Origin: a virus
Taxonomy: Duplodnaviria > Heunggongvirae > Uroviricota > Caudoviricetes
Direction: 5' to 3' (one strand)
Virus record (IMG/VR): IMGVR_UViG_3300042256_000013
Coordinates: 160,001 to 224,000 of that record
DNA: 64,000 bases
Part shown: piece by piece, positions 1 to 64,000 of the stretch
How the letters are laid out: each line of letters opens with the position of its first letter
Numbering within the stretch: position 1 is the first letter of the stretch
Notes under the pieces: generated by a model
Told to the model about the DNA's origin: nothing
Database searches by the model: none
What the model saw: only the letters and a program-made list of their open reading frames with translations
Program-made: the position numbers and the translations under genes

Positions 1-1266
<1,266 letters not shown>

Positions 1267-1293
1267 AAGACGCTCTTAGTAAGTTTTGTAAAG

Positions 1294-1322
1294 ATTATAG
1301 CACAAATATGTTTATCGTTCCA
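1294..1322 (-). promoter_or_regulatory. Phage promoter TGGAAC-N17-TATAAT
   Basis: Minus strand tggaac gataaacatatttgtgc tataat; one of 13 copies. Confidence 0.8.
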
Positions 1323-1373
1323 GTTTTTTATACTTTTTAACCATGTATAGGTAAATATGTATATAACTATTAA

Positions 1374-2111
<738 letters not shown>

Positions 2112-2122
2112 GGAGAATAAGC

Positions 2123-2776
2123 ATGTTTAATCGTAAAGAGAAACCTTCCATATTGGAAAGATTTTTTACTATTGTTGCGTGTTTCGTACTTGGTGTGTTC
2201 GTCCTGATCAACGCGAATTTTATACAAGGTAAAGCCGAAGCAGAAGTTTTCCCAATAATGATGAACAGTGTGTATGCTAGTCAGCAAAACACTCAAAACA
2301 TTAATGTGGAGTTCAGGAAGATGATGATCAAGTATCCTGATATACGTTCTGTGGTTTTATATAAATTCGTACAAGATAACGGAACGTCCATCTATACAGG
2401 TCAAATCAATATAACGTCTGAAACACACGATGGCTCTAAATTACCAGTTGATAGTAATATCAATCCTATGGTAGATAGTACTAACAGTATTCAAGATATT
2501 CTATTGAATAAGATAAACTACGAAAACGTTGCAACAATTCAACTTTTATGTGAGAACAAATTTAATGCATCTCAGCTTTTTTCATGCGAGAGATACAAAA
2601 AGATTGGTTCAAAATATAAAAGTGTAATATCTATACCAATAATCCAAAACGTCGATGTTGGCGTCATTGGATATGTAATGATTACATTGGGTTCAGAATA
2701 CGATAACCTTCAAGTTCAAGATCTTGTAAATGGTTTAAGACCATATATCACAAATGTTCAATTACTTGTCAATTAA
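2123..2776 (+). CDS. T4 holin T-like protein, paralog 2
   Basis: N-terminal TM; VVLYKFVQDN..IYTG and VISIPI...IGYVMITL parallel the upstream paralog; strong RBS aaggag. Confidence 0.5.
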   Translation: MFNRKEKPSILERFFTIVACFVLGVFVLINANFIQGKAEAEVFPIMMNSVYASQQNTQNINVEFRKMMIKYPDIRSVVLYKFVQDNGTSIYTGQINITSETHDGSKLPVDSNINPMVDSTNSIQDILLNKINYENVATIQLLCENKFNASQLFSCERYKKIGSKYKSVISIPIIQNVDVGVIGYVMITLGSEYDNLQVQDLVNGLRPYITNVQLLVN

Positions 2777-2778
2777 TA

Positions 2779-2807
2779 TAAAAGGGAGCCTTTAAAGCTC
2801 CCTTTTT
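2779..2807. terminator. Bidirectional intrinsic terminator
   Basis: aaaagggagc-ctttaaa-gctccctttt between convergent genes. Confidence 0.85.
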
Positions 2808-2811
2808 GTTT

Positions 2812-3519
2812 TTAAACGTTAATAAACTTCTGTAGATCCGGTTCAAAGAAGTCAAGACCTTTCAGTACTTTACCATCTTTAGCACGACGAATTACAAAAT
2901 AAGAAGTATCATTAACTTGAACTTCAAAACCTTCAGCACCAATATAATCTTCTGGTTTTTCTTCCTGGCGTTGAGCAATACTCTTAGCACATTCATGAGC
3001 ACTTTTACAGAACTTAGCCATATTAGATGCGTGAACTTCTTTGAAAGCTCCAGGCAAATCAAAACCATGTTGAAGTGCTAAATCGATAGTGCTATAAATG
3101 AGACTGTTTAAACCACTTTGAATAGTACGAAGATCTCCCATTAATAATCCACGAGTAGTTTTTTCGTAAGAATCATTAATGTGTTTCATCATAGTGTTAG
3201 CAACACTCAGTCTGAGCAATGTGCTCTTTGAACGTTTTGGAATTTCATAAATTGCTGGCTCGATACCAAAGGTAGCAAGAGCACCATAAGCAACGTACAG
3301 AACGTCACAAATACCATCAAGAATTCCTTTCAAATCATCTTTTTCGATACTATCAAATAGTTCATTCTTTCCAGCCATTTCTTCTTTAATCAAAGAAAGG
3401 CGGAAGTTACCAACTTTAGTTGTAGGTTCAACGAAAGTAGTGTTTACTTTTTGTCCAGCAACAGTCATAAATTCGACTACCGCATCAAATTGTTCTTTGG
3501 TATTTGTTGTTTCAAACAT
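2812..3519 (-). CDS. MazG-like / PRA-PH family NTP pyrophosphohydrolase
   Basis: LIKEE..EL...DGICDVLYVAYG, AFKEVHASNMAK, DGKVLKG..FFEPDL (DR2231-type motifs). Confidence 0.8.
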   Translation of the reverse strand: MFETTNTKEQFDAVVEFMTVAGQKVNTTFVEPTTKVGNFRLSLIKEEMAGKNELFDSIEKDDLKGILDGICDVLYVAYGALATFGIEPAIYEIPKRSKSTLLRLSVANTMMKHINDSYEKTTRGLLMGDLRTIQSGLNSLIYSTIDLALQHGFDLPGAFKEVHASNMAKFCKSAHECAKSIAQRQEEKPEDYIGAEGFEVQVNDTSYFVIRRAKDGKVLKGLDFFEPDLQKFINV

Positions 3520-3896
3520 TACCATTCTCCATAATATGCGTCACCATAAACAACGGTGACTTTTCCTATTTCTGCAAAATTTGGTTCCATTTCTGATAAA
3601 ATCAGAAGTAGACCTTTGCAGTACTCTTTAATAAAATTCTCACTGAATTCGGAAGTTTTAATTTGGAACATCACGTTAGTTGCCGTTAGACTTCCACTAA
3701 CAAAAATGTTATCATCATATTCATACATAGCATCCAGAAGTTCATATTCTAATGGATTATCAAAGAGTCCTGCTGAAAAATCAATAGAAACTAAAGTTTC
3801 AGAAAACTCAGCTAAATGTAACTTTTTCAATGAACGTTTACTACGAAGCGTAGTCTTTGGATATTTTTCTTTTACTTTTTCAAATGAGTACTGCAT
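3519..3896 (-). CDS. YggL/DUF469-like protein
   Basis: RSKRSLKKLHLAEFSE resembles YggL RSRRLRKKMHIDEFQE; ends in DAYYGEW. Confidence 0.6.
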   Translation of the reverse strand: MQYSFEKVKEKYPKTTLRSKRSLKKLHLAEFSETLVSIDFSAGLFDNPLEYELLDAMYEYDDNIFVSGSLTATNVMFQIKTSEFSENFIKEYCKGLLLILSEMEPNFAEIGKVTVVYGDAYYGEW

Positions 3897-3907
3897 TATG
3901 CTTTCTC

Positions 3908-4138
3908 TTATTTGCGATTCTGACGACGAGACTGACGAGCAACTTTATTCGCAGCACGGCGTTTAGTTTTGATTTTACGTTTTTCGGCTACATCAGAATC
4001 TTTCTTCATGTAAAAATTAGATAGACGTGCAATCATTTTTCGTGTATATTCCATTTCTTCAGCGGTCATTTCGTATCCGGTGATTTCTTCTGAAGCTTCG
4101 ATATTTTTTTCTACCATTTTATTCAGTTCGTTGTTCAT
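3908..4138 (-). CDS. Hypothetical protein with basic C-terminal tail
   Basis: Start moved to MNNELN because the track start (4174) lies in the promoter -10; tail KRKIKTKRRAANKVARQSRRQNRK. Confidence 0.65.
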   Translation of the reverse strand: MNNELNKMVEKNIEASEEITGYEMTAEEMEYTRKMIARLSNFYMKKDSDVAEKRKIKTKRRAANKVARQSRRQNRK

Positions 4139-4172
4139 TGTGATATTTTCCTTTTCACTGTTTAACATGTTC

Positions 4173-4201
4173 ATTATAGCACAAAAAATTATTCGGTTTC
4201 A
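4173..4201 (-). promoter_or_regulatory. Phage promoter TGAAAC-N17-TATAAT
   Basis: tgaaac cgaataattttttgtgc tataat. Confidence 0.8.
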
Positions 4202-4401
4202 TCTTTTTTATCTTTAAGTATTGGAGAGAAAAAGATGATTTTATCCGTTGGGATATGTTCTAAAGTGTTTAAGACAATTCCATTATCACGAGCATCAATA
4301 ACATATCCAGTTATATTAATTTTATCCACCAAATAGAAGGTGTATTGATATTCAGGGTCGAAAGTAAAAATATCTTTTACTTGAGGTTGTGTGTTAGCCA
4401 T
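4189..4401 (-). CDS. Small Sm/Hfq-like protein (putative)
   Basis: MANTQPQVKDIF...YTFYLVDKINITGYVIDARDNGIVLNT vs Hfq MAKGQSLQDPF...[28 protein letters not shown]. Confidence 0.45.
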   Translation of the reverse strand: MANTQPQVKDIFTFDPEYQYTFYLVDKINITGYVIDARDNGIVLNTLEHIPTDKIIFFSPILKDKKDETE

Positions 4402-4415
4402 ATATTTTATCCATG

Positions 4416-4437
4416 AAAAAGGAGGCAATGCCTCCTG
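4416..4437 (-). terminator. Intrinsic terminator after nrdB
   Basis: aggaggc-att-gcctcct followed by T tract on the minus strand. Confidence 0.75.
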
Positions 4438-4440
4438 TTA

Positions 4441-5562
4441 TTATAATTCAAATCCTTGGAATGATTCTTCAGAAACATCATTATCAACTCCACCAATTAG
4501 GTAAGAACTAATTTCAGTTTCTTGTGGAGCTACTTGTACATCTGCTCCAGTAATCCAATCCACTGTCCAAGGTAGAGGATTGTTTTGACCAATGCTATAA
4601 GGACATTTAATACCTACAGCACTCATACGTTTACAACCAATCCAACGAACATATTGTTTTAGAATTGTTGCGTTTAGTCCAATGATAGAACCATCTTTGA
4701 ATAGGAAGTCAGCCCATTCTTCTTCTTGTTTGATTGCATCCATGAACATTGTTTGAACTTCATCATAACATTCATCTGCAATCTTAGCAAAGTCAGGATC
4801 TTCTTTCTTCATTAGGCGTAGCATCATTTGCGTAGCACCTAAGTGAATATTTTCATCACGACAGATAAAACGAATAATTTTCGCATTACCTTCCATCTTT
4901 TCATTCTCGGCAAAACTCCAAGAACATGCAAAGGATACGTAAAAACGAATTCCTTCTAAGATATTAATGCTATTGATACATAGCCAAAGTTTTTTCTTTA
5001 GCTCATATAAATCAACAATAACTTCTTCTCCGTTTACATTGTGCGTACCTTCACCAAGCATACGATACTTAAGAATATAATCATCCAAGTCATCATAGTA
5101 CTTTGCAATGTCTTCAGCACAATCTGTAATTTCAGGAATATCCAACATCGTATCAAATACTTCTGATGGATTTGGATAAACGTTACGAATAATATGTGTA
5201 TAAGAACGACTATGAATACTTTCAAAGAACGCCCATGTTTCAATAAACGATTCAATCTCTGGCAGAGATGCAATTGGTAGTAAAGCAAGATTAGGACCAC
5301 GACCCTGTACTGAGTCAAGAAGAATCTGACGCTTCAAGTTCGCAGTAAAGATATGTTTCTCATGTTCTTGTAATGCTTTAAAATCAATACGGTCTTTAGA
5401 TAAATCTACTTCTTGAGGACGCCAGAAAAAACTTTGATGGCTTTCAGTCATTTTCTCAAATGGTGCATATTTTACTGCATCATAACGTTGAATATCAACT
5501 GACTCATCTAAGAACATATTTTTTAGTAGATGAGAAGTTTCATTCTTTTTAAATACTGACAT
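4441..5562 (-). CDS. nrdB: Ribonucleotide reductase class Ia beta subunit
   Basis: FFWRPQEVDLSKD, QILLDSVQGR, ESIHSRSYTHI, LEGIRFYVSFACS, RDENIH, VAPQETE. Confidence 0.98.
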   Translation of the reverse strand: MSVFKKNETSHLLKNMFLDESVDIQRYDAVKYAPFEKMTESHQSFFWRPQEVDLSKDRIDFKALQEHEKHIFTANLKRQILLDSVQGRGPNLALLPIASLPEIESFIETWAFFESIHSRSYTHIIRNVYPNPSEVFDTMLDIPEITDCAEDIAKYYDDLDDYILKYRMLGEGTHNVNGEEVIVDLYELKKKLWLCINSINILEGIRFYVSFACSWSFAENEKMEGNAKIIRFICRDENIHLGATQMMLRLMKKEDPDFAKIADECYDEVQTMFMDAIKQEEEWADFLFKDGSIIGLNATILKQYVRWIGCKRMSAVGIKCPYSIGQNNPLPWTVDWITGADVQVAPQETEISSYLIGGVDNDVSEESFQGFEL

Positions 5563-5571
5563 TGTATTTCC

Positions 5572-6345
5572 TTATGTGTTAATCTTTTTACCAAGTTTCC
5601 ATGAAAGCCAGTGAATATCACGTTGTCCATCTTTGGTAGTATTGTGTAGTGTTAATAGTTCGTTCCAAGTAAGAACAGTACTGTCAGATGGAGTATGTGC
5701 ATGATAACGAACCATACCATCTTCACATGGGTCAAAAGCAAGAATTTGTGCACCAGTAATAGTTTTTGCTGGTGGTTCTAACCCAAGCAACTCACGAACA
5801 TCATCTTCAATTATTTGAAAAACTGCAATTGCAGCAATGCTTAGTTCTGACCATTTTTCTTTGATGAAGTCCACGGTTAATTGCTGATATTTAGAAATAT
5901 AATTCTTATCCAGATATTCCCATTTCTCTTTGATAAAATCTACTGCCATTGTTTGGTATCTTGAAATTTCTCCAGCAACTTTATCAGAAAAGGCAACTAA
6001 TTGTTCCCATTTTTCTGAAAGAAAATCTTGAGTTAATTTTTGATACTTTGCAATTGTTTCTACGGCAGTACTTTCAAAGTCAGCCCATTTTTCTTTAATC
6101 CATTCAATAGGCATAACAACATATTGTGCTATGATATTTTTATTGAACCATTCCCATTTATCTTTGATGAAATCCATTGTCATTGTTTGATAACGTACTA
6201 ACGCATTAGCATCAAGTTTATGGAAATGTTTTTCAATAAAATCTTGTGGCAACTTCTGATACTGAACAACTTGGTTCATATCTAAGTCTTCCCAAAATTC
6301 TTCAATGAAATCTAAATCCATTGGTTTTGTATAATCAACTTTCAT
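5572..6345 (-). CDS. Tryptophan-repeat protein (about 7 x 23-aa repeats) plus small C-terminal domain
   Basis: Repeats of the form YQxLxxDFIKEKWxxL. Confidence 0.75.
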   Translation of the reverse strand: MKVDYTKPMDLDFIEEFWEDLDMNQVVQYQKLPQDFIEKHFHKLDANALVRYQTMTMDFIKDKWEWFNKNIIAQYVVMPIEWIKEKWADFESTAVETIAKYQKLTQDFLSEKWEQLVAFSDKVAGEISRYQTMAVDFIKEKWEYLDKNYISKYQQLTVDFIKEKWSELSIAAIAVFQIIEDDVRELLGLEPPAKTITGAQILAFDPCEDGMVRYHAHTPSDSTVLTWNELLTLHNTTKDGQRDIHWLSWKLGKKINT

Positions 6346-6357
6346 TTATATATCCGA

Positions 6358-6383
6358 CAAAAATCCCCTCACATGGAGGGGAT
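6358..6383 (-). terminator. Intrinsic terminator after nrdA
   Basis: atcccctc-catgt-gaggggat then tttt on the minus strand. Confidence 0.75.
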
Positions 6384-6389
6384 CTCAAT

Positions 6390-8714
6390 TTAAATCTTAC
6401 AGCTATCGCAATCATCTTCTTCAGCTTCCATCGGAGGAAGAAGTACTACAATACCTTTTTCTTTCTTTTCACCTTCAAGCTTATCTAAATCTACTTCACC
6501 TGAACCATCATTGGTGTTCATGTAATATAAATTCTTAAGACCGTACTTGTAAGCTAAGAGTAATTCTGTAAGTAACATATCCATAGACAATTTACCATTT
6601 GGATAATTAGCTGGATTGTAACTTGTGTTAGCACTAATACTCTGATCGATATATTTTTGTAGAACTCCACAAATCTTAATATAACCTTCGTTACTTGTTT
6701 GATCCCAAAGTAATGTGTACTTGTTTTTAAGTTTACCAATCTCTGGCACAACTTGTTTCAAGATACCATCTTTTGATGCTTTAACTGAAACCAAATTACG
6801 TGGTGGTTCAATACCGTTAGTACTGTTACTAATTTGTGCAGATGTTTCTGCTGGCATTAAAGCCATAGTTGTTGCGTTACGAATACCATGAATAGCAATC
6901 TCTGCACGTAAACCTTCCCAATCCATCTTCAATTCAGTACCAACAAGTGAGTCAATACTTTTCTTATAATTGTCAATTGGTAGGATACCTTTAGCATAAC
7001 GTAGGTTTTCGAATTTCTCACAACGACCTTTTTCTTTTGCTAATTGTACTGATGATTTAATCAAATAGTAAGACCATGCTTCTGACCATTCGTTAACAGT
7101 CTCTAATGCACCGTCATCGTAACGTAGACCGCGTTTAGCAAGGAAGTACGCTAGGTTGATGATTCCTACACCTAATGGACGATAAGCCTTTGTAGCTCGT
7201 TCTGCGTGGATTACAGGGTATTCCTGATAATCTAGTAGAGCATCTAATGCACGTACTGATAGATCACATGCTTCTTCCATTTGTTCAGGTGTATCGAAAT
7301 TACCCCAATTGATTGCGGCAAGAGTACAAAGACTAATTAGTCCATCTTCATCATCTTTAACATCTTCAAATGGAATAGATGGAAGTGCAATTTCTTGACA
7401 CAAGTTACTTTGTTCAATTGGTGCAACTGATGGATCAAATGGTGAATGTTCATTTACAAGATCAATGTTTTGAACATAGATACGACCAGTTTCAGTACGT
7501 TCAGTCATTAACTGCGTGAATACTTCAATTGCTGGAAGAGTCTTTTTGCGAATACTTGGATCTGCTTCATATTTTTGATATAATACATCAAATTTATCTT
7601 GATCTGCACAAAATGCTTCATACAATCCAGGAACGTCACTTGGTGAGAAGAATGTAATATTTTTACGTTGAATTAAACGTTGGTACAAAGTTTTATTAAT
7701 TTGGAAACAGTAATCTAATTGACGAACGCGAGATACTTCCGTTCCTTTGTTATTCTTCAGTACTACAAGATCTTCGAATTCATAATGCCATAATGGGAAG
7801 TGAACTGTCGCTGCACCACCACGAACACCACCTTGTGAACATGATTTTACAGTTTTAGCAACTGCGTGTAGAAATGGAATCAAACCTGTATGAACTGCAT
7901 CACCACCACGAATTTCGGTTCCTACTGCACGAATGCGACCATAGTTAACACCTAATCCAGCTTTCTTCGAAATGTACTTCATGATAGCACTATTACCAGC
8001 ACTGATGCTGTCTAAACTATCACCTACGTTCATAACTACGCAAGAACTAAATTGACGAGTATTGGTACGAAGACCAGCCATAATTGGTGTTGGCAGAGAA
8101 ATGTCAAAGTTACTGATTGCATCGTAGAATTTCTTAACCCACTGAATACGATGTTCAGTATAATTCATGAATACGATAGCGGCAATCATCATATATGCCA
8201 TTTGTGGAGTTTCAAAGATTTGGGCTTCTATTCCTTTCTTTGAACGATTCTGTACTAAGTACTTACCTTCCCATTGTTTCATAGCAACAAAGGTAAATTT
8301 ATCATCACGTTTGTGTTTGATATAACGACCAAGTTCTTCTAGTTCATTAGTTGTGTACTTATCCATAATTTCAGAGTCGTACTTACCATTTTGAACTAAT
8401 TTGTTTACGTGGTCTAAAAATTTGATTGGCTCATAAGTTCCATATACTTGCTTACGTAGAGAATAGTTAATCAATCTACCAGCAACATATTGGTAATTAG
8501 AAGTTTCTTCAGAAATGAGTTCTGAAGCGGCTTTGATTAGAATGTCATGAATGGTCTTAGTACTCATACCTTCAAAGAATTGAAGTTGAGAACGCATTTC
8601 AATTTCTGAAACTGAAACACCTGTTAAACCTTCACACGCAAAAAATAAAATCTGGTGAATTTTATCTAGATCTAGTGCTTCCTTTGCACCATTACGTTTA
8701 GTAACGTTAATCAT
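6390..8714 (-). CDS. nrdA: Ribonucleotide reductase class Ia alpha subunit
   Basis: ATP cone (VTKRNG), TPIMAGLRT..RQFSSC, SNLCQEI, LCTLAAIN, MPAETS, C-terminal CDSCKI; uninterrupted. Confidence 0.98.
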   Translation of the reverse strand: MINVTKRNGAKEALDLDKIHQILFFACEGLTGVSVSEIEMRSQLQFFEGMSTKTIHDILIKAASELISEETSNYQYVAGRLINYSLRKQVYGTYEPIKFLDHVNKLVQNGKYDSEIMDKYTTNELEELGRYIKHKRDDKFTFVAMKQWEGKYLVQNRSKKGIEAQIFETPQMAYMMIAAIVFMNYTEHRIQWVKKFYDAISNFDISLPTPIMAGLRTNTRQFSSCVVMNVGDSLDSISAGNSAIMKYISKKAGLGVNYGRIRAVGTEIRGGDAVHTGLIPFLHAVAKTVKSCSQGGVRGGAATVHFPLWHYEFEDLVVLKNNKGTEVSRVRQLDYCFQINKTLYQRLIQRKNITFFSPSDVPGLYEAFCADQDKFDVLYQKYEADPSIRKKTLPAIEVFTQLMTERTETGRIYVQNIDLVNEHSPFDPSVAPIEQSNLCQEIALPSIPFEDVKDDEDGLISLCTLAAINWGNFDTPEQMEEACDLSVRALDALLDYQEYPVIHAERATKAYRPLGVGIINLAYFLAKRGLRYDDGALETVNEWSEAWSYYLIKSSVQLAKEKGRCEKFENLRYAKGILPIDNYKKSIDSLVGTELKMDWEGLRAEIAIHGIRNATTMALMPAETSAQISNSTNGIEPPRNLVSVKASKDGILKQVVPEIGKLKNKYTLLWDQTSNEGYIKICGVLQKYIDQSISANTSYNPANYPNGKLSMDMLLTELLLAYKYGLKNLYYMNTNDGSGEVDLDKLEGEKKEKGIVVLLPPMEAEEDDCDSCKI

Positions 8715-8756
8715 TATACATCCTTGTTGTTGTTTTTCTTAAAAATTGTGGTTCTT

Positions 8757-8764
8757 TATTTATA
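8757..8764 (-). promoter_or_regulatory. T4-type late promoter TATAAATA
   Basis: Exact T4 gp55 consensus upstream of nrdA. Confidence 0.5.
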
Positions 8765-8790
8765 AGGGTCGAAAAAAGGCGGGAGCCTTT

Positions 8791-9369
8791 TTAAATTGCA
8801 TCCCACCCGCGAAGTATGTACTCTACAGTAAAGGCTTCAGCACTATCATTAGATATTGTTACTGCCATTCTGTTTGTTCCTGTATCAAAGTCTGGATCTT
8901 CAAATTCGATCACTACTAGACCTTCAGGTTGATTTGTGTTGTTTTGTTGGGCGATAAGTACTGTACCGTCCTGAACCACAAGTTGTACTGAGCCAGATTC
9001 AAGTAAAGTACTTCCAGTAGCATTACTAAATCCGACATACTCAAGAAATAATCTTGATGTACTTTGTACGTTAACCGTTACTGAACCATTTGCTGGTACT
9101 GTAACTTTATATGGTTTATTAATTAGTTCGTTAAGAATACTCCAAGGTGTAAACTCTGTTAGAATTTCCACATTTTCCTTTCCACTATTTGGGGCATTAT
9201 CCCATGTTCTACCAGCAACAATAGACGCAGGTTCAGAAGAACTAGGTAGGCCGATAAAACAGCGACCTACATCAGTACTAAACCCTATTTGTCCTTTTTC
9301 AAGAGCCAATGGCAAATCACGTTGTTTACCCATACGAACTTGCATTAATGCAATTTCTTTTTGAGCCAT
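8791..9369 (-). CDS. Putative virion protein with Mtd/hyaluronidase N-terminal-like motif
   Basis: QVRMG...LEKGQIGFSTDVGRCFIG resembles tail-appendage attachment motifs. Confidence 0.5.
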   Translation of the reverse strand: MAQKEIALMQVRMGKQRDLPLALEKGQIGFSTDVGRCFIGLPSSSEPASIVAGRTWDNAPNSGKENVEILTEFTPWSILNELINKPYKVTVPANGSVTVNVQSTSRLFLEYVGFSNATGSTLLESGSVQLVVQDGTVLIAQQNNTNQPEGLVVIEFEDPDFDTGTNRMAVTISNDSAEAFTVEYILRGWDAI

Positions 9370-9397
9370 AACTAAAATCTCCTATTAAAGTATAGAA

Positions 9398-9949
9398 TTA
9401 TTTAGTACTTTCGGCTTGAGCTTTAACTTCAGCAATACGCTTTTCAATTAACTCATTTACTTTTGTTCCGTCCACTGAGGATAGAATAGCTGCTGGAATA
9501 GCAGTTTTCAAATGTTTCAAGAATGGAGCAAAAGATTTAAAATCTTTTTCTTTTAATGCTTGTGAAATAATATCCACATCATCCTGAGAACTTTCAGTTC
9601 TGATAATCTGAACTTCATCTTCTGGAATAACTACTGAACTTTGAATTTCTTCAATGATAGCTTGTTGTTCTACAGTATTTGTTTTATATTCAAGTACTGC
9701 TTCATCAACGGTAGTACCTTCTACAGTAGCAGAACCTTGAATCATTAGATCAGCGATTTCTTCAGAAATTTGTTGAACTGTTTTTCCACCACGAGTTTTA
9801 TAATCTTTTATTGCTTGAATTAGTTTTACTGGAAGTGGTAGTTTATCCAGTTCTGAATTGTCTTGCTTGATCAATTCATCAATATCGTAACCCTTAGCTT
9901 GTACAGCTTTGATTGCGAAAATATCTTGTTTCATTGCTCTTAATCCCAT
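9398..9949 (-). CDS. Hypothetical protein
   Basis: ORF in operon; alternative GTG start at 9964. Confidence 0.65.
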   Translation of the reverse strand: MGLRAMKQDIFAIKAVQAKGYDIDELIKQDNSELDKLPLPVKLIQAIKDYKTRGGKTVQQISEEIADLMIQGSATVEGTTVDEAVLEYKTNTVEQQAIIEEIQSSVVIPEDEVQIIRTESSQDDVDIISQALKEKDFKSFAPFLKHLKTAIPAAILSSVDGTKVNELIEKRIAEVKAQAESTK

Positions 9950-9950
9950 T

Positions 9951-10652
9951 TTACATTTCTCCACGTTGAGCGTAATACATTTCTACACGTTCAATCCACA
10001 TATTGATTGCTTCATCAAAATCAGCACCTTCAATAACAAATTCTTGATATTCCAGATTTTCAGGATCTTGTCTAACACAAATAAAAATAACACCGCGATT
10101 AATCGTAGTGTCATGTTGTTGATTATGTGCTAATGCGTATGCTGCAATCTGGAGACGGTAGTTTTCAATATATTCCCACGTCTTAGGTTTACGAGAGTTT
10201 TTATAGTCCATTATACTAGGGATGCCATTATGTATGCCTACTAAGTCCGTAGTTCCAGCCCAAAGTCCTTCATAATATAAAGGTACTTCTTGACCCCATA
10301 CTTCATTAATTTGAGGCCATGCATTTGCCTGTATAACATCAGCCATATTACGAGCCAGTACTCTTATCGGCATTCCACCTTTATGATCTGAATCGCCAAC
10401 TAATCTTCGTTCTAAGTTTTCATGCATGAACGTTCCGACTGTTGTAGCTTCTAATGTTATTTCGTTGGCTTTCTTTTCACCAACTGCGGCTCGCCATTTC
10501 TTCAATCCTTCATTATCAGAAGTGGCACTTAGTATTGTAGTCACGCTTGGCAGGTTTCCGCTTGGGGTAGAATAAAGGCGACCATCTGGGCCGCCTTCAA
10601 TTCGTTCATAACCTGTATACGTGTACTTATTAACAATAGGTGGTATGTACAT
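9951..10652 (-). CDS. PD-(D/E)XK exonuclease (Cas4/lambda-exo-like)
   Basis: LPSVTTIL, GTFMH, EVPLYY..LWAGTTDLVG, IMDYK, YRLQIAAYA. Confidence 0.85.
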   Translation of the reverse strand: MYIPPIVNKYTYTGYERIEGGPDGRLYSTPSGNLPSVTTILSATSDNEGLKKWRAAVGEKKANEITLEATTVGTFMHENLERRLVGDSDHKGGMPIRVLARNMADVIQANAWPQINEVWGQEVPLYYEGLWAGTTDLVGIHNGIPSIMDYKNSRKPKTWEYIENYRLQIAAYALAHNQQHDTTINRGVIFICVRQDPENLEYQEFVIEGADFDEAINMWIERVEMYYAQRGEM

Positions 10653-10665
10653 CCTGTACTCCTAT

Positions 10666-10694
10666 ATTATAGCACATGTTTTTAGTTTGTTTCA
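10666..10694 (-). promoter_or_regulatory. Phage promoter TGAAAC-N17-TATAAT
   Basis: tgaaac aaactaaaaacatgtgc tataat. Confidence 0.8.
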
Positions 10695-11027
10695 AAAATC
10701 TTGTTTTAAATTATTTGCTGCTGCTTTTGTTGCCATGTCCTCTACTTGATCTTCAGAAGATTCAACATTGTCACCACTTGGAGTAGTATCAGTGCCTTGT
10801 AGAGTAACTAAGTCAGAATTTGCATCTTGAACGAATGGTAATTCATTCAGAATGTCCATCATAACATTATAAGGAACATCAATATTAGTACGCTTCTTAA
10901 TCTCATTAATTAGAGATTGAACACTGATCTGTTCCCTGCCAGTGGCAATAAGAGACAGTGCGATAGTACTAATCATGTTCCTAATATCTTTTCCTGGAGC
11001 ATCCTCGGTTATTTGACTATAACGCAT
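10692..11027 (-). CDS. Hypothetical protein (possible head protein)
   Basis: MRYSQITED start resembles a capsid-targeting / (I/L)xE cleavage leader. Confidence 0.6.
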   Translation of the reverse strand: MRYSQITEDAPGKDIRNMISTIALSLIATGREQISVQSLINEIKKRTNIDVPYNVMMDILNELPFVQDANSDLVTLQGTDTTPSGDNVESSEDQVEDMATKAAANNLKQDF

Positions 11028-11039
11028 ATAACCCTCCGA

Positions 11040-11687
11040 TTATTTTAGGATCTTCAGAACCTTAGCGATTTTGTTTTCGTTTTCAGAAAGCCATTGATTC
11101 ATTTCTTTCTTAGAATTAAAGTACTTATTACCTACAGTACCTTTAACACTTTCAAGTTGAATACCAATACGTTTAGGTTTAGCAGATTCTTTCATCTCAC
11201 GATCCATTGGAGTTGGTTCTGGTAAATCACCAGCATCATCAAATCCTGCATCATCTTCGAAATCAAAATCACCTTCTGGTGTATCTACATCAACAGATAC
11301 ATCATCAGTACCAAAATCATCACCTAAATCTGCAACATCTGGAGAACTTGTAATGTCACCAGTTAGTTTTAGAGTTTCAGTACTAATCTTGTCTTTAACA
11401 TCCATAATTGTTTTTACTGCATGATCAAGAAGACCACTAATATTATTACGGAATGATTCTGCTGCTTCAACACCATGTTCAGCTTTAATACGGTCCAATA
11501 GTGGTCCAAGTACGTCAACACCCATGTTGTTGATTACTTCTGCTTGACGTTGAAGTTTATCTACGATTTCACCCTTAACTGCTAGTACAATTTCAGCTTT
11601 CTCAATGTTTGATTCATTTAGTTGAACAAACGTTAGAGCTTCAACGCGACTGCCGGATTCCATCATTTTTTGAAATTGTTTTGACAT
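11040..11687 (-). CDS. Hypothetical acidic protein (possible prohead core)
   Basis: LNES and MKES motifs, acidic linker. Confidence 0.6.
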   Translation of the reverse strand: MSKQFQKMMESGSRVEALTFVQLNESNIEKAEIVLAVKGEIVDKLQRQAEVINNMGVDVLGPLLDRIKAEHGVEAAESFRNNISGLLDHAVKTIMDVKDKISTETLKLTGDITSSPDVADLGDDFGTDDVSVDVDTPEGDFDFEDDAGFDDAGDLPEPTPMDREMKESAKPKRIGIQLESVKGTVGNKYFNSKKEMNQWLSENENKIAKVLKILK

Positions 11688-11718
11688 TATTATTTCCTTA
11701 TAAATGAAATTTATATCC

Positions 11719-12555
11719 TTATTTAGTTATGAATCCTTCTTCTTTTAAGAAGTTCAATACTCTTACTTTCAAGTCTTGGGCTTTTTTCTTGTGTTCAGCA
11801 ATAACTGTATCAAGTTCTTGAGCCTTATCGTACTTAGATTCTTTAAGTACGCTTTGACGTTCTTTAGCAGCTTTAATAGCTTCCTTAACAACGGTAGTGT
11901 ATTGAATACCAGAACTAATGATACCAAGTACTTTAGTATCAGTTAAGGTTTTACCAGCGTTTAGTAGATTGCGTAATGCTAAAGCTGATTCATACATCAT
12001 AATATTGTCAAGAACAATTTGATTTGTTGCTAAACACTTTATGCTATATGTTTTAGCATTCTTCATACCAAGCACTGATTCTTCAATAATTCCCCAATTC
12101 ATTCCTGGAACGTATGGACGATTTTGTTGTACAGGTGCTGAAGCCTGAGATTGCTGTTGTTTGGTTTGTGGTCTTACTTGACGCATACTAACGGCGATAG
12201 GATCTTCAATGAAGTTCTCGCCTTCTTGTGGTTCATAATAACCATAAATGTTATCATAATCATTATCATCAGAATCAAAATGAACATATTCTTGACCATA
12301 AAATGATTCTTCATGAATATTACCATATTCTCCGGTCAGTTCTTGTAGACCATTTAAAAGGTTTTTAGTTTCAGATAAATTTTGATCACGATTTTGTGAA
12401 TTAATTTGACTGATTATATCACCGCCAGGTGTTCCAGTTCGAATTGCAGTAGTTACTGCTCGACCTTCTTCAATATCATCAAATGCTGACATAATATCAG
12501 ACATTAAATCAACACCTTGTTTACGTTGTTCGTATTCTCCGTAATCGTCACTCAT
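11719..12555 (-). CDS. Hypothetical protein
   Basis: 278-aa ORF in late operon. Confidence 0.65.
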   Translation of the reverse strand: MSDDYGEYEQRKQGVDLMSDIMSAFDDIEEGRAVTTAIRTGTPGGDIISQINSQNRDQNLSETKNLLNGLQELTGEYGNIHEESFYGQEYVHFDSDDNDYDNIYGYYEPQEGENFIEDPIAVSMRQVRPQTKQQQSQASAPVQQNRPYVPGMNWGIIEESVLGMKNAKTYSIKCLATNQIVLDNIMMYESALALRNLLNAGKTLTDTKVLGIISSGIQYTTVVKEAIKAAKERQSVLKESKYDKAQELDTVIAEHKKKAQDLKVRVLNFLKEEGFITK

Positions 12556-12770
12556 TGCTTACTCCTTTTAATCGATACAAAATATTCAGTTCCATCTTTT
12601 TCTATCTTATTTAGAACTCCACGAGAGATGAGTTTATTCCCCAACTCTCGATAATATTCACCAAAGTATTCTGCTGGCATCTCAATATTTGCATCAATTT
12701 TCTTAATGAGACGGTATTCTTCATTTGATACAATTATAGTAAAACCTTTATTTGTACCTACCGTTCTCAT
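12552..12770 (-). CDS. Hypothetical protein
   Basis: 72-aa ORF overlapping both neighbours. Confidence 0.6.
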   Translation of the reverse strand: MRTVGTNKGFTIIVSNEEYRLIKKIDANIEMPAEYFGEYYRELGNKLISRGVLNKIEKDGTEYFVSIKRSKQ

Positions 12771-13696
12771 TATCTACCTCTCATTCTTGAACAAAAGTCT
12801 ATGATCTGAGATAATATTTCATCAGCATCATGCATACCTTCATTACCTTGTGGTGATTCTTCACCTGTAGTATCTTCTGAACCTTCAATATCACCAATAG
12901 CTTGTGATAATCTACCTAGACTTGGATTTTCATGAGTTAGTGGAGAAGATTGTTGTTCAATACTTCTTTGTTGTTCTGGAGCCATAATAGCACCTTCACT
13001 GTTGTCCAATTCATCGTGTTCATCATCTTCTTGTACTGGTTCAATATCATCTAACCCAAATACATTTACTTGATTTGATTTTGATGGGTCTTTTGTAACT
13101 ACTAAACTTTTATCAGGAGTTGGTCCAATATCTACACCAACAACGTTAGCAAGTTCAGTACTACCAGCTTGGTTTCCTGGAACAGAAACTTTAAAGTTAG
13201 TATTGGACGCATTACGTTGTAAATCTGCTTGTTTCATCTTGATAGCAGTTTGTGGATTTACTTGAGATTGCTGTTGTGCAGTATTTTGTTTATTGATTTG
13301 GTTCGCATTTAATTGTGAAGTTAAATCTTCATTTAATTCATCAAATACTAAAGTTTTAATTTCAGCTAATGTTAAGTGAGAATTCTCACGCAACGCAAAA
13401 GAGCAATTTGCTTTATAGAAATCTTCCAGTTCTGAAACTGTAAGTCCGTTAAGTGCGTTAACTTCTGCTGATTCATTAATCTTATTAGAAGCGAAAAGTT
13501 TATAATTCTCGCTCATTTGTGCTTTGTACTTCTGTAGTAGCTGCATGATAGTTCGATTATCCGAATTATCCATTGCCTGGTTAATTTCTACAAAATCGCC
13601 ACCATCCATAGCACTCAGAACTTGATTTACTTCCATTTGTAAACCATTCGCGTCAGCGAATTTTTGAAGCTCTTGTGCAGTTTGTTGTATATCCAT
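12770..13696 (-). CDS. Hypothetical protein (possible internal head protein)
   Basis: INES/LNED motifs; RBS ggag; GATAAATA at 13736-13743. Confidence 0.6.
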   Translation of the reverse strand: MDIQQTAQELQKFADANGLQMEVNQVLSAMDGGDFVEINQAMDNSDNRTIMQLLQKYKAQMSENYKLFASNKINESAEVNALNGLTVSELEDFYKANCSFALRENSHLTLAEIKTLVFDELNEDLTSQLNANQINKQNTAQQQSQVNPQTAIKMKQADLQRNASNTNFKVSVPGNQAGSTELANVVGVDIGPTPDKSLVVTKDPSKSNQVNVFGLDDIEPVQEDDEHDELDNSEGAIMAPEQQRSIEQQSSPLTHENPSLGRLSQAIGDIEGSEDTTGEESPQGNEGMHDADEILSQIIDFCSRMRGR

Positions 13697-13741
13697 ATTA
13701 TCTCCAAAAAGAAAAACCTTTTCTGTACATGAAGATATTTA

Positions 13742-14140
13742 TCATGTACGGGAAAAGGTTTGCTTAGTAATACTAATATTCCGTTCAGAGGTAGTACTAT
13801 TGAATTTAGTTAGACGTGCACCATTAACAGTAGTAGGAAGTACCAACGGTACACCAGATACTGATAATTCTACATCCATTGGTAATGCGAATTTAAACGT
13901 ACTTACAACACATTCTCCCCATGCACTAGGAAGATTGTAAAATGATGAATTGTTATTTTTACTCAAGTCAACTTCAGTTTTTACTACACTCACCATCATT
14001 GGTCGGTCGAATACCATAACACATTCCAGCAATCTTGACAAATTCATTGCACCAGTAAATTCTCCATTAACAATTGTTGGAGTACTACCATCACCAATAT
14101 CAATTACAGTATTGATTGTGTAAAATGTATAAGAAATCAT
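13742..14140 (-). CDS. Hypothetical protein
   Basis: 132-aa ORF. Confidence 0.6.
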   Translation of the reverse strand: MISYTFYTINTVIDIGDGSTPTIVNGEFTGAMNLSRLLECVMVFDRPMMVSVVKTEVDLSKNNNSSFYNLPSAWGECVVSTFKFALPMDVELSVSGVPLVLPTTVNGARLTKFNSTTSERNISITKQTFSRT

Positions 14141-14141
14141 G

Positions 14142-14297
14142 TTAATCCTTTTTGCCTTTGTATTCTTTATAACCGAAGAAATTTGATTTAGGCATTCTTG
14201 TAATTAGTGGATAATTTAGACCACCACTAACAGATGCAATTGAACCAGAACTGGTAGCACCGGATGAAGCATTTTCATTTACTTTTTTCTTTTTCAT
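14142..14297 (-). CDS. 51-aa peptide resembling the mature N-terminus of the major capsid protein (below ORF-track cut-off)
   Basis: Own translation MKKKKVNENASSGATSSGSIASVSGGLNYPLITRMPKSNFFGYKEYKGKKD; fills the gap between flanking genes with 1-nt spacers; RBS aaggtg. Confidence 0.7.
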   Translation of the reverse strand: MKKKKVNENASSGATSSGSIASVSGGLNYPLITRMPKSNFFGYKEYKGKKD

Positions 14298-14298
14298 A

Positions 14299-14568
14299 TT
14301 ATTCACCTTTATTCTTACGTTTTTCGTCTAAGGTAAGATTTTCTAAACCCTTTTCGAATTTGCGATAGTCACGGTTTTTAATACTCAAGAACAAACGACG
14401 AGTCAGGTCGTTTGCTACTTCTTCATCAAAATCTTCATCAATACTATCTAGTAAATTGATTATCGAATTTATTGCATGATCAGCACGATTTCCTAAACTT
14501 TGTAGTTTTTCTTTGTCTGATGTATAGTTAACTATACTATCCAGAAGATTGTGCTTTTTATTCGACAT
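14299..14568 (-). CDS. Hypothetical protein
   Basis: ORF from MSNKK directly after the helicase stop. Confidence 0.65.
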   Translation of the reverse strand: MSNKKHNLLDSIVNYTSDKEKLQSLGNRADHAINSIINLLDSIDEDFDEEVANDLTRRLFLSIKNRDYRKFEKGLENLTLDEKRKNKGE

Positions 14569-14569
14569 A

Positions 14570-16075
14570 TTACATCCTACCATTCAAAAAGTTTCTCATA
14601 CTAGAAACTTTATCCTCAGTCTTTGATGTATTTATATTTTGAGATTCAGGAGTACTGTAATTTTGTACATCATCTGTACTGGTACTTGGTTTATGCGTAA
14701 CTGTTGTTAATTTATTCTGTAATGAACTCATAGCATTACCTGGAGCTTGTGGAGTACTGAAAACATTACTTTTGCCTATCATTACTTTTCCACTATGTTT
14801 GAAACCAGTATTAATTTCCATTTCCTGAACAGTATGAGGATGATCTAGTACTCTAAGTGAATCAATATCATAAGACATGATTAAACGCGAACCTACCGCT
14901 GAACTATTACGAGTTTTTTGGAAGTCAAATACCAGTTCACCACGATCTTTACGTGCATCAATGTAAATTACGTTATCAGCAGTATAAATCTTAGAGATAC
15001 CACCTGCAATTTGTGCTTGGGATTTAATATCTTCTCCAGATACACCACTACGGTTAAACTGACAAGCCGTGAATACAGTTATGTCCATTTTCATAGCAAG
15101 AGCACGAAGTTCTTCGGATACGAACTTATCTTTAACGAATGCATTAGACTTATCATTCGGACCACAACGATCAGATGTTAACAAATCGAGATAATCCACA
15201 CAAATATAGTCAAGCTTAATGCCAGTTTTGATTTGAAGTTCACGAATATAACTTTCAATGTCATTAACAGTGGTTACAGATTCAGGCAAACGATGAATAC
15301 GCAATTTACCATTACTGCGTTCCTCAATTTTGACCTTAGCAGCAGTCTCATCAATGTCAACTTTGACTCTATTCTGTGCAGTGTTAACCATCATACCATA
15401 GATACGAACAGCAACTAATTCTGATGCCAGTTCAAGTGTAATGTATGCACCATTAAGTCCAGCTTTACTGAAGTTCACGGCTAAGTTTTGGAGCACTACT
15501 GACTTACCACCACCGGAGGCTGCTGCGAAGATTTCTAATTCTTGCTTACCGAAACCACCAAACAGTTTATAGTCAAAAGTTTCCCAACCAGATTTGAATG
15601 TACCTTGTTGATCTGCCAATTTACGAATTACTGCTTCTGGATCTTCATAAATGTCAAGACCAATATCATTCTGTACAGTTACTAACATAGCTTCACGAAT
15701 AAGTTCTTCGATTCCACCATATCTTTTTTGGTTTACAAGTTCCATCCCTTGCTGAATTGCTTGAGCAAGAGCTTTATGACGACAAAATTCACCAATACTA
15801 TCAAGTACTGCTTGTTGATTCAAGTTAGGTACAATAGTTTCAGAATATGAAAAATCTGCATTGTGTTTAATGTCATTAAGTGTAGGGGTTACATTGTACT
15901 TAGATGAATAATCATGTACATATTGAATGCTTGAATGATATTCCTTATCGAAATAATCAGGTTTCAAAACATTCTTACAACGAACATACAAGTCCGGTGT
16001 ACTAAAAATTTGCTGTAGCAAATATAATTGATATTGAATATCGTATTTTCTAACGTCCGTGTTACTTACAATCAT
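14570..16075 (-). CDS. Replicative DnaB-type helicase (T4 gp41-like)
   Basis: Walker A AASGGGKS, YITLEL, ICVDYLDLL, FTACQFNRSG, KTRNS. Confidence 0.93.
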   Translation of the reverse strand: MIVSNTDVRKYDIQYQLYLLQQIFSTPDLYVRCKNVLKPDYFDKEYHSSIQYVHDYSSKYNVTPTLNDIKHNADFSYSETIVPNLNQQAVLDSIGEFCRHKALAQAIQQGMELVNQKRYGGIEELIREAMLVTVQNDIGLDIYEDPEAVIRKLADQQGTFKSGWETFDYKLFGGFGKQELEIFAAASGGGKSVVLQNLAVNFSKAGLNGAYITLELASELVAVRIYGMMVNTAQNRVKVDIDETAAKVKIEERSNGKLRIHRLPESVTTVNDIESYIRELQIKTGIKLDYICVDYLDLLTSDRCGPNDKSNAFVKDKFVSEELRALAMKMDITVFTACQFNRSGVSGEDIKSQAQIAGGISKIYTADNVIYIDARKDRGELVFDFQKTRNSSAVGSRLIMSYDIDSLRVLDHPHTVQEMEINTGFKHSGKVMIGKSNVFSTPQAPGNAMSSLQNKLTTVTHKPSTSTDDVQNYSTPESQNINTSKTEDKVSSMRNFLNGRM

Positions 16076-16082
16076 TTAAACC

Positions 16083-17129
16083 TCAAATCCATTTTTCAGT
16101 TTGTACTCTAATGTCGAATCTATCAGTGTATATACTTTTATGTAGTAATTGTAAACAAAACAATCTTCCATACTTAGCACATGCTTCATCAAAATCCTTA
16201 ATGTGACGAATTCCCTCTCCGTCACGAACCGCACCAAAATCAGGTAATGCTACACTGAATCCGTGCTCAATAGCTTGTTCAATCGTAACTAATCCATCTT
16301 TATCACGATCAGGAACAATAACTATTATTTTACCACGTTCCTGAGCTTTCTTCAACAATTCAATTTGTGAAGTACTAAGGAAGTAGTTATTAGCAGATAT
16401 TCCACCCATTAACGCTGCGTCAATTGGTCCTTCTGCTACCAGAATTATTTGAACTCTGTCATCATTTAGTAAATCGAAGTTATAAAAAATGCTCGTACTC
16501 ACTTGATTACGATAGCGATATTCGCTGTTTTTATCAATGTGACGAGCAGTATAACCAATGATTTGACCATTCATGTAATACGGAATGATGAACCGTTGGA
16601 ACATGTAAAATTCTTTTGAAGGACTCCAATATAAATCTAAGTCCAATAGATACGGATTACGATCATTGACTGCATTAACAACTTTCAAGAATTCTTGAGG
16701 AATATTAGGAGAATTCACCCATTCTATGAAAGGTTTAGCGTCTGAAGGTAAATCACGCTGTACTATTTTTTGGTACAATTTTGATGCCGCAGTATCTTGT
16801 ACTTCGTAATCACCACTTTCTACCATTTCTTTTGCGATTAGTTTAATACTAATCATTTCTTTATCTGATGCACCATAAGAACGAAGCAAGGATTCCATAT
16901 CCTTGCTTATATATCTTCCTGGGGACCAAACTGTTTTTAAATGACAGTTAAAACAATTATACACAACTGAACCATCATTACGGAACATGTGATTTCCACG
17001 TCCTTTAGTGTCTGGTCTTGATTGTCCTCTTGTCACACAAGCAGGACAATTATGTTGATTCCAACGATCCATCATTGGTGCAGGATTGTGCATAATTGAT
17101 GCCATAATGTCTTGTATCTGATTCATCAT
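16083..17129 (-). CDS. DNA primase (T4 gp61-like)
   Basis: Zn finger CPAC...YNCFNC; IGYTAR; TOPRIM VAEGPIDA, PDRDKDG, KDFDE. Confidence 0.9.
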   Translation of the reverse strand: MMNQIQDIMASIMHNPAPMMDRWNQHNCPACVTRGQSRPDTKGRGNHMFRNDGSVVYNCFNCHLKTVWSPGRYISKDMESLLRSYGASDKEMISIKLIAKEMVESGDYEVQDTAASKLYQKIVQRDLPSDAKPFIEWVNSPNIPQEFLKVVNAVNDRNPYLLDLDLYWSPSKEFYMFQRFIIPYYMNGQIIGYTARHIDKNSEYRYRNQVSTSIFYNFDLLNDDRVQIILVAEGPIDAALMGGISANNYFLSTSQIELLKKAQERGKIIVIVPDRDKDGLVTIEQAIEHGFSVALPDFGAVRDGEGIRHIKDFDEACAKYGRLFCLQLLHKSIYTDRFDIRVQTEKWI

Positions 17130-17161
17130 TCATTTCCTATGTCTGTGTCAGTACTTCGAGC

Positions 17162-17190
17162 ATTATACCACATTTTTTCAAATCATTCCA
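17162..17190 (-). promoter_or_regulatory. Phage promoter TGGAAT-N17-TATAAT
   Basis: tggaat gatttgaaaaaatgtgg tataat upstream of primase. Confidence 0.78.
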
Positions 17191-17191
17191 T

Positions 17192-18163
17192 TTATCTACG
17201 AATCAAAATCTTAGGGATTGTGTTCAACGGATTGTAATCTTTCTTGATCACATTAGGTGGATAATTTTTAACAATAGGAGGAATAGCAGCTACCACACGA
17301 ACCCACATAAGTTGTCCGTGGAAATTGAATGCTCGTATTCCTTCTAATGGAATTGGAATACCATTTGGATCAAAATCATTCTCAATGTATTCTTCACCAT
17401 CAAGTTTAATAATGAACCACTTATAATCTTCTGCATCCTTTGGAGTTTCATTTAAAAGACAACCTTGTAATTGAACTCTACCAATGAAATTATTGAAATA
17501 AAATGCGATAGTACTTAAACCATCTACTAAACCATATTGAGCATCAGCCCTAATTGCAGAACTATGCAATACATCGAATTCACCAATAATACCATTAGAG
17601 ATAGGTTTATTTTCTTTATCTTTAATTGGTAGATATGATGGATTTTTGTCTTTGCTTATTTCTTCACTTGGTGTAAATGTTGGTGCAGCTAAATTGCTGA
17701 TAGTTAATTCAGCACTTGCTTCATAGTTCAAGCCAGTATATAAGTACTCTGTAGGTTCAATTAGATCTCCATCCATTGTAACCTTAGTAATACTCCAGCG
17801 GTATTTTGAACCAACACTTAAATCTTGGATAACTCCAGCAGGAACCATACATCCATAATAGACTTTAACTTTATTACTAACAGTTGGTCGTGCTTGTCCA
17901 GCTTCAGAAACCCAAGATGGTTCTATTTTGTCAAGTACTGTTTCGAAGATTCTAGTATCCGAACGTGCATCAAAGATGCTGAACACTAGATATTGATTAT
18001 CACTAATCAATGTATATTTTCCATCAGCATTATGAATAGTAAAGCTAAGTGGATTGTTTGCACCTCTATAAATGGTTAGTTTCTGTTGTGAGAAAGGCAT
18101 ATTAAAATTGCCTAAAGAAACTTCATTGTTATAAGGATACATGTAAACGCCATGATGTGCCAT
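17192..18163 (-). CDS. Hypothetical, probable virion protein
   Basis: beta-rich 323 aa; late-type CATAAATA at 18201-18208 (minus). Confidence 0.6.
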   Translation of the reverse strand: MAHHGVYMYPYNNEVSLGNFNMPFSQQKLTIYRGANNPLSFTIHNADGKYTLISDNQYLVFSIFDARSDTRIFETVLDKIEPSWVSEAGQARPTVSNKVKVYYGCMVPAGVIQDLSVGSKYRWSITKVTMDGDLIEPTEYLYTGLNYEASAELTISNLAAPTFTPSEEISKDKNPSYLPIKDKENKPISNGIIGEFDVLHSSAIRADAQYGLVDGLSTIAFYFNNFIGRVQLQGCLLNETPKDAEDYKWFIIKLDGEEYIENDFDPNGIPIPLEGIRAFNFHGQLMWVRVVAAIPPIVKNYPPNVIKKDYNPLNTIPKILIRR

Positions 18164-18173
18164 GTTAAACCTC

Positions 18174-18208
18174 TATAAATATAATATACAATTTATACAA
18201 TATTTATG
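18174..18208. promoter_or_regulatory. Divergent overlapping late-type promoters
   Basis: TATAAATA (+, 18174-18181) and CATAAATA (-, 18201-18208). Confidence 0.55.
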
Positions 18209-18216
18209 GAAGTCCT

Positions 18217-18570
18217 ATGAATGAATATAAAACATATCCGTTCGTGACAATTCTTGAACACGACGATATAATCTATTATGGGATTATCAAAATCAAAAGT
18301 AAACAATACATTACATTGTACTGCTTCTCTGAGATGGATGAATCCCTTCAAGAAGAACTGCTATTGCTGGCTAATAACTGGTGGTGGCAAAGTAATCGAA
18401 CCATTCCTATTTGTTTATTCATGCAAGAAGAAATGGAAAAATTTGAACCATATACAAAACGATTTAACACTGACCAAGTGACAATTCATAGCGGTCCAGT
18501 TATCTCATTAAGTGATCTGCCAACGAAACGCATTAAGCGTAGAAATGTTGCTCTTAAGAAGAGGAAATAA
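18217..18570 (+). CDS. Hypothetical protein
   Basis: 117 aa, WWWQSNRTIPI motif, basic C-terminus. Confidence 0.7.
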   Translation: MNEYKTYPFVTILEHDDIIYYGIIKIKSKQYITLYCFSEMDESLQEELLLLANNWWWQSNRTIPICLFMQEEMEKFEPYTKRFNTDQVTIHSGPVISLSDLPTKRIKRRNVALKKRK

Positions 18571-19204
18571 TATATTCTACAAGTGCATTTAACTGAACAA
18601 CTATCATCAAACTATAAGCGTATGCATGAGGTTTTTTGAAGTATCTTAACTTCTTACCTTCAGCATCAAGACCAATACTCTCATAATCCCATATAACTGC
18701 CCTTACCTCATCCCAACTATTCATACTTTGACACTGACGCTTACCTGGACGAATCATAGCAATAAACATTGCTAATTCATCTATACTTTTCGGTTTCCAG
18801 ACACGAAGCAATGTAATATGCTTTTTAATCTGAGATAATTCTTCAACGAATTCTGGAACTAATAATAGATCCCAATCAGGCTCTTTGTTCATTAACTCCT
18901 TTAAATGATCCCTATCACGAACATGCTCATAAGCCGATTGAGACAGAATATCAACTTTTTGGTATCCTAATCTTTCGGCTTCTTTGTATTGTATACTTGC
19001 TAATCCACTAATTGGATCTACTGGTATATTATCAAAATGAACACCACTATTGTGAGGAATCAATCCATCTTCAGTAATTTTCTCTACACTTCTGGTACAA
19101 GGAAGTTGCTCTATAACTGACTTTCCATCTTTAAAGTCAATATCAATATCAGTACGAGCTTTACGGTAATTAATAGTTTGAGAACTCTTGTGATCCGTAT
19201 CCAT
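18554..19204 (-). CDS. Miniature DNA polymerase III alpha (DnaE)-like protein
   Basis: DIDIDF, HNSGV, GYQKVDIL, IAMIRPG, FKKPHAYAY match DnaE DFDVDF, HAGGV, GLVKFDFL, ALFRPG, FNKSHSAAY. Confidence 0.75.
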   Translation of the reverse strand: MDTDHKSSQTINYRKARTDIDIDFKDGKSVIEQLPCTRSVEKITEDGLIPHNSGVHFDNIPVDPISGLASIQYKEAERLGYQKVDILSQSAYEHVRDRDHLKELMNKEPDWDLLLVPEFVEELSQIKKHITLLRVWKPKSIDELAMFIAMIRPGKRQCQSMNSWDEVRAVIWDYESIGLDAEGKKLRYFKKPHAYAYSLMIVVQLNALVEYIISSS

Positions 19205-19529
19205 TCGTTATTTCCTTTAGTCGTTGGACTTCTTGCTTCAACGTAGCAATATCATTAGCCATAATATTAATTGCAGTTGTTTGTTCTTTTAAACGTTGAC
19301 GTAAGGTGAATAATGCTTCTTCATGCTGTCCAATAAAAGTAATAGCCTGCTCAATACGTTTAGGATCAGTAACCTGAAAAGTTCTGTCACCCATCGTAAT
19401 CTCAGTAACAGTACCTTGACGCAGAATTGAAAGTTGTGAAACATTCTCTTTTAATTTCTCTTTTTCAAGAGCATTTTCTTTCTTTTCTTCTTCTGTTAAT
19501 TCTGGTTCAGAATAAATTCTGGATTTCAT
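19170..19529 (-). CDS. Coiled-coil hypothetical protein
   Basis: Heptad-rich C-terminal half. Confidence 0.6.
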   Translation of the reverse strand: MKSRIYSEPELTEEEKKENALEKEKLKENVSQLSILRQGTVTEITMGDRTFQVTDPKRIEQAITFIGQHEEALFTLRQRLKEQTTAINIMANDIATLKQEVQRLKEITNGYGSQEFSNY

Positions 19530-20245
19530 ATACCTGCCTCCGTGAGTAAATTTCGTATATCCATCACTTCATCATTGTACCTTATTTGTAAAATTTTAAA
19601 GTACGTTGGGTCAATAAATTTGACAAGATACTCTAACTCTGAATCTGAAAAACGATTCAGTAGTTTGTTACCACTTTCTGGTGAAGCAGCGTAGATAATC
19701 CACGGTGATAGTTTACCAGTTTCGAACCACAATATTGCACGTTCAGTACTAACATTTTCAAAGAAATCTGTCCATTCATTATCTGTTGCAACTCCCCATT
19801 CCACGATTGCGTTAATAGAACGCTCAATACCTCTACGTGGATGTTCATTACGAATACAGCTAATTACCCATTCTTCATATGTCTTATGAGATTTCCATTC
19901 ATAAACGGTTTTCCCACCAGTTAAGACATGCTTGATGAATTGTTCTTTATTTAGAATATCATGAGACAAAATATACTGAGCAAAATCATAGAAGTCATTA
20001 AAGTACCTTGATTTTATGAATTGCATCAATGGTTCTTCATTTTTCTTCATCTGAAATTTGTGTGCTTCCATAAACAACATATAAAGACGATAAGCTTCAC
20101 GCATTAATCTGGATTCACGATCATTATAACGATCACGTTTCACACACGCATGAGTTAGTACTGTATCTTCTCGTTTATATTCTTTGTCACAAAATCTGCA
20201 TTTAAAAGTAGGGGCTTTAGCAGCCCCTTTTTTATTTGTTGCCAT
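19526..20245 (-). CDS. Zn-finger-containing hypothetical protein
   Basis: FKCRFCDKEYKREDTVLTHAC (C2HC finger). Confidence 0.7.
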   Translation of the reverse strand: MATNKKGAAKAPTFKCRFCDKEYKREDTVLTHACVKRDRYNDRESRLMREAYRLYMLFMEAHKFQMKKNEEPLMQFIKSRYFNDFYDFAQYILSHDILNKEQFIKHVLTGGKTVYEWKSHKTYEEWVISCIRNEHPRRGIERSINAIVEWGVATDNEWTDFFENVSTERAILWFETGKLSPWIIYAASPESGNKLLNRFSDSELEYLVKFIDPTYFKILQIRYNDEVMDIRNLLTEAGI

Positions 20246-21077
20246 ATTTTTCGTTTTCTGCCTTGAATAGTTTTAAGAGAGTCTTAATCTCTTGGTCTGA
20301 ACTTCCTAAGTCTTTTAGTAGTTCTTCAAAGGTGTCTTTCGTGTAACTGGACAATAGTATTTTGTATTCTGCCTCATTCATCTGGACAGATACAGATTCT
20401 GGTTGTGTACGTTTAATAACTTCGAAGATATGTTTATCTACGTTCTTTAAACCTTTACAATGTGCCAACCAGTTATGAGCACGTTTCTGTGGTCCAATCA
20501 TTTCAGATACTGAACACATAAGTTGATAAACTAACTCAGGGTGATTCTTCATTTCCCAAAAGTTGCTATTCACCATATCATTTAACATAATCAAATGGTA
20601 CTTAATTGTAGTATTGTCAATCAATGAAATGATTTCATGTCCAGTAATGCCAAATTCAGTCATCATAAGAGCAAGAGCATCTGCTGATGCTCTATCCTGT
20701 ACGGCGAATTTGATTCTCCAGTCATATTTCGAGTGTTCATACTTAGCAGTACTGATACATAATCCATTACCAGTACCGTTGAACTCATCTTTTAGTTCAT
20801 TTAGAGCTTCTTTACCGCCAGCCGACCATTTTCCAAAAATAGCTTCAACTTTCTTTGCATTATAAGTCAATTGTACTGAATCATCAAGAGAACTAATCCA
20901 ACGTAATACGATATAAGGCTGGAAATGCTTCTTTTCTTTATCACTTAGGGTTTCATAATACCCATATTCTGCCATGTCAATCTTTTCAAGTAATAGATTC
21001 ATATCTAACTTGTGATTTGACTCTGACGCTGAATCTTCATCCGATGAAGACAATGGTAATCCGCTAAAATCGAACAT
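20232..21077 (-). CDS. Clamp-loader small subunit-like protein (T4 gp62-like) with insertion
   Basis: KHFQPYIVLRWIS...LNDMVN...HPELVYQL...HNWL pattern. Confidence 0.5.
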   Translation of the reverse strand: MFDFSGLPLSSSDEDSASESNHKLDMNLLLEKIDMAEYGYYETLSDKEKKHFQPYIVLRWISSLDDSVQLTYNAKKVEAIFGKWSAGGKEALNELKDEFNGTGNGLCISTAKYEHSKYDWRIKFAVQDRASADALALMMTEFGITGHEIISLIDNTTIKYHLIMLNDMVNSNFWEMKNHPELVYQLMCSVSEMIGPQKRAHNWLAHCKGLKNVDKHIFEVIKRTQPESVSVQMNEAEYKILLSSYTKDTFEELLKDLGSSDQEIKTLLKLFKAENEKYGNK

Positions 21078-21580
21078 TAGTCACCAATTCCTAAAAATAA
21101 ATCTTGGATTTTTTCATTTTCATCTGCAAAATATACACATGGTGGATTTCCACCGGGTTGAAGTGGTACTGCAAGAAGATTTTTCTTAGGAAGCATTGGT
21201 ATCTGCCACTTAGTTGTTAATGTGAATACTCTTAGTACTTTAACTTGTTCATATCGTGGATACATAGATCGAATAGGATTGTAAACGAAAGCATGTGGCT
21301 CTTTCATATTCAAAATATTCTCAATAGTACACATTTCCATCATACCAGTGTCTTCATCTCCGAGCAAGATTTGCCAACTGAGAGGCACCTGGACAATATG
21401 ATTTCCAATTTGTAAGTCAGCACTAATACTATTAAACGAAACTGTATTCAGAATATGTTTAAAATAGTAATCAGCATTTTCAACCGAGCTTAGATCTAAT
21501 ACGCAGTACATTTCTTCTGGAATGGTATCAGTTACCAAATCCATTTCAAATGCATAATTTTCAGGGGTTAATACGTTCAT
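21077..21580 (-). CDS. Hypothetical protein
   Basis: 167-aa beta-rich ORF. Confidence 0.65.
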   Translation of the reverse strand: MNVLTPENYAFEMDLVTDTIPEEMYCVLDLSSVENADYYFKHILNTVSFNSISADLQIGNHIVQVPLSWQILLGDEDTGMMEMCTIENILNMKEPHAFVYNPIRSMYPRYEQVKVLRVFTLTTKWQIPMLPKKNLLAVPLQPGGNPPCVYFADENEKIQDLFLGIGD

Positions 21581-21589
21581 GTGAATTCC

Positions 21590-22030
21590 TTAGTAGTAAT
21601 TGTCATTTTCATCTTCGTCAGAATCCAGATAATAATCTTCATCATCATCTGAACTGCCGTAGAACTCCAATCCATAAGTTTCACACAATTCTTGAATTTT
21701 ATCAGTGTCAGTATCAAGGTACGCATCAAAATTACCAGTTACACTGATAACGTCAATGTACGATTTACCATCAGTACTGGCATAGATAATATCATATTTG
21801 CGTTCTTGATCAAACTTATCATCTAATCGAACTTTAATGTCGTAGATGTTGACCCAAGAATCACCGTTGCAATCGCAACGGTACACATAGGTATCTGTAG
21901 TTTCCAACTCTGGAATAAAGTCTACAGAGAATACCATGTCGTCAATCATTGATTCTTCCGTTATCAGGGCATCAATGATTTCTAAAATTTCAGAATCGCC
22001 AATAAAGGCAATACTTGATCGAAGTTCCAT
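21590..22030 (-). CDS. Acidic hypothetical protein
   Basis: 146 aa, D/E-rich; own promoter. Confidence 0.65.
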   Translation of the reverse strand: MELRSSIAFIGDSEILEIIDALITEESMIDDMVFSVDFIPELETTDTYVYRCDCNGDSWVNIYDIKVRLDDKFDQERKYDIIYASTDGKSYIDVISVTGNFDAYLDTDTDKIQELCETYGLEFYGSSDDDEDYYLDSDEDENDNYY

Positions 22031-22062
22031 TTCAAAATATCCTTATTATTTTGTTTGTCTAT

Positions 22063-22091
22063 ATTATAGCACAAAAATGCCATTCATTCCA
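22063..22091 (-). promoter_or_regulatory. Phage promoter TGGAAT-N17-TATAAT
   Basis: tggaat gaatggcatttttgtgc tataat. Confidence 0.78.
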
Positions 22092-23568
22092 TTTTTTCCC
22101 AATCTTCCACTACCATTTCGACATATGGATATTGGACTTCTTTATAATATGCTATTCGTTCTCTTGAGTGCTTAGCACTGTACTTATTAGAACCGAATAT
22201 ATCATAAATTTCAACATGGTCTTTATCTTCAGCACGGCGTAAACCACGACCGATACTTTGAATAGTACGAACAAAACTTTTTCCTGGTTCGATAAGTACA
22301 ACATTGTACAAACGACTAATACTGATACCAGTACTCGCAACACCATAGGTAGCGATCAATATCTTATTATCAGCCCATCGTATCTCACCATAGGATGCTT
22401 CACGGTCTTTCTTCTTAGTATTACCACGAACGAACTCTGACCTTGGGATACTTAATGCATCACAAAGTAGTTCACCTGCTTCTAATCTATCTACTAACAC
22501 TAATGTGTTACCAGATTCAGCAATTGCTGAGATTAAAGTAGCAATATAAGACATTCGATCATTATCAGTTACCAAATACTTTAGTTCTTCCTGATAATTT
22601 CCAAATTTTAGAGCACTTTTTAATTTAATGCAATTCACATTACATGTACTAAGAATCTTCTTATCCTGTAGTTCTTTAGCAGATATAGTGTAGATAACAT
22701 CACCTACATTACATTTTATCTTTGCTGCTAGTACTGGATCTTTAGGAATAGTACCTGTCAAGCCCCAACGTAGAGGAATGTTACGCATTACTTGTCCTAG
22801 TACTGCATGTAGTGCTTCTGCTGCACTGGTATGTGCTTCATCTACTATTACTGCAATTACACCATTAATGAAGTCATGAACATCTTCTTCAGTAAGTTCT
22901 ACTTCACCTTTCTTTGTCTTTTTCCACAAAGAGTTTAATGATTGCCAAGTTGTAATAGTATGTTGATGACCAAGTTCTTTTTTATCACCATAAAACACAC
23001 CCGCATCTAATCCGACCATTGCATAGTCGTTGTATGTTTGTTGTACTAAGTCCTTATTAGGAACAATTACGATACTTCTACCATATTTTTCCACGGACTT
23101 AGACATTGCAGCGGTAATTAATGTCTTTCCTGAACTTGTACTTGCTAATAGTAATCCATGTGGATTTTGTAGACAAGTGTTTACAGCGTTTACTTGGTGT
23201 TCACGGAGGATAATCTTTTTACCTTCCATGTGATGACCCGCTGGGAATTCTACATAATCAAAAATGTTTTCATCAATTGCATCGAACTCAAAATTATGTT
23301 CAATACGTTGATCATCAATCTCAATCATTACATCATGTTTTTCAAGAATTGGAAGTAATTGATCCAACATGTGGTAGTGAGTACTACCACCCATATTCAT
23401 AAAGTTTACCTTTCCATCCCAACGACCCATTCGACCTGCTGGAGTGAATTTTGCGTATGGTAATACGTAGGATACTTTACGAATCATTTCTTGACGAACA
23501 TTAGGGGCAAGCCCCTCAAATTTACAGTTAACTTCATCCTGAAGTATTAACTTACAAGTTCCACTCAT
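22084..23568 (-). CDS. uvsW: UvsW-like SF2 DNA helicase
   Basis: GRWDGK, LREHQ, STSSGKT, VDEAH, GLTGT, STGISI, QSIGRGLR. Confidence 0.93.
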   Translation of the reverse strand: MSGTCKLILQDEVNCKFEGLAPNVRQEMIRKVSYVLPYAKFTPAGRMGRWDGKVNFMNMGGSTHYHMLDQLLPILEKHDVMIEIDDQRIEHNFEFDAIDENIFDYVEFPAGHHMEGKKIILREHQVNAVNTCLQNPHGLLLASTSSGKTLITAAMSKSVEKYGRSIVIVPNKDLVQQTYNDYAMVGLDAGVFYGDKKELGHQHTITTWQSLNSLWKKTKKGEVELTEEDVHDFINGVIAVIVDEAHTSAAEALHAVLGQVMRNIPLRWGLTGTIPKDPVLAAKIKCNVGDVIYTISAKELQDKKILSTCNVNCIKLKSALKFGNYQEELKYLVTDNDRMSYIATLISAIAESGNTLVLVDRLEAGELLCDALSIPRSEFVRGNTKKKDREASYGEIRWADNKILIATYGVASTGISISRLYNVVLIEPGKSFVRTIQSIGRGLRRAEDKDHVEIYDIFGSNKYSAKHSRERIAYYKEVQYPYVEMVVEDWEKME

Positions 23569-23596
23569 CCTTGAGTCCTTTATCTGTTTTTAATTC

Positions 23597-24484
23597 TTAA
23601 CCTTCTGGATATTCTTGTCCATCATGAAGATCCATATCAGTATTGTCGAACGAAATAAGACCAGCCTCGATTCTACGAGTAATTTCCACTTCTACAGTAT
23701 GAGCAAGGTCTGCATCGAAGTTTGGCATTTCAGAATTCATTACATCCATGTTCATAATCATCCATTCCAGATAATTCATGGGTACATCTTCCATAGCCCA
23801 ACCTTTATGCTTACCAATAGTCATAGTACTGTAGCATATTGGTGTATTAGCTAGTTTTACTACTTGAGAACCAATTTCCTTACTGGTATCAATCAAGTTT
23901 CGTTCGATTGCTATATTTACTAAGTGCGAAAGTACCTTATATGTCATATAAACATCGTCTTCAGCACTATGAGGAACGATTTTATGTGTACAAGTCTTAT
24001 ATAACTCAAATTTGAACCATAAGAAGCTCAATGTGAGGTTTTTAAATTCAATATCTTCTGCAAATAGCTTTTTAGCCAGTTTCAAAGTACAAATCCAGCT
24101 TTCATCATTATCAAACGATGGCATTTCCACAAATGGAAGATGTTTTGAGTTGTTTTTCTGTAACATTCGACGGTCGAACTGCACATTGTGTCCTACATAG
24201 TACTGTTTAAGGTCGAATAACGGATAAAACTCAGTATGTTTGTCCGAAAATGAAGATTCGTTTTCTAGATCTTCAGTTGTAATGAAGTGTACGGCTGATG
24301 CTCCTGCTGGAACGTCATGCGTTGGTTTGAAACGTGTTGTATAGTTGTATACGTCATCAAATGAGTCATCTGAACTCACTGGAAACGACGCACTGAACTC
24401 AATAATGTCTGAATCATCATCAGTTCCAGTTGTTTCAGTATCTAATATCATAACATTATTGTAAAAATTGTCAAGCTCTTTCAT
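23597..24484 (-). CDS. DEDDh 3'-5' exonuclease (DnaQ/ExoX-like)
   Basis: ILDTETTG, VGHNVQFD, HSAEDDV; C-terminal MTIGKHKG...VPMNYLEW. Confidence 0.9.
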   Translation of the reverse strand: MKELDNFYNNVMILDTETTGTDDDSDIIEFSASFPVSSDDSFDDVYNYTTRFKPTHDVPAGASAVHFITTEDLENESSFSDKHTEFYPLFDLKQYYVGHNVQFDRRMLQKNNSKHLPFVEMPSFDNDESWICTLKLAKKLFAEDIEFKNLTLSFLWFKFELYKTCTHKIVPHSAEDDVYMTYKVLSHLVNIAIERNLIDTSKEIGSQVVKLANTPICYSTMTIGKHKGWAMEDVPMNYLEWMIMNMDVMNSEMPNFDADLAHTVEVEITRRIEAGLISFDNTDMDLHDGQEYPEG

Positions 24485-24501
24485 AGCTTTCTCCAAAAAG
24501 C

Positions 24502-24525
24502 AAAAAGGACGCATAAGCGTCCTTT
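24502..24525 (-). terminator. Intrinsic terminator (repeated hairpin)
   Basis: aaaaaggacgc-ataa-gcgtccttt; same core at 43832, near copy at 34118. Confidence 0.8.
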
Positions 24526-24527
24526 AA

Positions 24528-24992
24528 TTAATCTAATCGTGCGTCTTCAATTCCAGCAGTTCTAAGTTTAACTATATTGTTCAACTGAAATGCTTTCATT
24601 TCTAACGATTTTACTATCCCTAATAGTTGATTTCTAATGTATGCTACATCTGCAATCAATATAGAGAGAGCAACAACATCTGGATCACCTTCAACGTACT
24701 TTTTACAGTCCGATGAAGTAAGCTGACGCTTATAGTGTTCATAAAGTTGTTTAAATTTCTCAGATTCGAGTTGTTTTAACTCTATTTCCAAGACTTCAAG
24801 TACTGTTTCGACTTGTTGGAGTTGGCTGAACCGAAGTTCGTGATAAGCTGGCAATCTTTGAGATAATGTTTCAATAACACCAGATTGCTTTACTTCACGC
24901 CTGGCGTCTTCTAACTCATTTTCAAAGAAATCGACCATATCGACTATCTTTGATTTATCATCTTTGATGATCCAATGCCATGCTTTAGCCAT
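24528..24992 (-). CDS. uvsY: UvsY-like recombination mediator
   Basis: Helical 154 aa after uvsX; KKYVEGDPDV, KAFQLNNIVKLR. Confidence 0.8.
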   Translation of the reverse strand: MAKAWHWIIKDDKSKIVDMVDFFENELEDARREVKQSGVIETLSQRLPAYHELRFSQLQQVETVLEVLEIELKQLESEKFKQLYEHYKRQLTSSDCKKYVEGDPDVVALSILIADVAYIRNQLLGIVKSLEMKAFQLNNIVKLRTAGIEDARLD

Positions 24993-24993
24993 C

Positions 24994-26151
24994 TTATTCC
25001 TCTACTACTTCTACAATATCATCTGTATCTTCTACATTGTCTAAGTCAATATCTGATCCGAAATCTTCATCACCTTTATCTGCTTCAGTTACTACTGCAA
25101 TCAGTGGATGACGAGTGAATTGTGCCATAATTAGGTCAAGGCAAGAATTGTTATTCTTTTCCCAAGCTTTACGGAATTGTTTGATTTCTTCACCAGTATC
25201 AATATCAACATAAAGTAAGCTATTGCCTGATTTAGTTACTAGACCACGTTTTTCGAACATATCTAATAGACCACTGTATGGGTTCATACCAGTGTTATAA
25301 GGAATTTTAATTTCAACATCTTCGAATGGTTTATTATAACGTGTTTTCATGATTTTACATGCAGCACGAATACCATTTACTTGTGAAACTTTGTTACCAT
25401 CCTCATCTTCTTTTAGTTTTAGTTTACGCATTGCTACCATAATAGATGAAGCATATACGAAACCAGCACCACCAGAAACTTTAGGATCTGGATCGAACAT
25501 ATCTTGAGATGCGTAGGTATGGTTAGTTGCAATTAGGCCGATATTTAAATCACCGAACATGTTTACGCAGTTCGTTACCAATGCTTTTAGTTGTTTAGCT
25601 TTACGACCCATGTCACCTTTCATATCACCGTTCTCAAATTGAGCGGTTTCTGTAGGTGTCATCAACATACCAAGTGAATCAATTACGAATAGTAGCTTAG
25701 GACGTTCTTCACGTGGAAGATCACCGAACTGATCACGATAGTCTTTTACAACATCAGCGATTAGTTTTGCTACGTCATCAATCATCGCAGCGTTAGCTTT
25801 GAACATCATTGATTCATCAGTATCTACTCCAAGATCTGTTAACCACTTATCATCAAGTGCGTTTTCAGAGTCAATTACGTATGGGTATATGCCTTGTTTT
25901 TGTGCTTCGCGGATTACATTACCGGAAACAATATAAGATTTACCAGCACCAGACTCACCAGCGAATACAGTTACTTTACCAAGTGGAATACCACCGTGGA
26001 AATCACCGCTGATAAGATAGTTCAATGCATAGTTACCAGTACTAATCCAAGTGTCAGGATCGTGAAATCCGATACTTACACCAGTCATTTTCTTGATACT
26101 ATTGGAACTATTTTTGATGATGCTTGCTAATCCAACAGACGTTTTTTTCAT
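24994..26151 (-). CDS. uvsX: UvsX/RecA recombinase
   Basis: STGNYALN...GGIPLGKVTVFAGESGAGKS, IDSENA, VIDSLGML, TNHTY, SGGAG. Confidence 0.95.
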   Translation of the reverse strand: MKKTSVGLASIIKNSSNSIKKMTGVSIGFHDPDTWISTGNYALNYLISGDFHGGIPLGKVTVFAGESGAGKSYIVSGNVIREAQKQGIYPYVIDSENALDDKWLTDLGVDTDESMMFKANAAMIDDVAKLIADVVKDYRDQFGDLPREERPKLLFVIDSLGMLMTPTETAQFENGDMKGDMGRKAKQLKALVTNCVNMFGDLNIGLIATNHTYASQDMFDPDPKVSGGAGFVYASSIMVAMRKLKLKEDEDGNKVSQVNGIRAACKIMKTRYNKPFEDVEIKIPYNTGMNPYSGLLDMFEKRGLVTKSGNSLLYVDIDTGEEIKQFRKAWEKNNNSCLDLIMAQFTRHPLIAVVTEADKGDEDFGSDIDLDNVEDTDDIVEVVEE

Positions 26152-26170
26152 ATTATCTCTCCATGAAATG

Positions 26171-26197
26171 AAATCAGGGCAAATCCTTTGCCCTGAT
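26171..26197 (-). terminator. Hairpin/terminator after gp32
   Basis: atcagggcaaa-gga-tttgccctgat then tt. Confidence 0.65.
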
Positions 26198-26210
26198 AAA
26201 ATCTAACTAA

Positions 26211-27260
26211 TTAGTTACCGCTTTTAGCCTTTAGCTTAGCTACTAAGTCTGCTGGTGATAGCTTCTCTTTTGGTGCTGCTTCGGTAGAAGCTGCTGGAGT
26301 TGCCGCAGGAGCAGATTCAGTTACTACAGGCTTGCTTTCTACTACTGTTTCTGTTGCTTTAACAGGAGCAGTTTTAGTAGCTGCTGGTACTGAAGTTGGA
26401 GTGTCTGTTGTGGAACCAGTTGCTGGTTTCTGAACACCTGCTGGGCGATAGAACGCAGCCCAACGTGCTGGATCATACGCTTCGCCATTTACGGATGCTT
26501 CGAACATCTCTTTGATAGCTACTAGTTCCTCTGGAGTTGGCTGTTTAGGCATGAACTCGCTAAGGTTGAATAGACCGTATGTATCTACAGCGGTGCGTTC
26601 GTCTTCGTTTAGTGGACGCTCGGAGAATTTGAACTGAGATGCGTCATAGTTGTTGAATCCACCAGCGTTTTTAGACTTGATCACACGGAAATCACGACCA
26701 TGTTCAAAATCGGTTGGTAGTTCTTCTACATCAGGGTTCATTAGAATTGATTTGATCTTTTCGAACAAATCTTTGTTCACTAGAACGCGACGGATTGGGT
26801 TCTCTGGAGCGTTGTCATCTTTGACTTCTACAGAGTTTGGAGCTACTAGGCATTGGAATAGATAAGATTTCTTTTTCCAGTACTTAGATGCTTGTTTAGA
26901 AAGATCTTCGTTTCCAGTATCTTTTGCGATTTTATACCATTGACGAATCTCGGTAAGAATCGGGCAAGAGTTTGCAACCCACATTTCATTACATGGTACT
27001 TGTAGACGAACTTTATCGGTGTGAACACCTTTAACGCCGTTGAATTCGAGATTAATCATCTCACGTTCACGCCAGAAGTACTGGTTATTGTGGTCGCCGT
27101 CTGGAAGAAAGCGTAGGTTAAGATCAGCGTTCTCTGGAATGTTCCAGAAAGCTAGGAATGCGTCAGGTTGGCGTTCGCCAGTGAAGGTTCCATTTTTTAC
27201 TGCGTCTTGTTTTGCTTGTTCTGCTGCTAATAGAGCACGAATTTCTGCTAATGATGGCAT
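26211..27260 (-). CDS. Single-stranded DNA-binding protein (T4 gp32-like)
   Basis: LRFLPD, VPC..W...CPI, YWKKKSY, GRDF...K, YDASQF; highly-expressed codon usage. Confidence 0.88.
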   Translation of the reverse strand: MPSLAEIRALLAAEQAKQDAVKNGTFTGERQPDAFLAFWNIPENADLNLRFLPDGDHNNQYFWREREMINLEFNGVKGVHTDKVRLQVPCNEMWVANSCPILTEIRQWYKIAKDTGNEDLSKQASKYWKKKSYLFQCLVAPNSVEVKDDNAPENPIRRVLVNKDLFEKIKSILMNPDVEELPTDFEHGRDFRVIKSKNAGGFNNYDASQFKFSERPLNEDERTAVDTYGLFNLSEFMPKQPTPEELVAIKEMFEASVNGEAYDPARWAAFYRPAGVQKPATGSTTDTPTSVPAATKTAPVKATETVVESKPVVTESAPAATPAASTEAAPKEKLSPADLVAKLKAKSGN

Positions 27261-27336
27261 TTTGATTTCCTTATCAATTTGTTTCTTTGTTACTAAGTTT
27301 TGTTTCTTTGTTTGTCATTGGCTCCTTGCCGTTGAC
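27261..27336 (-). promoter_or_regulatory. Putative gp32 translational autoregulation leader
   Basis: Stem gtca..ggc-aagga-gcc..tgac followed by two AACAAAGAAACAAA repeats before the RBS. Confidence 0.55.
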
Positions 27337-27342
27337 ATTTCT

Positions 27343-27371
27343 ATTATACCACAATTTCTTATGGTGTTTCA
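27343..27371 (-). promoter_or_regulatory. Phage promoter TGAAAC-N17-TATAAT
   Basis: tgaaac accataagaaattgtgg tataat. Confidence 0.8.
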
Positions 27372-27427
27372 TTTTTTTCTGTTTTTTCGTCTCAGATGAC
27401 TATCCAAGTTTTCGCTTGGTTATGTAC

Positions 27428-27456
27428 ATTATACCACAAAATGGCATAGTGTTCCA
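27428..27456 (-). promoter_or_regulatory. Phage promoter TGGAAC-N17-TATAAT (tandem, upstream of gp32)
   Basis: tggaac actatgccattttgtgg tataat. Confidence 0.8.
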
Positions 27457-27484
27457 TCTATTTAGTGAATTGGGTTGGGAGCTT

Positions 27485-28786
<1,302 letters not shown>

Positions 28787-28809
28787 TCAAATCTGTATAG
28801 ATATATTTA

Positions 28810-31150
<2,341 letters not shown>

Positions 31151-31160
31151 AATCTTCCTT

Positions 31161-31186
31161 AAAAAGTACTACCAAAGCAGTACTTT
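31161..31186 (-). terminator. Hairpin/terminator built from two AGTACT sites
   Basis: aaagtact-accaaagc-agtacttt with flanking A/T tracts. Confidence 0.55.
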
Positions 31187-31192
31187 ATTCAT

Positions 31193-31692
31193 TTATATCT
31201 GTTTTAACGTATACGTTACATCCATATAGGACTTAAAAGGCCCATATAGTGCTTCTGTATTGTTTCTTTCGTTATAAATGTCCACACTAAGGGTTAAACG
31301 TGGCAAATATGTTCCGTTTTCCCCTCTTACAAGCCACCAACCCGGATAAAAACGCTTTTTAGAGCGTTGACTCTTACGAAAAGAGCCTATTCCAAGTGGG
31401 TCATCATTCTGAATGTCAATAATGTTATCAGTATCATTAATAGGATACTCACCCAAGGCTTTTGATGTATTAGTACTATCAGTTACTTCGATTTCAGCAT
31501 AAGTGAATTCTTCACCTAATGCGTCTTCTAGTTCTTTAATGTTACTAAACTTCAAAGAACCTTCTGAAGAAAAGAACTCAATACCAGTACGTTCAGTAGT
31601 ACCTTCATCGTAATTCACTAAAATACCCATCTTTTCACCAGTATTGGTTTCTACAATGAATGAGTACTCAGTTAGAATTTTTAAAATAGCCA

Positions 31693-31693
<1 letters not shown>
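31193..31693 (-). CDS. Hypothetical protein
   Basis: 166-aa ORF coupled to rnh. Confidence 0.65.
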
Positions 31694-32703
<1,010 letters not shown>

Positions 32704-32710
32704 TTACTTC

Positions 32711-32739
32711 ATTATACCACATTTTTATATGTGGTTCCA
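32711..32739 (-). promoter_or_regulatory. Phage promoter TGGAAC-N17-TATAAT
   Basis: tggaac cacatataaaaatgtgg tataat. Confidence 0.8.
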
Positions 32740-32869
32740 TTTAAGAAATAAATAGTTGCATATAAACATTTTATTTGAATTTTTTACGTTATTAATAGTA
32801 ACGAAAAGGATTTGATAAATAACATTAAGCAGGTATTAAGCCTGCACCAAATTAACAAGGAGATTTCTA

Positions 32870-33430
32870 ATGAGTCTTAATTCTTTTGATCGTAACTATG
32901 GTATGTCTGCTAATAGTCGCGAATTTTGGGGTGGTGATAACGGTTTCGTAACTGTAGTTATTACTCTACCAGTTGATGTAGAAATTGGTGTTTCTGCTGT
33001 AGCATTCGATGGTACTGAAGCTGGCGATAACGCTGCTCAAACTGCACTATCTGCTGCTGAAAAAAATCAATTCATCATCGCTCAAGCTCTTGCACAACGT
33101 GCAGTTCTAGTAACCACTTCTGCATTGTCAACTGATGTTGATCCTACTGCTGCTGGTTTCGCAACTGTTGGTGGAAACGTAATTGCTTTCGGTTCTGCTG
33201 GTACTCTTGCAGACGGTTCTTTCGGTATTACTTATATCGTTGAACGCCAAGATGTGTTTACTAAACAAGATGGCAAACCTGGTTCTACTTATGCACTAGT
33301 TGTTGATCCAACAACTGAAATTGCTACCAATCTAGCACAAGCTGGTGTATTCCAGAAGAAAGACGGTACTCCTGCTCTTGCTGCTGCTGTTGGTATCAAA
33401 GTGTTCAAAGCACTTCCAGTACTACTATAA
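32870..33430 (+). CDS. Abundant virion protein (decoration-like), paralog A
   Basis: Ala/Gly/Val-rich, highly-expressed codon bias, GATAAATA at 32814-32821, RBS aaggag. Confidence 0.65.
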   Translation: MSLNSFDRNYGMSANSREFWGGDNGFVTVVITLPVDVEIGVSAVAFDGTEAGDNAAQTALSAAEKNQFIIAQALAQRAVLVTTSALSTDVDPTAAGFATVGGNVIAFGSAGTLADGSFGITYIVERQDVFTKQDGKPGSTYALVVDPTTEIATNLAQAGVFQKKDGTPALAAAVGIKVFKALPVLL

Positions 33431-33448
33431 TTTCAAGGAGAATAAAAT

Positions 33449-34105
33449 ATGTTAGAACGTATTAATGGTTTCTCCGAATCTGGAGTACTAGGTTATTTCT
33501 ATGGTAAGAACGCTCTCGTTTCTATCGCTATCGGCGGTGCTTCAAACGTAGTTGTTAAAGTTACTGGTGCTGTTGCATCTTTCGCTGAACTACAACGTTT
33601 CCTAAACACTGAAGATGTTGATGCTATCGTAGAATTCCTAAACGACAAAGGTGTTGTTCGTGTTGATGGAACTGCTTTCGTAGCTGTTTCCCTTGAAGCT
33701 GACTATACCGCTGCTTATGCTGCTCAAACTAACGTTAAACGTGTTATTGACATTGTTCAACAACGTGCAGTAGTACTAAGTACTTCTCTAACTGCTCAAG
33801 CTGTAGCTGTTTCTGGCTTCCGTAATGCACCATCAGGTGTTACTGCGGCTGCTTCTGTTGCTGCTGCTAACGTTATTACCTTCTTGGTAGAACGTGCGAA
33901 CGTGTTTGATAAAGACCTAGTAACCTTCCAAGGTGTACCAGCTAACCAAATCGATGAAGGCCGTCTACTTATTGATGACCTAACAGGTGTACCAATGCTT
34001 GCTGCTAATGGTTCAGAAGTTATTCTAGCTTCTTCCGCTACCGCTGCTACCGCTGGTAACTTCGCGATTAAAGTTTACAAAGCTATTCCAGCATTGTCTA
34101 TCTAA
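33449..34105 (+). CDS. Abundant virion protein (decoration-like), paralog B
   Basis: QRAVVLSTS, ITFLVERANVF, IKVYKAIP match paralog A QRAVLVTTS, ITYIVERQDVF, IKVFKALP. Confidence 0.65.
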   Translation: MLERINGFSESGVLGYFYGKNALVSIAIGGASNVVVKVTGAVASFAELQRFLNTEDVDAIVEFLNDKGVVRVDGTAFVAVSLEADYTAAYAAQTNVKRVIDIVQQRAVVLSTSLTAQAVAVSGFRNAPSGVTAAASVAAANVITFLVERANVFDKDLVTFQGVPANQIDEGRLLIDDLTGVPMLAANGSEVILASSATAATAGNFAIKVYKAIPALSI

Positions 34106-34117
34106 TAAATCCAAACG

Positions 34118-34147
34118 AAAAAAGGACGCAACATGCGTCCTTTTTTT
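34118..34147. terminator. Bidirectional intrinsic terminator
   Basis: aaaaaaggacgca-aca-tgcgtcctttttt between convergent genes. Confidence 0.88.
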
Positions 34148-34871
34148 ATTCATAAATTTTGAAATTCGGATCAATAGAACCAGTCTGTTGATTCATCTCG
34201 TCGTTTACGCTTGTTAGCTTTGTGTCATAGTCACCGCTATAATCTTCTGTTGCTAACTTTCGACCCCAATCTTTAATAAAGTTATCGATAATTTCTGCTT
34301 CGTCAACACCAGGATGACCTTCAGCACGTAACTTTTTCCAGAAATATTCGTTGTAATCGAATATCATACTGATTTCATTACTTTCCTCATCGAATTCCAC
34401 ATCAAATGCAAACCAAGGCTTACGATTAAATGTTGCTAATTCTTTTTCGTACTCGTTCTCAGTAATTTCTTCGTATTTTAAAGAATATTTTAAAGCTGCA
34501 ATGTATTTCTTATCTTCATCTTTGATGAGTTCAATGAATTGTTTATCATATTCCTTTTCATCAATTTTATGGAATTTAAGATCTAATTCCAACTTATCAA
34601 GTACTACAGTGTCTTTTCCAATAACTGCATGTTTGAATTGCAAATCAACTTTATTCACTTCGAATTCATATTCAGTAAATTCTCCGTGTTTGTATCGAAT
34701 TTCATTTTTAGCTACATCGCGTTCATGAAGTGTTAGATATAAAATATCTGCACGTTTCAAGTCAGCGTCTAAGCCCTCAAAGTTAAAATCGATTAATGCA
34801 AGCTCTTTAGCTTGTCCTTTTAGACCCCAATGTGAAGGGTACATCCAGAATGGTATAATTCTCTTAGCCAT
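34146..34871 (-). CDS. Hypothetical protein
   Basis: From MAKRIIPFWMYPSHWGLKG. Confidence 0.65.
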   Translation of the reverse strand: MAKRIIPFWMYPSHWGLKGQAKELALIDFNFEGLDADLKRADILYLTLHERDVAKNEIRYKHGEFTEYEFEVNKVDLQFKHAVIGKDTVVLDKLELDLKFHKIDEKEYDKQFIELIKDEDKKYIAALKYSLKYEEITENEYEKELATFNRKPWFAFDVEFDEESNEISMIFDYNEYFWKKLRAEGHPGVDEAEIIDNFIKDWGRKLATEDYSGDYDTKLTSVNDEMNQQTGSIDPNFKIYE

Positions 34872-35163
34872 TTTTCTTCCCAAATATATCACCAATTTTC
34901 ATAACATAATAATTTTTGCTATCTTCTTCTAATGGGATATTTAGTGAAGATTTACCAAAAACGATCACATCCCCAGGATTTAGATTATGTTCTTCACGAG
35001 AACCATCATTAAGTACTCGTCCTGGGCCGACTGATATGATAGTACCAGTACATGGCGGTTCAACTTTAGTCAAAATTAGACCACCTGAACTCTTTGTTAC
35101 GCTCTCTAGTAATTCAACGATAACATAATCATTAATTGCTTTTAAACTCATATTTGACTCCAT
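34864..35163 (-). CDS. groES: Co-chaperonin GroES
   Basis: LKAINDYVIV, KSSGGLIL, GTIISVGPG, GDVIVF, DIFG. Confidence 0.9.
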   Translation of the reverse strand: MESNMSLKAINDYVIVELLESVTKSSGGLILTKVEPPCTGTIISVGPGRVLNDGSREEHNLNPGDVIVFGKSSLNIPLEEDSKNYYVMKIGDIFGKKNG

Positions 35164-35169
35164 TCAAAT

Positions 35170-35379
35170 TTAGTATCGTCCAGTAGTATTGAACCAATTT
35201 CCTTTAAAATTAAAGGCAGTTCCTTTATTACCGGGTGTAAACATTTCAAATTTCATGCACTTTTCAGTACCGCATTGTTCACAATCATATGCTTTATTTT
35301 CACGTTCATCATACTTGACAATCTTTTCGATACTATGATGACAATCTTCTTTTTCACAACGGTAAGTATAAAGTGGCAT
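35170..35379 (-). CDS. FmdB-family zinc-ribbon protein
   Basis: MPLYTYRC..C, CEQCG, FNFKGNWF.T. Confidence 0.85.
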   Translation of the reverse strand: MPLYTYRCEKEDCHHSIEKIVKYDERENKAYDCEQCGTEKCMKFEMFTPGNKGTAFNFKGNWFNTTGRY

Positions 35380-35390
35380 GTTCTATCCTT

Positions 35391-36005
35391 TTAAACAGTA
35401 ATTTTTCTTGATTCTTCCAGTGCTTTGTAATACGCTGCTTTTGCTATCGGATTAGATTCAATAACACTGAGTGCATCCGAATTAGGAACACCAGCGAAGA
35501 TTTGTTGTGTACTATTTACTGTTTCAAAACCTTGACGAACTTCATGAAGGGTACGAGGGAAGAAATTCATGAAAGAACTATCCACTGATACGTTCATATA
35601 TTCTAATCCACTTACTGATTCAGTATGAACATGTCCATGAATATTCTTTTTTCCACGCAATTCTTCAGGATGAATAGGTGCATGTGATAACCAAAACTCT
35701 TTATACTTCATGAGTGCGTGAACTTCATCGAATGTTTCACAAAGTTTCTTAGTACTGATATATTCTGAACAGTGATTGCCAAGAATCAGAATTTTTGTAC
35801 CAGGAAGTTCTTTGAAGAACGGAAGATATTTTTCATCAAAGACTGCATCTCCTAAGATAAACATCGTATCACGTTTTTTGCAAGTTTCTGCAAGGATGTA
35901 TTGAAAGTACAAGTCATTATGTAAAGTACTTTCAAAGACTGGACGGTATTTCCAGATATTTTTGTGACCCATATGGGTATCAGCGATAAAACGAGGGGTA
36001 CTCAT
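35391..36005 (-). CDS. Calcineurin-like metallophosphoesterase
   Basis: ADTHMGH, LGD, LGNH, LSHAP, IHGHVH. Confidence 0.9.
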   Translation of the reverse strand: MSTPRFIADTHMGHKNIWKYRPVFESTLHNDLYFQYILAETCKKRDTMFILGDAVFDEKYLPFFKELPGTKILILGNHCSEYISTKKLCETFDEVHALMKYKEFWLSHAPIHPEELRGKKNIHGHVHTESVSGLEYMNVSVDSSFMNFFPRTLHEVRQGFETVNSTQQIFAGVPNSDALSVIESNPIAKAAYYKALEESRKITV

Positions 36006-36024
36006 AATAACTTTCCAAATAAGA

Positions 36025-36045
36025 AAAGGGAACCTAAGTTCCCTT
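36025..36045 (-). terminator. Intrinsic terminator
   Basis: aagggaac-ttag-gttcccttt. Confidence 0.7.
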
Positions 36046-36052
36046 ATATAAA

Positions 36053-36784
36053 TTAGCAACCACTTACATAGATGCTATAAACAGCAATACCAGTATCAAC
36101 AGTTACGTTCATCATACCAGTTTTAGTGAATCCCATTGACTTAGTTTCAGCACTGGATACGCGGTTCAATGCTTGGAACACACGGTCAATTGGATAACCA
36201 TAACCTTTTGTTAGTTCACCTTCAGTTTTAGAGAACTGAATAGTACCTGTATGGTTGTTTTTATCTTTTTCACCAACGTAGAAATGTAAGCTGTCATCCT
36301 CAGTGTAGGGAGTGACTAAAGCAGAGAAAGATTTAAACACACCTGAGAAGCTTTTTAGTTCATTGACCTTAGCGGCACTAGGTGTAACCTGTACATCGTA
36401 TGGTTGGTCAGTGAATCGTGGTTGGGTTGGGATATATTTTTCCGCAACTACAAGATAGTTGGTATTAGCTTCGTCGGAATTGAAAGTTAGGCTTTTAACA
36501 ACACCATCTTTCGCATTCACGCCGATTTTAGTACTTTCAGTCTTATAGACGTTTAGGTTCAATAGACCTTGAAGCATTCCAAGATTACCAATACCGAAAC
36601 GACCAATAACTTCAGGTACGTTTTCTTTAGTATGTGCTCGCATAACTAAATTTTTGTCAGAAGTATAAGCTTCCATATAAACACGTTGGCCTTCGCCGCG
36701 ATCTTCGCTTGAAATAGCGATACAATCAAAATCAATTCCAGCGGTGGTGTTTACCAGGTCGCGTAGTACGTCACGTAATTCCAT
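36053..36784 (-). CDS. DNA sliding clamp (T4 gp45-like), putative
   Basis: 243 aa, two-domain alpha/beta pattern, FGIGNLGMLQGLL, C-terminal GMMNVTVDTGIAVYSI; near gp43. Confidence 0.6.
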   Translation of the reverse strand: MELRDVLRDLVNTTAGIDFDCIAISSEDRGEGQRVYMEAYTSDKNLVMRAHTKENVPEVIGRFGIGNLGMLQGLLNLNVYKTESTKIGVNAKDGVVKSLTFNSDEANTNYLVVAEKYIPTQPRFTDQPYDVQVTPSAAKVNELKSFSGVFKSFSALVTPYTEDDSLHFYVGEKDKNNHTGTIQFSKTEGELTKGYGYPIDRVFQALNRVSSAETKSMGFTKTGMMNVTVDTGIAVYSIYVSGC

Positions 36785-36814
36785 TTGTTAATTCTCCATG
36801 TTGTTAACGGGTAC

Positions 36815-36843
36815 ATTATACCATATAATTTCTACCCGTTCCA
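36815..36843 (-). promoter_or_regulatory. Phage promoter TGGAAC-N17-TATAAT
   Basis: tggaac gggtagaaattatatgg tataat. Confidence 0.8.
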
Positions 36844-36848
36844 TATTT

Positions 36849-37409
36849 TTAAATATTTCTTGGTGATTCAGTATTTTTAGCAATTTGGTTTAGTATATTA
36901 GTCATACCTGATAATTTTTCATCGGTTTTGTCATTTGCAATATTACAACGATCAATAAACGATTGATAAAGGTCAATACTATAACTATAATCTAAATCAG
37001 CAGTATTGTTTGTATAGAATCCTTTACCTGAATATGAATTACCAGCATCACTTACTGTTTTACCTGTATACTTTGTCCAATCTGGATCTCCAGTACTGGT
37101 TCCATAAGTATATAATGGGTTATGGTCGTTATAATACCAAATTCCAGGGTCAGGTTTACGGAAAGGGTTTTGTTCATTATAAGGCCACTGTTTTTCTTTC
37201 GTTGGCACTTCAACAACCTTGATTACTTCTTTTGTTTTTTGTTCGATCTTAAACAGGGCGACGACTTTATCGCCCTCTTTGATAGATCCAACCTTTGTAA
37301 AGCCTGCTTTAGTTAGTACATCTTCTTCATGTTTGTTTTCAGCACGAATAATATCGTGCTTACCGTTAGAAAGAAGTGCTTCACCAATGCGTTCATAAAT
37401 GTTAGACAT
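36849..37409 (-). CDS. Hypothetical protein ending in a tape-measure-like C-terminal motif
   Basis: C-terminus ILNQIAKNTESPRNI vs ILRQIAENTEPPRNV of 50012-52174. Confidence 0.7.
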   Translation of the reverse strand: MSNIYERIGEALLSNGKHDIIRAENKHEEDVLTKAGFTKVGSIKEGDKVVALFKIEQKTKEVIKVVEVPTKEKQWPYNEQNPFRKPDPGIWYYNDHNPLYTYGTSTGDPDWTKYTGKTVSDAGNSYSGKGFYTNNTADLDYSYSIDLYQSFIDRCNIANDKTDEKLSGMTNILNQIAKNTESPRNI

Positions 37410-37421
37410 ATTTTATTCCTT

Positions 37422-40400
37422 TTAATCCCAATGAATCATGCCAGTGTTTAATTCAATGGAGCTTTTTTCTTCTATTGCTATATCCATATCCAGAATACCG
37501 AAGATATTACCCAATTTTTTTGTTAGTACTGCTAATTCCATAGCATCATCATCGAACGGAAGTTCTAGATACCATTCAGGTAAGTAATCTACGCAGTCAA
37601 TTGGATAACCAATCTTCTTAATACCAAGTGGATTAGGTTTTAGATCACAAACAATTACTTTAGTACCATCTGTTGCTTCTGGAACTGATTTATCATCGTT
37701 CAAATCACGAAGTTTGTTCCATTGAATAGCGGCTAGTACGTGTCCAACCTTACATTTACCTGTATCCTGGTATTCTTTCTCTTTATTGGTATAGTTTTTC
37801 ACTGTTTTTGGTGAACCTTTCTCAATACTTGGCTTGTCTTTGAATTGTTTCTTGAAAGTACGAACACGAGTACGTAGTTCTTCTTCAGTCTCACCAACCA
37901 ATAATGCAACTAGAGTCTCTTCTAAGAAGTTCTGGATGTATTTCGGTGTGTCTGAACGTTTAATTTCAAGACCCATAGCTTTGATTTTACCAGGTTTACC
38001 ATCCACATCTAAACGGAACCCATCTTCCCAATATTTTAAAATAGCATAACGCTTCTTCTTCAAGAATAAACCACGAGAACCAACCATTTCTAAGTCAGCA
38101 CCAACGATTTTACCCTTTTCAATACCAGTATTAAAGGTTTCGTCCATAAATTCAGGGAATGATGCACCTACAGTGTCACCAATCATTTGATAAAGTTCTA
38201 CAACTTCATCTTTAGACATTTCAAATGGAATGTCGTTCTCTTTATAGTAGTGTGCTACACTGAAATACACGGAATCGGTATCACCGTATACTACTACACC
38301 ACCACTATGATCGTATGTCTCAGTACATACTTCATTAATCTTACTCGCCATGTGTTTAGTCATGCTACGACCAGTTAATGTAACTGATTGTCCAAGACGT
38401 TTGTCGAAGAAACGAGAACCTTTGTTCAACAACGCACCATATAGGGAGTTTAGAAGAATTTTACGTATCTGTTGGTTCTGTTTCCAGAACGCAGACTGAG
38501 TTTTACAGTACTTCTTATCAGAATCCATCACAAATACATGACCATTCTCAAGACGCATACCGTTATCCGCAATAATCTTAGCAAGTTCAGCATAATTCTT
38601 GTCTGCAAGAGCTAAACGCATAAGATATACTGGATCACCTTCGTGTAAGTTCGTTTTATGAATACCAGAACCAATTTCTAACGATTTTAGTACTTCTTCC
38701 AGTTCATGTAAAGCAGTTTCTGGCATTTCCCATCCATCTGTTGCCAAATGTTTGTAGTCAATAACCATTTTCTGTTGTGCTTTACGTTCAGAGTACCACA
38801 TAGTAAGGATTTCTGGAATTACACCGTACTTAGTCTTATCAAATAGAGTACCATTCGCACTTAGAACAATAGAACTATCTTCTCCAAAGATAATATCATG
38901 CAATTCTGCACCTGTAGCTTGGAAACTTGTTCCATCTTCGAGATCTACAGTAATAATTTCGTTAGATTTCTCACGAACCATTGTAAATTCGATACTTGCG
39001 AACAAACCATGCCATGCTTCAGTATATTTCGGCTCAAATCGACCTTTTCCACGATAACGCTGACGTTGTTCTTCAATACGTGCTGCAAGATACGCTTCTG
39101 TATACGTTTGACGTAACTGTCCAAGAATACATTCAGTACTCATACCTAATGCACGAAGAACTGTTGGATATAGTGAGTTAAAGTCAGTACATCCTAACCA
39201 ATCAATCAATCCTAGTACTGGATCTTGTACCCAAGCACCAGCAGCTTTAGAACCTTTTGGTTGTTCGTCTTCATCATCTTCATCATCATCAAAATCCATT
39301 TCATAATCTTGATAATCATAACCTTCTTCTTCTTCATCAAGTTTACGCTTATTGAATACTACTTCACCACGTTGGTGAGCCAAGTTGATGATTGCTGTAT
39401 CAATTAGAGCTACTGAACCCATTGTAGTACTGATAAGTACGCATTCTTTATGTGCTAATCGGTTATGCAGGTTAATGAAGTCCATTTTCTCGTCGATTTT
39501 CTTCAACAAGATACTATCCTGTTTAGAATAACGCAAGAATGTCATGTAATCTTCACGATATAACTTATCCAAAGACCCTTCATAGGATACTTTGTTCTCA
39601 CCAGTTACTTTCTCGGCAATATAATCGAGTTTATATGACTGTTCTACTTGTCCAGCATGTTTCTTATAAAGAGCTAGATAGTCTAGGTGAACACGTCCAA
39701 CTAAATCATAGGTTACAATGGTTTTACCGAACATATCTGCTTCGCGAGCATTAGGTTTCTTGTTCCATAAGCACCAGCGAGCAAGAGTAGCTTCATTAAA
39801 GAGCTTTCTTGTGCGGTTTACCATGTATGGAATATCAAAAAACTCACTATTCCAACCAGATAGAATGTCACCATCTTCAATTAATTCAAAGAAAGTTTCA
39901 AACATCTCAGATTCTTCAGTATAAAGGATTACTGTACTGTTTGGATCGTTTGTTTCCGCATTTAGGCGGTTAATAATGTCCTGAGCTTCATGAATTTCCA
40001 TATCAGAAGGTGCCATTGTAAGAACATAATCCTTACCTGTCCAACTTTGATATAAAGAAATAGCTGTTACTCGGTTGAATGGATCGCTCGGCTGAGCATA
40101 TCCGAATTTAGGGTGAAAGTCTGTTTCAATATCGAAGAATGCGATATTAAGATCAGGAGATGACTTACCCATGTAGTGTTTTGCAAGGGTTTTAAATGTA
40201 ACATTACAATCTGCTTCATAAATCTTCACAGAAAGCGGCAATGATTCCATTTGTTTTTTCATATCTGAATAGCGGGAGAATTCAAACTTCTCGGCAAGAG
40301 TACCGTTGATAGTTTTATGTTCACCACGTGGAGATTCTACATAATACTCGTATACTGGCTCAATTTCTCGTAGGACACGACGACCATTAATACGTTCAGC

Positions 40401-40454
40401 AACATGCAGTACTTCTCCAGTACGCTTTCTATCCATATATCCATCTATATACAT
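37422..40454 (-). CDS. Family B DNA polymerase (T4 gp43-like)
   Basis: FFDIET, GWNSEFFDIPY, DFNSLYP, KILLNSLYG, YGDTDS, KKRY. Confidence 0.97.
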   Translation of the reverse strand: MYIDGYMDRKRTGEVLHVAERINGRRVLREIEPVYEYYVESPRGEHKTINGTLAEKFEFSRYSDMKKQMESLPLSVKIYEADCNVTFKTLAKHYMGKSSPDLNIAFFDIETDFHPKFGYAQPSDPFNRVTAISLYQSWTGKDYVLTMAPSDMEIHEAQDIINRLNAETNDPNSTVILYTEESEMFETFFELIEDGDILSGWNSEFFDIPYMVNRTRKLFNEATLARWCLWNKKPNAREADMFGKTIVTYDLVGRVHLDYLALYKKHAGQVEQSYKLDYIAEKVTGENKVSYEGSLDKLYREDYMTFLRYSKQDSILLKKIDEKMDFINLHNRLAHKECVLISTTMGSVALIDTAIINLAHQRGEVVFNKRKLDEEEEGYDYQDYEMDFDDDEDDEDEQPKGSKAAGAWVQDPVLGLIDWLGCTDFNSLYPTVLRALGMSTECILGQLRQTYTEAYLAARIEEQRQRYRGKGRFEPKYTEAWHGLFASIEFTMVREKSNEIITVDLEDGTSFQATGAELHDIIFGEDSSIVLSANGTLFDKTKYGVIPEILTMWYSERKAQQKMVIDYKHLATDGWEMPETALHELEEVLKSLEIGSGIHKTNLHEGDPVYLMRLALADKNYAELAKIIADNGMRLENGHVFVMDSDKKYCKTQSAFWKQNQQIRKILLNSLYGALLNKGSRFFDKRLGQSVTLTGRSMTKHMASKINEVCTETYDHSGGVVVYGDTDSVYFSVAHYYKENDIPFEMSKDEVVELYQMIGDTVGASFPEFMDETFNTGIEKGKIVGADLEMVGSRGLFLKKKRYAILKYWEDGFRLDVDGKPGKIKAMGLEIKRSDTPKYIQNFLEETLVALLVGETEEELRTRVRTFKKQFKDKPSIEKGSPKTVKNYTNKEKEYQDTGKCKVGHVLAAIQWNKLRDLNDDKSVPEATDGTKVIVCDLKPNPLGIKKIGYPIDCVDYLPEWYLELPFDDDAMELAVLTKKLGNIFGILDMDIAIEEKSSIELNTGMIHWD

Positions 40455-40484
40455 CTTATCTCCTTATAATTACGTACTTAAAAC

Positions 40485-40509
40485 TAAAGCCCCATCCATT
40501 GGGGCTTTA
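40485..40509 (-). terminator. Hairpin/terminator
   Basis: taaagcccca-atgga-tggggcttta (minus strand). Confidence 0.65.
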
Positions 40510-40513
40510 TTTA

Positions 40514-40819
40514 TTACTCGTCTTCGTCTTCCATTGCAGCCAAGTTACCAGAAACGGTAAGAATGGTTTCAACTTCGTCCTGATCACGAACTTTATCGAA
40601 GAAGTCTTGCTTATAGATACGCATCGCAGCAGATTTCAATTTAGACTTGTCAAGCCCTAATTCATCTGCTAAAGTATCCATGAAATCAGCATACGATTCT
40701 TTAATCGTATCAAGGTGCGTCAACTGTACTACCGCAGAATTCAAGCCATCTTTGAGTTTTTTGCGTTGTGCGTCATTTAACTCATGAGCTTCAATTTTAG
40801 ATTCGGTTTTCTTAGTCAT
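40514..40819 (-). CDS. DsbA-like double-stranded DNA-binding protein
   Basis: Helical 101 aa, ADELGLDKSKL....RIYKQDF, as in the T4 DsbA family. Confidence 0.6.
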   Translation of the reverse strand: MTKKTESKIEAHELNDAQRKKLKDGLNSAVVQLTHLDTIKESYADFMDTLADELGLDKSKLKSAAMRIYKQDFFDKVRDQDEVETILTVSGNLAAMEDEDE

Positions 40820-40839
40820 TTGTGTATTTCTCCATGTAT

Positions 40840-40872
40840 AAAAAAAGCACCCTAACTCTCCGTTAGGATGCC
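40840..40872 (-). terminator. Intrinsic terminator overlapping the start site of the 40876-40904 promoter
   Basis: gcatcctaac-ggaga-gttagggtgc-ttttttt on the minus strand. Confidence 0.7.
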
Positions 40873-40875
40873 TAC

Positions 40876-40904
40876 ATTATAGCACAGGAATTTTCCCCGT
40901 TTCA
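40876..40904 (-). promoter_or_regulatory. Phage promoter TGAAAC-N17-TATAAT
   Basis: tgaaac ggggaaaattcctgtgc tataat. Confidence 0.8.
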
Positions 40905-41348
40905 CATATTTTTCATTTTTTCGTAAATCGAAATGTATCTTTCTTTCAATTCAGATAGCATTTTGGTGTTTTTTACCAAGGTATAGTACTGAATATCAAG
41001 AGATAGCTTATACAACTGATTTTCGTAATTCTCAACTACATGTTCAACAATTCTTCCATCAATAAAATTCCAAGACCAAACTCCTTTTTCAAAGAAATCA
41101 GTTGGTATTTCATTTAATTGCATTTCATAAAAATAAAAATTAGATGGACTCAACATACTTACATCAAATGATGCTTGTGAAATATAGTTATTTGAATCTA
41201 CCATGATTTTTAAAGTTTCAGGTCTTACGGTCTTCATGAACTCAGTCCAATCTACGCCATCTTCGTTTCTATAATGATGAACCTTATATGAATTATTACC
41301 ATCAATGATAATTTCAGGAACATCAAGTTCGTATTCATAGAACAACAT
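40902..41348 (-). CDS. Tail fibre assembly chaperone-like protein
   Basis: RNEDGVDWTEF...KIMVDSNNYI...DVSMLSP...W.FIDGRIV; directly after a tail fibre gene. Confidence 0.65.
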   Translation of the reverse strand: MLFYEYELDVPEIIIDGNNSYKVHHYRNEDGVDWTEFMKTVRPETLKIMVDSNNYISQASFDVSMLSPSNFYFYEMQLNEIPTDFFEKGVWSWNFIDGRIVEHVVENYENQLYKLSLDIQYYTLVKNTKMLSELKERYISIYEKMKNM

Positions 41349-41358
41349 AAAAAAATCC

Positions 41359-42939
41359 TTATAGTTTAGTTACAGTTTGCCAGATTCCACTAACAAGCTT
41401 TTGTAATGGTGCAGATAGTAATACTTGGTTTGAATCGCTTGCAAAACCACCACCAACCATAACATTACCATCAGGTACAGAGAATACACCCTCACCGTGA
41501 CGTTCATTAAGTGTAGCACCTAATCTAACATCTTGTACAGCCCCAACTACTAACGTTACATTACCGTTAGAATCTGCTAATGTATTGTTTACTGAACGGA
41601 CAATGTTTCTTCCAGCTACAGTAGCACTAGTACCAGATACTGATAATCCAACACTGGTTAATATACCTGCACTGGTTACAGTAACTTCTGGACCGCCTGC
41701 CGCACGTAATCTTAATGTATTATTTGTTGAATTATGATATATAGCGGCACGTTCTCCGCCGGAACCATCTCTAAACCATAGTAATAAGTTAGTATCATTT
41801 GCTTGAATTGTAGCACTGTTAGCAATTGTCAATGAACCGGACATTACATCACCCGATTTTAATACATAACGAGCATCACCAGCACTTTGATTTAATGCAA
41901 GGCTTGGTTCTGCAATATTATATAAAAAGGCTACATTAAAATGATTAACATCAATTCCAGATAATGTATGAGTATGTGTTGTTGTATTACCATTAGGATA
42001 AATTGGATAAGTAGTACTTAAAGCTGTTCTTGAATCTGATCCATTTACAGAAGAAGTTCTTCTTGATTGTATATTACCAGATATTTGAACTCCTTGATAA
42101 GAAATTCCGTCATTCCAAGTTTTTCCACTTATGAATATACCATCATCACCTTCACTACCAGATAGACCTAACATCATACCAGTACCATGATAATGCAAAG
42201 GCATATCTATGCTGGTTGAATTGATGCTACCTGAACCAGTAATAACTGCATCAATTTTTGTTACTCCGCTGGTAGTTATGCTTTTTAAATAAGCTTCCTG
42301 ATTCAAATTAGGAACTATTTTAGTTACAGGAGTAGTCCCATTCCATGTCCACCATAAACCATCAGCAAAACACCATCCAGTTTTTGTAACATATGGATTG
42401 GCTTGAGTACCATTTCTTCCGGTTTGACCACCAGTTACTCCACTCAATTGTTCACGAATACTGGCAACCGATTGTCCAGACATTAAAGCATATTGCATTA
42501 TACTACCTGGAGGTGATGAAGTAAACAACCCCGGAATAGCAGGATCTACCCCACCAGAATCACTAGGAAATATAATATTCAAATTAGTTCCGCTTATACT
42601 TGCACTTGCAATAGTATTTGAACTATATGTTACTGTACTTACACGTTCATCTAATTGGTTATAAATGTCAGTCAATGAAATATTAACTGGAGCTAAAATA
42701 TCTGCTTGAGATAGTAATTCTATCCATGAAATTCCATCATGATATTTTAATGTTTTTGAAGTAGTATCGAAAACTACTGCACCAGCCTCACCGATTGGAA
42801 GAATCTTATTAGGAAAAACTACTGATGAAGCATTAAGTCTTAAAGGACGTGGAACTGTCGGGGTTCCACCTTCAACAACAAAACTAGCTGTATCAGTACT
42901 CGTCATAGTGTTACTGGCGTGATTAAATCTTATACTCAT
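41359..42939 (-). CDS. Tail fibre protein
   Basis: Collar-like segment, HYH and HTH motifs, YVLKSGDVMSGSL, VRSVN..LADSNGNVTL, VQDVRLGA. Confidence 0.8.
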   Translation of the reverse strand: MSIRFNHASNTMTSTDTASFVVEGGTPTVPRPLRLNASSVVFPNKILPIGEAGAVVFDTTSKTLKYHDGISWIELLSQADILAPVNISLTDIYNQLDERVSTVTYSSNTIASASISGTNLNIIFPSDSGGVDPAIPGLFTSSPPGSIMQYALMSGQSVASIREQLSGVTGGQTGRNGTQANPYVTKTGWCFADGLWWTWNGTTPVTKIVPNLNQEAYLKSITTSGVTKIDAVITGSGSINSTSIDMPLHYHGTGMMLGLSGSEGDDGIFISGKTWNDGISYQGVQISGNIQSRRTSSVNGSDSRTALSTTYPIYPNGNTTTHTHTLSGIDVNHFNVAFLYNIAEPSLALNQSAGDARYVLKSGDVMSGSLTIANSATIQANDTNLLLWFRDGSGGERAAIYHNSTNNTLRLRAAGGPEVTVTSAGILTSVGLSVSGTSATVAGRNIVRSVNNTLADSNGNVTLVVGAVQDVRLGATLNERHGEGVFSVPDGNVMVGGGFASDSNQVLLSAPLQKLVSGIWQTVTKL

Positions 42940-42981
42940 ATAAATCAGTCCTCACGTTTATATTATAGAGATATTTATGAA

Positions 42982-43293
42982 TTATTCTTGAGCTTCATCA
43001 AGATCATCCTTAACACCATCTATCATATTAGCAGCAAGCTTCTTAGGCATCTTATACCACTCTTTACCAGTACCTTGTTTTGCATTCATCTGCTTCAATC
43101 GTTTATTAACTTCTTTTTCGGCAGCTTTAGCATCTTCAAATTGTACTTCATGATAGACTTCATAATCTCTAAATGGAGAACCAGTCTGATAAGTACTTAA
43201 TCGTGTCTTCATTTCTTCTTTTGATGTAAATCCAATCTTAACCCATTCAGGCCATGCTTGATTCACTATTACGTAACAGATTTGATTTGCCAT
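42982..43293 (-). CDS. GIY-YIG / T5orf172-domain protein
   Basis: CYVIVN...WVKIGFT...RL..YQTGSP, AEKEV, KEWY. Confidence 0.8.
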   Translation of the reverse strand: MANQICYVIVNQAWPEWVKIGFTSKEEMKTRLSTYQTGSPFRDYEVYHEVQFEDAKAAEKEVNKRLKQMNAKQGTGKEWYKMPKKLAANMIDGVKDDLDEAQE

Positions 43294-43322
43294 GTTGGTT
43301 CCCCTCTAATTTAGTGGGGTAT

Positions 43323-43751
43323 TTATCCACGCAGAATCTGTACTTTTACACCATGATTATTTAAATTTTGTAGTACTGGATTCGAATTCAACATTTCTCG
43401 TACAGGTACGGGAGTGTTAATCTCATTTACTTGAGATGAACCAAAAGTTATTCCAGGTGCATCGTTCAACATAGGAGCACCTGGATTATCACGAGCAAGT
43501 TTACCTTGATAGTACTGAATATATTGTTCATATGTCATTTCTTGAATATCTGAACTCATAACGTCATTGACATAACGGTTCATATCGTAGTATACTGTTT
43601 CAAACCCACAACAAAGTACTCCTAAATCCTCAATGTATCCAACCATTTTGTATTCTTGGAATAATACTTCAAATCTACTGTACACACTACGATGATATTC
43701 TTGTTTAGTGTTAAGATACACTACGACTATTGAATCTGGCTTAATGATCAT
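43323..43751 (-). CDS. Hypothetical protein
   Basis: Start moved to MIIKPDS (RBS ggag) because the track start overlaps the promoter. Confidence 0.6.
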   Translation of the reverse strand: MIIKPDSIVVVYLNTKQEYHRSVYSRFEVLFQEYKMVGYIEDLGVLCCGFETVYYDMNRYVNDVMSSDIQEMTYEQYIQYYQGKLARDNPGAPMLNDAPGITFGSSQVNEINTPVPVREMLNSNPVLQNLNNHGVKVQILRG

Positions 43752-43766
43752 ATTATTGTCTCCATG

Positions 43767-43795
43767 ATTATAGCACAAAATGTGCCATCGTTTCA
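43767..43795 (-). promoter_or_regulatory. Phage promoter TGAAAC-N17-TATAAT
   Basis: tgaaac gatggcacattttgtgc tataat. Confidence 0.8.
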
Positions 43796-43831
43796 CCATA
43801 ATGCTATTTACTTTCTAACTTTCAGAAACGC

Positions 43832-43859
43832 AAAAAGGACGCATAAGCGTCCTTTTTTT
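43832..43859 (-). terminator. Terminator after the major capsid gene
   Basis: aaaaaggacgc-ataa-gcgtcctttttt. Confidence 0.85.
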
Positions 43860-43901
43860 GTTTTAAACATCAGATTTATTTAAATCTAAATGGTCACTTC
43901 A

Positions 43902-45077
43902 TTACATGAAGGTTACGTTGCGGATTGCAATTTTGCTGTAGTAGTCAGCAGCGTTACCAAGAGATGAAGTACTGTCAGTTAGTTGTACATAGCCATAACG
44001 AGTTAGGAAGCTAGTTACTAGTTCACCAGTGTTAGGGTCCATTACAGTACCAGATGCCATCAATGGGATGTATGGGCAGTAGAATGCACCAGCATCAGTT
44101 TCTTGAGAACCTTTGTAACCGATTAGTACATCAGTACTGTCATCAGCATAGGTATCTACATAAACACGCATTGTGGAGTTTAGTACACCAACGAATTTAA
44201 CGTTAGTTGGAGCTTCGAATACACCTTCAGTAGTACGAGCAAAACTAGAAGTAGTTGCAGACTGAAGAATAGTTAGAGCAGTTGGAGAAACAACGGCCCA
44301 GTTTGCAGCACCACGTTTAGTACGGCGAGCAACTTCGTTAGCTTGACGGTTGATTAGGGTAGCTAGAGCAGCATGTTCATCACCAACGAATGTAGCAACA
44401 CCAGTTACTTTAGATTGGTCATAAACAACAGCAGCAGCACCTGGTAGAGCACGTAGACGAGCCAATAGTTCTTGGTCGATCTCAGTAGTGATTTCTTGTG
44501 CGATTGCAGCCATTAGTTCAGCTTCAACGTCAATGCCGTGTTGTGCTTGTGCATCTTGTGCAGATTCAACAGTCCAACGAGCAGATAGACGACGAGATTG
44601 AGCTTCTACGGTTTCACGTAGAATACGGATGTTTACGCGACGACCCATAACACCTTCTAGTTGAGAAGTAGGTGCAGCACGTGGTGCAGTGTTATCAGAG
44701 TTGATTTCACCAGTATAAGATTTTGCAATCTTGTATGGAGAAAGTGCTTCTTCACCAGCAACAACGCCTGGAGCATTATCAGCATATTGTACACGTAGAG
44801 TGTGGATTTGACCAACTGGACCAGTCATTGGTTGAACACCAATAATTTCGTTAGCAATAACGGTTGGCATAACACGACGGATAATTGGTAGAATTACTTT
44901 GTTTAGTGTTGCAATGTTACCAGCAGAAGTTGCACCAGCGGTAGCAGATTCGCGTAGCATTACTTTACGTTGGTTATCAAGAACTGCTTCCATAACAGTT
45001 TTACGATTACCATTTAGACCTTCAACAAGCTTATCTTTTACAGCAGCCCATTTAGATTCAGTTAATAGTTGTGACAT
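43902..45077 (-). CDS. Major capsid protein (T4 gp23-like)
   Basis: IIRRVMP.VIANEIIGVQPMTGPVGQI, RRLSARWT.E.AQD, GAFYCPYIPL, TRYG; start MSQLLTES with RBS aaggag; GATAAATA at 45122-45129. Confidence 0.97.
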   Translation of the reverse strand: MSQLLTESKWAAVKDKLVEGLNGNRKTVMEAVLDNQRKVMLRESATAGATSAGNIATLNKVILPIIRRVMPTVIANEIIGVQPMTGPVGQIHTLRVQYADNAPGVVAGEEALSPYKIAKSYTGEINSDNTAPRAAPTSQLEGVMGRRVNIRILRETVEAQSRRLSARWTVESAQDAQAQHGIDVEAELMAAIAQEITTEIDQELLARLRALPGAAAVVYDQSKVTGVATFVGDEHAALATLINRQANEVARRTKRGAANWAVVSPTALTILQSATTSSFARTTEGVFEAPTNVKFVGVLNSTMRVYVDTYADDSTDVLIGYKGSQETDAGAFYCPYIPLMASGTVMDPNTGELVTSFLTRYGYVQLTDSTSSLGNAADYYSKIAIRNVTFM

Positions 45078-45154
45078 TATAATCTCCTTAAAAGATATTT
45101 TTTTGCTTTTCTGTATGCTTTTATTTATCACTCAGAAAAATTAGCATTTAATAA

Positions 45155-46279
45155 TTAACGTTTTTTATCCATTCCTGATAATTTTGTAATTTCGTTTAGG
45201 AAATCCAAGTCATCAGACGATAATTCTTCGTTTTTAATGAAATTACTTTCACGGTTTCCGGTAATAACCTTACTTTCCGTTAAAGCATTTTTAGCCTTTG
45301 TATTAACTGCTGGACGGCTATGATTAGCAGCAGATTCATTTACAGTACCTTTCAGTACGGACTTGTGGTACTTACTGAAATCATCTTTTAGTTTATCAGT
45401 AGGTGTTACTGCTAATAGAGATTCCATAATTTGTTTTTGTTGATTAGTAAGAGGTTTTGTTAGTTCAGCAATGATAGCAGTACGAGCCTGAGTATCTTCC
45501 ATAATACTAACTTGACGTTTAGCAGCAGCAGCTTGTTCTTTAGCTTCTTTTAGAGCTACTTTAGCAGCAATTGCTTCTTCTTCAGCTTCTTTTACTGATT
45601 CATTCAACTCACGTAGAATAGAACTTTCGTTATATTGTTTTGAGTAGAATTCATTAGCAAACGCTTCAAAAATCTTACGACCAAACATGTTTTGTTTAGC
45701 TTCAACTAGTTCACCTTTAAGAGCTTGTAAGTTCTTAGCGGTAGTTTCGGTAATATAAGATGCAGCAGATTCAGCAGTACGTTTAATGAAATTCTGACGA
45801 GCTTCATTAATTTGTTTTGCACCTTCTGCAATTAGTTTTACACGAGTTTCGACTAATTGACGTTTTTCATCATGGAAATCTTTAAGTTCTTCAGCCATAA
45901 TATGGTTACTGAATTGCATGAACTTGCCAAGACTTTCATTGATGTGTTTGCGTTCTTTACGCATTGATTTAACTTCTTCAGCTAATACTGTATTAGCGAA
46001 ATTAGAGAAATTACCTAGTGTTTTACGTAGCTTAACACGGTCTTCAACAAGTTTACGTTTTTCTGCATAAACATCTGACATTTGTTCGCTGATTACTTCA
46101 GCCATCATTTTGTCTAAACCTTCAGTTAATTTTGCTAAGTCTTCTTGGTAACGTTCTTTCATTTCTTCACGCATTTCAGCAGCTACATTAGCTTTTTCTT
46201 CATTCCATGCTTCCTGGATAAGCTTTTTAGCTTCGTCAGAAAGAGATGATTCGTTCAGAAACTGATCCAATTTTGACAT
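45155..46279 (-). CDS. Prohead core scaffold (T4 gp22-like)
   Basis: Long coiled coil between protease and capsid; GRKIFEAF; many xNES sites; TATAAATA at 46333-46340. Confidence 0.85.
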   Translation of the reverse strand: MSKLDQFLNESSLSDEAKKLIQEAWNEEKANVAAEMREEMKERYQEDLAKLTEGLDKMMAEVISEQMSDVYAEKRKLVEDRVKLRKTLGNFSNFANTVLAEEVKSMRKERKHINESLGKFMQFSNHIMAEELKDFHDEKRQLVETRVKLIAEGAKQINEARQNFIKRTAESAASYITETTAKNLQALKGELVEAKQNMFGRKIFEAFANEFYSKQYNESSILRELNESVKEAEEEAIAAKVALKEAKEQAAAAKRQVSIMEDTQARTAIIAELTKPLTNQQKQIMESLLAVTPTDKLKDDFSKYHKSVLKGTVNESAANHSRPAVNTKAKNALTESKVITGNRESNFIKNEELSSDDLDFLNEITKLSGMDKKR

Positions 46280-46351
46280 TCGTTTTCTCCTTTAAAGTAC
46301 TGAGATAATATCTTGTACTCTTGATGTACAGATATTTATAAATTTATTTTA

Positions 46352-46984
46352 TTAAGCTTTTAAATTCTTAAAAAATTGATGAATTTCATCATCAATTGAG
46401 TTATTACGACCTTTTTGTGACTCAAATACACGATTTGTGCCAGCTACAGGTGCTCCGTACTTACTATTCAGAGATTCAAATACCGCTTTTGGATATGCAT
46501 CTGGAGCACTTGGTTGTGCTACAATATCAATAGTTACAATTTCGAAATCAGATACAATACCGTTATGGTCAACGTTGCCTGAACCACGAGAACTTACACC
46601 AAGCTTAACACCACTTTCAATCATAGTACGAATATCCTTACCATGAGTAGTATCAAGCAACATAATGGTAGCCATACCATTTGGTCCTTCCATCCAAACC
46701 TGAGTAATCATTCCAACTACACGGTCCAAATTTACAGTTAAAGTTTCAGGGTGATCACATTCACAAAGAATGCTTTCACCACGTGAAATACGTTCTGCCA
46801 TATTCTTAACAGCATTCGCAATTTCAGCGAATGGGTATACACGTTCATTTAAGTTACGTTGATCTGCTTGAATTGCTATCCCTTTAAGATAGCAATTCTT
46901 ACGACCAGTCATCTGATCTTCTTTGTACTCTAAAACTATTTTAGAATCATTGAATGAAGACCATTCACGAATCATATTACTCAT
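46352..46984 (-). CDS. Prohead protease (T4 gp21-like)
   Basis: YLKGIAIQ...NLNERVYP, ECDHP, LGVSSRGSG, DIVAQPSAPDAY. Confidence 0.95.
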   Translation of the reverse strand: MSNMIREWSSFNDSKIVLEYKEDQMTGRKNCYLKGIAIQADQRNLNERVYPFAEIANAVKNMAERISRGESILCECDHPETLTVNLDRVVGMITQVWMEGPNGMATIMLLDTTHGKDIRTMIESGVKLGVSSRGSGNVDHNGIVSDFEIVTIDIVAQPSAPDAYPKAVFESLNSKYGAPVAGTNRVFESQKGRNNSIDDEIHQFFKNLKA

Positions 46985-47004
46985 TTATGATCTTCCTTCT
47001 CTAA

Positions 47005-47856
47005 TTATTTTTGTTTTGGTAGTACTGACTTAGATTTTTCAGCAGTGTTGGTTGGAGTTTTAGCAGGTTTCATAACGTGTTTACCGTTATCCATAACGTT
47101 GTTATTATCTTCAACTTTAACGCTCATAGCATCTGAGTTATCGAATTTGTCATCAGTTGCATCTACAGAACCATCTTTAATAGTTACTGGTTTAACACCT
47201 TCTACTGGAGATTTAGCGTTTTTAGCAACTACAGATTTCTTGTTTACACCAGATTTTTCTGATTTTTCTGGTTCAGAAACTTTCTTCATTTGGAAAGATT
47301 CACCCATGTGTTCATCACCGAAATCAACATCACCGAATTCGTCACCCTGATCTTCTTCATCGCTGGAGAATTCATTATCACCAAAATCAGCATCACCACT
47401 TTCGATTTCATCGAACATACGTTCTAGAGCATCAAAAGCATCCTTGATTCCTTCCCATTGGTCAGCATCAGGAGCGGCACCGCCAGCTTCATGACCTTCA
47501 TCACCAAATTCCGAACCAGCATCATCAGAAGGATCTTCATCTTCTTCAGCTAGACCAGAAGCAGAACCACCACCGATGTTTACTGCGTTACCGCTAACAT
47601 CTGCACCGAACATTCCTTCTTCAAGGTCTTCTTCTTCATTTAGTTTATAACCAACGTCTTCTTCCATGTCGTCTGCTTCACCAGTATCAACATCTTCACA
47701 CATTTCTTCTTCTTCAGAATCCATTTCTTCAGAAAGATTCTTATTAATTTCTTGTGCGGTTTCAACAAAGTACTTACGCATTTTACGATCTGCTACTTCA
47801 CTGTCGCCATTAGCAAAAGCCTGGATAGCTTCTTGCAATAGTTTAATATTTGCCAT
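47005..47856 (-). CDS. Acidic prohead core protein (gp67/gp68 position)
   Basis: Very D/E-rich; between portal and protease; TATAAATA at 47901-47908. Confidence 0.65.
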   Translation of the reverse strand: MANIKLLQEAIQAFANGDSEVADRKMRKYFVETAQEINKNLSEEMDSEEEEMCEDVDTGEADDMEEDVGYKLNEEEDLEEGMFGADVSGNAVNIGGGSASGLAEEDEDPSDDAGSEFGDEGHEAGGAAPDADQWEGIKDAFDALERMFDEIESGDADFGDNEFSSDEEDQGDEFGDVDFGDEHMGESFQMKKVSEPEKSEKSGVNKKSVVAKNAKSPVEGVKPVTIKDGSVDATDDKFDNSDAMSVKVEDNNNVMDNGKHVMKPAKTPTNTAEKSKSVLPKQK

Positions 47857-47963
47857 TATATCCTCCAAAAGATATACAAAAATTTATTTTGGTATGTCCT
47901 TATTTATAGCCTTAAAAAATACCATTTTAGAAAAAGCTCAAAAATGGTACTTTTTGCCATAAA

Positions 47964-48197
47964 TTACATCATCCCACCACCAGATTGATCATCAGAAGGT
48001 GCAGCGGCATAAACCACTGCTACTACTGCGTCTCTTTTAGCAGCTTCGTTCTTTTTAAATTCTCTGTACTTTCTCAAGTTGTTGAGAATTTGTAATGTCA
48101 ATTTAGGTTTACGAGTATCGGTAATTTTATATACGGTCTGATCATCTTCAGGGTCGTACATAGAATCATCTTTAGCTTCAAAAATTTCGTCCAACAT
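47964..48197 (-). CDS. Small head-module protein
   Basis: DTRKPKLTL..LNNLRK; follows portal. Confidence 0.65.
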   Translation of the reverse strand: MLDEIFEAKDDSMYDPEDDQTVYKITDTRKPKLTLQILNNLRKYREFKKNEAAKRDAVVAVVYAAAPSDDQSGGGMM

Positions 48198-48257
48198 AAC
48201 CTATATTCCTTAATTATTTAATCGTTCAAATGAACGAATCATAACTATTTATTACTG

Positions 48258-49994
48258 TTAAAATGAATTGCCTAAACTATTTGGGTCAAAACTACCACCT
48301 CCCTGAGAATCTTGATATTCTGAATCAGCACTATCTAAGTTACCTTCTTCATCTATACCTAAATCTTGTTCAGGATTATTAGGGGATTCAATACCTACTG
48401 ATTGTAATCCAGCATCTGCACCTGGTGCATCTGGACCACCTGCGGCTGCCGCTTCAGGATTTTCTTGTAGCCAAAGTTTTTCATTTTCTACAATATCATC
48501 TTGTTCAAAGCCCATTTTTTTCATAATGAACTGTTTAGAGAAGTATTTGAGATCATTCAATGGCATATATGTTTGAATTAATTTAGCATCCATTTCTGCT
48601 TTACGATTTGCCGCAAAGTTCATTGGTGGATTAAATGTTACTTCAAATGAAGATGCACTTACGTTATATCCATTCTTTAGCATATAACGTTTGAATTCAT
48701 CATCAAAAATTCTGGAAATAATACGTTGATAACGCATACATTCGTTATTAAAACGTAATTCACTTGCCATTGCTTGAGTAGCACCATCACCGAATAATGC
48801 AACACCACCATCATCTGGACCCATAGGTAGATATGATGCTGGAATTTGTAGACCACGAATCAATTTGTTATTGAAGTAACGCAAGTCGTCAATTTGTCCA
48901 AGATTATCACCACCAGGTAAAGTTTCTACTGAAGAACCTCGTCCTTCCGCTGTTTGAGGGAAGAAATAGTCCTCAAGAATACTTAATGGGTTATATGCTG
49001 CATCCATTAGCGAAGTACTGCCACCTTTATTTGATGGAATACGTCTCTGGTGAATATCATTCTTAACTCTTTCAACAAATGCCATTGCCTGATGCGGTTG
49101 CATGTCACCTACGTCAATTTTAAATACGCGGCGTTCAGGAGCACGTTGAACACGATAGATAATAATACTATCTTCAAGAAGTTCTTTTTGTTTATATACT
49201 TTGAAAATGTTTTCAAGAATACTTGTACCGAAAGGCCAGAAAGGATCTTGTCCAGTATTCAAAGATAAGTGGATAACATGTTCTGCTGCTACAGGAAGAA
49301 CATCTAACTGTCCACCAGTACCGAATTGTCCTGAACTATCAGAACCAGAACCACCAGCACTACCCAATGAACCATAATTATTACCTGAACTCGCTAATGA
49401 GTTAGGCATTGTTCCAGGATAAGCTTGTTTATCAAAACCTATTTGTAAATTGCTCATTACTTTATCATGTAAATTCAAATGAACATCACGCATAAAGTAA
49501 ACAATTGGGGTTTTACCAGTTGCATTGTTAACCAGTACTTTATCTACGTTCATTGGGTTCACCCAATACCAAACAAAGGTTTCTGGATCACGAATAAAGA
49601 ACTGATCACCGTATTTTAGAATTCCACGAATAATATCGTAGATTCTCATTTTAAATTCATTTAAATCAGACCAAGATTCAAGGCGATCTTCTAAAGTAGT
49701 GACTTCAGTATCACCCATAGTATCTTTGTACTGAATTTGGAATGGTAGACCGAAATCTTTAGTACTTTGAGTACAGAAATCCGCAATAATGTTTAAAGCG
49801 GTTCTAATTTCAGGGTCTTGATCCATTTGGTCGTATTGACGATAACGGTCAACACGGTTCGATAAGCCAGTATATACAGCAGGAAGGTAAGATGAGAAAT
49901 TCGTCTTTGACCCTCCTGGCTGTTCCATAGCATTTCGTTGAGGAACGGTCGATAATTTAGAACGTCCTAATGTCATATGTTGTTGCCAACTCAT
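48258..49994 (-). CDS. Portal protein (T4 gp20-like)
   Basis: YDQMDQDPEI, LLEDSIIIYRVQRAPERRVFKIDVG, EDYFFP..EGRGSSVETLPGG, LQIPASYL. Confidence 0.97.
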   Translation of the reverse strand: MSWQQHMTLGRSKLSTVPQRNAMEQPGGSKTNFSSYLPAVYTGLSNRVDRYRQYDQMDQDPEIRTALNIIADFCTQSTKDFGLPFQIQYKDTMGDTEVTTLEDRLESWSDLNEFKMRIYDIIRGILKYGDQFFIRDPETFVWYWVNPMNVDKVLVNNATGKTPIVYFMRDVHLNLHDKVMSNLQIGFDKQAYPGTMPNSLASSGNNYGSLGSAGGSGSDSSGQFGTGGQLDVLPVAAEHVIHLSLNTGQDPFWPFGTSILENIFKVYKQKELLEDSIIIYRVQRAPERRVFKIDVGDMQPHQAMAFVERVKNDIHQRRIPSNKGGSTSLMDAAYNPLSILEDYFFPQTAEGRGSSVETLPGGDNLGQIDDLRYFNNKLIRGLQIPASYLPMGPDDGGVALFGDGATQAMASELRFNNECMRYQRIISRIFDDEFKRYMLKNGYNVSASSFEVTFNPPMNFAANRKAEMDAKLIQTYMPLNDLKYFSKQFIMKKMGFEQDDIVENEKLWLQENPEAAAAGGPDAPGADAGLQSVGIESPNNPEQDLGIDEEGNLDSADSEYQDSQGGGSFDPNSLGNSF

Positions 49995-50011
49995 ATTTTA
50001 TATAACTCCAT

Positions 50012-52174
50012 TTATACATTTCGAGGTGGTTCAGTATTTTCAGCAATCTGACGCAATATCAGAGCAGTTTGTCCTGCATTTGAATTTTGAGACTGTATAC
50101 TATTTAGTATCTCATTTAATACCTTATTCATGTCTTCTTGACCATTTGAAGCTGTTTGTTGTTCAACTAATGGTGAAGATTGATCAGCCTGTTCAATTTT
50201 TACAGGTTTAGTAATTTCAGTTTTTGCTGTTACTGTTTGATTACCTACATTTGTTGGTTGTGATGCAGTAGGCGGTACTGGTGGTAATGGTTTTGGTGGT
50301 TCAGTTGTAGTTTCTTCAGGTTCTTCAGAATCACTCCACCATCCTTTTACTCTATCCCACATACTTGATAACTTGCTTTTTAATGAATCGAACGCATCTA
50401 AGAATTTAGTTTTTACATCATCAACATTAATGCTCAAATTTGCTATATTAGTGAATACACCGATAACATCAGAAAATACTTTCTTAATTGAACCCATCAT
50501 TTCTTTACCAGCTTGGTCTATATCACCTTCTGAACCAGTAAACATAGTCCAAATTAATTTACCAATTCTAATTGGTATTTGAACTACGTCTCCAACTAAT
50601 TTAGTAAATGCTTCAGATACAGCATTCCATGAATCACCGAAAATCATTTCCATTATCATTCCAGGAATTTCAAGTATTTTACTTACCATACCAATATTTG
50701 CTAAATTAACTTTTGTAAGTCCATCAGAAAATAGTTTAGAAGCAAAATCCCATGCATCAGTACTGTTATCTGCTAAATTCATTAGATATGTAGCTGCCGA
50801 TTCAGCAGTCTTAGCATAAAAAGTATTAAATGGTTCAGTAAATGTTTTACCAATCCAGTTATTAAATCTTTGAGTCATATTTTCAAAGATAGGTGTTGGA
50901 TTATTTTTTGGATCATTCAGTAATTGGTCTTGAGTCTTTAATTGTTTCAAGAAAGCTGCCGCTGCTGAGTTACGAAGCAACTGTTGATTACCAATTTCTG
51001 AATCTAACATTCCTTGGTGTTCTTGAATCCATTGATGCATACGTTGTTTAGCTTCTTTAGAATCAGTTATACCAGCAGCATGTAATGCTTCCACTTGTTG
51101 AGCAAATAATTGTGTAAAGTTGTTATTAAATTCTTCTGGTAATGCACCTTCAAACATTTTACTGGACATAATCTTTTGTAAAGATTCACCAGATTTACCC
51201 ATACTGGCATAAACTGAATTGAATGTTTTGTTAACTTGAGCAGCCTTGTCATCACTAAAACCAAAACGATTTTTTAACGCTTGTTCAGTAACTTCAGAAT
51301 CTACAGTATCTGACATTCCATCAAATGTTTTTAATAAATCATCAACACTCTTACCTACAGCTTTACTTAAGTATGTCATAGACCCAACGAACTTTTCAGT
51401 ACTTTGAGCTTCAGACATGCTACGCAATCCTTGTTCACCAGCATACATTTTTTCAAATTTATAGTTCTTTGCGGTAATATCAGCTAATTGCTGTTGTGAT
51501 ACACCGTAAAGACCCATTTTATCTTGTGCAAGTTGAACGGTATTTAGTAATTTACCAAAGTGTTCTACACCATCGCCGTACTGACCTTCCATAGCAGCCA
51601 ATTCTTGACTATTACGTTTAATTGCTCCGCTAAAATCATTAATACTCATGAAAGCACCAGCGGCACCTTTACGAACAGTGAGCATACCATCTGATAATGT
51701 AAGACCTGCTGAATTTAATTCATTATACATGTTCAATTGTTCGTTCATGTATTCATAAACCATTCCGGCAACTTGAACTACTTGTAAAAATGCAGTAGCA
51801 GCCATTCCAATTGGACCAGGTAGTTTTCCTAATGAGTTTTGTAGTACTTTAGCTCCAGTAGTAAATGAGCTAACAGTGTTTTGTATAGATCCACTATTAC
51901 CTAACATTGTTTTACCAATGTTCTTTGCTTCTCCGAATAAATCTTTAAATGCGTTCTTAAAAGCTCCACCTGAACTGCCAGAACCACCTGGCCCCGGTCC
52001 ACCATTGCCAGAATCATTATTACCACCGCCAGAACCACCTGAACCAGAACCTTTATTTGTGTTCTTCTTAATATCAAGTAGTACTGAACGCATCGCACTT
52101 AAATTATCATTCATAGCGGTACTTTGATCCAACAATTGCTGTTGAATATAGTCGTTGTTGCCAATGCCAGCCAT
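50012..52174 (-). CDS. Tape-measure-like / baseplate hub protein
   Basis: 720 aa helical, Gly-rich N-terminal linker, amphipathic aromatic-spaced repeats; next to gp26/gp51-like genes. Confidence 0.55.
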   Translation of the reverse strand: MAGIGNNDYIQQQLLDQSTAMNDNLSAMRSVLLDIKKNTNKGSGSGGSGGGNNDSGNGGPGPGGSGSSGGAFKNAFKDLFGEAKNIGKTMLGNSGSIQNTVSSFTTGAKVLQNSLGKLPGPIGMAATAFLQVVQVAGMVYEYMNEQLNMYNELNSAGLTLSDGMLTVRKGAAGAFMSINDFSGAIKRNSQELAAMEGQYGDGVEHFGKLLNTVQLAQDKMGLYGVSQQQLADITAKNYKFEKMYAGEQGLRSMSEAQSTEKFVGSMTYLSKAVGKSVDDLLKTFDGMSDTVDSEVTEQALKNRFGFSDDKAAQVNKTFNSVYASMGKSGESLQKIMSSKMFEGALPEEFNNNFTQLFAQQVEALHAAGITDSKEAKQRMHQWIQEHQGMLDSEIGNQQLLRNSAAAAFLKQLKTQDQLLNDPKNNPTPIFENMTQRFNNWIGKTFTEPFNTFYAKTAESAATYLMNLADNSTDAWDFASKLFSDGLTKVNLANIGMVSKILEIPGMIMEMIFGDSWNAVSEAFTKLVGDVVQIPIRIGKLIWTMFTGSEGDIDQAGKEMMGSIKKVFSDVIGVFTNIANLSINVDDVKTKFLDAFDSLKSKLSSMWDRVKGWWSDSEEPEETTTEPPKPLPPVPPTASQPTNVGNQTVTAKTEITKPVKIEQADQSSPLVEQQTASNGQEDMNKVLNEILNSIQSQNSNAGQTALILRQIAENTEPPRNV

Positions 52175-52185
52175 GTGATTTTCCT

Positions 52186-52226
52186 TATAAATATTGTATA
52201 CAAATTCATGTATAGTCGTATTTATT
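52186..52226. promoter_or_regulatory. Divergent late-type promoters
   Basis: TATAAATA (+, 52186-52193) and AATAAATA (-, 52219-52226). Confidence 0.55.
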
Positions 52227-52237
52227 ATGGAGTCAAT

Positions 52238-53092
52238 ATGAATAAGATGAACCCTTTATCCAAGTATACTAAAGTAGAAGTACTTTACACTAAGCTTGTG
52301 AGTAATAATGTAATTCCTTACCCATCTGGAGTATTGAATAATGAAACAGTTGAATGTGGTATTTGTGCTCGTTCAGCACGTGATGAACTTATGTTTAACA
52401 ATCCAGATGCATTGATTAATGGTGAAGCAGTATCCAGCGTTATTGAAAATTGTGTTCCAAATATTGCTGATGCCCGGAAACTTTATGTACCAGATGTAGA
52501 ATTACTATTGATTGGTATTAAAATTGCAACAAAAGAAACTTCATACAATATTGAAGTTGAATGCCCTAATTGTGGTTATCATGGTGCATTTGAACGTAAT
52601 CTTGAAGCACTACTTGCAAGTGCTGAATTACTGGAAGAACAACCAGAATTGCTTCTTGAAGAAGTTGGTGGTTTACTATTGAAATTTAAACCGCATACAT
52701 GGGAAGAACATTCTGCATTTAGTCAGAAAATGTTTATTGAACAAAAGAAAGCTCGTGGTCTTGAGCAAGCAGAATTATCTGATGAAGAAAAAATGAAGCA
52801 CTTCAGTGCTATTTTCGAAATTATGACTCAATTGAGTTTTGATATGACAGTCGCTAATATCGACTATATTGAAACTGCTGATGGGATTAAAGTATCTGAC
52901 CGTTCATTTATTGCAGAATGGCTTGGACAACAACCAGCATTTGTACTTCGTCAAATTCGTGACAAAGCTGACTTTATTAACAATACTGGTATTAGTCATG
53001 AAATGGATGTTGGATGTTCTGAATGTGGTCATGAATGGACACTGGAGAATCTTCAATTCGATCCTAGCAGTTTTTTCGTACAAGGCTTCTAA
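52238..53092 (+). CDS. Baseplate hub assembly protein (T4 gp26-like)
   Basis: NPLSKY, ARDEL...NPDALING, DVELLLIGIKIAT, CPNC and CSEC pairs, FDPSSFF; ATG at 52238. Confidence 0.75.
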   Translation: MNKMNPLSKYTKVEVLYTKLVSNNVIPYPSGVLNNETVECGICARSARDELMFNNPDALINGEAVSSVIENCVPNIADARKLYVPDVELLLIGIKIATKETSYNIEVECPNCGYHGAFERNLEALLASAELLEEQPELLLEEVGGLLLKFKPHTWEEHSAFSQKMFIEQKKARGLEQAELSDEEKMKHFSAIFEIMTQLSFDMTVANIDYIETADGIKVSDRSFIAEWLGQQPAFVLRQIRDKADFINNTGISHEMDVGCSECGHEWTLENLQFDPSSFFVQGF

Positions 53093-53289
53093 TGGCTGAT
53101 GCTCAAGAAACTAAGCAAGAAATAGCAGACCTACACTTTAATTGTGAAGAGATAAAGAATGGATTATTGGAGGTTTCTGTATATATCTCCAATACGAGCT
53201 ATGAAATGCTCTTGAATATGCCTGTAACAGATCGTGATCTGCTGGTGAAGCAATACAATAAAAAGGTCAAAAAAGAAAACAAGCAATAA
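53092..53289 (+). CDS. Baseplate hub assembly catalyst (T4 gp51-like)
   Basis: SYEMLLNMPVTDRDLLV; coupled to gp26-like gene. Confidence 0.6.
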   Translation: MADAQETKQEIADLHFNCEEIKNGLLEVSVYISNTSYEMLLNMPVTDRDLLVKQYNKKVKKENKQ

Positions 53290-53320
53290 AAATTAACCAG
53301 CCTTTGTGCTGGTTTTTTGT
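53288..53320. terminator. Bidirectional terminator
   Basis: aaccagc-ctttgt-gctggtt with T tracts on both strands. Confidence 0.8.
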
Positions 53321-53978
53321 GTTCTAATTTTCTGTACTGTTTGAGATTTGCCATACTTCGTATGTCAAAGAATTTTCGTTGTTCTGTACTTGCTTTGCTG
53401 CGTACTGATCAACTCAATTCACTAATCTATCTGTACGTTTAACACGATTTATACTGACGAGATTTGGGGAGTTTATCATCCCCCGCTGGGGGAAGGATAT
53501 AAAAAAGTACTAATTAAAGTACTCAATTCTGACGATGATAGTCGTCGTTTATTCGCATCGTAAATTTCTATTTTTCAATAGAACGCAAGCGGGTTGCTCT
53601 GTTTCTCACTATTACGGTCTTATGCAACGGTCATGGGCTTACCATACTCAGTACTAAGTCTATGCGAACAAACTCAGTACCTATTCTTCTGGAATTTTGG
53701 ACGGATCAATATTGTATAAAATATGACCGCAAAATTCTTCTTCAGAAAAATTCCCTTAGCTATTTGGTAGGGGGCGATTCCTATATATCTATCGAGGAAG
53801 TTCTATCAGCTTAGTGAACTTCTTTATAGTGCCGTATTGCCGTGGGTGGTACAAACTATGCCATCTCCTAACGGGTGTCTTCTGCACTTCGAACTGCTTG
53901 AACTTCTCATTGTGCCAATTACATTTTCATCGGCGACTGTTTTTTGTCTACGTGTTCACGCAGCCAAGCAGGGTTGTC
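53295..53978 (-). ncRNA. Candidate large structured non-coding RNA (~680 nt), family not recognised
   Basis: Only long non-coding stretch in the window; own promoter (53984-54012) and terminator; many hairpins; GC above background; no minus-strand ORF of 60 aa or more. Confidence 0.6.
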
Positions 53979-53983
53979 CTATC

Positions 53984-54012
53984 ATTATACCAGATTTTTT
54001 AGAATCGTTCCA
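53984..54012 (-). promoter_or_regulatory. Phage promoter TGGAAC-N17-TATAAT driving the non-coding unit
   Basis: tggaac gattctaaaaaatctgg tataat. Confidence 0.8.
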
Positions 54013-54055
54013 CGATAATTGTAAATACTATAGAAGAACTTTTTGAGGAACTATA

Positions 54056-54538
54056 ATGAAAAGGGAAAGGTTAAAAAATTCGGTTGAGGCTGCCAAATAT
54101 AGGCAGGAATTACTTAAAAAACAAAAAGGATTAGATCCAATCACTAAAGAGAAAGTAACTGATCCAGTACTTGATCATAATCACAAAGGTGAACAAGAGT
54201 GTCGTGCAGTTCTTGATAGAACAGTTAACTCATTTGAAGGTAAAGTACAAAATGCGTTCGATAGATACATTAAGCATTTAACAACTAAAGATTTACCTAC
54301 TGTTTTACGAAATTTAGCAGATTATTATGAACAAGATTATTCTGAGACTAAAATTCATCATACAGCATTAACAATTGATGTTAAAAAGTTCAAAGCATTA
54401 CCGGCTGCACAACAAACTTCAATTCTTGAATCATTTAATGTTGTACCTGAGTCAAATAGTGCTAAACGAGCTAATCAAGCACGTAAATTAATTAAAAGTG
54501 GTCAATTAGATATGACACAAATAAAAAAAGGAGCCTAA
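54056..54538 (+). CDS. Recombination endonuclease VII-like (T4 gp49)
   Basis: Q.G.DPI...VLDHNH....RAVL.R..N..EGKV, LRNLADY; the zinc cysteines are missing. Confidence 0.8.
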   Translation: MKRERLKNSVEAAKYRQELLKKQKGLDPITKEKVTDPVLDHNHKGEQECRAVLDRTVNSFEGKVQNAFDRYIKHLTTKDLPTVLRNLADYYEQDYSETKIHHTALTIDVKKFKALPAAQQTSILESFNVVPESNSAKRANQARKLIKSGQLDMTQIKKGA

Positions 54539-54550
54539 TGGCTCCTTTTT
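54523..54550. terminator. Bidirectional terminator
   Basis: aaaaaggagcc-taat-ggctccttttt. Confidence 0.85.
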
Positions 54551-54552
54551 GT

Positions 54553-56694
54553 TTATAGGTCTAATACATCACAAAATTCTATAGTACTGAAACTATCTTC
54601 TTTAACTACACGCAATATTGAGTTAGCACGTCCAATCAATTCTTCACGGTGCGATACCACAAAGATGTTCTTGCCACGTATTGCACTCAAATCTTGAAGC
54701 ATATGCCATGAACTTTCAATACCTCCAGTGTCTAAACCGTTATCCAGTAGTTCATCTACCAATAATAAGTTAATACCTTGGAATAATGACTCGTATGTAT
54801 CACGGAATGCAAGGTTCAACGCAATAATAACGCGAGTACGTTCACCACGAGATAACTGTTTGAAGTCATATGACTGACCATTCAAATCAATATCAACACT
54901 TAAGTCATTTAGGAACTCTACTGTATGTAATGAACCTGATTTTTCAATCCAGTACTGAAGTCTATTGTTCAAGAATGAAATATTCTGATCAATAATACGA
55001 CGACGAACGAATGAATCCTTGTTCATTAGAAGTTTTGCCAAATAATCTTGGTGATCAGCGAGCTTAACTAATTTATTGTATTCATCATAGTCCACATGTT
55101 GGAGTGAGTTCGTTTGTAACGTCTCAATCTGTTCAAAGAAAGGATTTTGAGAGGATTTTTCACGTTCTAATGAAGAAACTAACGTATCGAATGATCGTTG
55201 AAGGTCTTTCACTTCATTAGTACTGAATGTTTCAGTATATTCTTTGATTTCAGTACTTTCTAACTCTCCAAAGAGTGTCATTAGTTCTTCATCATAGATA
55301 TTAACATCTTCTTCAGTACTTTTCTTCTTCAATTCTTCCAATTTATGCTCATGTAGCTTAGCTTCTGATAATGAAGAATAATATGTTACTGGTTTAGCAG
55401 GCATATCAAATATTTCAATATCATTTAACTCAGTTTGAAGTGTATCAAGTTCTACATTCATATTATCTACGATAATTTGAATTTTTGCAATGGTTTCTTC
55501 TGATGTTTGTTTCATATCAGTGTGAGAATCATCATGTGCCAATGAATTCTTACACAACGGGCAGGTACTGTTCAGAATATCAGCTAACTTTAGCTTTTCA
55601 TCTGATAATGTACGTGTCTGTAGAGTTAACTTCTCTTTTGTTGATTTAACTTGCTGCTCTTTAAATCGTTTTGTGCTTTGAATCTCTTTCAACATCTGAT
55701 CAAGTGTATTCCAAGTATTCAATTCTTCATGTAATTCAAGTTCAGCAGCAATATCAAACTTAGATAGGTCATCAATGCTCTTTAGTACTGAAGCTTTCTT
55801 CTGGATTAGTGATTCTGAGTATTCTTCATGTTTCACTGCTATCTGAGCTAAGCGATTTTCCAGTACAGTACGAGCATTGTTGTGTTTGATTGCTTCTTCC
55901 ATCTTTGATGCTAGATCAAATAGAGATGTAAAGTCAATGTCTTCATAATCTGATAGTTGTTGAACCAGAGATTCGATAGTACTTGTCTTCTTTTGTTCAA
56001 ATTCGTTTGCACGAAGTTGTAAAGATTCTATACTTTGAAGAATACGCTTGTTTGAAGCAGTAACAGTCTCTATTTTGAACTTCTCTTGATCTGCTTGGTT
56101 CTTCGTTTCTCTATACATGTCTTTTAGAAGGTTAGCTTTCTCTGTAAGTTGAGTAATACAAAGGAGTTCTTCAATCATTTCACGTTGTTTTTGCTGCGAT
56201 AGAGATAGAAATGGTTCTACGTTAGCATTCATTACAACAATATGTTCAAATAGAAGTTGTGAAATACCAAGAATCTCATTCAAGTCTTCTTGAGTATCTT
56301 TTTTCTCACCTCTGGATTCATCAATTACTTCGTTATCCTCACTTAGAGTAAGAAAAGTAAAATACGTGGGGCTACGCCCACGCTCAACACGATATTCAAC
56401 ACCATTTTTTTCAAAATCAATAACAACTTCGCAGTTTTTAGAATTAATCTTGTTTACCAAGTTCGGAATCTTAATATCGTTACCGATACTCTTACCGTAT
56501 AAGCCAAAAACAATCCCCTGAATGATTGCAGACTTACCTACACCATTTCTACGACCAGCATTGTCGTCTCCAACAGATGCATCGTTGTTTTGACCAAGTA
56601 CTAACGCAAGGTCAGTACTGTCAAGCTCCAGAACTTGTGGTGCATTACCAAAAGAAAAGAAGTTACGCATTGTAATGCGTTTAATATTAAGCAT
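54553..56694 (-). CDS. Rad50/SbcC-like recombination ATPase (T4 gp46-like)
   Basis: NFFSFGN, NGVGKS, CPLC zinc hook, LSRGE, LLVDE.LD..LD, VSH. Confidence 0.94.
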   Translation of the reverse strand: MLNIKRITMRNFFSFGNAPQVLELDSTDLALVLGQNNDASVGDDNAGRRNGVGKSAIIQGIVFGLYGKSIGNDIKIPNLVNKINSKNCEVVIDFEKNGVEYRVERGRSPTYFTFLTLSEDNEVIDESRGEKKDTQEDLNEILGISQLLFEHIVVMNANVEPFLSLSQQKQREMIEELLCITQLTEKANLLKDMYRETKNQADQEKFKIETVTASNKRILQSIESLQLRANEFEQKKTSTIESLVQQLSDYEDIDFTSLFDLASKMEEAIKHNNARTVLENRLAQIAVKHEEYSESLIQKKASVLKSIDDLSKFDIAAELELHEELNTWNTLDQMLKEIQSTKRFKEQQVKSTKEKLTLQTRTLSDEKLKLADILNSTCPLCKNSLAHDDSHTDMKQTSEETIAKIQIIVDNMNVELDTLQTELNDIEIFDMPAKPVTYYSSLSEAKLHEHKLEELKKKSTEEDVNIYDEELMTLFGELESTEIKEYTETFSTNEVKDLQRSFDTLVSSLEREKSSQNPFFEQIETLQTNSLQHVDYDEYNKLVKLADHQDYLAKLLMNKDSFVRRRIIDQNISFLNNRLQYWIEKSGSLHTVEFLNDLSVDIDLNGQSYDFKQLSRGERTRVIIALNLAFRDTYESLFQGINLLLVDELLDNGLDTGGIESSWHMLQDLSAIRGKNIFVVSHREELIGRANSILRVVKEDSFSTIEFCDVLDL

Positions 56695-56706
56695 CCTTGC
56701 CCCCAA

Positions 56707-57738
56707 TTATAGTGAAAGATAAAGTTGAATCAATAATTCATTGTCAATTACGTTGGATTTGTTTTCTTTTATCTGAGCTATTACAATTTCATCAACAGAT
56801 TCAGTGTTTCCAGCGAAATCATCTGAACCGAAGTTGCTTTCAACTGTTTTCTTCCCAGGTATGATGTTAAATTCACGAATTTTATACATCTTACAAAATG
56901 TTTCGCGAATAAACCCTATTTCATCCATAGTAACTGGAATATCTACTTGAACTTTAGCTATTACGTTATCTTCAAGGTAATAAGTTGGTTCAGATAGAAG
57001 TTCTGATAATGTAAAGGTTCTGTATCGTGGTGCACCAGGCCACATTTTGAATTCTGGTTCACCACCATGATCTAGAAACATGATTCCTCTTGCATCATCC
57101 CATGTATCTGAGAAGTTATGCGGGAAACAGTTACCAGTGTACAGGATTTTAGTACCTTTTGATGTAACTTTAGCTTGTCTTTTGTGGAAATGTCCACTAA
57201 AGACATATTCACATCCACTAAACGAATCTTCAGTCTCTTTTCCATGATCTGGCATCTCAACCATCTTATTAAGAAGGTATCCTGGCAGTTCTAAGTGACC
57301 AAAAACATACTTACTACGCAATGAAGGTAGTTGTTTGTATTCATCGTCAATCATAAACGGAATAAATGAACAGTCATCAATTGATTCGATCTGATTAATG
57401 AAGTGTATATGTTCAAAAGCAGATGCCATATTGATGCTGGTCACATCACGTTTATTTTTATGATACATATCATGATTACCAACAAGAAAATACGTAATAT
57501 CGAAGTTCTCATTAAGTAGATTCATGATTTGAAGACCATAATCAAGTGTATTGATGTTAATATTACTACGATTGTGGAAGAAGTCTCCCATAAAGATACA
57601 AGTTCTAATATCTCTTTCTTTTGCTTCGTCGATCATGAACTTTACAAAGTTCACACAATCAACATTATGTTCTTTACTGTTATTCTTTAGACCCAAATGA
57701 ATATCAGTAAACACAATAGACTTATCAAATAGTGCCAT
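56707..57738 (-). CDS. Mre11/SbcD-like nuclease (T4 gp47-like)
   Basis: DIHLG, GDFFH, VGNHD, FGHLE, FSGHFH. Confidence 0.94.
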   Translation of the reverse strand: MALFDKSIVFTDIHLGLKNNSKEHNVDCVNFVKFMIDEAKERDIRTCIFMGDFFHNRSNININTLDYGLQIMNLLNENFDITYFLVGNHDMYHKNKRDVTSINMASAFEHIHFINQIESIDDCSFIPFMIDDEYKQLPSLRSKYVFGHLELPGYLLNKMVEMPDHGKETEDSFSGCEYVFSGHFHKRQAKVTSKGTKILYTGNCFPHNFSDTWDDARGIMFLDHGGEPEFKMWPGAPRYRTFTLSELLSEPTYYLEDNVIAKVQVDIPVTMDEIGFIRETFCKMYKIREFNIIPGKKTVESNFGSDDFAGNTESVDEIVIAQIKENKSNVIDNELLIQLYLSL

Positions 57739-58585
57739 TTTGCTTCCTTTCTAGCATTTTCATCTCAATTTCAATTTGTCGTGTATGACTAGGGTTAAAC
57801 CCTTGAAGTTCTAAGAGATCATCACGAATGTTACGTACATTCTTTTCTGAATTAAGTACAGAACGGAATGCGTTGTTAACAAATGAGGTGTAATATGCGA
57901 AAGGATTAAGTTGTACGGCTGGTTTTACCTTCTTGTACAGAATACTTTCATTGAATAATAGTGCATTCTTAACTAATTGAATGCGAGCATCACCCATCAT
58001 CTCATCTAAGTACGTATAATTACGATAGTTAGGTTTATGAGATATTTCTTCTGCCAATTTAATGAACATTTTTCCAAGTTCATTAGTTTGACGACCATGA
58101 GTTAGGCTGAAACTGCCATCTTCAAGATCGCCTTTCCAATGCGAACGAGCAACTTCATACAATTCACCAGTATTATCAGCGATGTAATGTTTAAAGGGTT
58201 CAAAATTGGTACGAACTTTCTTTTCATTTTCAGTATTTTCAATGAATGGTATATGTTCATTCGTGATTACACGAATAACAACTTCATCAATCTGAATATC
58301 ATGAAGGAGTAAGTTCTTTTCGTCAGCGTACTCTTTTGCTTTCTTGGCAGTGAAAGCATGTTCAGCACGTATTTTGTCTATCGTACTCGAATTTATACGT
58401 TTAATTCGCTCAGCCGTAGCCAGTTCAAGTAATTCTTCAGTAATTTCGGACTCGTCGAAGACGATATAATCGTACATATTGTAAGCATCGTCTAGCACCC
58501 AACAATATGACATTTTACTGATATGAATTTCTCTTAGCAAATCCGCATTATTCAAGTACTTCTTGCGTTTTGGTTTAATTGCCAT
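57725..58585 (-). CDS. Late-transcription sigma factor (T4 gp55-like)
   Basis: YLNNADLL, LGKMFIKLAE..SHKPNYRNYTYLDEM, NPFAYYT....NAF....EK. Confidence 0.88.
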   Translation of the reverse strand: MAIKPKRKKYLNNADLLREIHISKMSYCWVLDDAYNMYDYIVFDESEITEELLELATAERIKRINSSTIDKIRAEHAFTAKKAKEYADEKNLLLHDIQIDEVVIRVITNEHIPFIENTENEKKVRTNFEPFKHYIADNTGELYEVARSHWKGDLEDGSFSLTHGRQTNELGKMFIKLAEEISHKPNYRNYTYLDEMMGDARIQLVKNALLFNESILYKKVKPAVQLNPFAYYTSFVNNAFRSVLNSEKNVRNIRDDLLELQGFNPSHTRQIEIEMKMLERKQNGTI

Positions 58586-58632
58586 AAAAATCTCCATGTT
58601 TTTATATAAAACGATCCTTGTTTTACAGATAC

Positions 58633-58661
58633 ATTATACCACATTTTTATTTTTCGTTCCA
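58633..58661 (-). promoter_or_regulatory. Phage promoter TGGAAC-N17-TATAAT
   Basis: tggaac gaaaaataaaaatgtgg tataat upstream of gp55/47/46. Confidence 0.8.
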
Positions 58662-58700
58662 CCTAATAAATACAGGATAGTAATTTCCCGGAGAACATTT

Positions 58701-59438
58701 ATGATAGATCGCAGAATCAGACTAAGACCAAAAGATGCCGCAGCAAACTATGTTTATGGTGATAGAAGCCAAACTGGTAGCACACAATCATCCATATTGT
58801 CTTTTTTACGTGTCACTAACGGTATGGTATGGAACTATACACCTATCATATCTGAACAACGTACAGTCAACTATGAATCAGAACAACCTATTCATACGAA
58901 TAGTGGTTATAACAACTACAAAAACACATCAAACACAACAATAACCATACAAGGTTCATTTTATGCAAGTACTGGCATGGAAGCTATGTATACATTAGCA
59001 TGTATGCATTTTCTTCGTTCAGTAACTCAAATGGATTTTGGTAGACAAGCAGCATTATCAAGTAATCCAGATTTTGCAGTTGTTGGTGCTCCACCACCAA
59101 TTTTATTGTTAAGTGGATATGGACGATACATTTATAATGACATACCAGTTATTATCAAATCATATCAGTTCAGTTATGCTGATGATGTTCCTTATATTCA
59201 AGTTCCAGTAAATTCATCAGTTGATGGGTATGACTATTCAGACTCAGCAACTCGTGCTTATTTTGAAAACTTACGTAACACTGGAACAACAAATCCAGAA
59301 AATGAAGTTTGGGTTCCTCAAAAAATGAATATCACTATTCAATTAGAAGAACAACCAACACCTAATTTTATGACTACTAAATTTAATTTAAATTCATTTA
59401 AACGTGGTGAAATGCTTCGTAAAGGAGGATACATTTAA
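58701..59438 (+). CDS. Baseplate / tail-tube initiator-like protein
   Basis: YTPII, HFLRSVT, GAPPPILLLSGYG, IPVIIKSY; AATAAATA at 58665-58672; start MIDRR. Confidence 0.6.
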   Translation: MIDRRIRLRPKDAAANYVYGDRSQTGSTQSSILSFLRVTNGMVWNYTPIISEQRTVNYESEQPIHTNSGYNNYKNTSNTTITIQGSFYASTGMEAMYTLACMHFLRSVTQMDFGRQAALSSNPDFAVVGAPPPILLLSGYGRYIYNDIPVIIKSYQFSYADDVPYIQVPVNSSVDGYDYSDSATRAYFENLRNTGTTNPENEVWVPQKMNITIQLEEQPTPNFMTTKFNLNSFKRGEMLRKGGYI

Positions 59439-59752
59439 TGGCATCACAATACAGTACTTACTCACCTTATGCAAAGGTTAAACAAACTTGGTATCTTGAA
59501 TACAATTTACCACAAACTTTAGTACGAGCAGATAGTGATATTGAATATGAAATTCCACCTCAATACAATGAACAACCTTGGCGTTTAGCTAAGGACTTGT
59601 ACGGAAATGAACGTTTATATTACATTTTCTCTTTACTTAATCCAGATATTCTCGTAGATCCAATTTATGATTTTGCGGCTGGAAAAACTATTTTTATTCC
59701 ATCATTACAACGTGTACAAGTTTGGTTAAACGGTTCACGTAACGTTAAGTAA
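59438..59752 (+). CDS. Baseplate wedge protein (gp53 / LysM-like)
   Basis: PWRLAKDLYGNERLYYIF..LN...L.DP. Confidence 0.75.
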   Translation: MASQYSTYSPYAKVKQTWYLEYNLPQTLVRADSDIEYEIPPQYNEQPWRLAKDLYGNERLYYIFSLLNPDILVDPIYDFAAGKTIFIPSLQRVQVWLNGSRNVK

Positions 59753-59763
59753 GGATTTTCAAC

Positions 59764-62169
59764 ATGGCGTCAATTAACGAAATAGTTAATAAAATACAAA
59801 CTGGTAGTGTTAATATTCCAGAACCAAATATGGAAGGTATTAACGATCAGATTTCATCAACCGTTGACAGTTTAAATCAAACTGCACAAAATGCACAAAA
59901 CGCGGTTAAGAATAGTGCACAAGCAGCAAGTAATGCTGCTGTATCAGCCGCAAAAAATGGAATTGATAAAGCAAGTTCTAGTGTTAAAGGTATGATTCCC
60001 GGTGAAGCAAATGCTTATGTTGCCAGAACTGCACAAGAAAAACAAAAATCATATGATGCAAGTACTGACTTATATTCAAATGTAGATTTGAATGCTCTCG
60101 TACTTCCATATGACAATCCATTGCTTGCTTACCATAACTATACATGGAATTTCTCTCTATACACAATGTCACCATCTGAATATGAATTATTTTTAGATAA
60201 TGATAATGCAGATGTTAACAAATATGTTATTGCTCAAAGTGGTGTAACTGGAAGATATAGTATTGAAAGTGTTAAGATTACACAAGCTGGTCCAGCAACA
60301 CCTGGTATTACTTCAAACTATTCCATGAATACTGCTATTATGGAAATTAAAGAAAATGGTGGTCAACACTTGTTCGATGACCTTGTAGTACTGTCAAACA
60401 CTCTTGGTTATAAAAAATTCATGGATGTTCCATTTGTAATGGAATTAAATTTTGTAGGGTATGATGAAAATACTGGTGCACCTACTACAATGAAACCATT
60501 AAACCGTAAATGGGGTGTTAGACTTAATACTATTCAGGGTACAGCATCACAAAGTGGTGGAGCAATCACATATTCATTATCATTAAGTAGTACACGTGGT
60601 GGCATGATGGAAAATAAAGATTGGACACTAAAAGAACCTTATACTTGTACTACAGGTACTTTTGGAACATTTATCCAATCTCTACAAGATCATATGAACA
60701 AAGTAGCTACGGATCAATATGGTTATCTACGTTTTCGTTATGATCAATTTGCTAATGATGAATATTTTAAAATGATTCTACCTACTGAACTTGCTAATAT
60801 GACTATCAACTATGATACAAAGCAAAGTCCAGAAGTTAACCAAACATCTTCAGGTGCAAGTGGAGCTAAAGACTTTACATGGGGTGCTGATGTTCCAATT
60901 TCTCGTGTAATTGATGACGTATTGGACTGTTGTATGCCTTTACATGAAAGTACTGATAAGCGTCGTAATTTTGTTAATATTATTCCAGTTTCTCGTTATG
61001 TTGGATATGATCCTATCCGAGATACCAGTGCTTATAAAAACTTCTTCTATATATTGAAGTATAAAATTGGTGATGTAACTTCTAAAGATGATCTATTACC
61101 TGATTCATTTAATCTTCAATATTTTTATGACAATGCAGATAAGATCAATGATGAAACTGATCCTAATAAAAAACCAAAAATTAATGGTAAACGTTATGAT
61201 TATCAATTTAGTGGTTTAAACAATGAAATATTAAACTTGGATATAAAATTTGACCAAGGATTTAATATTGCGGTAACTCGTAACCCACAATCTCAAATTG
61301 ATACACAAAATACATCAGGTACACACGTTGCTGAAACGTTAGAATTTGCTGGTCAAGAATATAGTACTGCAACTAAAGAAGATACACAAGTTTTATGGGC
61401 TAAATCTCAAGAATTAGTTAATAAACAAAATTCTGGTCAAGAATTAACGGATGAAGAAAAACAATTTATTCGTGATGCACAAGGTGCGTCACAATCTCGT
61501 TTAATGCCAACAGACGGTGAAACTGATCAAACTAATCTTAATTTATCTATGTCTCCAGGTCTTCCATCGTATATAGAAGATTTTAGAAATACAATAGATG
61601 TTGGTGTTGAAGGTACTAATGGTATTGGTATTCCTCGCGTTGATAGTATTCCTACTGAACCTACTAACATTGGTAAAACGAACTCAGGTTCTAAAGGTGA
61701 TAACAGTTCTGATGATGAATTACAACGTAGATTGATTAGAGATAACTATTATAACCGTTCATTCTTAGGAAAACTTGATATTAAAGTAGTTGGCGATCCA
61801 TTCTGGTTAGGATGGGGTGATTATTCTTACATAAGGTATCTAGATAATGCTGCACGTGGTGAAGATATTAATCCAAGTCCTGAAGATATTCATTTTGCTA
61901 ACTATATGACAACGGAAACTTATTTGTTACTAAATTTAAAACCTATTGTAGCTATTAGTGATGATACTGGTATTTTAGAAGTTAATCAAAGTTCAGTATT
62001 CAATCAAAGCTTCTATCGTGTTAACAAAGTTGTTAGCGAATTTAATAGCAATGGTGGATTTACTCAGCAATTAACTGCTGGTTTAGTAATTCGTTCATTA
62101 AGAAATAAAGATCAACAAACAACTGGTACACAATCAGCGGAATCAATTAAAAAGGATGGTAAACAATAA
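59764..62169 (+). CDS. Baseplate hub protein (gp27-like, putative)
   Basis: NPL..Y..YT, YDY.FSG.N, IKVVGDPFW, YRVNKVVSEF..GGFTQQL. Confidence 0.6.
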   Translation: MASINEIVNKIQTGSVNIPEPNMEGINDQISSTVDSLNQTAQNAQNAVKNSAQAASNAAVSAAKNGIDKASSSVKGMIPGEANAYVARTAQEKQKSYDASTDLYSNVDLNALVLPYDNPLLAYHNYTWNFSLYTMSPSEYELFLDNDNADVNKYVIAQSGVTGRYSIESVKITQAGPATPGITSNYSMNTAIMEIKENGGQHLFDDLVVLSNTLGYKKFMDVPFVMELNFVGYDENTGAPTTMKPLNRKWGVRLNTIQGTASQSGGAITYSLSLSSTRGGMMENKDWTLKEPYTCTTGTFGTFIQSLQDHMNKVATDQYGYLRFRYDQFANDEYFKMILPTELANMTINYDTKQSPEVNQTSSGASGAKDFTWGADVPISRVIDDVLDCCMPLHESTDKRRNFVNIIPVSRYVGYDPIRDTSAYKNFFYILKYKIGDVTSKDDLLPDSFNLQYFYDNADKINDETDPNKKPKINGKRYDYQFSGLNNEILNLDIKFDQGFNIAVTRNPQSQIDTQNTSGTHVAETLEFAGQEYSTATKEDTQVLWAKSQELVNKQNSGQELTDEEKQFIRDAQGASQSRLMPTDGETDQTNLNLSMSPGLPSYIEDFRNTIDVGVEGTNGIGIPRVDSIPTEPTNIGKTNSGSKGDNSSDDELQRRLIRDNYYNRSFLGKLDIKVVGDPFWLGWGDYSYIRYLDNAARGEDINPSPEDIHFANYMTTETYLLLNLKPIVAISDDTGILEVNQSSVFNQSFYRVNKVVSEFNSNGGFTQQLTAGLVIRSLRNKDQQTTGTQSAESIKKDGKQ

Positions 62170-64000
62170 TGGCATCGCAACAACCTAATGGTTCAGGAAC
62201 CAGTAATAGCATGGCTTATGCTAAGAACCAGGCTGCACGTTTCAATCCACAATTCGTACAATTAGCTACAGTTATGGATAATCGTGATCCTACAAGAACT
62301 GGTAAATTAAAAGTTTGGGTTCAGAATTCACAATCAGATTCTGATTCTAAAGGTTCATGGTTAACAGCATCGTATCTATCACCATTCGCTGGTAGAACAA
62401 CTGGTACACCTGGTGCTGAATCTTATTCACAATTCCCTAAAGGATATGGTTTTTGGGCAGTTCCACCAGATGTTGGAACAACCGTTGCTATATTCTTTGC
62501 AAATGGTAATATTCATGATTGTTGGTGGTTCGCATGTGGTTATGATGACCGCATGAACACAATGGTTCCAGGTAGTGCAACTCAGTTGATGCCAAATAGT
62601 GGATATGACATGGCAGTACCTATTACTGACTATGACCGTAATACAATACAAACTGAAATGGATCAAAAATACGTTAACGTTCCATTGGTAGCAGGCTTAA
62701 CTAAGCAAAATCTTCTTTATGACCAACAAAAAGGTGCAGCGAACCGTTCAAGTACTCGTCAAACTACAAGTACTGTATATGGTATGTCATCACCTCGTGG
62801 TAATAGTTTTATTATTGATGATGGATATACAGATGCGGAATTAACTGCACCAAATTGGGATGAAGACCCTGATTCGTATCAAAACACACAATTAGGTAAT
62901 GCAGTTAACGATACAGCGGTTGGTCAGCGTACCAATGAAGGTATTGTTTTGCGTACACGTAGTGGTGCACAATTCTTACTTTCAGAAGATAAAGGTAACG
63001 TATTTTTAATTAACCGTGATGGTACTGCACGTTTTGAAATGACTCCTGATGGACAAATTACCGTTCACTCAGATAAAAGTATTACAATTCGTACTGACGA
63101 AGATTTTAATCTAACAGTTGCTAAAGATATGAACGTTGAAATTGGTGGAAACTTAAACGTACAAACTCAAGGTAATACTAAATTAAATCTTGTAGGTAAT
63201 CTTGATGCTATTGTTAATGGACAAGTAGTTATTAACACTGGTGCTGATTTACGTTTAGTAGCAGCAGCAAGTATTCGTATACAAAGCGGTTCCAGTACTA
63301 ATATAACTTCGGGTGACAATACTGCAATAAAAACTGGTTCAACATTTGATGTAACTGCACCTTCTTCAGCTAATATAACTGCTGGTGGAACAAACTTTAC
63401 TATTGCTGGTACAGTTGATAGTAGTTCACAAATTAATGCTCCAGATTTCGTATCACCTGCTGTTGGTTTAAACAGTCATATTCACTTGCATGAATCATTC
63501 TCGTCACCAGACAACCATAGTAACGCAATGGCACCGCCAGTGCAAGGTGGCGGTAGAAATAATGCACAAGCAGCCTCTGCACCGCAGCCTGCGAACGATG
63601 TTGCTCCAGTGACTCCTACCGTTACACAACAAGATAACGTACAACATATTAACAGCACGACCGAAGTTGGTCAAGCCCTAACGCAAGATTTAGTCGTGTC
63701 AGATGGCGGTGAGGATAACACAACCGTTGAATCTTACACAACAACATATGAAGGATTACAACTATTCATGCCAGTGACTGGAACTATTCGTGAGTTCGGA
63801 TATTGGGGTAAAGGCGTTCCGACTCAAAGTGGTGGAACTACTAATAGAAATGGTTGGATTATTCAAGCTAAAGGCGATGTAGTTGCTCCAGATGGTGGTT
63901 TAATTACTAAGATGGGTAATGGTGGAGTTATTATTACACATCCAATTGGTTACAAGAGTATTTTCTATGATATTGACGTAACTGTAATGAATAGAGATAC
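62169..64000 (+). CDS. Baseplate central spike (gp5/VgrG-like), runs off window end
   Basis: Own translation: MASQQPNG...VMDNRDPTRTGKLKVWV...GYGFWAVPPDVGTTV (OB fold), beta-helix repeats, HIHLH tip motif, then M23-like segment; absent from the ORF track. Confidence 0.85.
   Translation, partial: MASQQPNGSGTSNSMAYAKNQAARFNPQFVQLATVMDNRDPTRTGKLKVWVQNSQSDSDSKGSWLTASYLSPFAGRTTGTPGAESYSQFPKGYGFWAVPPDVGTTVAIFFANGNIHDCWWFACGYDDRMNTMVPGSATQLMPNSGYDMAVPITDYDRNTIQTEMDQKYVNVPLVAGLTKQNLLYDQQKGAANRSSTRQTTSTVYGMSSPRGNSFIIDDGYTDAELTAPNWDEDPDSYQNTQLGNAVNDTAVGQRTNEGIVLRTRSGAQFLLSEDKGNVFLINRDGTARFEMTPDGQITVHSDKSITIRTDEDFNLTVAKDMNVEIGGNLNVQTQGNTKLNLVGNLDAIVNGQVVINTGADLRLVAAASIRIQSGSSTNITSGDNTAIKTGSTFDVTAPSSANITAGGTNFTIAGTVDSSSQINAPDFVSPAVGLNSHIHLHESFSSPDNHSNAMAPPVQGGGRNNAQAASAPQPANDVAPVTPTVTQQDNVQHINSTTEVGQALTQDLVVSDGGEDNTTVESYTTTYEGLQLFMPVTGTIREFGYWGKGVPTQSGGTTNRNGWIIQAKGDVVAPDGGLITKMGNGGVIITHPIGYKSIFYDIDVTVMNRD

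Follow-up and report, generated by a model that had tools for sequence, protein, structure and literature searches.

Positions 53295–54012 of the stretch of DNA analysed here (the window, 64,000 nucleotides, which corresponds to bases 160001–224000 of a 371,104-bp jumbo phage sequence with terminal repeats) are supported as the gene of a large non-coding RNA that is compactly folded and transcribed from the minus strand, though direct evidence for a transcript is lacking. Covariation shows a fold of two domains that contains at least four pseudoknots and has GNRA and UNCG loop caps, and the copy in the window is the third paralogue of a family with five members in this genome. The original prediction had proposed a new large structured RNA running leftward from its own promoter. 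This main inference is supported by covariation, by G-U pairing and tetraloop signals, by the promoter and by the absence of an Rfam match, while the five paralogues and the clade-wide family had been missed.

Large and intricately folded RNAs without a known role are rare, and ROOL, GOLLD, OLE and a handful of further examples have each led into new biology. The family described here is as complex as these RNAs, is kept by a whole clade of giant phages and has been taken up by a bacterial island. Hosts of the clade include E. coli, Klebsiella, Salmonella, Erwinia, Pectobacterium and related bacteria. Some of these hosts are laboratory strains, and a number of the phages (121Q, RaK2, GAP32, CBB) are cultured, so that the function of the RNA is directly testable.

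Among its relatives the phage stands closest to Erwinia phage Kaldavass and Xanthomonas phage XbC2; next come CBB, GAP32, Serratia BF, the Erwinia pEa_SNUABM phages, Yersinia fHe-Yen9-03/04, 121Q-like coliphages and Munch-like Salmonella phages. The locus is a gene-free stretch (53290–54055) between a plus-strand 65-aa ORF (53092–53289), itself downstream of a baseplate-hub gene, and a plus-strand Endo VII gene (54056–54538). All six frames are interrupted within it. The longest minus-strand ORF has 51 aa, in agreement with the earlier claim that none reaches 60 aa, and the plus-strand ORFs of 62 and 69 aa start with GTG/TTG and are not retained in orthologues. No open frame conserved across orthologues was found; the frames vary and indels are not multiples of three. 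The stretch had also been described as the only large gap, and this holds for the window, where it is the sole gap of at least 350 nt lacking an ORF of 80 aa or more. Outside the window the same criterion gives about 28 further gaps, four of which contain other paralogues (one of them only partly).

The composition of the locus is less distinctive than had been suggested. Its GC content (0.37–0.435 vs about 0.36 for the genome) is only slightly raised, and its minimum free energy z-score is −2.85. The AGTACT sites, listed in the original prediction as a feature of the locus, fail as such: the hexamer occurs 1087 times in the 371-kb genome (about 2.9 per kb), far above expectation at 36% GC. 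As a separate observation, AGTACT often makes hairpin stems genome-wide, in the window for example at 53507–53512 and 53519–53524 of the internal terminator described below. The suggested association with Endo VII or gp46/47 also failed, because the neighbours of the other four copies are unrelated to those of the window copy.

Folded structure and strand of the RNA

The family-conserved body of the RNA (53454–53979, minus strand) extends from the inferred start to the near-invariant CAAAUCUCGUCAG (53454–53466), with a core of about 475–525 nt that becomes about 680 nt with a 3' extension. The corresponding motif, CAAA[TC]C[TC]CGTCA, has exactly five occurrences in the genome, one in each copy, and the distance from the extended −10 promoter to the CAAAUCUCGUCAG tail on the same strand is about 500–570 nt across copies. 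Comparison with related jumbo phages revealed strong covariation across 46 homologues. The two halves of the RNA were modelled and counted separately since whole-length RNAalifold on a plain MAFFT alignment performed poorly, the variable hairpins being misaligned. For the 5' half (alignment A2), 92.6% of cells are paired, 38 of 49 pairs have changed on both sides, and covariation is 0.504 vs 0.156 when shuffled (reached in 0/500) and at most 0.098 when slid. The 3' half (alignment A3) gives closely matching values, with 92.0% of cells paired, both-sided changes in 37 of 49 pairs, and covariation of 0.498 vs 0.211 shuffled (again reached in 0/500) and at most 0.122 slid. Compensatory changes are thus found in 75 of the 98 modelled pairs, four pseudoknots being part of the model; RNAalifold alone recovers compensatory pairs at 25/34 (5' half) and 19/34 (3' half).

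All structural elements are given for the minus strand, from the 5' end. The 5' domain (53749–53978) opens with a strand (53965–53971) that forms pseudoknot 1 with 53894–53900, which lies in the loop of the hairpin at 53891–53906. Between these strands are a variable hairpin (53948–53963) and a hairpin with a conserved GAAAAUGUA loop (53911–53939). Nested helices (53828–53888) follow, then a hairpin (53797–53822) whose loop (53809–53811) pairs with 53758–53760 in pseudoknot 2, a further hairpin (53768–53783) and an invariant AAGGGA (53751–53757). A pairing of AAGGGAG with a CUC of the tail was considered as well; it displays one-sided changes only and was kept out of the model.

A long peripheral arm (53681–53748) with a GAATTTTG...CAAAATTC stem carries the conserved module ACAAUAU.GAUCCGUCCAAAAUU. 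The arm is outside the counted model, and its stems covary between paralogues by eye. The module occupies this arm in paralogues 1, 3 and 5 and a different hairpin in groups 2 and 4, and it is present at both positions in the copy from an E. coli island. In two distant copies, moreover, the subdomain between the CCCG and CGG strands has been swapped for a C-UACG-G tetraloop. Such subdomain replacement and module relocation are typical of large RNAs with a tertiary architecture.

The 3' domain (53531–53680) begins with a hairpin (53651–53680) whose loop (53662–53666) pairs with 53554–53558 in pseudoknot 4. A second hairpin (53632–53646), pseudoknot 3 (53624–53628 with 53593–53597), helices at 53612–53616/53559–53563, 53605–53609/53585–53589 and 53579–53582/53567–53570, and a 3' hairpin (53531–53546) complete it. 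Further downstream is a GC hairpin (53480–53493), CCCC-UGCG-GGGG with a UNCG-type loop in most copies and present in 46/46 aligned copies. Most of the helices proposed in the original prediction were retained as conserved, namely the GC hairpin, GACGA...TCGTC (53531–53546), TCTA/TAGA (53567–53582), the long arm (about 53690–53740), AAGTT/AACTT (53798–53821) and CATAC...GTATG (53352–53364); GTTGC/GCAAC (53593–53628) also held and proves to be a pseudoknot.

Four independent signs agree on the minus strand as the one from which the structured RNA is transcribed. It carries the promoters, and U-runs follow covarying hairpins on it. The ratio of G-U to A-C in modelled pairs is 291:77 in its favour, and perfect 4-bp stems are capped by 24 GNRA and 22 UNCG loops vs two of their reverse complements. 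In the GC hairpin, C-G has changed to U-G on one side only (46 U-G cells), and these one-sided C-to-U changes fit G-U pairing in a minus-strand RNA only.

Promoter, terminators and inferred transcript ends

A minus-strand promoter at 53984–54012 had been predicted and is confirmed by comparison. It consists of TGGAAC (54007–54012), a 14-nt spacer and the extended −10 TGGTATAAT (53984–53992), and 48 of 50 family copies have the extended −10 (TGnTATAAT) at a fixed minus-strand position. The element 14 nt upstream of it reads TGAAAC or TGGAAC in the nearer clade. A simple sigma-70 scan missed the promoter because this −35 departs from the sigma-70 consensus, and in this respect the original description of a consensus promoter did not hold. 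The predicted start of transcription near 53977 remains plausible, as an inference from sequence.

The promoter is a member of the phage's own class and is not peculiar to the RNA element. There are 32 copies of the class in the genome, all on the minus strand, nine of them in the tRNA region. In CBB and GAP32 it has been described as a divergent RpoD-like promoter with the −35 TGAAACG (Buttimer et al., PMC5259590), which in CBB lies mostly ahead of DNA-synthesis genes (PMC5259590). As a side observation, ARAGORN reports a tRNA with a CUA anticodon (printed as tRNA-Pyl) at genome positions 96039–96112 among the 30 tRNA genes of the phage, just downstream of a TGAAAC-class promoter (96134–96162); such a tRNA would be of the amber-suppressor type.

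At the far end, the predicted terminator was confirmed as a two-way intrinsic hairpin (53295–53314) that a terminator scan scores on each strand. It is inferred to close both the plus-strand 65-aa gene and a minus-strand read-through RNA of about 680 nt. An internal terminator-like hairpin (53501–53524, minus strand) follows the 3' hairpin at 53531–53546 and has AGUACU stems and then U6. Its stem covaries and is followed by a minus-strand U-run in the copy-2, -3 and -4 groups, and the copy-1 and copy-5 groups lack the hairpin and have only a U-tract at that place. Termination here would give an RNA of about 476 nt, a length inferred from sequence with ends that have not been shown. Two forms of the RNA, of about 476 and 680 nt, are accordingly no more than inferred.

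Conservation extends past the internal terminator, through the GC hairpin and then the CAAAUCUCGUCAG tail. Still further downstream, a 3'-extension hairpin (53346–53368, minus strand) reads UUGAC, stem, GAAG loop, stem, GGCAAAU, and it is kept with compensatory change among copy-3 orthologues. In copies 2 and 4 the same 3' motif has a GGAG loop followed by an AUG, which forms the start region of the next gene. The genes downstream of these two copies are mutually unrelated and non-homologous, those downstream of copies 1 and 5 possess their own sigma-70 promoters, and in none of the annotated genera is copy 3 followed by a gene in the same direction.

Two further features of the paralogues were observed in passing. 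In paralogue 2 (genome 128541–129000) the 3' UUGAC-hairpin motif is present twice (128976, 128567) and flanks a 122-aa ORF, which looks as if it had been inserted into or captured by the 3' extension, with the motif supplying GGAG and AUG. In paralogue groups 4 and 5 the inferred start is followed at once, within the first 45 nt, by an additional 5' hairpin and a U-run, which may be a 5' stabiliser or an early attenuator and which the window copy lacks.

A family in jumbo phages and one bacterial island

The five copies in the genome lie near 43.2, 129.3, 213.7 (the window copy), 297.1 and 359.3 kb, each in a separate ORF-poor gap and all in the same orientation. This shared orientation says little because 298 of the 335 large ORFs (89%) are on the same minus strand. 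The copies are 55–86 kb apart, and their smallest gap of 55–62 kb has p ~0.004 for five random points. The same spacing pattern is seen in CBB, GAP32 and fHe-Yen9-04; since the layout is inherited by synteny, the even spacing counts as one observation, that is, one evolutionary event. GC skew has no turning point at any of the five loci and simply tracks gene direction, so that it is little informative.

BLAST located 4–5 matching places per related genome. A nhmmer profile built from the five own-genome copies, which matches the window copy with an E-value of 4e-172, matched over its full length five times in each of five other genomes (25 copies). The 30 copies of these six nearer genomes fall into five groups, each with exactly one member per genome. 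Identity is 60–77% between paralogues within a genome and 70–96% between orthologues of different genera, and the duplications are therefore older than the split of the Rak2-like genera. Five distant genomes (121Q, TH47, EJP2, Munch and Hallingskeid) have four full-length copies each, 20 in total. Full-length E-values range from 1e-94 to 1e-184 in the six nearer genomes and from 4e-68 to 9e-116 in the five distant ones, and all 11 of the 11 Rak2/GAP32/CBB/121Q/Munch-like genomes searched copy by copy carry 4–5 copies. RaK2 itself has at least one strongly diverged, end-to-end match (E 2e-50). Phage records together contain about 300 copies, to which those in metagenomes are added.

Beyond cultured phages, an exact 23-base motif pair was found at 25 places in IMG/VR, on contigs longer than 100 kb except for one of 33 kb. 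In metagenomes the same pair occurs at 28 places, of which the profile confirms 26 (22 end to end and four cut by contig ends). An earlier IMG/VR pattern with 16 fixed bases proved insufficiently specific, most of its matches being due to chance. A Terriglobus MAG, the lone match in 185,579 GTDB species-representative genomes, was rejected as a family member when the profile did not confirm it, and no family match was found in a plasmid collection. A few short metatranscriptome or 'RNA-Seq' contigs from relatives or paralogues fall inside the element (three of four in X18, one in X19); such contigs cannot show expression, ends or strand, and are therefore evidence neither way.

Outside phages, a single intact copy (family profile E 6e-124) with its own TGATATAAT promoter was found in each of two E. 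coli genomes among 5,426 complete ones. Both have it within one and the same island (about 10.7 kb, inserted next to ffs), which strains LR-29-1 and EEC_W5 carry. Besides the RNA gene, this island contains an IS3-interrupted tyrosine integrase, a number of genes of unknown function, an mSLOG-DUF4326/DUF488/dual-OB cassette and a resolvase. In tblastn against the phage, the island proteins gave only a shared DUF4326 domain, and apart from this domain the RNA gene with its promoter is all that island and phage share. Relatives of the 303-aa protein of the island were not found in GTDB representatives, and the 257-aa protein has relatives in nine species, none with the RNA alongside. No protein neighbour travels with the RNA, and hence no partner protein emerged from the island search. 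In a related Raoultella island the RNA body has been lost and the promoter and 3' tail remain.

Some side observations concern the islands. In the LR-29-1 island (L210:12900–13000), iteron-like direct repeats of TATCGATCGTT occur two to three times downstream of the RNA copy, in a 700-nt ORF-free stretch, and may be the island's own origin or operator. The three-gene cassette of mSLOG-DUF4326, DUF488 and dual-OB (L210:14981–16712) resembles a conflict or defence module, and a DUF4326 homologue is also encoded by the phage, near 305 kb.

No Rfam 15 family was found for any paralogue checked, and the literature searched contained no description of the RNA. Over the whole window there was no Rfam 15 match at gathering thresholds. 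At E<=10 the locus gave only chance look-alikes of sRNAs and terminators, with no ROOL or GOLLD match, and at E<=0.1 nothing was found for the four other own-genome copies (L002–L005) or for the RaK2, 121Q and Munch copies.

Possible roles of the RNA

The closest comparisons are with ROOL (RF03087) and GOLLD (RF01998), and loosely with OLE. These RNAs resemble the family in size (about 500–700 nt), carriage by phages and unknown function, and also in their many helices, pseudoknots and conserved loops and in having their own promoter and terminator. ROOL and GOLLD form homo-oligomeric RNA-only assemblies (PMC12286853). Unlike them, the present family has no covariance-model match, is not located beside tRNA genes, occurs as five old paralogues at fixed, evenly spaced places in each genome, and is confined to one clade of enterobacterial jumbo phages and one rare chromosomal island. 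A possible analogue is ncRNA004 of phage PA5oct (MK797984, 246116–246734), a 619-nt 'putative lncRNA' supported by RNA-seq (PMC7318152) from a distant relative of the Rak2-like phages. It is likewise ORF-free with a sigma-70-like promoter ahead. Homology is not shown, and the PA5oct regions with ncRNA001, 002 and 004 (ncRNA003 not being included) have no nhmmer similarity to the family (best E 2.4). It may be added that ncRNA004 (L208:1560–2300) is preceded by TTGACA, 17 nt and TAAACT, and ends in a GC hairpin.

On balance we lean, with moderate confidence, towards a stand-alone, stable, trans-acting RNA of the ROOL/GOLLD kind, a function that is inferred by analogy only. In this proposal, host RNA polymerase would start near 53977 at the TGAAAC/extended −10 class of promoter, the same class that precedes the phage tRNA genes. 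Some transcripts would stop at the internal hairpin and U-run, at about 476 nt, and others would pass through the GC hairpin and CAAAUCUCGUCAG tail to the two-way terminator, at about 680 nt. Made together with tRNAs and replication genes, the RNA would act in trans during middle infection, serving as a stable RNA with a structural or catalytic role or as the RNA component of a particle (cf. ROOL, GOLLD, OLE), and the paralogues may supply dose or distinct isoforms. This reading is favoured because copy 3 is conserved no less than the other copies despite lacking a co-directional gene downstream, because the island captured the RNA gene alone, and because the fold far exceeds the needs of any such cis element. 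Against it, a trans-acting RNA leaves the even spacing (p ~0.004) unexplained, and the conservation of copies 2 and 4 running into the start codon of the next gene hints at a cis role. The analogy with ROOL and GOLLD, moreover, rests solely on size and complexity, with no partner protein or target found.

The best rival is a structured origin primer, in which the copies would mark five evenly spaced replication origins; it is improbable, yet still live. A fold like that of ColE1 RNA II would keep the 3' part (G-run hairpin and tail) hybridised to the template, and the hybrid would be processed into a leading-strand primer, as in the R-loop origins oriF and oriG of T4. The family resembles ColE1 RNA II and the T4 oriF/oriG transcripts in its length of about 500 nt, in being transcribed from a promoter, in a fold that could govern hybrid formation at the 3' end, in its G-run near the 3' part and, as in T4, in having several sites per genome. 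It differs from them in being far more complex and conserved, and the T4 origins share no such sequence among themselves, unlike the five paralogues. In favour of this rival are the spacing of the five copies (smallest gap 55–62 kb, p ~0.004), with the same layout in CBB, GAP32 and fHe-Yen9-04, the G6 run and conserved tail downstream of the folded body, and the position of the promoter class mostly ahead of DNA-synthesis genes in CBB (PMC5259590); T4 origins use middle promoters. The small integrative island that carries only this phage element also fits, as satellites do this with cis-sites of their helper. Against it, four pseudoknots and many invariant loop bases are far beyond the needs of any known primer RNA, the terminator-like hairpin precedes the G-run, and there is no G-rich skew along the RNA. 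The lack of a GC-skew turning point at any copy also counts against it, only weakly as skew follows gene direction. The shared orientation is unremarkable (298/335 large ORFs), and the spacing is one event inherited by synteny. The oriF-style origin that the original prediction offered as an alternative is thus neither confirmed nor excluded.

A giant cis-acting leader is less probable again than the origin primer. In such a leader the fold would sense a signal, set termination at the internal hairpin and control the downstream gene, whose ribosome site would lie within the conserved 3' hairpin. This idea is supported by the internal terminator, which comes immediately behind the fold in three of five groups, and by the conserved block of copies 2 and 4 that reaches a GGAG-loop hairpin and the AUG starting the next gene. 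However, copy 3 is equally conserved although no annotated genus has a co-directional gene after it, the genes after copies 1 and 5 have their own sigma-70 promoters, and those after copies 2 and 4 are unrelated to one another. That the locus has no functional RNA and is instead a gene in decay, a defunct mobile element or a group of clustered small ORFs is all but excluded, for although some public records annotate 30–65-aa 'hypothetical proteins' here (others leave the locus empty) and the UE-S1 record marks a bare 'repeat_region', open frames differ between orthologues, indels are not in threes, 92% of modelled cells are kept paired by compensatory changes, and orthologous positions are fixed across genera.

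Besides the preferred reading of a stable trans-acting RNA, a bolder one can be formulated in which the paralogues are non-redundant. They would be either structured primers for five evenly spaced origins of a 350-kb phage chromosome, one of which the island copied for phage-driven replication, or components that assemble with one another into a multi-subunit RNA particle. Taken jointly this is unlikely, and either version accords with the constant copy number, the even spacing and the fact that each paralogue has long been conserved separately.

The family also calls for a correction of annotation, as spurious small 'hypothetical proteins' have been annotated within the RNA gene, on the wrong strand, in several records. 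In the Kaldavass record (L011:3031–3674; likewise L161 and L162) three to four such proteins lie opposite the RNA strand; being unconserved, they are likely to be false gene calls.
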